Below, one piece after another: positions 1 to 27,095 of a stretch of 27,095 nucleotides of DNA. Both the position numbers and the translations under genes were made by a program. The stretch is from Acidobacteriota bacterium (lineage in GTDB: Bacteria; Acidobacteriota; Vicinamibacteria; Vicinamibacterales; UBA2999): contig CANJYC010000001.1 in the NCBI GenBank assembly GCA_947478985.1, positions 1-27,095 on the forward strand, in the 5' to 3' direction. How positions within the stretch are numbered: position 1 is the first letter of the stretch; each line of letters begins with the position of its first letter. The notes beneath the pieces were generated by a model, which saw only the letters and a list, made by a program, of their open reading frames with translations, did not search any database and had not been told where the DNA came from.

Positions 1-39
1 CGGGCCGACGGCATCCCCGTGATGGATCAGCAAAATCAT
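1..39 (-). CDS. 5' end (13 codons, runs off the window) of a probable SixA-like histidine phosphatase superfamily protein
   Basis: Manual translation from ATG at 39 on the minus strand gives MILLIHHGDAVGP. This resembles the hydrophobic-strand + RHG/xHG-x-A N-terminus of SixA-type phosphatases. Too short for the ORF track. Confidence 0.45.
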   Translation of the reverse strand, partial: MILLIHHGDAVGP

Positions 40-46
40 CCTGAGA

Positions 47-52
47 TATACT
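47..52 (+). promoter_or_regulatory. Candidate -10 box (TATACT) for metK
   Basis: TATACT at 47-52, upstream of SD AAGGAG (78-83) and ATG 88. No convincing -35. Confidence 0.35.
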
Positions 53-87
53 GGCTCGTTTCCGTACACCCCGATCGAAGGAGCATC

Positions 88-1218
<1,131 letters not shown>

Positions 1219-1226
1219 CAGATTGC

Positions 1227-1269
1227 AGGCGGTGGGCAGTGGCCGGAAGCGCTGCCCCGCCCACCGCCT
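1227..1269. terminator. GC-rich hairpin between convergent metK and lipoprotein genes, built from heptamer repeat units
   Basis: AGGCGGTGGGC (1227-1237) is the exact reverse complement of GCCCACCGCCT (1259-1269). There is no U-tract, so the terminator role is inferred from position. Confidence 0.55.
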
Positions 1270-1277
1270 ACTGCCTA

Positions 1278-1778
1278 CTAGAAGAGCTCGTACCACCTTC
1301 GCGGTCGTCTGTTGATGACCTTCTGCACGACGGCCACCTGGGCCACCACGCCCTGCGCACCGCTATCCGGCACACCCAGCGACACGAGCAGCGCCTGCGT
1401 GTCCTTCTGCATGGCCTCAATCTGACGTTCGCTCAGGTCCCGCGCCGAGGTCACCGTCCAGAGCTGATGGGCAAGGCGCTGGAAGTTCTGATCCGTCATG
1501 GTTCTGCCCGCCACCACCTCTGACGTTCGGCGCGCAAGCTCAGCGCTGGCCGGCACCCCGCCGGGAACCATGTCGATAAACACCCGGAGATCGTCGGCCA
1601 GATCGGTCCGCGCCTGCGCCTCCCCTCTGGCGACGCTGGCGAGGTCCCGGCTGATGTCGATAATCTGATTCGGCCGGTCTCCGTCGGCGACCGGCAACGG
1701 GCCGTCAGCCTGACGACAGCCGGAGAGCATGGTCAATGCCAGGAGGAGAACGGCGGACAGCGTCACACGTGAAGTCAT
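1278..1778 (-). CDS. Lipoprotein of unknown function (166 aa)
   Basis: From ATG 1778: MTSRVTLSAVLLLALTMLSGC, a lipobox with Cys21. Helical-looking body, C-terminus RRPRRWYELF. Confidence 0.8.
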   Translation of the reverse strand: MTSRVTLSAVLLLALTMLSGCRQADGPLPVADGDRPNQIIDISRDLASVARGEAQARTDLADDLRVFIDMVPGGVPASAELARRTSEVVAGRTMTDQNFQRLAHQLWTVTSARDLSERQIEAMQKDTQALLVSLGVPDSGAQGVVAQVAVVQKVINRRPRRWYELF

Positions 1779-1785
1779 GCTCAAG

Positions 1786-1813
1786 AGCGTACCAAGCCCT
1801 TCAGTGAAGTCAA
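1786..1813 (-). promoter_or_regulatory. Sigma70-type promoter for the lipoprotein, probably leaderless
   Basis: On the minus strand: TTGACT (1813-1808), 16 nt, TACGCT (1791-1786) preceded by TGG (extended -10), then 7 nt to ATG 1778. No SD. Confidence 0.6.
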
Positions 1814-1844
1814 GGGACGTACTGCCGTTCAAAGGCGGTTTGAC

Positions 1845-1874
1845 TTGAGCGTCCGCCCCGTGATCAGTTAGGCT
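1845..1874 (+). promoter_or_regulatory. Candidate his operon promoter
   Basis: TTGAGC (1845-1850), 18 nt, TAGGCT (1869-1874), then 8 nt to the leader-peptide ATG at 1883. Confidence 0.5.
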
Positions 1875-1882
1875 AGGGACTC

Positions 1883-1966
1883 ATGGTTGCCGTCCTCCAC
1901 CACGCGCATCATCATCGCCACGGCCACACGGGCCGGTTGGCGGGATTGCGCGCGCTGAGGGACTAG
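1883..1966 (+). CDS. hisL: His operon leader peptide (27 aa, MVAVLHHAHHHRHGHTGRLAGLRALRD)
   Basis: Manual translation: 7 His codons within codons 6-15. Lies directly upstream of hisI and overlaps attenuator helices. Absent from the ORF track. Confidence 0.9.
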   Translation: MVAVLHHAHHHRHGHTGRLAGLRALRD

Positions 1967-2034
1967 AGCCGGTTACCGCTCGAACCAACCAGCATCGCAG
2001 GCAACCCGCCGGAATTCGCGGCGGGATTTTTTTT
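1903..2034 (+). promoter_or_regulatory. Ribosome-dependent transcription attenuator (1:2 protector, 2:3 antiterminator, 3:4 terminator)
   Basis: 1:2 helix: CGCGCA 1903-08/TGCGCG 1947-52, CGCCA 1916-20/TGGCG 1938-42, CGGCC 1921-25/GGCCG 1931-35. 2:3 helix: GGCGGG(A)TTGC 1939-49/GCAACCCGCC 2001-10. 3:4 helix: CCCGCCG 2005-11/CGGCGGG 2019-25. Confidence 0.88.
2005..2034 (+). terminator. Intrinsic terminator of the his attenuator
   Basis: 7-bp GC stem CCCGCCG/CGGCGGG with a 7-nt loop, followed by A and eight T (2027-2034), 14 nt before the hisI ATG. Confidence 0.92.
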
Positions 2035-2048
2035 GTACGGGTGAAACG

Positions 2049-2375
2049 ATGGACTTTACGAAACTCGACGGGCTCATCCCGGCGGTCGTGCAGGACGATG
2101 CCACTGGCGACGTGCTGATGGTCGGCTTCATGAATCCGGAGGCGTGGGACGTGACGCTGCGCACCGGCTACGTGACCTTCTTCAGCCGCACGCGCAACAA
2201 GCTGTGGACCAAAGGGGAGACGTCAGGCAACAAGCTGGCTGTCCGCGACATCCTCATCGACTGCGACAACGATACGGTGCTGGTGAAGGCCACGTGCCTG
2301 GGCGACGGTGTCGCCTGCCACACTGGTGAACGCACCTGCTTTTATACGCGCGCGGAGGGCGTGACCATTCCATGA
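2049..2375 (+). CDS. hisI: Phosphoribosyl-AMP cyclohydrolase, monofunctional (no HisE domain)
   Basis: [21 protein letters not shown] and [10 protein letters not shown] motifs. 108 aa. Confidence 0.96.
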
Positions 2376-3259
2376 AGCTCAAGCTCGGCATCCCCAAGGG
2401 CTCGCTCCAGGACGCAACCATCCAGCTGTTCCAGCGCGCCGGCTTCAATATTCTCGTCAGCTCGCGATCGTATTTCCCGAGCATCGACGACATCGAGATC
2501 GAGTGCATGCTCATCCGCGCACAGGAGATGGCGCGCTACGTGTGCGACGGCGTCCTCGACGCCGGCCTCACCGGTCAGGACTGGATTGCCGAACACAAGC
2601 TCGGAGGCCAGACCAAACACGAACTGACGAGCGTGACCGACCTGATCTACGCCAAGCAGAGTTTCGGCAAGGTCCGCTGGGTGCTGGCCGCACCCGAAGA
2701 TTCGAAGTACAAGAACGCCGCTGACTTCGCGGGCGCGACGATCGCCACCGAGCTCGTGCGCGTCACGAAAGCGTATTTCGACAGGCTGAAGGTCCCGGTC
2801 AATGTCGAGTTCTCGTGGGGCGCGACCGAGGTGAAGCCGCCGGTGCTCGCCGACGGCATCGTCGAGGTCACCGAAACCGGTTCGAGCCTGCGCGCGAACC
2901 GGCTCAGGATTCTGGACACGGTGATGGAGTCGAATACCCAGCTCATCGCCAATGCATCGGCACTCGCTGATGACTGGAAGCGGACGAAGATCGAGAACAT
3001 CGCGCTGCTGCTGCGGGCGGCGATCGAGGCGCAGGGGCGCGTCGGACTGATGCTGAACGTGATGCGCAGTGACCTGCCCAAGATCCTGGCGCTGCTCCCG
3101 GCCCTGCAGCGGCCCACGATTTCCTCGCTCAGCGATGACGCGTGGGTGGCCGTCAACACCATCATCGAGGAGCGCGCCGTGCGTGACCTCATCCCGAAGG
3201 TCAAGGCGGCCGGCGGCCAGGGGATCGTTGAGTACCCGCTGAACAAGATTGTTGTTTAG
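2372..3259 (+). CDS. hisG: ATP phosphoribosyltransferase, long form
   Basis: [45 protein letters not shown], plus the C-terminal regulatory domain. ATGA overlap with hisI. Confidence 0.97.
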
Positions 3260-3287
3260 TGGGCGGTAGGCAGTGGGCGGTAGGCAG
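3260..3287 (+). repeat. Perfect tandem (TGGGCGGTAGGCAG)x2 filling the hisG-hisD gap
   Basis: Read directly: TGGGCGG TAGGCAG TGGGCGG TAGGCAG between TAG 3257-59 and GTG/ATG 3287/3290. Confidence 0.9.
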
Positions 3288-3289
3288 TG

Positions 3290-4576
3290 ATGAAGATCGT
3301 TGAATCGAGCAATCGACGGGCGGTGAAGGCGCTCCTCGCGCCGGAGCGGGCCTACGACGCGGCGACCGCGCGCACGGTGGCGGCGATCGTCGCCGACGTC
3401 CGGCGGGAAGGCGACCCGGCGCTGCTGAAGTACGCGCGGACGTTTGATGGCCTCGACGGGGCGATGGAGATCTCGCAGGACGAGATGCGCGCCGCCGCGC
3501 GCACCGTGCCACGCGACGTCCGTGCGGCGATCAGAACGGCCGCGAGGCACATTTGTGCCGTGGCGAAGCGCCAGGTGCCACGCGGCTGGCGCATGGCTGT
3601 GGCGCCCGGCGTCACCGTCGAACAGCGCGTGATCCCCCTCGATCGTGTCGGCTGTTACGTGCCGGGCGGCCGCTATCCGCTCCCCTCGTCACTGTTGATG
3701 ACCGCGATCCCGGCCGCTGCGGCCGGCGTGCGCGACATCGTTGCGGTTTGTCCGCGGCCGGAGCCGGTGGTCATGGCGGCAGCACTCGAAGCCGGTGTCT
3801 CCCGCCTGTTCCGGCTCGGCGGGGCGCACGCGATTGCCGCCCTGGCCTACGGCACAAAGACCATCCCGCGCGTCGACAAGATCGTGGGACCGGGCAACCG
3901 CTACGTCGCCGCCGCCAAGGCGCTCGTCGCCGCCGACTGTGGTATCGACTTTTACGCAGGCCCGACCGAAATCGTCATCGTCGCCGCGCGCGGTCCGGCC
4001 GAGTGGATCGCCGCCGACCTCATCGCACAGGCAGAGCACGACCCTGATGCGCGGGCCGTGCTGATCACCCCGAATCGCGCGCTCGCCGCGCGCGTGGCCC
4101 GTGAGGTGGACGACCGTATGCCCACGGACGGCCCGGCGCGTCAGGCACTCCGTGCGCACGGCGGCATCATCATCACGGAGAGCATCGGCGAGGCGATGGA
4201 TCTGGCCAACGCCTCCGCCCCTGAGCACCTCGTGGTTGACGACGATCGACTTGCGGCGATGGTCCGCTGCGCCGGTTCGCTCTTCGTGGGACCGTGGTCT
4301 GCGCAGGTGGCCGGCGACTATGCCATCGGCTCGAATCATGTGCTCCCGACGGCCGGCGCCGCTCGCGTACGCGGCGGGTTGTCGAGCGCCGACTTCGTCC
4401 GGCAGATCACGGTCCAGCGGCTGAGCGAGCGCGGGTTGCGCCGCATCGCACCGACCGTGGTTGATCTCGCCACGGCCGAGGGTCTGCATGGCCATGCCTC
4501 ATCGGTCTCGGTACGCCTCGGCCGTACCTCGGTTCCGGCGCGACGTCGCGTGCGCACGCCGGCGCGGGACAAATAG
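3290..4576 (+). CDS. hisD: Histidinol dehydrogenase
   Basis: YVPGG, GPGNRYV, AGPTE, QAEHD, APEHL, GDYAIGSNHVLPT. Start ATG 3290 (alternative GTG 3287). Confidence 0.97.
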   Translation: MKIVESSNRRAVKALLAPERAYDAATARTVAAIVADVRREGDPALLKYARTFDGLDGAMEISQDEMRAAARTVPRDVRAAIRTAARHICAVAKRQVPRGWRMAVAPGVTVEQRVIPLDRVGCYVPGGRYPLPSSLLMTAIPAAAAGVRDIVAVCPRPEPVVMAAALEAGVSRLFRLGGAHAIAALAYGTKTIPRVDKIVGPGNRYVAAAKALVAADCGIDFYAGPTEIVIVAARGPAEWIAADLIAQAEHDPDARAVLITPNRALAARVAREVDDRMPTDGPARQALRAHGGIIITESIGEAMDLANASAPEHLVVDDDRLAAMVRCAGSLFVGPWSAQVAGDYAIGSNHVLPTAGAARVRGGLSSADFVRQITVQRLSERGLRRIAPTVVDLATAEGLHGHASSVSVRLGRTSVPARRRVRTPARDK

Positions 4577-4578
4577 CC

Positions 4579-5613
4579 ATGCGTCTCCAGGGCTATCCCA
4601 ATCCCGGCGAGGGCCTGCGGCTCCACCTCAACGAGAACACCGGCGGGTGCTCGCCTCGCGTGCTCGAGGCCATCCGCAACATCGGTGCTCGCGATGTGTC
4701 GACCTATCCCGAGTACTCGGAGATCGTGCGCGCGTGCGCGCGCCACTTCGACGTCGACCCGGAGTGGGTCCTCCTGACCAATGGCCTCGACGAGGGTCTG
4801 CTGATGGCCGCGGTCGCGCACATCGCTCGCGTCCGCGCCCACGACGCGGAGACGATTGTGCCGCTGCCGGCCTTCGATCCGTATCCGAACGCGACGGCTG
4901 CAGTCGGCGCGACAGCGATTCTGGTGCCCCCAGGCAAGGACTACGCGTTTCCGACCGAGGCAGTCATCGCGGCGATCACACCACGGACGCGGATGATCTT
5001 TCTCAATACGCCGAACAATCCGACCGGGCAGCTGATCCCCATCGCCGACCTGGAACGGATTGCGTCAGCGGCGCCGGCCTCCGTCGTCTTCATCGACGAG
5101 GCCTACATCGAGTTCGGGGGCACCTCATTCCTGCCGCAGCTGCCCCGGTTCGACAACGTGCTCATCGGCCGCACGTTCTCGAAAGCCTACGGGCTCGCCG
5201 GGATGCGCGTCGGCATCGTCATCGGCCAGCCGCGCATGCTCGACCCGGTGCGCGAGGTGACGCTGCCCTTCAACATCAACGGCGTCGCGAGGGCCGCGGT
5301 CGCCGCCGCGCTTACCGACACGGAGTTCCTGCCCCGTTATGCCGCGCAGGTGACCGAGTCGCGCGAACGCCTCTACGCCGCCTGTGAGCGGCTCGGCCTG
5401 CCGTATTGGAAGAGCGCGGCCAACTTCGTGCTCGTCCGCGTCGGCGACTCCGCGCCGGTCGTCCGTGCGATGGCCGAGCGAAAGGTGCACGTGCGCGACC
5501 GCTCGAAGGATCCGACCACCGCGGGCTGCATCCGGGTCACGGCGGGCATCCGCGAACACACCGACGCTGCGATCGAGGCGCTGGAATCCGTCATGGCAGC
5601 GAGGCAGAAATAA
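4579..5613 (+). CDS. hisC: Histidinol-phosphate aminotransferase
   Basis: LHLNEN, PNNPTG, DEAY and [15 protein letters not shown] (PLP lysine). Operon context. Confidence 0.95.
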
Positions 5614-6209
5614 TGGCGAAGGCACGCACGGCAGCATTCGATCGCCGGACCACCGAAACGCAGATCAAGGGCCGGCTCGCGATCGACGGCACGGGGAAAT
5701 ACGACGTCTCCACCGGCATCCGCTTCTTCGATCACATGCTCGAGCTCTTCACGCGCCACGGTGGATTTGATCTGACGTTGCACGCCAAAGGGGACCTCGA
5801 CGTCGACCAGCACCACACGGTCGAGGACGTCGGCATCACGCTCGGCGAGGCCGTGTCGAAGGCGCTCGGCGATCGCAAGGGCATCAACCGCGCCGGTTAT
5901 TTCCTGATGCCGATGGACGAAACACTCGGCCTGGCTGCCATTGACCTGAGCGGACGCCCGCACGCGGTTGTCGATCTGAAGGTGAAGGTACGCCTCGTCG
6001 GCGATCTGCAGAGCGAGCTCGTGCACGACTTCTTCGACGGCTTTGCCACCGGCGCACGCGCCAACGTCCACGTGAAGGTGCTGTACGGCCGCTCGAGCCA
6101 TCACCACATTGAGGCGGTGTTCAAGGCGTTTGCCCGGGCGCTGCGCGTGGCCTGCGCCCGTGACGCGCGTCTCGCGAAGATGCTGCCAAGTACCAAAGGG
6201 CTGCTGTGA
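5613..6209 (+). CDS. hisB: Imidazoleglycerol-phosphate dehydratase, monofunctional (198 aa)
   Basis: [37 protein letters not shown]. Start moved to ATG 5613 (TAATG overlap with the hisC stop). Confidence 0.97.
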
Positions 6210-6811
6210 TTGCGCTCATCGACTACGGCGCGGGCAACCTGACCTCGGTACGCAAGGCGCTCACCGCGCTCGATGCCGAGTACATGACGCCCTCGTCGCC
6301 GGACGAACTGCACGGCGTGACCGGCGTGATCGTGCCTGGAGTCGGCCACTTTGCGGCCACCGCGGCGCTCGAGGGCGGATGGCGTGACGCGATTCACGCC
6401 TCGACCGAGCGCGGTACGCCGCTGCTCGGCATCTGCGTCGGCATGCAGTGGCTGTTCGAGGGGAGTGAGGAGGCGCCTGAGGTGCGGGGACTTGGTGCGC
6501 TGCAGGGGCGCGTGCGCCGTCTCAAGGGTGATGCCGCCCGTCGGATGAAGATTCCGCATGTCGGCTGGAACGCGCTCGACCTGCCGCGTCCGTCCACGCT
6601 GCTGGCCGGACTCGAGTCGGGCGCCTATGTCTATTTCACGCACTCCTACGCCGCCCCGGTCACCGATGACTGCATCGGCGCAACCACACACGTCGAGCCG
6701 TTTGCGGCGGCCGTCGAGCGGAAGAATGTCTTCGGCGTGCAGTTCCACCCGGAGAAGTCGAGTGATGCCGGCCTGCAGATCCTTCGGAACTTCCTCGGGA
6801 TTGCGCGCTAG
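6206..6811 (+). CDS. hisH: Imidazole glycerol phosphate synthase, glutaminase subunit
   Basis: [21 protein letters not shown] (catalytic Cys), PHVGWN, QFHPEKS (His-Glu). GTGA overlap with hisB. Confidence 0.97.
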
Positions 6812-7588
6812 ATGCTGACCAAACGCATCATCGCCTGCATGGACGTGCGGGACGGGCAGGTGGTCAAGGGCGTGCAGTTTCAGCAGTTGCGCCACGCCGG
6901 CGACCCCGCCGAACTGGCGCGCCGCTACAACGTCGAGGGCATCGACGAGGTCGTGGTCCTCGACATCACGGCCACGCTCGAGACGCGGCAAGCTCTGGCG
7001 CGCACCATTCATGCGGTCGCGCGCGAGATCTTCCTGCCGCTGACCGTCGGCGGCGGGATCCGCTCCGAAGACGACGCGGCGGCGGCGATCGATGCCGGCG
7101 CCGACAAGGTGAGCCTCAATACCGCAGCGCTGCGGAACCCGGCACTCATTACGGCCCTGGCACGCCGCTACGGCAGTCAGGCGGTCATCGTCGCCATCGA
7201 TGCGAAGCGCCGCACGGACCCGGCTGCCGGCGGCGGGGACTACGCGGTCTTCGTCCGCAGCGGCACGTCTGACGCCGCGCGCGACGCGGCCGAGTGGGCG
7301 CGCGAAGCGGAGTCGCGCGGCGCCGGAGAGATTCTGCTCACGTCGATGGATCGCGACGGCACGCGCTCGGGTTTCGACTGCGGGATGACCCGCGCCGTCG
7401 CCGATGCGGTCAACATCCCGGTCATCGCGTCCGGCGGCGCCGGCGGCCTTGAGCACTTCGCCGAGGTCTTTACCGACGGGTGCGCCGATGCCGCCCTCGC
7501 CGCGTCGATCTTTCACTACGCCGACACCAGCGTCACCGAGCTGAAGAAGTACCTCCGTGAGCAGGGCATTCCCGTACGCATATGCTGA
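6812..7588 (+). CDS. hisF: Imidazole glycerol phosphate synthase, cyclase subunit
   Basis: KRIIACMDV, LDITAT, PLTVGGGI, AIDAK, LTSMDRDGT, IASGGAG, ALAASIFH. Confidence 0.97.
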   Translation: MLTKRIIACMDVRDGQVVKGVQFQQLRHAGDPAELARRYNVEGIDEVVVLDITATLETRQALARTIHAVAREIFLPLTVGGGIRSEDDAAAAIDAGADKVSLNTAALRNPALITALARRYGSQAVIVAIDAKRRTDPAAGGGDYAVFVRSGTSDAARDAAEWAREAESRGAGEILLTSMDRDGTRSGFDCGMTRAVADAVNIPVIASGGAGGLEHFAEVFTDGCADAALAASIFHYADTSVTELKKYLREQGIPVRIC

Positions 7589-8268
7589 TCCCCGCCATCG
7601 ACCTCCAGCACGGCCACGTCGTCCAGCTCGTGCAGGGCGAGAAGCTGGCCATCGAGGCGCCGGACCCGGAGCCCTGGATTCAGCGTTTCTCGAGATTTCC
7701 CCGCGTCCAGGTGATTGATCTCGACGCCGCCAAGGGGCACGGTGACAACACCGCGATGGTGACGACGATCTGCGGCCGGCTCTCCTGCCGCGTCGGCGGC
7801 GGCATCAGGAGCGTGGAGCGCGCCCGCGCGGCGCTCTCGACCGGCGCCCATGCGGTGATCGTCAGCTCGGCGCTGTTCCGCAATGGCGAGGTCGATCTTG
7901 CCTTCGCCCGCACCCTCGCCGACGCCGTCGGTGCCGAGCGCGTCATCGCCGCGGTCGACAGCCGCGGTGGTCAGGTAGTCATTCACGGATGGAAGACGCC
8001 GCTGCCGATCACCGCCGTGGAGGCCGTGCGCGCACTCGAGCCGTTCTGCGGAGAGTTCCTCTACACCCACGTCGACAAGGAGGGGCTGATGCAGGGTACC
8101 GACATGGCCGCCATCCTGGCCGTGCGGCGCGCCACAGCACGTCGGCTCACCGCTGCCGGTGGCATCACCACGTGGGAGGAGATCGACCAGCTCGACGCCG
8201 AGGGGGTCGATGCGGTCGCCGGCATGGCCGTCTACACCGGCGCCCTGTCGCTGGACAGAGGGCGCTGA
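7582..8268 (+). CDS. hisA: ProFAR isomerase (HisA/HisF-family TIM barrel)
   Basis: IPAIDL, IDLDAA, VGGGIRS, AVDSRGG.V.IHGW, AAGGI. Last gene of the his cluster, 7-bp overlap with hisF. Confidence 0.88.
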   Translation: MLIPAIDLQHGHVVQLVQGEKLAIEAPDPEPWIQRFSRFPRVQVIDLDAAKGHGDNTAMVTTICGRLSCRVGGGIRSVERARAALSTGAHAVIVSSALFRNGEVDLAFARTLADAVGAERVIAAVDSRGGQVVIHGWKTPLPITAVEAVRALEPFCGEFLYTHVDKEGLMQGTDMAAILAVRRATARRLTAAGGITTWEEIDQLDAEGVDAVAGMAVYTGALSLDRGR

Positions 8269-8329
8269 CGTCGGTGGACACGCGATTGAAGCGCGCGCGG
8301 ACTGAGGATCGCCAGAAAGACCTCCTGGC

Positions 8330-9643
8330 GTGATCACACGGCTCCTCGCGCGCGTCGGACTCTCGCGGCCGGAACTGCGAGCGTGGGCGATGTACGACTG
8401 GGCCAACTCGGCATTCTGGTCGACGGTCGTGACCGCGGTCTTCCCGCCCTTCTTCAGTAGCTTCGCCGCAAACGGGCTCTCGCCGGTCGTGGCAACCGAA
8501 CGATTTGCGTGGGGCACCACCATCGCCGCGGTCATCATCGCCATCCTCGGCCCGGTCTTCGGGGCAGTGGCGGACTACCACGCCGTGAAGAAGCGCCTGC
8601 TGGCGACGTTCATGGCGATCGGCGTCGTCGCCACGGCGCTGATGGTCACCATTACCCAGGGCGCATGGGCATTCGCGCTGTTCCTCTTCATCGTCGCCAA
8701 CATCGGCGTCTCGATGAGCCTGGTCTTCTACGACTCGCTGCTTCCGCATGTCGCCAGACCCGACGAGGTCGATCGCGTGTCGACGGCCGGCTTCGCGATC
8801 GGGTTCTTCGGCGGCGGCATCCTGCTCCTCATCAACCTCGCGTGGATTCTGAGTCCCGCGACGTTCGGGCTACCCGGCACGGTGGCGGCGATCAAGCTCT
8901 CGTTTCTGAGCGTCGCGGTCTGGTGGTTGCTGTTCTCCATCCCGCTGTTGCGGGGTGTCCCGGAGCCGCCAGGGGTGGCAGACGCTCAGTCGGCGCCGCA
9001 CCGTAATCCTGTGGCGCTGGCGTTCAGCCAGGCCTGGGCCACGTTTCAGGAGCTACGGAGCTACCGGCAGGCGTTCCTGATGCTCGTCGCGTTTCTGCTC
9101 TACAACGACGGCATTCAGACGATGATCCGGATGTCGTCGGTCTACGGCGCTGAAATCGGGTTGAATCAGACGGCGCTGATCGGTGCGTTTGTCATCGTGC
9201 AGTTTGTCGGCGTGCCCTGCTCGTTCGCCTTCGGCGCGCTGGCCGACCGGATTGGCGCCAAGCCCGCCCTCTATGGTGCGCTGGCGGTCTACACCGGTAT
9301 CAGCGCGCTTGCCTATTTCATGACGAGCGAGTGGCACTTCTTCGTGCTGGCGATTCTCGTGGGTGTCGTGCAGGGGGGCAGTCAGGCGCTGAGCCGATCG
9401 CTCTTCGCGCGCATGATTCCGAAGCACAAGTCGTCGGAGTACTTCGGATTCTTCTCCGTCTTCGAGAAGTTTGCGGGCATCGCCGGCCCGGCCCTGTTCG
9501 CCGTTTCAGTGACGATCTTCGGGTCGAGCCGGTCTGCCGTGCTGTCGGTCGTCGCCTTCTTCATCGCGGGTGCCCTCGTGCTGACGAGGGTGAACGTCGC
9601 GGAAGGCGAAGCGCAGGCGACTGGAGCCGCCTCAGGGCGCTGA
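8330..9643 (+). CDS. MFS transporter, UMF1/Atg22-like family
   Basis: RAWAMYDWANSAF N-terminal motif, about 12 hydrophobic segments, QALSRSLFARMIP..KSSEYFGFF. GTG start. Confidence 0.88.
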   Translation: MITRLLARVGLSRPELRAWAMYDWANSAFWSTVVTAVFPPFFSSFAANGLSPVVATERFAWGTTIAAVIIAILGPVFGAVADYHAVKKRLLATFMAIGVVATALMVTITQGAWAFALFLFIVANIGVSMSLVFYDSLLPHVARPDEVDRVSTAGFAIGFFGGGILLLINLAWILSPATFGLPGTVAAIKLSFLSVAVWWLLFSIPLLRGVPEPPGVADAQSAPHRNPVALAFSQAWATFQELRSYRQAFLMLVAFLLYNDGIQTMIRMSSVYGAEIGLNQTALIGAFVIVQFVGVPCSFAFGALADRIGAKPALYGALAVYTGISALAYFMTSEWHFFVLAILVGVVQGGSQALSRSLFARMIPKHKSSEYFGFFSVFEKFAGIAGPALFAVSVTIFGSSRSAVLSVVAFFIAGALVLTRVNVAEGEAQATGAASGR

Positions 9644-9647
9644 GCGG

Positions 9648-10055
9648 TTAGCGGGGAGGCATGCCCTCGCGGCCGCCCATCATCATGCCGCCGCGACCGC
9701 CCATCATCATCTGCTGCCCCATGCCCTCCATGTGCGCCTGCATCCCCTTGTGCTGGGTCACGAGCTCGTTGACGACGGCCGCGATGGCGTTGACCTTGGC
9801 GGCGCCGGTCGCGGCGTTCATCTCCTTCGCCAGCGCATCGAGCTTTGCGCCCGAAGCCTTCATCTCCGCCATCATCTGTTCGTGCATCTTCATCATCTCG
9901 GCCATACCGCCTGGAGGCATGTTCGGCATGCCACCCCTGGCCGGTGGAGCCTGCGCCGCACCGGCCGCGTGAAGGCTGCCAGGTACAACGGCGAATCCTG
10001 CGGCTGCGATGGTCAGGCCCACGATCCCGAGCGAAAGACGCTTATTCATCTTCAT
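9648..10055 (-). CDS. Secreted methionine-rich small protein, possible Cu/Ag-binding
   Basis: SD AAGGGAG 7 nt before ATG 10055. Signal peptide (KR + hydrophobic stretch + LHA-A). 22 Met in 135 aa. Confidence 0.75.
   Translation of the reverse strand: MKMNKRLSLGIVGLTIAAAGFAVVPGSLHAAGAAQAPPARGGMPNMPPGGMAEMMKMHEQMMAEMKASGAKLDALAKEMNAATGAAKVNAIAAVVNELVTQHKGMQAHMEGMGQQMMMGGRGGMMMGGREGMPPR
9673..9710 (-). repeat. In-frame 14-nt direct repeat, 24 nt apart, encoding MMMGG twice
   Basis: CCGCCCATCATCAT at 9673-9686 and 9697-9710. Confidence 0.85.
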
Positions 10056-10100
10056 TGAAGTACTCCCTTAATAGCGGCATCCGGACAAGATGTCGCGCGT

Positions 10101-10682
10101 TCAGAACTGTCGGCCGCTTTCCTTGATGGTCTTTTCGTCCACCATACCCCATCCGACAGGCTTGCCATCCTGCACAACCCGGATCCACCACTCGATCTTT
10201 GGCTGCCTGGTGAAGCGAAAGATGCCGTCGTCCTCGGTCGGGCATGGATCAACGTCCATGACCTGCCCGGCCACCTCTATGAAGCAGGTGCCCTCGGCGC
10301 GAAACTGGAGATAGTTGATGCTCGTCCCCACCGCGAAGTCGAGTGTGCTGACAGGGAACTCTCCCTTGTAGTACACGTCGCTCGTGACATGGCGCGTGGC
10401 GCCGAGCATGCGTCCGGTGAGCGTGGTCTTCGCGACCACCTCCACACGACCGGCCTCGAGCGTCCGATAGAGGGACTCGTCGAAGGTGATGGCGCGCCCT
10501 CTCCGCACCGGGAGCCGGCGGGCGATGGGGGCGACAGACGATGGCGTCTCGCGGACGACCAGTTCGTTCGTCATCGCCTGAAATTGCGGACGGCCTTCTC
10601 CCGGCCACAACTCGATTTCAAACAGTGCGCCCGGCGCCTGCGCCAGCAGCGTAAGAACCGCAAGGACACTTAGAAGTTGCAT
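10101..10682 (-). CDS. Secreted hypothetical protein (193 aa), beta-rich, possibly SH3-like
   Basis: GGAG 8 nt before ATG 10682. Signal MQLLSVLAVLTLLAQA. C-terminal EWWIRV..DGKPVGW pattern. Confidence 0.7.
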   Translation of the reverse strand: MQLLSVLAVLTLLAQAPGALFEIELWPGEGRPQFQAMTNELVVRETPSSVAPIARRLPVRRGRAITFDESLYRTLEAGRVEVVAKTTLTGRMLGATRHVTSDVYYKGEFPVSTLDFAVGTSINYLQFRAEGTCFIEVAGQVMDVDPCPTEDDGIFRFTRQPKIEWWIRVVQDGKPVGWGMVDEKTIKESGRQF

Positions 10683-10781
10683 GGCCATCACTCCAGCGTC
10701 TACAGGTGGCACCCCAAGAACGGGCAAAGCGTATCATCCCCACCCGTCAGTCGCATGCGGATACGGGGTATGTTGAGGGTC

Positions 10782-11231
10782 GTGTCAGGTTCCGTGCACA
10801 AACCGCAGCGGGTGGCGCTTGTCCGCCGGCTGGCGAGAAACGCCTCCATTGTCGGCAGCCTGGTCATGGTGGCGCTCGCCATTGGCGCTGCCGGCTACCA
10901 CTATCTCGACGACCTCCCCTGGCTCGACGCCGCACTCAATGCCGCCATGATCCTGACCGGCATGGGACCGGTCAGTCCCGTCGTGCGGCCGGCAGCGAAG
11001 GTCTTCGCCATCGTCTACGCGCTGATGAGCGGCGTGTTCTTCCTGACCATGGTGGCCGTCCTGCTCGCACCGGCGCTGCATCACTTTCTGCACCGGTTTC
11101 ACCTCGACCTCGATGCGACGCGGCGCGCGGCGCAGCCCGAGCGCCACCGGATGGATTCCCCGACACGCACCCTGGACGGCGAGGACACCAGCGCATCGCA
11201 CGTTACCCGCCCGACACCTCCACGCGTTTGA
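10782..11231 (+). CDS. Small 2-TM membrane protein with a K-channel-like pore loop (TGMG in place of TVGYG)
   Basis: TM1 (SIVGSLVMVALAIGAAGYHYL), W-LDAALNAAMIL-TGMG-PV, TM2 (KVFAIVYALMSGVFFLTMVAVLLAP). Start uncertain (10770/10782/10794); GTG 10782 chosen because TATGTT lies 7 nt upstream. Confidence 0.7.
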   Translation: MSGSVHKPQRVALVRRLARNASIVGSLVMVALAIGAAGYHYLDDLPWLDAALNAAMILTGMGPVSPVVRPAAKVFAIVYALMSGVFFLTMVAVLLAPALHHFLHRFHLDLDATRRAAQPERHRMDSPTRTLDGEDTSASHVTRPTPPRV

Positions 11232-12507
11232 CCGTGACCCGGCCATCCTTGGTGAGCACAGCCGTCCCGGCGGCCACGGCGCGACGTGCCACCTCGTCCC
11301 ACTCGTGCGCGAACGGCGCGCGAAGCGACTCCGGCACGCGAAGAATCGCCGTGTCACTGGCCTGCCGGTACTCCTTGCGGCGACGACTTCGCTCGGTGTC
11401 ACTCATGCGTGTCCACTCGCCGTCGGCCGGATCCGCGACCTGCGCCAGGGCCATGAAGAGGTCGTCGCGCACGGTGCAGAAGACCACCCGGAAGCCGTTG
11501 GCCTCGAGTGCGCGAATCGCTGACGCCTGATCGAACGTCTGCAGGTGAAAGGCATTCAATGTGTTGAACATCGACTTGCCACGCTCAAGAAATTCCGTTT
11601 CGACCGGCTCCCCGTACAGGTAGAGGTGCCCCCCTGGCGCCAGACGCTCGCGCACCGCTGCGAGGAATTCGCGCGGCCGCACGGCGTGCGTCAGCATGTG
11701 GTTGCTGACGATGAGGTCGAATGTCCCCTCGAAAGGCACCTGAAACGCGTCGAAGTCGATGCGCGACGACACGGGCATCCCGTACAGCTCCTGAACCAGG
11801 AACTGCTGATTCTGGAACAGGGTCATCACGTGGCAGCGGGCATCATACAGACGGGCAAGGATGGCCGAGAGTGATCCGAGGCGGGACCGTATCTCCAGCA
11901 CGCGCGGCGTCTTGAGCGGCAGGAGCGAGCCGAGGATCTCGGCATGCACGCTGGCGGCAAGCCGATCGTTCATCAGCGATGGCAGGTAGTCGCGGCGCGC
12001 CAGCCCGAGATGGCCTGAGACGAACACGCCGTGGGCAGCCATCCGGCGCAGATCCTTCCGCCCCTCGTCAGTCAGGTCGTGCGAGCTGATGGTGATCTTC
12101 CCGGAGCGCTCCTGGCCGAGCGCCACGCGGCCGATCGTCTCCTCAAAGTGCTCAAGCAGCCAGGCATACCGCGCACCGGCGGGCCGCCGCGCCGCGAACA
12201 CCACGCCGCAGCTGTGGCACAGGGAGTAGTTGTAGAGAGACACGTCCGCGTCGGGAACGCGGTCGAAGAGCACGAACCGGTTGTAGCGGCAGACCTTGGT
12301 GAACTCTGCGGCACCACAGACAGGGCACTGGTCGAGGGAGAGCACGACGTCCCGTGGGCAGGCACTTCCCTCGATGGCGTCGTAGGTCTGTGCGCTCTCA
12401 GTATCAGCCGACTTGCGCGGTGGAAGAGCCGTCGGCGTCGGCGCGGCGTTCCCGGCGTTGCCCAACAGGCCGCTCAGTCGTCGAGTCAGGCGTGACAGCA
12501 TGGCCAT
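11203..12507 (-). CDS. Class I SAM-dependent methyltransferase-fold protein with N-terminal CxxC...CxxC and degenerate motifs
   Basis: CPVCG...CHSCG, RVLEIRSRLG, FDLIVSNHMLTH, LAPGGHLYL. The 3' end overlaps the convergent gene by 29 bp. Start 12507 or 12501. Confidence 0.75.
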   Translation of the reverse strand: MAMLSRLTRRLSGLLGNAGNAAPTPTALPPRKSADTESAQTYDAIEGSACPRDVVLSLDQCPVCGAAEFTKVCRYNRFVLFDRVPDADVSLYNYSLCHSCGVVFAARRPAGARYAWLLEHFEETIGRVALGQERSGKITISSHDLTDEGRKDLRRMAAHGVFVSGHLGLARRDYLPSLMNDRLAASVHAEILGSLLPLKTPRVLEIRSRLGSLSAILARLYDARCHVMTLFQNQQFLVQELYGMPVSSRIDFDAFQVPFEGTFDLIVSNHMLTHAVRPREFLAAVRERLAPGGHLYLYGEPVETEFLERGKSMFNTLNAFHLQTFDQASAIRALEANGFRVVFCTVRDDLFMALAQVADPADGEWTRMSDTERSRRRKEYRQASDTAILRVPESLRAPFAHEWDEVARRAVAAGTAVLTKDGRVTVKRVEVSGG

Positions 12508-12562
12508 CAAAGCCGGAATGTTACTTCACGGCCAACGCGTGCCGTCGGCCGGTGGCGCGCGC

Positions 12563-13096
12563 TCACCTACCGGCGCCTTCCTCCAACGCGGCCAGCAGGG
12601 GCACTTCGCCCGCACGCAACGTCCGGCACGCTCTGGGTGCAGGCGTCGCTCCGTATTGCGCGATGGCGTTGGCGATGTCTGTGTAGCCGAGTTGTGTCGC
12701 CAGGCAGATGGCGGTCCGGCTCGATTCAGCGTCGAGCCTCGCGCCGAATCCCAGCAGCATCCAGACCGCGTGCTCCGCGCGCACGTCAACCGCCCACAGG
12801 AGCGGGGACACCAGCACGGTGCGCCCGGCCGTCTTGTCCGCGTGACGGACGGCGATCACCCCGTTCGGATCCTGCCCCGCACGGATGAAGGCGTAGGCCC
12901 GCTGCACGTCGTCGTGCTCGATCGCATCGGCCAGCGAGTAGGCAAACGGCGTCGCGAACAGGGCATCGTCGGGCCGCCGCGCCCGCAGCCCCTCAACCCC
13001 GCACACGGCGAGGGCGGCCAGAAGTGTCGGTCCCCAGAGACACCACGCCGCCAGGCGTGAAGACCGCATCGTGTGTCGTTCGGGTTGCGTCGTCAT
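12563..13096 (-). CDS. Membrane-anchored ankyrin-repeat-like protein (177 aa)
   Basis: Start ATG 13096 overlaps the upstream TGA (ATGA). N-terminal hydrophobic segment. Ankyrin-like SLADAIEHDD...AGQDPN, SPLLWAV...MLLGFGARLD, TAICLATQLGYTDIA. Confidence 0.7.
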   Translation of the reverse strand: MTTQPERHTMRSSRLAAWCLWGPTLLAALAVCGVEGLRARRPDDALFATPFAYSLADAIEHDDVQRAYAFIRAGQDPNGVIAVRHADKTAGRTVLVSPLLWAVDVRAEHAVWMLLGFGARLDAESSRTAICLATQLGYTDIANAIAQYGATPAPRACRTLRAGEVPLLAALEEGAGR

Positions 13097-14628
13097 GGTC
13101 GCGGGAGAAATGTCCTGGCGAGCCACCTCGGGTACAGCGTCGGCTCCGAAGACCCGGGCCGGGTCCCCTGTTCCACCATCGACTCCATGATGTCGCGATA
13201 TTCGTGTCGGTCCACAAACTCGGCCCGCCGCTTCGGCAGGTCCGCGAGCCACTCGATCTGATTTCTCCAGGCGGTCCGCCTGACGTATTCCACGGTGCCG
13301 ACGGCCCGCACCTGCCATGTGACCGCCAGCAGCATCAACGCGACGCCGACGAGCACGGCCCGCGCGCGCGCGACCGCGCCCATCGCGTGACACAGGGCGC
13401 ACGTCGCGTAGTAGGCCGAGACGGCGTAGAAAACGAGCGCCATCCCGCCGAGACGATCACGCGAATAGTCGAAGCTGAGGACACCACAGGCCGCAAGAGA
13501 GACCACCAGCGCGGCGAACGTTCGTGACTCCACCGTCCAGCCCGACCGCGCTTCGTCCCGCACACGCTGAATCCCCCACCAGGCGATGCACGCCGTCATC
13601 AGGCCCGACGACACCAGCTGCACCACCTCCCAGGGCTGAACGCGAAGATAGGCGATATCGCGCGAGATGAAGAACAACCCTCGCGTGGGCTCAGAGAAGA
13701 GCACGTTGGCCATCGTGCTCAGGCCGTTATAGGCATACAGCCAGTACGGAAATCCTCCGTATCGCGCGGCGGCCTCCGAAGGCTCGAGCGTGCTGAAGCC
13801 CAGTCCCATGGACTGTTCAAAGAGCGGCAACGGCCCATGCCACACCAGACGGGCCGTGACATACGCAACTGTCAACGCCACCAGCGTCACGACGAGCCCC
13901 GTTCGCGCGCTCGGCGCGCGCATCAGCCAGGCCACGCCGACCACCGGCACGATGACGAGCCCCTGCTCCTTGAATCCAATGGCGACGATCGCGAACAGGA
14001 CGATCGCCACGGGGTGCCAGAAGCGCCACTCTCGGTTGACGAGCACCCATGCAGCGAGCGCCAGGGGCATGCCGACCGCTGTGTACGCCAACGGCAGCTC
14101 GATGTTGTCGCGAAACCCGGGGCTTCCCACAAGGACGGCCATGGCCACGGCCGCCGCTGCCGCCTGGGTCCCAGTGCGGGGACGCATCTGCCAGAGGAAC
14201 AGGAGCACCAGGAACGCCACGGGGACAAAGTGCAGGAGCTTGATATCCGCCAGTCGCGTGTCGAGCGGGCTCGACGAGCGCCAGATGGCCATCAGGCTCA
14301 GATGGTAGAAGGGCCGGTAGTACGACGCATCCGGGATGACAAAGCTCTCGACCGACTTCTTCGACACGTCCTCCAGCAGCGCCACCGCCTCGCTGATGGG
14401 AAACGGCGTGTGCCAGAGCGCCAGAAAGAGTGTGACGAGCAGCGGCGCCGAGACCAGCAGCACGACCGCCATCCAGCCGAGCGATGCACGGCCGCTCGCG
14501 GGGTCCGCCGACGTGTCAGACGCGCCCGGGGTTCGGACGCTCATGTGGTTGACCAGCGGATTGTGAGGTTGCAGTGACTCGGCCACGGGGTCCTGATCAG
14601 GATCGTGCATGCTTCCACGAATCGACAC
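13093..14628 (-). CDS. Polytopic membrane protein, GT-C fold glycosyltransferase-like (YRP...KEQG motifs)
   Basis: Roughly ten hydrophobic segments, SYYRPF in the first loop and GFKEQGLV. Start uncertain (GTG 14628, ATG 14610 or ATG 14544). Confidence 0.65.
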   Translation of the reverse strand: MSIRGSMHDPDQDPVAESLQPHNPLVNHMSVRTPGASDTSADPASGRASLGWMAVVLLVSAPLLVTLFLALWHTPFPISEAVALLEDVSKKSVESFVIPDASYYRPFYHLSLMAIWRSSSPLDTRLADIKLLHFVPVAFLVLLFLWQMRPRTGTQAAAAAVAMAVLVGSPGFRDNIELPLAYTAVGMPLALAAWVLVNREWRFWHPVAIVLFAIVAIGFKEQGLVIVPVVGVAWLMRAPSARTGLVVTLVALTVAYVTARLVWHGPLPLFEQSMGLGFSTLEPSEAAARYGGFPYWLYAYNGLSTMANVLFSEPTRGLFFISRDIAYLRVQPWEVVQLVSSGLMTACIAWWGIQRVRDEARSGWTVESRTFAALVVSLAACGVLSFDYSRDRLGGMALVFYAVSAYYATCALCHAMGAVARARAVLVGVALMLLAVTWQVRAVGTVEYVRRTAWRNQIEWLADLPKRRAEFVDRHEYRDIMESMVEQGTRPGSSEPTLYPRWLARTFLPRP

Positions 14629-14654
14629 GGGTCCGCCAGTCGAAAACCAATACG

Positions 14655-14672
14655 CTCAGGACAGTCCATGAG
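14655..14672 (-). terminator. Weak hairpin after the ABC operon
   Basis: On the minus strand, CTCA(T)GGA-CTG-TCCTGAG shortly after the permease stop, followed by CGTATTGGTTTT. The U-tract is not adjacent. Confidence 0.25.
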
Positions 14673-14680
14673 GAATCCGA

Positions 14681-15802
14681 TCACCCGAGCCGCTTGCTCG
14701 AGCGGAGCGTCGCCAGCGTGAGGATGCCGAGGCCCCAGGCGGTCAGCGCCAGCGCCTCGCGCCAGAATGTCTCGAGCCCGACGCCCTTCATGAAGATGCC
14801 GCGGACGATCACGAGGAAATAGCGCAGCGGAATGAGCAGCGTCACCGGCTGGATGACCGCGGGCATGTTTTCGATCGGAAAGATGAAGCCCGAGAGAAAC
14901 ACCATCGGCAGCAGGAAGAAGAACGTGGTCGTCATCATCGCCTGCTGCTGCGTGCTCGAGATGGTCGAAACGAAGAGCCCGAGTCCGAGGGTCGTCATCA
15001 GGTAGATCGCCGACATCCCCAGGAGCAGCGGCACGCTGCCGTGGAGCGGCACCTCGAACCAGAAGAGCGCCACGGCGACGACGAGCAACACGTCCAGCAT
15101 CCCGATTACGGCGTACGGGAGCATCTTGCCGACGATGAGCTCCCATCGCGCCAGCGGCGTGACGTTGAGCTGCTCGAGCGTCCCCAGTTCCTTCTCGCGG
15201 ACAATCGCCATCGACGACAGGTTCGTGGTGATGACGAGCAGGAGCAGCGCGATGATCCCGGGAATCATGAAGTCCCGGCTGCGCAGCTCCGGGTTGTACC
15301 AGACGCGCACGTCGGCGCTGACCAGCGGCGCCGCCCGGCCCCGACCGGCCGCCGCCCCGAGCTCACGGCTGTAGGCGGCAATGAGCGACCCGGCGTAGCC
15401 AAGCGCCACGTTGGTGGAGTTCGCGTCGCTGCCGTCGGCCACGACCTGCATGGCCACGGACCGTCCGGCGGCGATCCGCTCGCCGTAGTCGGCCGGCACT
15501 GAGAGCGCCATCCACGCGCGCCCGTCATCGAGATACGCCTGGATGCCGGAGATCGAGGAGACGGTGTCGACGACCGCAAAGTTCTGCGAGGCCTCGAAAC
15601 GGGAGACGAGCGCGCGGCTCGCTGCCGATCGGTCCTCGTCCACGACCACGATGGGCACGTTTCGAACGTCGGTCGTGGCCGCGTACCCGAGCAGCGTCAG
15701 CTGGATGATCGGCGCCACGATGACCAGGCCGAACAGGCGCGGGTCGGTACGGAGCTCGACGATCTCCTTCCGCACGATATGCATCACACGGCTCAGGCCC
15801 AT
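14681..15802 (-). CDS. ABC-2 type exporter permease (YbhR-like)
   Basis: VRKEIVELRTD, DGSDAN, WYNPEL, IVREKELGTLEQL.VTP, LSGFIFPIENMP, PLRYF. Start moved to ATG 15802, overlapping the upstream permease stop. Confidence 0.92.
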   Translation of the reverse strand: MGLSRVMHIVRKEIVELRTDPRLFGLVIVAPIIQLTLLGYAATTDVRNVPIVVVDEDRSAASRALVSRFEASQNFAVVDTVSSISGIQAYLDDGRAWMALSVPADYGERIAAGRSVAMQVVADGSDANSTNVALGYAGSLIAAYSRELGAAAGRGRAAPLVSADVRVWYNPELRSRDFMIPGIIALLLLVITTNLSSMAIVREKELGTLEQLNVTPLARWELIVGKMLPYAVIGMLDVLLVVAVALFWFEVPLHGSVPLLLGMSAIYLMTTLGLGLFVSTISSTQQQAMMTTTFFFLLPMVFLSGFIFPIENMPAVIQPVTLLIPLRYFLVIVRGIFMKGVGLETFWREALALTAWGLGILTLATLRSSKRLG

Positions 15803-16920
15803 TGGCGCCTCAGTCGCAGTGATGCCAGCGCCAGCACGACGGCGGCATAGACGCCAAGCGCCACCAGATCCTGCCAGAACGCGGCCATCCCCACCCCCTT
15901 CAGCACGATCCCGCGCAGCGCGGTCAGGAAGTAGCGCGCCGGAACGATCCGGGTCACTGCCTGAAGAAACGGCGGCATGCTCGAGATCGGGAAGATGAAA
16001 CCCGAGAGCATCAGGGTCGGCAGGTAGGAGGTGAGCAGCGCGAGCTGAAAGGCCACCTGCTGCGTATCGGCAATCGTCGAGATCAGCAGGCCCGACGCGA
16101 GCGCGCCGACGAGGAACAGCGACACGGCGAACAGCAGGACGAGCCACGATCCGCGCATCGGCATGTCGAACATGAGCATCGCCAGACCGACGATGGTCGT
16201 GGACGAGAACAGCGAGATGACGAAGTAGGGCACCGTCTTCCCCAGGACAAACGACAGCGTCCCGATGGGCGACATGCGCACCTGCTCCATCGTGCCGGCC
16301 TCCTTCTCGCGCACGATCGAGAGCGCCGTCGAGACAACGGCGGTCAGCATGGCGATGTAGGCGATGAGACCGGGTACGAGGAAGAGGGCGCTGCGGAGTT
16401 CAGGGTTGTACCAGATGCGCGGCTCCACGGTGAGCAGCGGACCGGACGGCGATCCAAGCCGTGCCTGCAGCTCGGCGCGCGCCGAGATGGCGCTGATGAG
16501 GCTCAGGCCGTACCCCAGCACGGTGGTCGCCGTGTTGGCGTTGTCGCCGTTGATGATCATCTGAAGGCTCGTCGCACGCCCCTCTGCCGTGTCGCGCCCG
16601 AAACGCGGCGGGACGACGAGCGCCGCACGGGCCTCACCCCGGTCGAGCATGGCCACGAGGTCCCCGGTGCCCGCCACCTCACCGACGAGCTCGAAGTAGC
16701 CGGAATTGACGAAGGCCGAGACGACCTCGCGGCTGGCCGTGCTCCGATCGTTGTCCTCAACGACAAGCCGCACATCCCGAATATCGAAGTTCAGGGCGTA
16801 GCCGTACAGCCACAGGATGAACGCCGGGACAAAGAGCAGGATCAGCAGCGTCCGTCGATCGCGCCCGATCTGGCGGAACTCCTTGATGGTCACCGCGCGC
16901 AGCCGGCCGCCCATGCTCAC
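15793..16920 (-). CDS. ABC-2 type exporter permease (YbhS-like)
   Basis: KEFRQIGRDRRTL, LYGYALNFDI, NGDNAN, WYNPELRS, VREKEAGTMEQ, LSGFIFPI.SMP, PARYF. GTGA coupling. Confidence 0.92.
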   Translation of the reverse strand: MSMGGRLRAVTIKEFRQIGRDRRTLLILLFVPAFILWLYGYALNFDIRDVRLVVEDNDRSTASREVVSAFVNSGYFELVGEVAGTGDLVAMLDRGEARAALVVPPRFGRDTAEGRATSLQMIINGDNANTATTVLGYGLSLISAISARAELQARLGSPSGPLLTVEPRIWYNPELRSALFLVPGLIAYIAMLTAVVSTALSIVREKEAGTMEQVRMSPIGTLSFVLGKTVPYFVISLFSSTTIVGLAMLMFDMPMRGSWLVLLFAVSLFLVGALASGLLISTIADTQQVAFQLALLTSYLPTLMLSGFIFPISSMPPFLQAVTRIVPARYFLTALRGIVLKGVGMAAFWQDLVALGVYAAVVLALASLRLRRQWA

Positions 16921-17855
16921 GCGGCGTTCCGTTCCACGACGTCCAGGAACACGTCTTCAAGCGACGGCTCGATGAGTGAACACTCCGCGGCCGTGACGCC
17001 CACGGCAGCCAGCCGCGCCGCGAGCGCGGCAGGCCCCAGCGTGTCGCCCCGCAGGACGGCATGCACGGCGGTCCCGAAGATGCTGGTCTTCTCCACCTCC
17101 GGCATCGCGTCCAGCAGGCGCATGGCCTCGACGGGTTGTCCCGCGCGGACCTCCACGATCGGCCGTCCCGCAAAGATCCCCTTCAGCTCGCTGACCGTGC
17201 CGAGCGACGCCAGCTTCCCGGCCTGGATGATGGCGATGCGGTGGCAGTGCTCGGCTTCGTCGAGATAGTGCGTGGTGACAAGCACGGTGATGCCGGTGCG
17301 CGCGAGCTCGTCGATCAGCCGCCAGAAGCGCCGCCGCGAGAGCGGGTCCACGCCGCCCGTCGGCTCGTCGAGAAACACGATCGGCGGCTCATGGAGAATG
17401 GCGCACCCGAGGGCCAACCGCTGCCGCCATCCGCCCGAGAGCGCGCCGGTCTTCATCGACTCCCGGCCGCGAAGGTCGGCCATGTCGAGGACGAACGCCC
17501 GCCGCGACGCGAGGCGATCACCCGTGAGGCCGTAGATTCCGCCGAAGAACGCGATGTTCTGATCGACGGTGAGGTGCTCGTACAGCGAAAAGCGTTGCGA
17601 CATGTAGCCGATGCGCCGCTTCACCGCCTCCGGGTCGTGACCTACGTCAATGCCGCCGACGCGTGCCGTGCCGGCGGTCGGACGCAGCAGGCCGCAGAGC
17701 ATCCGGATCGTCGTGGACTTGCCGGCGCCGTTGGCGCCGAGAAAGCCGAAGATTTCCCCCTGCCGCACGTCGAACGTCAGATCGTTGACCGCGACGAACC
17801 CGCCGAAGCGACGGACGAGGTTCCGGACCTCGATGGCATTGGTGCCCGTGCTCAC
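16917..17855 (-). CDS. ABC transporter ATP-binding protein (consensus NBD, similar to the YbhF C-terminal half)
   Basis: Walker A GANGAGKS, LSGGW, VFLDEPT, H-loop TTHY. Confidence 0.95.
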   Translation of the reverse strand: MSTGTNAIEVRNLVRRFGGFVAVNDLTFDVRQGEIFGFLGANGAGKSTTIRMLCGLLRPTAGTARVGGIDVGHDPEAVKRRIGYMSQRFSLYEHLTVDQNIAFFGGIYGLTGDRLASRRAFVLDMADLRGRESMKTGALSGGWRQRLALGCAILHEPPIVFLDEPTGGVDPLSRRRFWRLIDELARTGITVLVTTHYLDEAEHCHRIAIIQAGKLASLGTVSELKGIFAGRPIVEVRAGQPVEAMRLLDAMPEVEKTSIFGTAVHAVLRGDTLGPAALAARLAAVGVTAAECSLIEPSLEDVFLDVVERNAA

Positions 17856-19219
17856 TGTCCGAGCGCGCGGTCGAGCCGCGCCTCCGAGAAGCGCACGCCG
17901 GCCATGGCCCGCGTCCGATCGAGCTCCGCCTGCAGCAGTGCGAAATCAGCGTCGAGCACCTCCGTCTGCGTGGCCACCCCGGCCTTGTAGCGCTCGGCGA
18001 CCACGCGCTGCGCCTCGGTCGCGGCGCGGACCCCGTCCTGTGCGGCGACAATGGCCGCGCGCCCGGAATCAATCTCGAGCTGACGCTGACGGATTTCCAG
18101 GGCCAGTTGCGAGTCGAACTCCTCGAGACGCTGCCGCGCGGCTGTGGTCATGCTCGCGGCCTGCGCCTTCTCGGCGCGGACGCGGCCCCAGTCCCAGACC
18201 GCCCAGGACACCTGCACGCCGAGGTCCCACGATTCCTGCCATGCTCCGGCCCGGGGAAAGATCCGCGGATTCGGCCTGGCATAGTCCAGGCCGCTGACCA
18301 GCGCAACGAGCGGCCTGGCGCCCGCTCGGGCCGCGACCTGCTGCTCCTCCGCCGCGACGATTCGTTGCTCGATGGCCTTTCGCTCGTTGCGGGAGGCCTG
18401 CGCCTGCACAACCAGCGCCGAGGCCATCTGCGAAGACGGCGCCGCGCTGTCGAGCACCGCCGCGGGTTCAAGCGCCGGACCGGAGAGATCTCCGCCGATG
18501 AGGCGCGCCAGCTCAGCCGACGACATGTCCCGCTGGTTGCGCGCCTCGATGAGCAGCATCCGCTGCCGCGATTCCTGCGCTTCGCTCGACGCGACGTCGT
18601 TCGGCGGGATGAGGCCCACCGTCAGGCGCTGCCGCACGTCGGCCAGATGCGCCTGCTCCCGCGCGACGGCCTGCTCGAGCACCGTGACCGTTGCACGTGC
18701 GGTCACCAGCGACCAGAAGGCGCGCGCCACCTCGAGCCGGAGGTCGCCTCGCGCGGCCGCCACATCCGCCGCCACCGCCGACGCCTCGGCCCGCGCCGAA
18801 CGTTCGAGCGCATCGGCACGCCCGCCGGTGTAGATCGGCCACTGCAGATCAATCCGCGTCCTGGCGTTATTCGGAATGTCCGGATAGATCACGCGAGGGA
18901 CGCCCGTCGCGCTTGGCACCGTGAACTCGGCGACGTGATTGGTGCGCGTGTAGCCGGCGGATGCTGTCAGCAGCGGCTGATCCGCGGCCACCCGCACAGC
19001 CACGGCACCTTCGGCCGCAGCCTGCCGCGCCCGCGCCTCAGCGAGACGATGGCTTGCCTCGACGGCTCTCGCCTGTGCCTCCGCCAGCGTGATCGGCACG
19101 GCGGGCGCGCCCTGTGCGCCGGCTGGTGCCGCGCAGCAGAGGGCCTGAAGCACCAGCGCACCACGCACCGCGTATCCCGCGTGGCCGAACGTTCTCCGAA
19201 TCATCGTGGTGGCATTCAT
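17852..19219 (-). CDS. TolC-family outer membrane efflux protein
   Basis: Signal peptide, ITLAEA..RA, L.WPIYTGG, V..AFW.L, WDLGVQVSW.VWDWG, ERYKAGVATQTEVLDA. Confidence 0.92.
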   Translation of the reverse strand: MNATTMIRRTFGHAGYAVRGALVLQALCCAAPAGAQGAPAVPITLAEAQARAVEASHRLAEARARQAAAEGAVAVRVAADQPLLTASAGYTRTNHVAEFTVPSATGVPRVIYPDIPNNARTRIDLQWPIYTGGRADALERSARAEASAVAADVAAARGDLRLEVARAFWSLVTARATVTVLEQAVAREQAHLADVRQRLTVGLIPPNDVASSEAQESRQRMLLIEARNQRDMSSAELARLIGGDLSGPALEPAAVLDSAAPSSQMASALVVQAQASRNERKAIEQRIVAAEEQQVAARAGARPLVALVSGLDYARPNPRIFPRAGAWQESWDLGVQVSWAVWDWGRVRAEKAQAASMTTAARQRLEEFDSQLALEIRQRQLEIDSGRAAIVAAQDGVRAATEAQRVVAERYKAGVATQTEVLDADFALLQAELDRTRAMAGVRFSEARLDRALGQ

Positions 19220-20145
19220 GACTTCGTGGCCTCGTGTGCGAGCTGAGCAATGAACACATCCTCGAGCGACGGCGCGACCGACCGCACCGCGGCGTCCTGC
19301 AGCGGAGTCCCGTGGAGCGCCTGCTCGAATCGCGCCAGGGCCGCGTCGCTCGTGTCGCCGAGCGTGACGTGAAGACGTTCGCCGAACACCTGCGCGTCGT
19401 CCACCCCGGCCATGCGTCGGATCGTCTCGACGAGTGCGGCCGCACGGGGAGCCATCACTTCAAGGAGTCGACCAGGCATCCGGGCGCGGATCCGCGCCGG
19501 CTCATCGCAGGCCAGCAGGCGCCCCTCGTGCAGCAGGGCCACGCGCGAACAGCGCTCCGCCTCGTCGAGGTAGGGCGTCGACATCAGGATCGTGATCCCG
19601 TGTGACAGGAACTCGGACAGCAGTTTCCAGAATTCCCGACGCGACACTGGGTCAACGCCGGTCGTGGGTTCGTCGAGCAGAATCAGCTCGGGCTCATGTA
19701 CGAGCGTACAGGCGAGCGCGAGCTTCTGCTTCATGCCGCCGGACAGCTGATCGGCCCGACGCGCACGAAAGGGCGTCAGCTGGGTCATCGCGAGCAGTTG
19801 ATCGCGCCGCGCCCGGTAATCCCGCACACCGTGCAGTTCGGCGAAGAAGGCGACGTTCTCGTCAATGGTGAGATCGCCGTACAGGCTGAAGCGCTGCGAG
19901 AGGTAGCCGATCTTTCTCGTGACGGCCCGGTGCTCGCGCACGGGATCGTGGCCGAGCACGCGCACCTCGCCGCTATCGGCGTGCAGGAGGCCGCACATCA
20001 CGCGGATCAAGGTGGTCTTACCCGCGCCGTCGGCACCAATCAGCCCGAACATGTCTCCACGCGGCACCTCGAGCGACAGGTCCGTGAGTGCCGGCGTGGT
20101 CCCGTACCGCTTGACCAGCTTCGTCAGCTGGATGGCGACGCTCAC
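19216..20145 (-). CDS. ABC transporter ATP-binding protein (H-loop-degenerate NBD, similar to the YbhF N-terminal half)
   Basis: GADGAGKT, LSGGMKQK, ILLDEPT. H-loop reads STPY (His replaced by Pro). Confidence 0.95.
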   Translation of the reverse strand: MSVAIQLTKLVKRYGTTPALTDLSLEVPRGDMFGLIGADGAGKTTLIRVMCGLLHADSGEVRVLGHDPVREHRAVTRKIGYLSQRFSLYGDLTIDENVAFFAELHGVRDYRARRDQLLAMTQLTPFRARRADQLSGGMKQKLALACTLVHEPELILLDEPTTGVDPVSRREFWKLLSEFLSHGITILMSTPYLDEAERCSRVALLHEGRLLACDEPARIRARMPGRLLEVMAPRAAALVETIRRMAGVDDAQVFGERLHVTLGDTSDAALARFEQALHGTPLQDAAVRSVAPSLEDVFIAQLAHEATKS

Positions 20146-21164
20146 GGCAGTGCGAGCTCGGCGTCGACCGGCATGCCCTGCTTCAACACGCCGGCGCGAT
20201 TGTCGACGGTCACCTTGATGCGGTAGACGAGGCGCGACCGTTCGTCCGCGGTCTGCACGTTGCGCGGCGTGAACTCGGCGCGTGGCGAGATGTAGCTGAC
20301 CTTGCCCGCGATCCCCGCGCCGCCGCCGTCGGTGTAGATGGTGGCCGCCTGTCCCAGCGTCACGCGCGGAATCATCGGCTCGGGCACGAACAGATTCGCC
20401 CAGGCGTGATCGAGGTCGGTCACGATTAGAATCGCGGCCCGAGGCGGCACGAGCTCTCCAGTGTCGGCGAGCTTCTGTGTCACGGTGCCGGCCACGGGCG
20501 TGGCTACCTCGGCATCCTTCAGCGCCTTCTCGAGCACGGCGAGCTGCGCATCAGCCCCGGAGACGCGCGCGAGCGCCCCGTCGATTTCCTCCGGCCGTGC
20601 ACCCAGACGCAACCGGGCGAGCAGTTCCCGCGCGCCGCGCACGCGCGCCTGCGCCGCGGTCTGCCGCTCACGCATGGCCTCCACGCGCCCCTGTGCATCG
20701 TCCCGCTGCTTCTGCGATCCCGCGTTGGCGGCCAGCAGCTGCTCGAAACGCTCCAGGTCCATCTCTGCGTACTGCAGTTCCGCGCCGAGCGCATTGACCT
20801 CCGCCTCGGTGCCATCGACCTGGGCCTGCACCTGGCGGAGATCCTGAATGAGGGAACCGGCACGAAGCAGACGCAGCTGCGCATCTGCAGCCCGGCGCTC
20901 AGTGCGCACACGGGCGATCTGCAGTTCGGTGTCGCGCGTGTCGAGCCGCGCGATGACGTCACCACGGCTGACCCGTGCGCCCTCATCGGCGCGCAGTTCG
21001 AGCAGGCGGCCGCCGACCTCGGGAGCGACCTGGACCTCGGTCGCCTCGATATTGCCTGACACGCGGAGCCGGCCATCGGGTGGGGGCTGGCGGCATGCGC
21101 TGAGGGCGGACAGCAGAGCCAGGGTCAGGATCATCGGTGATCCGCGGAGCGATCTCGTCGTCAT
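20142..21164 (-). CDS. HlyD/YbhG-like periplasmic adaptor, lipoprotein
   Basis: Lipobox LSAC, VSGNIEATEV, long coiled coil, ISPRAEFTPRNVQT.DER.RLVYRIKV, LKQGMP. Start ATG 21164 after GGAAGG. Confidence 0.92.
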   Translation of the reverse strand: MTTRSLRGSPMILTLALLSALSACRQPPPDGRLRVSGNIEATEVQVAPEVGGRLLELRADEGARVSRGDVIARLDTRDTELQIARVRTERRAADAQLRLLRAGSLIQDLRQVQAQVDGTEAEVNALGAELQYAEMDLERFEQLLAANAGSQKQRDDAQGRVEAMRERQTAAQARVRGARELLARLRLGARPEEIDGALARVSGADAQLAVLEKALKDAEVATPVAGTVTQKLADTGELVPPRAAILIVTDLDHAWANLFVPEPMIPRVTLGQAATIYTDGGGAGIAGKVSYISPRAEFTPRNVQTADERSRLVYRIKVTVDNRAGVLKQGMPVDAELALP

Positions 21165-21274
21165 ACGTCCTTCCACAACATCAAATGAACACGGGGCCGC
21201 ACGCGGCTAGTTTAGTGCGCGGGTGTATGGGCGTGGGAGTGCGAGGCGCGGCCAGCGGCCAAGGTGCGGGACGG

Positions 21275-21964
21275 CTACCGGGCGAACCGGGTCAGCGCCT
21301 CGAGCCAGGCAGACACGGGCGACGGCGGACGCGGCACGGCGCCGTCGAGCACGATCTGGCGCATCTCGAGTCGCTTGCCGTAGAAGCGTTCGTTGGCGTC
21401 GCGGTCCTGGCGCACGGTGCTGCCATTGACGGTCACGCCCGCAAACAGCCCGCGTGCCCGCGAGTAGCTGAGGATCTGCGCGCGCATCTGCAGGTCGGTT
21501 GCCGCCTGCGCGTCCCGACCGACCGGGCCGGCCGCAACCGAGGCGTCGGCACCGAGCTTGAACTGATTGCGGACGAGGTTTTCGACGCCTCGACGATCCG
21601 AGATGACCAGGATGATGTCGGTGGCCTGCGCGCCAATCTGCAGGCCGAAGCTGCCGCCGGTGAGGGTGAGGAAGGCCGGCGCAGACCACCCGGATGCGTT
21701 CCGAGCGCTCAACACGCCTCGACCACGCATCCCGCCGATACCGAGGCCCACCTTGACGGTGCTCGGAAAGATCGCGATCCCGGCTGCCTTGCCGAGGATG
21801 GCACGGGGAATTGCCTTGTCTTCAGCGGCCATGATCTCGCCGAAGATGGTCGTGGCCTCGCGCAGGCGCTGCGCTTCCGCGCTGGTCTTCTGCGCCCGAA
21901 GGGATGGCGTGTGGAGAAGCAGGGCCGCGACCATCGCCACGGCTGCCAGGCGTGCATGCGTCAT
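21275..21964 (-). CDS. Secreted lipid-binding SYLF (Ysc84-like) domain protein
   Basis: Signal peptide, IP..IL.KA.GIAIFP, GG..GRGV, WSAPAF..L.GGSFG.QIG, LGADASVAAGPVGR, SYSRARGLFAGV. Confidence 0.92.
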   Translation of the reverse strand: MTHARLAAVAMVAALLLHTPSLRAQKTSAEAQRLREATTIFGEIMAAEDKAIPRAILGKAAGIAIFPSTVKVGLGIGGMRGRGVLSARNASGWSAPAFLTLTGGSFGLQIGAQATDIILVISDRRGVENLVRNQFKLGADASVAAGPVGRDAQAATDLQMRAQILSYSRARGLFAGVTVNGSTVRQDRDANERFYGKRLEMRQIVLDGAVPRPPSPVSAWLEALTRFAR

Positions 21965-21966
21965 GG

Positions 21967-23229
21967 CTAGATGATAGCCGGAGCGCCCCCACGGAAATCG
22001 CCACCGAGAATCGTCGTCGAGTTCACGCCGAGCCAGTTGTCGAGGACCCGCGCATACACGGAGCGGAAATCGGTCTGATAGCGCACGTCCCCGCCGTTGT
22101 TCTCGAGCGTGGCATTCCCCGGATCGGGATCGAGCGACGGCGCGGTCCCGTAGAGACCGCCTCGCACGCCGCCACCCATGGCCATCATGACGCCAGCGGC
22201 GCCGTGGTCGGTCCCCTGACTCCCGTTCTCGGTAATGCGGCGGCCGAATTCGGAAAACTGCAGAATGAGCGTGTCGCCAAGCAACCCCTGATTGCGCAGG
22301 TCCACGTAGAACGCCTGCAGGCCGTCGCCGACAGTCCCCATCAGGTTCGCGTAGGCGCCGGTGCCGGCGTTGCCCTGGGAGGCGTGCGTATCAAAGCCGC
22401 TGGTCTGCACCCAGAAGACACGCGTGCCCACGCCGCGTACGATGGCCCCGGCCACGGTCTTGAGCGCCAGCGCAAAACCGTTGTTCTGATACGCGGTCGT
22501 GCCGTTGTAGGCCGCCACCGTTGCCACGCGGTCGAGCGTGGCCATCGCGGCCTGGGCGCTGGTATTCACGAACGAGAGGTGCGGACGATCCTTCGGCTGG
22601 TTGGCCGCGAGCCGTGTCGCGGCGGTGCGCTCGTTGGCCGCCTCGGTCCCCGTGTTCGGGCTCGAGAAGGAATACGTGCGCGCATCAGGAATTGCCGGCA
22701 CCGGCACGGCGTCACTGAAGAGCGCCCGCGGTGTATCGCGTCCGGAGTTCCAGCCCGCGAGCGGATCGACCGGCGACGGAAGCGTTTCCAGATATTTTCC
22801 GAGCCAGCCGTCACCGGAGGTCGACGCCGGGTTGGCGGTGCCCCAGATGTCGAACCCCTCAAAGTGCGACCGGCTTGAATTCTGATAGCCGCTGCGCTGC
22901 ACGATGGCCAGACGCCCGTCGTTGAAGATGTCACGCAGGCCCGTGAGCCGCGGGTGCAGGCCCAGCGCGTGACCGGCGGAGTCGGACCCGATCTGCAGGA
23001 CCTGACCGGCAGGCACGGCGATGTTCGGCCGGCGGCTGTAATAGAACGGGTCCAGATAGGGGATGACGGTATTCAGCGCGTCGTTGCCGCCACCGAGGTA
23101 CACGATGACCAGGTTGCGGGCACGGGCGCTCTGCGCGCGCGCGATGTCCGACAGGAACGCCGGCGCGGCGAAGCCCACCGTGAAGGCGGTCACGCCACTG
23201 CCGATGAACGTGCGACGGGAGACCTTCAT
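21967..23229 (-). CDS. DUF1501 family protein with Tat signal
   Basis: SRRTFIG twin-arginine motif, YLGGGNDALNTVIP, RSHF, GFDTHASQ, SEFGRR..ENGSQGTDHG, DFRSVY. SD GGAGGA. Confidence 0.9.
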   Translation of the reverse strand: MKVSRRTFIGSGVTAFTVGFAAPAFLSDIARAQSARARNLVIVYLGGGNDALNTVIPYLDPFYYSRRPNIAVPAGQVLQIGSDSAGHALGLHPRLTGLRDIFNDGRLAIVQRSGYQNSSRSHFEGFDIWGTANPASTSGDGWLGKYLETLPSPVDPLAGWNSGRDTPRALFSDAVPVPAIPDARTYSFSSPNTGTEAANERTAATRLAANQPKDRPHLSFVNTSAQAAMATLDRVATVAAYNGTTAYQNNGFALALKTVAGAIVRGVGTRVFWVQTSGFDTHASQGNAGTGAYANLMGTVGDGLQAFYVDLRNQGLLGDTLILQFSEFGRRITENGSQGTDHGAAGVMMAMGGGVRGGLYGTAPSLDPDPGNATLENNGGDVRYQTDFRSVYARVLDNWLGVNSTTILGGDFRGGAPAII

Positions 23230-23244
23230 GGATTCCTCCGCTGA

Positions 23245-24708
23245 CTAGACAAGCTGGTACTCCGACGATCCGACAATCAGACGCGCCAGCCCCGGGGCCC
23301 GGGCGTTGAGCTGCGCATCCGAACCCGTCCAGGTGCCGCCGCTGCGCAGATAGGACAGCAGCTCGGACGAGCTCTGGCTGTCGTAGGGCGCGGGCGAGAA
23401 GCGGCCCAGGAAATACGCCAGCACCCTGTCGGCGGAACTGCGCGACGCCGCAGCGTCACGCGCGAGATTGAATTTCTGATTCGACGCGAGCGTGGCGGCG
23501 AAGTTCATGCGCGACAGCATCGCGCCGGTGGCGAACCAGGTCTTTCCCAGATTCCAGCCGCTGACGTCCGGCGGCTCCAGCAGCGTCTGTCCCATGTTGG
23601 TCAGAGGCGTTCGCGCGGAATCAACCGAGAAGCCGGCCCAGCCGGTCTCCTTGATAGCGCGCGTGACGAACTCCACCGGCCACGAATACCGCGCGTTGTA
23701 CCGCGATGCCTCGCCGAACCAGGGTGATTCAAAGATGTAACGCACAACGGCGCGCATGTCGGTGTTGTTCTGGGCGTAGACGCTGGCTACGTTCTGCAGA
23801 AAGCCTTCCTCGGGCTCATCGGTCTCGCTCACGAAGTAGTTCCAGAGCTTGCCGGCGAGCCTGCGGGCCGTCTGCGGATGACGCGCGAGCGCGTTGATCA
23901 GGTCGATACCGTCCTGCATCCCGTCGGCGGCGGCGCGCGCCGGGATCGTGCGGCCGCCGTTGGCGTAGATCGGAAATGTGAACGTCTTGGCCGTCAGCTC
24001 GTGCTGGTTCGCGTTGAAGACGAACTGGTAATACGAGTTCGGATCCTGATTGTTGCCGCCGCCGGCGAGGGCAATGTTCCAGCCGGTGAAGACGCGCGCA
24101 GCCGCGTAGACATCCTGCTCGGTGTAGTTCCCGACGCCGAACGTGAACAGCTCCATGATCTCGCGGCCGAAGTTCTCCTGAGGGCGCGCGCGGACGTTGA
24201 GCCGGCCATCAAGAAACACCAGCATCCCTGGGTCCTTGGCCACCTCGAGCAGGAGGTCGCGGAAGCTGCCGAGTGCAAACTGGCGGAACAGCTCGATCTG
24301 GCCCTGCGGACCGGGCAGCTCACCGGACTTCTGCGCCAGCATCTTCGTCGCCTGGATGTTGCCGACGACGCCGCCAATCTTGGTATAGGCGTTGGCGAAG
24401 TGGTTGTGCCAGAAGAGCGCCATCTTCTCCTGCAGCGGCCGCCGGGTGTGCACCATCCGGAAGAGCCACCGCTGCCGGGCGTCGTCGATGATCGTGTTGG
24501 GCGAAAACGCTCCACCACGCGTCGCGACCCCAACGTAGGCACTGTCCCCGATGAATCCGTCGACGTCATCGGGCTGCCGCTCAAAATTGACCAGATAGTC
24601 GATGAGCGCTGGAACCGACATGCTGCCGAGACGCGTCCGCTCGTCCGGGCTCATACCGAACCCGGCCCGCCGGAGCAGGTGTTCGACCTGTGGGTTATTG
24701 CCTGCCAT
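23245..24708 (-). CDS. DUF1800 family protein
   Basis: HLLRRAGFG, PLQEKMALFWHNHFA, PQENFGREIMELFT.GVG.YTEQDV..AARVFTGW, PPDVSGW, S.EYQL. No signal peptide visible. Confidence 0.92.
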   Translation of the reverse strand: MAGNNPQVEHLLRRAGFGMSPDERTRLGSMSVPALIDYLVNFERQPDDVDGFIGDSAYVGVATRGGAFSPNTIIDDARQRWLFRMVHTRRPLQEKMALFWHNHFANAYTKIGGVVGNIQATKMLAQKSGELPGPQGQIELFRQFALGSFRDLLLEVAKDPGMLVFLDGRLNVRARPQENFGREIMELFTFGVGNYTEQDVYAAARVFTGWNIALAGGGNNQDPNSYYQFVFNANQHELTAKTFTFPIYANGGRTIPARAAADGMQDGIDLINALARHPQTARRLAGKLWNYFVSETDEPEEGFLQNVASVYAQNNTDMRAVVRYIFESPWFGEASRYNARYSWPVEFVTRAIKETGWAGFSVDSARTPLTNMGQTLLEPPDVSGWNLGKTWFATGAMLSRMNFAATLASNQKFNLARDAAASRSSADRVLAYFLGRFSPAPYDSQSSSELLSYLRSGGTWTGSDAQLNARAPGLARLIVGSSEYQLV

Positions 24709-24740
24709 CGGGAATCTCCAGAACTATCCTTGTCCGCCTG

Positions 24741-24780
24741 CCGTCACTTACTGTCACAAATTCGACCACTGGATCACAAT
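24741..24780. promoter_or_regulatory. Phased 10-bp direct repeats (TCAC core), candidate transcription-factor site
   Basis: CCGTCACTTA CTGTCACAAA ttcgaccact GGATCACAAT, with TCAC at 24744, 24754 and 24774. Confidence 0.4.
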
Positions 24781-24865
24781 ATCGGCCGATCTCCGGCCGT
24801 AAATACGGCAATCGCTTGCCAGGGTCTGACCACCTGCGATTCCCCTGCCATACCGCCGGGGCGGA

Positions 24866-24894
24866 TGGACGATCCGCGCGGGGGCCACTATCCT
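24866..24894 (+). promoter_or_regulatory. Candidate leaderless promoter of the VOC gene
   Basis: TGGACG (24866-71), 17 nt, TATCCT (24889-94), 7 nt to ATG 24902. No SD. Confidence 0.5.
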
Positions 24895-24901
24895 AGCGGA
24901 C

Positions 24902-25402
24902 ATGGTTGCCAAGAAGAAGGCCCGTCCCCCCGCCCGCCCGACCATGACGCCGGCCCGGGCGCGCCGAGCACGCACCGTCCCCCTCAAGGAGACCGCGCGC
25001 GGCGGCAGCGGGCTCGCCCCCGGGATGCAGGCGCTCAACAGCTACCTTGCCGTGGCGAACGTCGGGGCCTCGCTCGACTTTCTCGAGCGCGCCTTTGGAT
25101 TCGTTCGTGGGGTGACCCTGGCCGACCCGGATGGCCAGCTGCGGTATGCGGAGATGCGCCACGGCAACTCCGTGGTGATGCTGATTCGCAAGGGGGATGA
25201 CGCGACCGCCACCGGCGGCGCGGCGGCGCTCTACACCTATGTCAACGACGTGGACCGCGCGCTGGCCCGCGCGCGTGAAGCCGGGGGCGGCACCGGTGAT
25301 GCGGAGGATAAGGCCTGGGGAGATCGGGCGGCCACCGTCACCGATCCCGACGGCTATCGGTGGGTGCTCGCCACGTTCAAGAAGCTCGCGCCGTTTGGAT
25401 AA
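24902..25402 (+). CDS. VOC/glyoxalase family protein (PhnB-like) with a basic N-terminal tail
   Basis: SYLAV.N...SLDF...AFG, RYAEM..G.S.VML, LY.YV.DVD....RA..AG, WGDR...V.DPDGYRW. Confidence 0.88.
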   Translation: MVAKKKARPPARPTMTPARARRARTVPLKETARGGSGLAPGMQALNSYLAVANVGASLDFLERAFGFVRGVTLADPDGQLRYAEMRHGNSVVMLIRKGDDATATGGAAALYTYVNDVDRALARAREAGGGTGDAEDKAWGDRAATVTDPDGYRWVLATFKKLAPFG

Positions 25403-25406
25403 GTAA

Positions 25407-25434
25407 GCGGTAGGCAGTGGGTACTGCCTACCGC
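25407..25434. terminator. Perfect 12-bp hairpin between convergent genes, made of the same repeat unit
   Basis: GCGGTAGGCAGT (25407-18), loop GGGT, ACTGCCTACCGC (25423-34). Lies between TAA 25402 and the stop at 25442. Confidence 0.7.
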
Positions 25435-25441
25435 CGTCTTC

Positions 25442-27095
25442 TTAGAACGCCACGCGGAAGCCGAGCTGGAACTTGCGCTGCTCGAAGCCGGTGGGGTTCA
25501 CGAACTGATACGCATCGGCCGGGATCGCCACCGTCGGATTGCCTGCCGTGTCGGTGGCCCGTGTCCTCGTCACGTCCGACATCTGCTCCGTGTTGAAGAC
25601 GTTCTTCATCTCCGCCACGACCTCACCCTTCACCGAGCCGCGCACCGGAATCGACCGCGTGTAGCGGAAATCGACGTTCTTGCGCACCGGCAGGTAGAGC
25701 GAGTTCCGCGACACGCCGAGCGGACGGTCGCTCAGCACGCCGTCGAGGTTCAGGTCCTGATTGGCCAGGATGTTGATCGGCAGCCCGCTGTTGATCTGGA
25801 TGAGCACCCCGATCTGGTTGCCGCTCAGGAGGTGCCGCACCACGGCGTTCGACGCATTGCTCGATGAGGTGTAGACGACATCACCGGTCAGGTTGTGGCG
25901 CATGTCGAGCGGGTTCGGCCCCTTGTCGCGGTCGAGGTTCGTCGGATCCGAACGCCCGGGCTCGGATTGCACCGTCAGCTGCGTGAGGAGCGGTGTGTTG
26001 TCCTCACCCTTGCCGAACGAGTACTGCGCGTTGAACGTGAGCCCGGAGGCGAAACGCTTGGAAGTCTGCAGCGTCACCCCCTTGAAGGTCGACTCACCGA
26101 TCGAGGTCACCGAGCTGATGTGGTTGAACCTCGGGTCGAGCCTTGTGCTCGCGTTGACGGCCGTGCTGAAGATCGGGCGCCCATCACCGAGCGACCCCGT
26201 CGGGTTGATCATGTTGATGTCGGTCACGACGGGCAGCTGAGACCCCTTGGCATACATCAGGCTCAGCGACGCGGTCAGGTTGCTGGCAAAGGCGTGTTCC
26301 ACCTGCACGCTGCTCTGCCAGGTGTGCGCCACCTCGAAGTTGGGGTCGATCGTCCAGGGCGACTGGGTGCTGAGCGTCCCTGAACTCACGGCCGCCGGGA
26401 ACGCCGGCGCACCGGCCTGGGTCGGGTTGAAGGTGTAGACCGGCGCCCGGGGCGAACCGGACTGTGAAATCGCCTGCTCGATGCCGCCGAGCAACGCCTG
26501 GTCGTACATCACGCCGGTGCTCGCTCGCATCACCGTCGTCGGATTCACCGTCCACGCGATGCCGGCGCGCGGCCCGACGTTGTTGCGGTCGATGTTGAAA
26601 GCCTTCGAGGACGCGAGCGGCGCATTCGCGACCCCGTCGGGGTACTGGTAGAGGTCGTAGCGCAGGCCGTAGAGGAGCTTGACGGACCGTGCGATCTGCC
26701 AGTCATCCTGCACGAACGCGCTGACCAGGTCGGTTGACAGGTTGAACGACCGATCGCCGGTCAGCTGCGACATCGCGCTGTAGCTGAACGGGTTCTCCCC
26801 GCTGCGCGCCGACGAATAGGCCGCCAGCGTGGGGAACGTGTAGAGCCACTGCGGCGCGCTGGTGCGCTCGTCGTAGATGTGCTGCCAGTCGAAGCCGAAC
26901 TTGTAGCTGTGGCTGGACCGGATGTAGGTGAAGTTGTCGATCACCTGCGAGATGTTCTGCTTGAAGTCAAAGCCGGCGCTGTTCTGGCCGGCATCGCTGA
27001 CGGGACCGCCGAATGCGGCAATGCCCGTGACCAGAATGGCCGGGCCCTTGCCCGAATCGCCGTTGGCCACCGACGACTGATGGCGATGCGCGTAC
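25442..27095 (-). CDS. 3' part of a TonB-dependent receptor (Oar-like); 5' end lies beyond the window
   Basis: Frame stays open to the window edge (YAHRHQSSVANG...). FVQDDWQI, L.YGLRYDL, D.NN.GPR.G.AW, amphipathic strands, C-terminal FQLGFRVAF. Confidence 0.9.
   Translation of the reverse strand, partial: YAHRHQSSVANGDSGKGPAILVTGIAAFGGPVSDAGQNSAGFDFKQNISQVIDNFTYIRSSHSYKFGFDWQHIYDERTSAPQWLYTFPTLAAYSSARSGENPFSYSAMSQLTGDRSFNLSTDLVSAFVQDDWQIARSVKLLYGLRYDLYQYPDGVANAPLASSKAFNIDRNNVGPRAGIAWTVNPTTVMRASTGVMYDQALLGGIEQAISQSGSPRAPVYTFNPTQAGAPAFPAAVSSGTLSTQSPWTIDPNFEVAHTWQSSVQVEHAFASNLTASLSLMYAKGSQLPVVTDINMINPTGSLGDGRPIFSTAVNASTRLDPRFNHISSVTSIGESTFKGVTLQTSKRFASGLTFNAQYSFGKGEDNTPLLTQLTVQSEPGRSDPTNLDRDKGPNPLDMRHNLTGDVVYTSSSNASNAVVRHLLSGNQIGVLIQINSGLPINILANQDLNLDGVLSDRPLGVSRNSLYLPVRKNVDFRYTRSIPVRGSVKGEVVAEMKNVFNTEQMSDVTRTRATDTAGNPTVAIPADAYQFVNPTGFEQRKFQLGFRVAF

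Follow-up and report, generated by a model that had tools for sequence, protein, structure and literature searches.

The stretch of DNA analysed here (the window, 27,095 nt in full) contains a histidine biosynthesis operon that is preceded by a short His-rich open reading frame and a GC-rich hairpin with a run of T residues. This raises the question whether the ORF encodes the leader peptide of a transcription attenuator operating by the logic of hisL, as a preliminary description of the sequence had proposed, and how translation of such a leader would be initiated. Acidobacteria are a phylum in which almost no functions have been assigned to predicted attenuators (Naville and Gautheret, PMC2965389), and his attenuators have been described for Proteobacteria and newly predicted in some Firmicutes (PMC9413887; PMC2965389). 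The probable acidobacterial origin of the sequence was judged correctly, as it belongs to a freshwater Acidobacteriota MAG of the order Vicinamibacterales, and its HisG is 80–92% identical to records labelled Vicinamibacterales or Acidobacteriota. Our comparative analysis of the sequence argues, with a probability of roughly 85%, for a ribosome-mediated leader-peptide transcription attenuator that would set his-operon expression according to the supply of charged tRNA-His. The features on which this reading is built are collected in Table 1.

Table 1. Positions and properties of the predicted regulatory features upstream of the his operon, given in coordinates of the window
Feature	Position	Strand	Remarks
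-35-like hexamer TTGAGC	1845–1850	+	18 nt upstream of the -10-like hexamer; TTGACA/TTGCGC in relatives
-10-like hexamer TAGGCT	1869–1874	+	8 nt before the ATG
Leader peptide ORF MVAVLHHAHHHRHGHTGRLAGLRALRD	1883–1966	+	27 codons plus stop; ATG at 1883, TAG at 1964–1966
Regulatory His codon cluster	1898–1927	+	7 His in 10 codons; 4 CAC and 3 CAT
Segment 1 (5' strand of the 1:2 helix)	1903–1925	+	inside the His codons; minimum-free-energy fold
Segment 2	1931–1952	+	leader codons 17–24; pairs with segment 1, or with segment 3 via 1937–1952
Segment 3 (3' strand of the antiterminator)	1996–2012	+	overlaps the terminator 5' arm (2005–2011); truncated masked folds
Intrinsic terminator hairpin (segments 3:4)	2005–2025	+	stem 2005–2011/2019–2025, 7 G-C pairs, 7-nt loop
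T8 tract of the terminator	2027–2034	+	preceded by A2026
TGTACGG motif	2034–2040	+	immediately follows the T tract; conservation behind the his terminator at least 90% across 46 genomes
his operon	2049–8268	+	hisI, hisG, hisD, hisC, hisB, hisH and two His_biosynth (hisA/hisF) genes; Pfam matches

The leader ORF and its position in the his operon

The 27-codon ORF with seven His codons that had been noticed from the sequence was found where it had been placed, and the GC terminator with its T8 tract was confirmed at 2005–2034. The His codons occupy 1898–1903, 1907–1915, 1919–1921 and 1925–1927, and with 7 His among 27 codons this short translatable ORF is enriched in codons for the end product of the operon that it precedes. 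The density exceeds chance: the six frames of the 2.15-Mb assembly contain four stretches of 12 codons with at least seven His, and the his leader is the sole genuine short-ORF case among these four. A His run on contig C256 that was considered as a second short His ORF proved to be the Thr repeat of a lipoprotein read out of frame. By a background estimate, at least five His in 12 codons would be met by chance within a 330-nt stretch with a probability of about 2%.

The codons used for His in the leaders differ from those in the genes of the window. CAU accounts for 43% (259/602) of the His codons in 88 related leaders (loci L001–L110) versus 16% (7/43) in the eight window genes. At their third positions, the His codons face G residues of segment 2 in C-G or U·G pairs, and the excess of CAU in leaders could stem from constraints on the structure or from selection for a lower decoding speed.

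The terminator separates the leader ORF from hisI (2049–2375), the operon's first structural gene, which starts 14 nt after the end of the T8 tract. Within 1500–2600, the hairpin at 2005–2025 with its T8 tract is the only terminator-like site, and its stem, CCCCGCC/GGCGGGG, is nearly invariant among relatives. The upstream neighbour gene (1278–1832) is encoded on the minus strand and divergent, so the terminator does not serve this gene and the leader receives no co-directional read-in from it.

Promoter and initiation of leader translation

Of the 88 leaders, 72 have a hexamer of the form TAnnnT 8–10 nt 5' of the start codon, mostly as TAnnCT (TACGCT, TAGCCT, TAGGCT), and TTGACA or TTGCGC is present 17–18 nt 5' of this hexamer in most of the 82 hexamer-bearing leaders. 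The promoter columns T12, A13, C16 and T17 in the alignment of relatives (A1) are nearly invariant, and no conserved purine-rich tract or Shine-Dalgarno sequence was detected between hexamer and ATG among the aligned relatives. The conserved spacing of the -10-like hexamer places the predicted transcription start within about 0–3 nt of the AUG, and the mRNA of the leader peptide is therefore probably leaderless or nearly so. The near-leaderless initiation suspected in the preliminary description thus gains support from promoter spacing and from the lack of a conserved Shine-Dalgarno sequence.

Alternatively, the attenuator may be real but its leader may be translated from a conventional leadered transcript that is started further upstream. 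A strict sigma-70 scan of 1500–2600 listed no promoter, TTGAGC included, in keeping with this alternative, and AGGGA at 1875–1879, if part of the transcript, might serve as a weak Shine-Dalgarno sequence. However, AGGGA is separated from the ATG by only 3 nt and no purine tract is conserved at this position, the recurrent placement of TAnnnT in the related leaders, mostly combined with TTGACA or TTGCGC, points to a start close to the AUG, and the divergent orientation of the neighbouring gene leaves the leader without co-directional read-in. We therefore consider a leadered transcript unlikely, although clearly less so than the two alternatives to attenuation itself that are discussed below.

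Alternative RNA folds and a predicted ribosome-dependent switch

The minimum-free-energy fold of 1870–2040 (-72.7 kcal/mol, z = -2.35) combines the terminator with a helix between 1903–1925 and 1931–1952, reproducing the 1:2 helix of the preliminary description, which includes the regulatory codons. The competing antiterminator had been described as a pairing of 1939–1949 with 2001–2010. It exists but extends further, with 1937–1944 pairing with 2005–2012, 1946–1949 with 2001–2004 and 1950–1952 with 1996–1998.

The switch was analysed on nascent RNAs ending at 2012 or 2018, in which a ribosome positioned on His9, His11, His13 or His15 masked the RNA up to 14 nt beyond the A-site. In these truncated folds, a mask on any of the four His codons resulted in the 1937–1952:1996–2012 antiterminator (-30 to -42 kcal/mol). 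With the mask moved to the stop codon the antiterminator was absent, and without a mask the 1:2 helix was formed; in both of these situations the terminator remains free to form. The antiterminator and the terminator exclude each other, and the 5' strand of the antiterminator is hidden by a ribosome that finishes the leader. This reproduces in silico the stall and read-through logic of the hisL type that had been suggested for the locus. All elements of a four-segment attenuator of this type are present in the sequence, and the design is conserved upstream of hisI throughout the order.

In full-length RNA carrying the mask of a stalled ribosome, the terminator was still favoured at equilibrium, indicating that the decision must be kinetic, as in the classical model. 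Consistently, the switch is visible only in co-transcriptional, i.e. truncated, folds and not in full-length equilibrium folds.

Conservation in Vicinamibacterales and other Acidobacteriota

Of 29 relatives, 28 have a short His-rich ORF upstream of hisI, in most of them followed by a T-run or a terminator, and an upstream ORF of 15–31 codons with 5–9 His and a terminator was found at about 105 of 107 Vicinamibacterales loci. The 88 leaders that could be delimited have 15–31 codons (median 24) and 5–9 His (median 7). A covariance model of the element (R1) detected it in 107 of the 151 Vicinamibacterales genomes sampled, representing 16 of 19 families, with one copy per genome apart from two weak exceptions; the genome of the window was matched once, at 1895–2039. 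Divergent but analogous His-rich upstream ORFs with a terminator precede hisI-hisG or hisG in many other families of the Acidobacteriota, including 12 of 12 loci examined outside the order (L116–L127) and about 21 of 35 further loci. Examples from outside Vicinamibacterales are MRSLHLHHGHHHHHHAQSVLAAVSGVAK and a frame ending in HHHHHHGPNGSRRCAVSM. The search upstream of hisI and hisG that the preliminary description had recommended found this arrangement in many families of the phylum.

The potential for alternative pairing is shared by the relatives as well. In 87 of them, 83% of the bases in the 5' arm of the terminator were paired to a segment of the upstream ORF when a stalled ribosome was masked, versus 35% with a mask at the stop codon. 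Shuffled linkers paired 66% of the 5' arm, and the energy of the antiterminator had a median z of -1.7 relative to shuffled controls. In DNA with 67% GC, this result means that energy alone is weak evidence and not decisive. The partner of the terminator 5' arm, on the other hand, lies within or at the 3' end of the upstream ORF in 87 of 87 relatives, typically 7–30 nt before the stop codon, and we regard this constant placement in the compared sequences as a stronger signal than the energy. The unmasked transcript already had the antiterminator pairing in about 60% of the relatives, hence the 1:2 helix as default in the absence of a ribosome is not universal.

An alignment of 46 relatives (A1) was used to evaluate the helices, with pairing to slid partners as control. 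The consensus helices of the 1:2 structure were paired to 95.7–97.3%, and the whole structure including the terminator to 97.4%, compared with 34–51% in the slid controls. The consensus antiterminator helix was paired to 76.8% versus 16–44% in its slid controls. The antiterminator register derived from the window itself performed poorly on this alignment, with 58.6% pairing and no advantage over a slide of -1. Segment 3 contains CCC in the window versus CCCC in the relatives, and the consensus register resolved the poor score. Two-sided changes occur at four pairs of the antiterminator, among them a compensatory exchange of CG to UA in five sequences. In the proposed test for covariation, compensatory change does occur, but covariation is modest overall because most of the paired columns are invariant.

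Two A·C mismatches are retained in the consensus antiterminator, at columns 113/200 and 116/197 of the alignment, in 36 and 45 of the 46 sequences, respectively. Their counterparts in the window, with its CCC in segment 3, are one G-C pair and one bulged A. The mismatches that were kept may tune the strength of the antiterminator.

The conserved motifs of the leader peptide reflect RNA pairing, with the codons for His-Ala-His (CGCGCA) being paired to those for Leu-Arg-Ala (UGCGCG). This bears on the possibility that the ORF encodes a functional small His-rich peptide, for example a metal-binding one, that is followed by a terminator of its own, with the his genes being unregulated. Metals can be bound by His-rich peptides, and both the length and the His content of the peptide are conserved. 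However, the ORF is always located directly 5' of a co-oriented hisI or hisG and as a single copy per genome, its conserved residues outside the His run track RNA pairing rather than protein constraints, and the terminator 5' arm complements the end of the ORF in 87 of 87 relatives. We regard this explanation as highly improbable. Taking the comparative evidence together, we regard the attenuator element as a real, order-wide, single-copy regulatory RNA with a leader peptide.

Terminators and small ORFs elsewhere in the genome

Strict intrinsic-terminator-like sites are rare in this genome, the two strands of the 2.15 Mb together containing about 49, and the his attenuator is thus among the few apparent uses of a canonical hairpin with T tract here. 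The conservation of TGTACGG after the his terminator in the 46 Vicinamibacterales genomes holds whatever the distance to hisI, and TGTACGG or a near variant is also found 0–4 nt past the T tract at at least 6–7 of the approximately 49 terminator-like hairpins, versus about 0.02 expected by chance. The sites besides the one in the window are located on contigs C8 (+8460), C15 (+4111), C38 (-2984), C44 (+673), C92 (-5215) and C193 (+3876). The terminators followed by TGTACGG in this genome are otherwise unrelated, and the heptamer seems to be a lineage motif that accompanies terminators. Two almost identical modules of hairpin and T tract, GAGAGCCGCCAYGAGCAATCRTGGCGGCTTTTTGTTTGTAC, are present at the unrelated loci C44 (+673) and C92 (-5215) and may represent a repeated or mobile terminator cassette.

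A scan of the whole genome, in a fragmented assembly that is 84% complete, revealed no other convincing codon-biased upstream ORFs before terminators. A candidate on C92 was the C-terminus of a longer ORF. Contig C174 carries, on the plus strand, two tandem 17-codon genes (3413–3466 and 3693–3746) that encode an identical Lys/Ala-rich peptide, MAKKAAKGAKKKAAKKR. Both copies are equipped with a good Shine-Dalgarno sequence and a terminator of their own, with no co-directional gene downstream, and the pair resembles a small basic protein that has been duplicated more than it does a leader peptide.

Relation to known histidine leaders

Searched at the gathering threshold, Rfam matched neither the window nor any of 12 related loci, and the His_leader family (RF00514), with which a comparison had been suggested, was absent from 1780–2120 even at E-values up to 10. 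Neither Pfam nor NCBIfam contained a family matching the 27-aa leader peptide at E up to 10. The literature searched, which excludes the attenuator survey of Lopatovskaya et al. (2010), contains no report of an acidobacterial his attenuator. These results are consistent with the impression in the preliminary description that such a system had not been described in the lineage.

Control independent of translation, whether through a leader-binding protein or through a T-box-like RNA or riboswitch, has precedents in the his operons of Firmicutes and Actinobacteria, which use T-boxes or the HisR repressor (PMC9413887), but is hardly credible here, given that neither a T-box nor any other Rfam family was matched in the window and 12 related loci, that specifier and T-loop architecture are lacking, and that the feature which does not vary is a run of in-frame His codons with its start and stop, for which an RNA-only sensor would have no need.

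The predicted attenuator resembles hisL of enterobacteria in its short ORF, whose run of His codons falls into the first pairing segment, in its location immediately upstream of the operon's first gene, and in the mutually exclusive formation of terminator and antiterminator, by which a stalled ribosome would allow read-through. In contrast to enterobacterial hisL, the run of His codons is broken (HH-A-HHH-R-H-G-H), the interrupting codons providing G and C residues for pairing, a Shine-Dalgarno sequence is lacking and initiation is probably leaderless, and the first gene of the operon is hisI instead of hisG. There is also no similarity in sequence or to the covariance model (RF00514, Pfam His_leader). 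The attenuator of E. coli hisL is built from six segments, A–F, whereas the acidobacterial leader has a trp-like layout of four segments.

His leaders predicted in Firmicutes are known from the Bacillus cereus group, Peptostreptococcaceae and Erysipelotrichales (PMC9413887) and for hisS/hisZ in bacilli (PMC2965389). They share with the acidobacterial leader the lineage-specific peptides with His codons, the terminator and antiterminator hairpins, the detection by comparative genomics and the position outside the His_leader family of Rfam, but the sequence families and the phyla are unrelated. Leaderless leader peptides are known from Deinococcus deserti, where the transcription starts were mapped by dRNA-seq (PMC4007540). 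Besides belonging to another phylum, the acidobacterial case differs in that the start is deduced from promoter spacing; no his leader is described in the D. deserti paper, and the word 'histidine' is absent from its main text (PMC4007540).

Proposed mechanism

Transcription would begin at the AUG at 1883 or 1–3 nt before it, and a ribosome would translate the 27-codon leader close behind RNA polymerase. With plentiful His-tRNA, the ribosome passing through codons 17–27 would hide segment 2 while 1996–2034 is being made, the hairpin at 2005–2025 with the T8 tract would then form, and transcription would stop 14 nt before hisI. With scarce His-tRNA, the ribosome would stall on the seven His codons (1898–1927), which themselves constitute segment 1. 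Segment 2 would thereby be free to pair with 1996–2012 and to sequester the 5' arm of the terminator before its 3' arm exists, and the polymerase would continue into hisIGDCBH(A/F). If no ribosome is loaded, formation of the 1:2 helix would lead to termination. Of this scheme, the analysis shows the sequence elements, the alternative folds and their conservation, and we infer the transcription start site, a translation coupled to transcription and the histidine response.

Four metatranscriptomes were compared with 1500–3300, and only a few short contigs matched, from libraries that may contain DNA; none of them had an informative 5' or 3' RNA end. One contig spans 1953–2201 and thus crosses the terminator, as read-through RNA would, but proves nothing.

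Implications

The mechanism itself is classical textbook attenuation, and the probable leaderless initiation is the only trait that is mildly unusual. The general understanding of attenuation is unchanged by the acidobacterial his leader, which adds a further case of leader-peptide attenuation that apparently uses leaderless initiation. The more comprehensive statement, that an uncatalogued, leaderless-translated His-leader attenuator extends across Vicinamibacterales and, in divergent form, much of the Acidobacteriota, and carries a lineage-specific TGTACGG extension of the terminator that is shared with other terminators of the genome, has in our estimation about even odds of being correct. 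If it is true, sensing of histidine supply depends on the loading of 70S ribosomes at the 5'-terminal AUG of the nascent transcript. The seed alignment (A2) and the covariance model R1 are ready to be used for a new RNA family. For the biology of the group, the predicted attenuator allows the his operon to be annotated with a concrete mode of regulation in a large order of soil and freshwater bacteria, most of them uncultured, and probably in much of the phylum.
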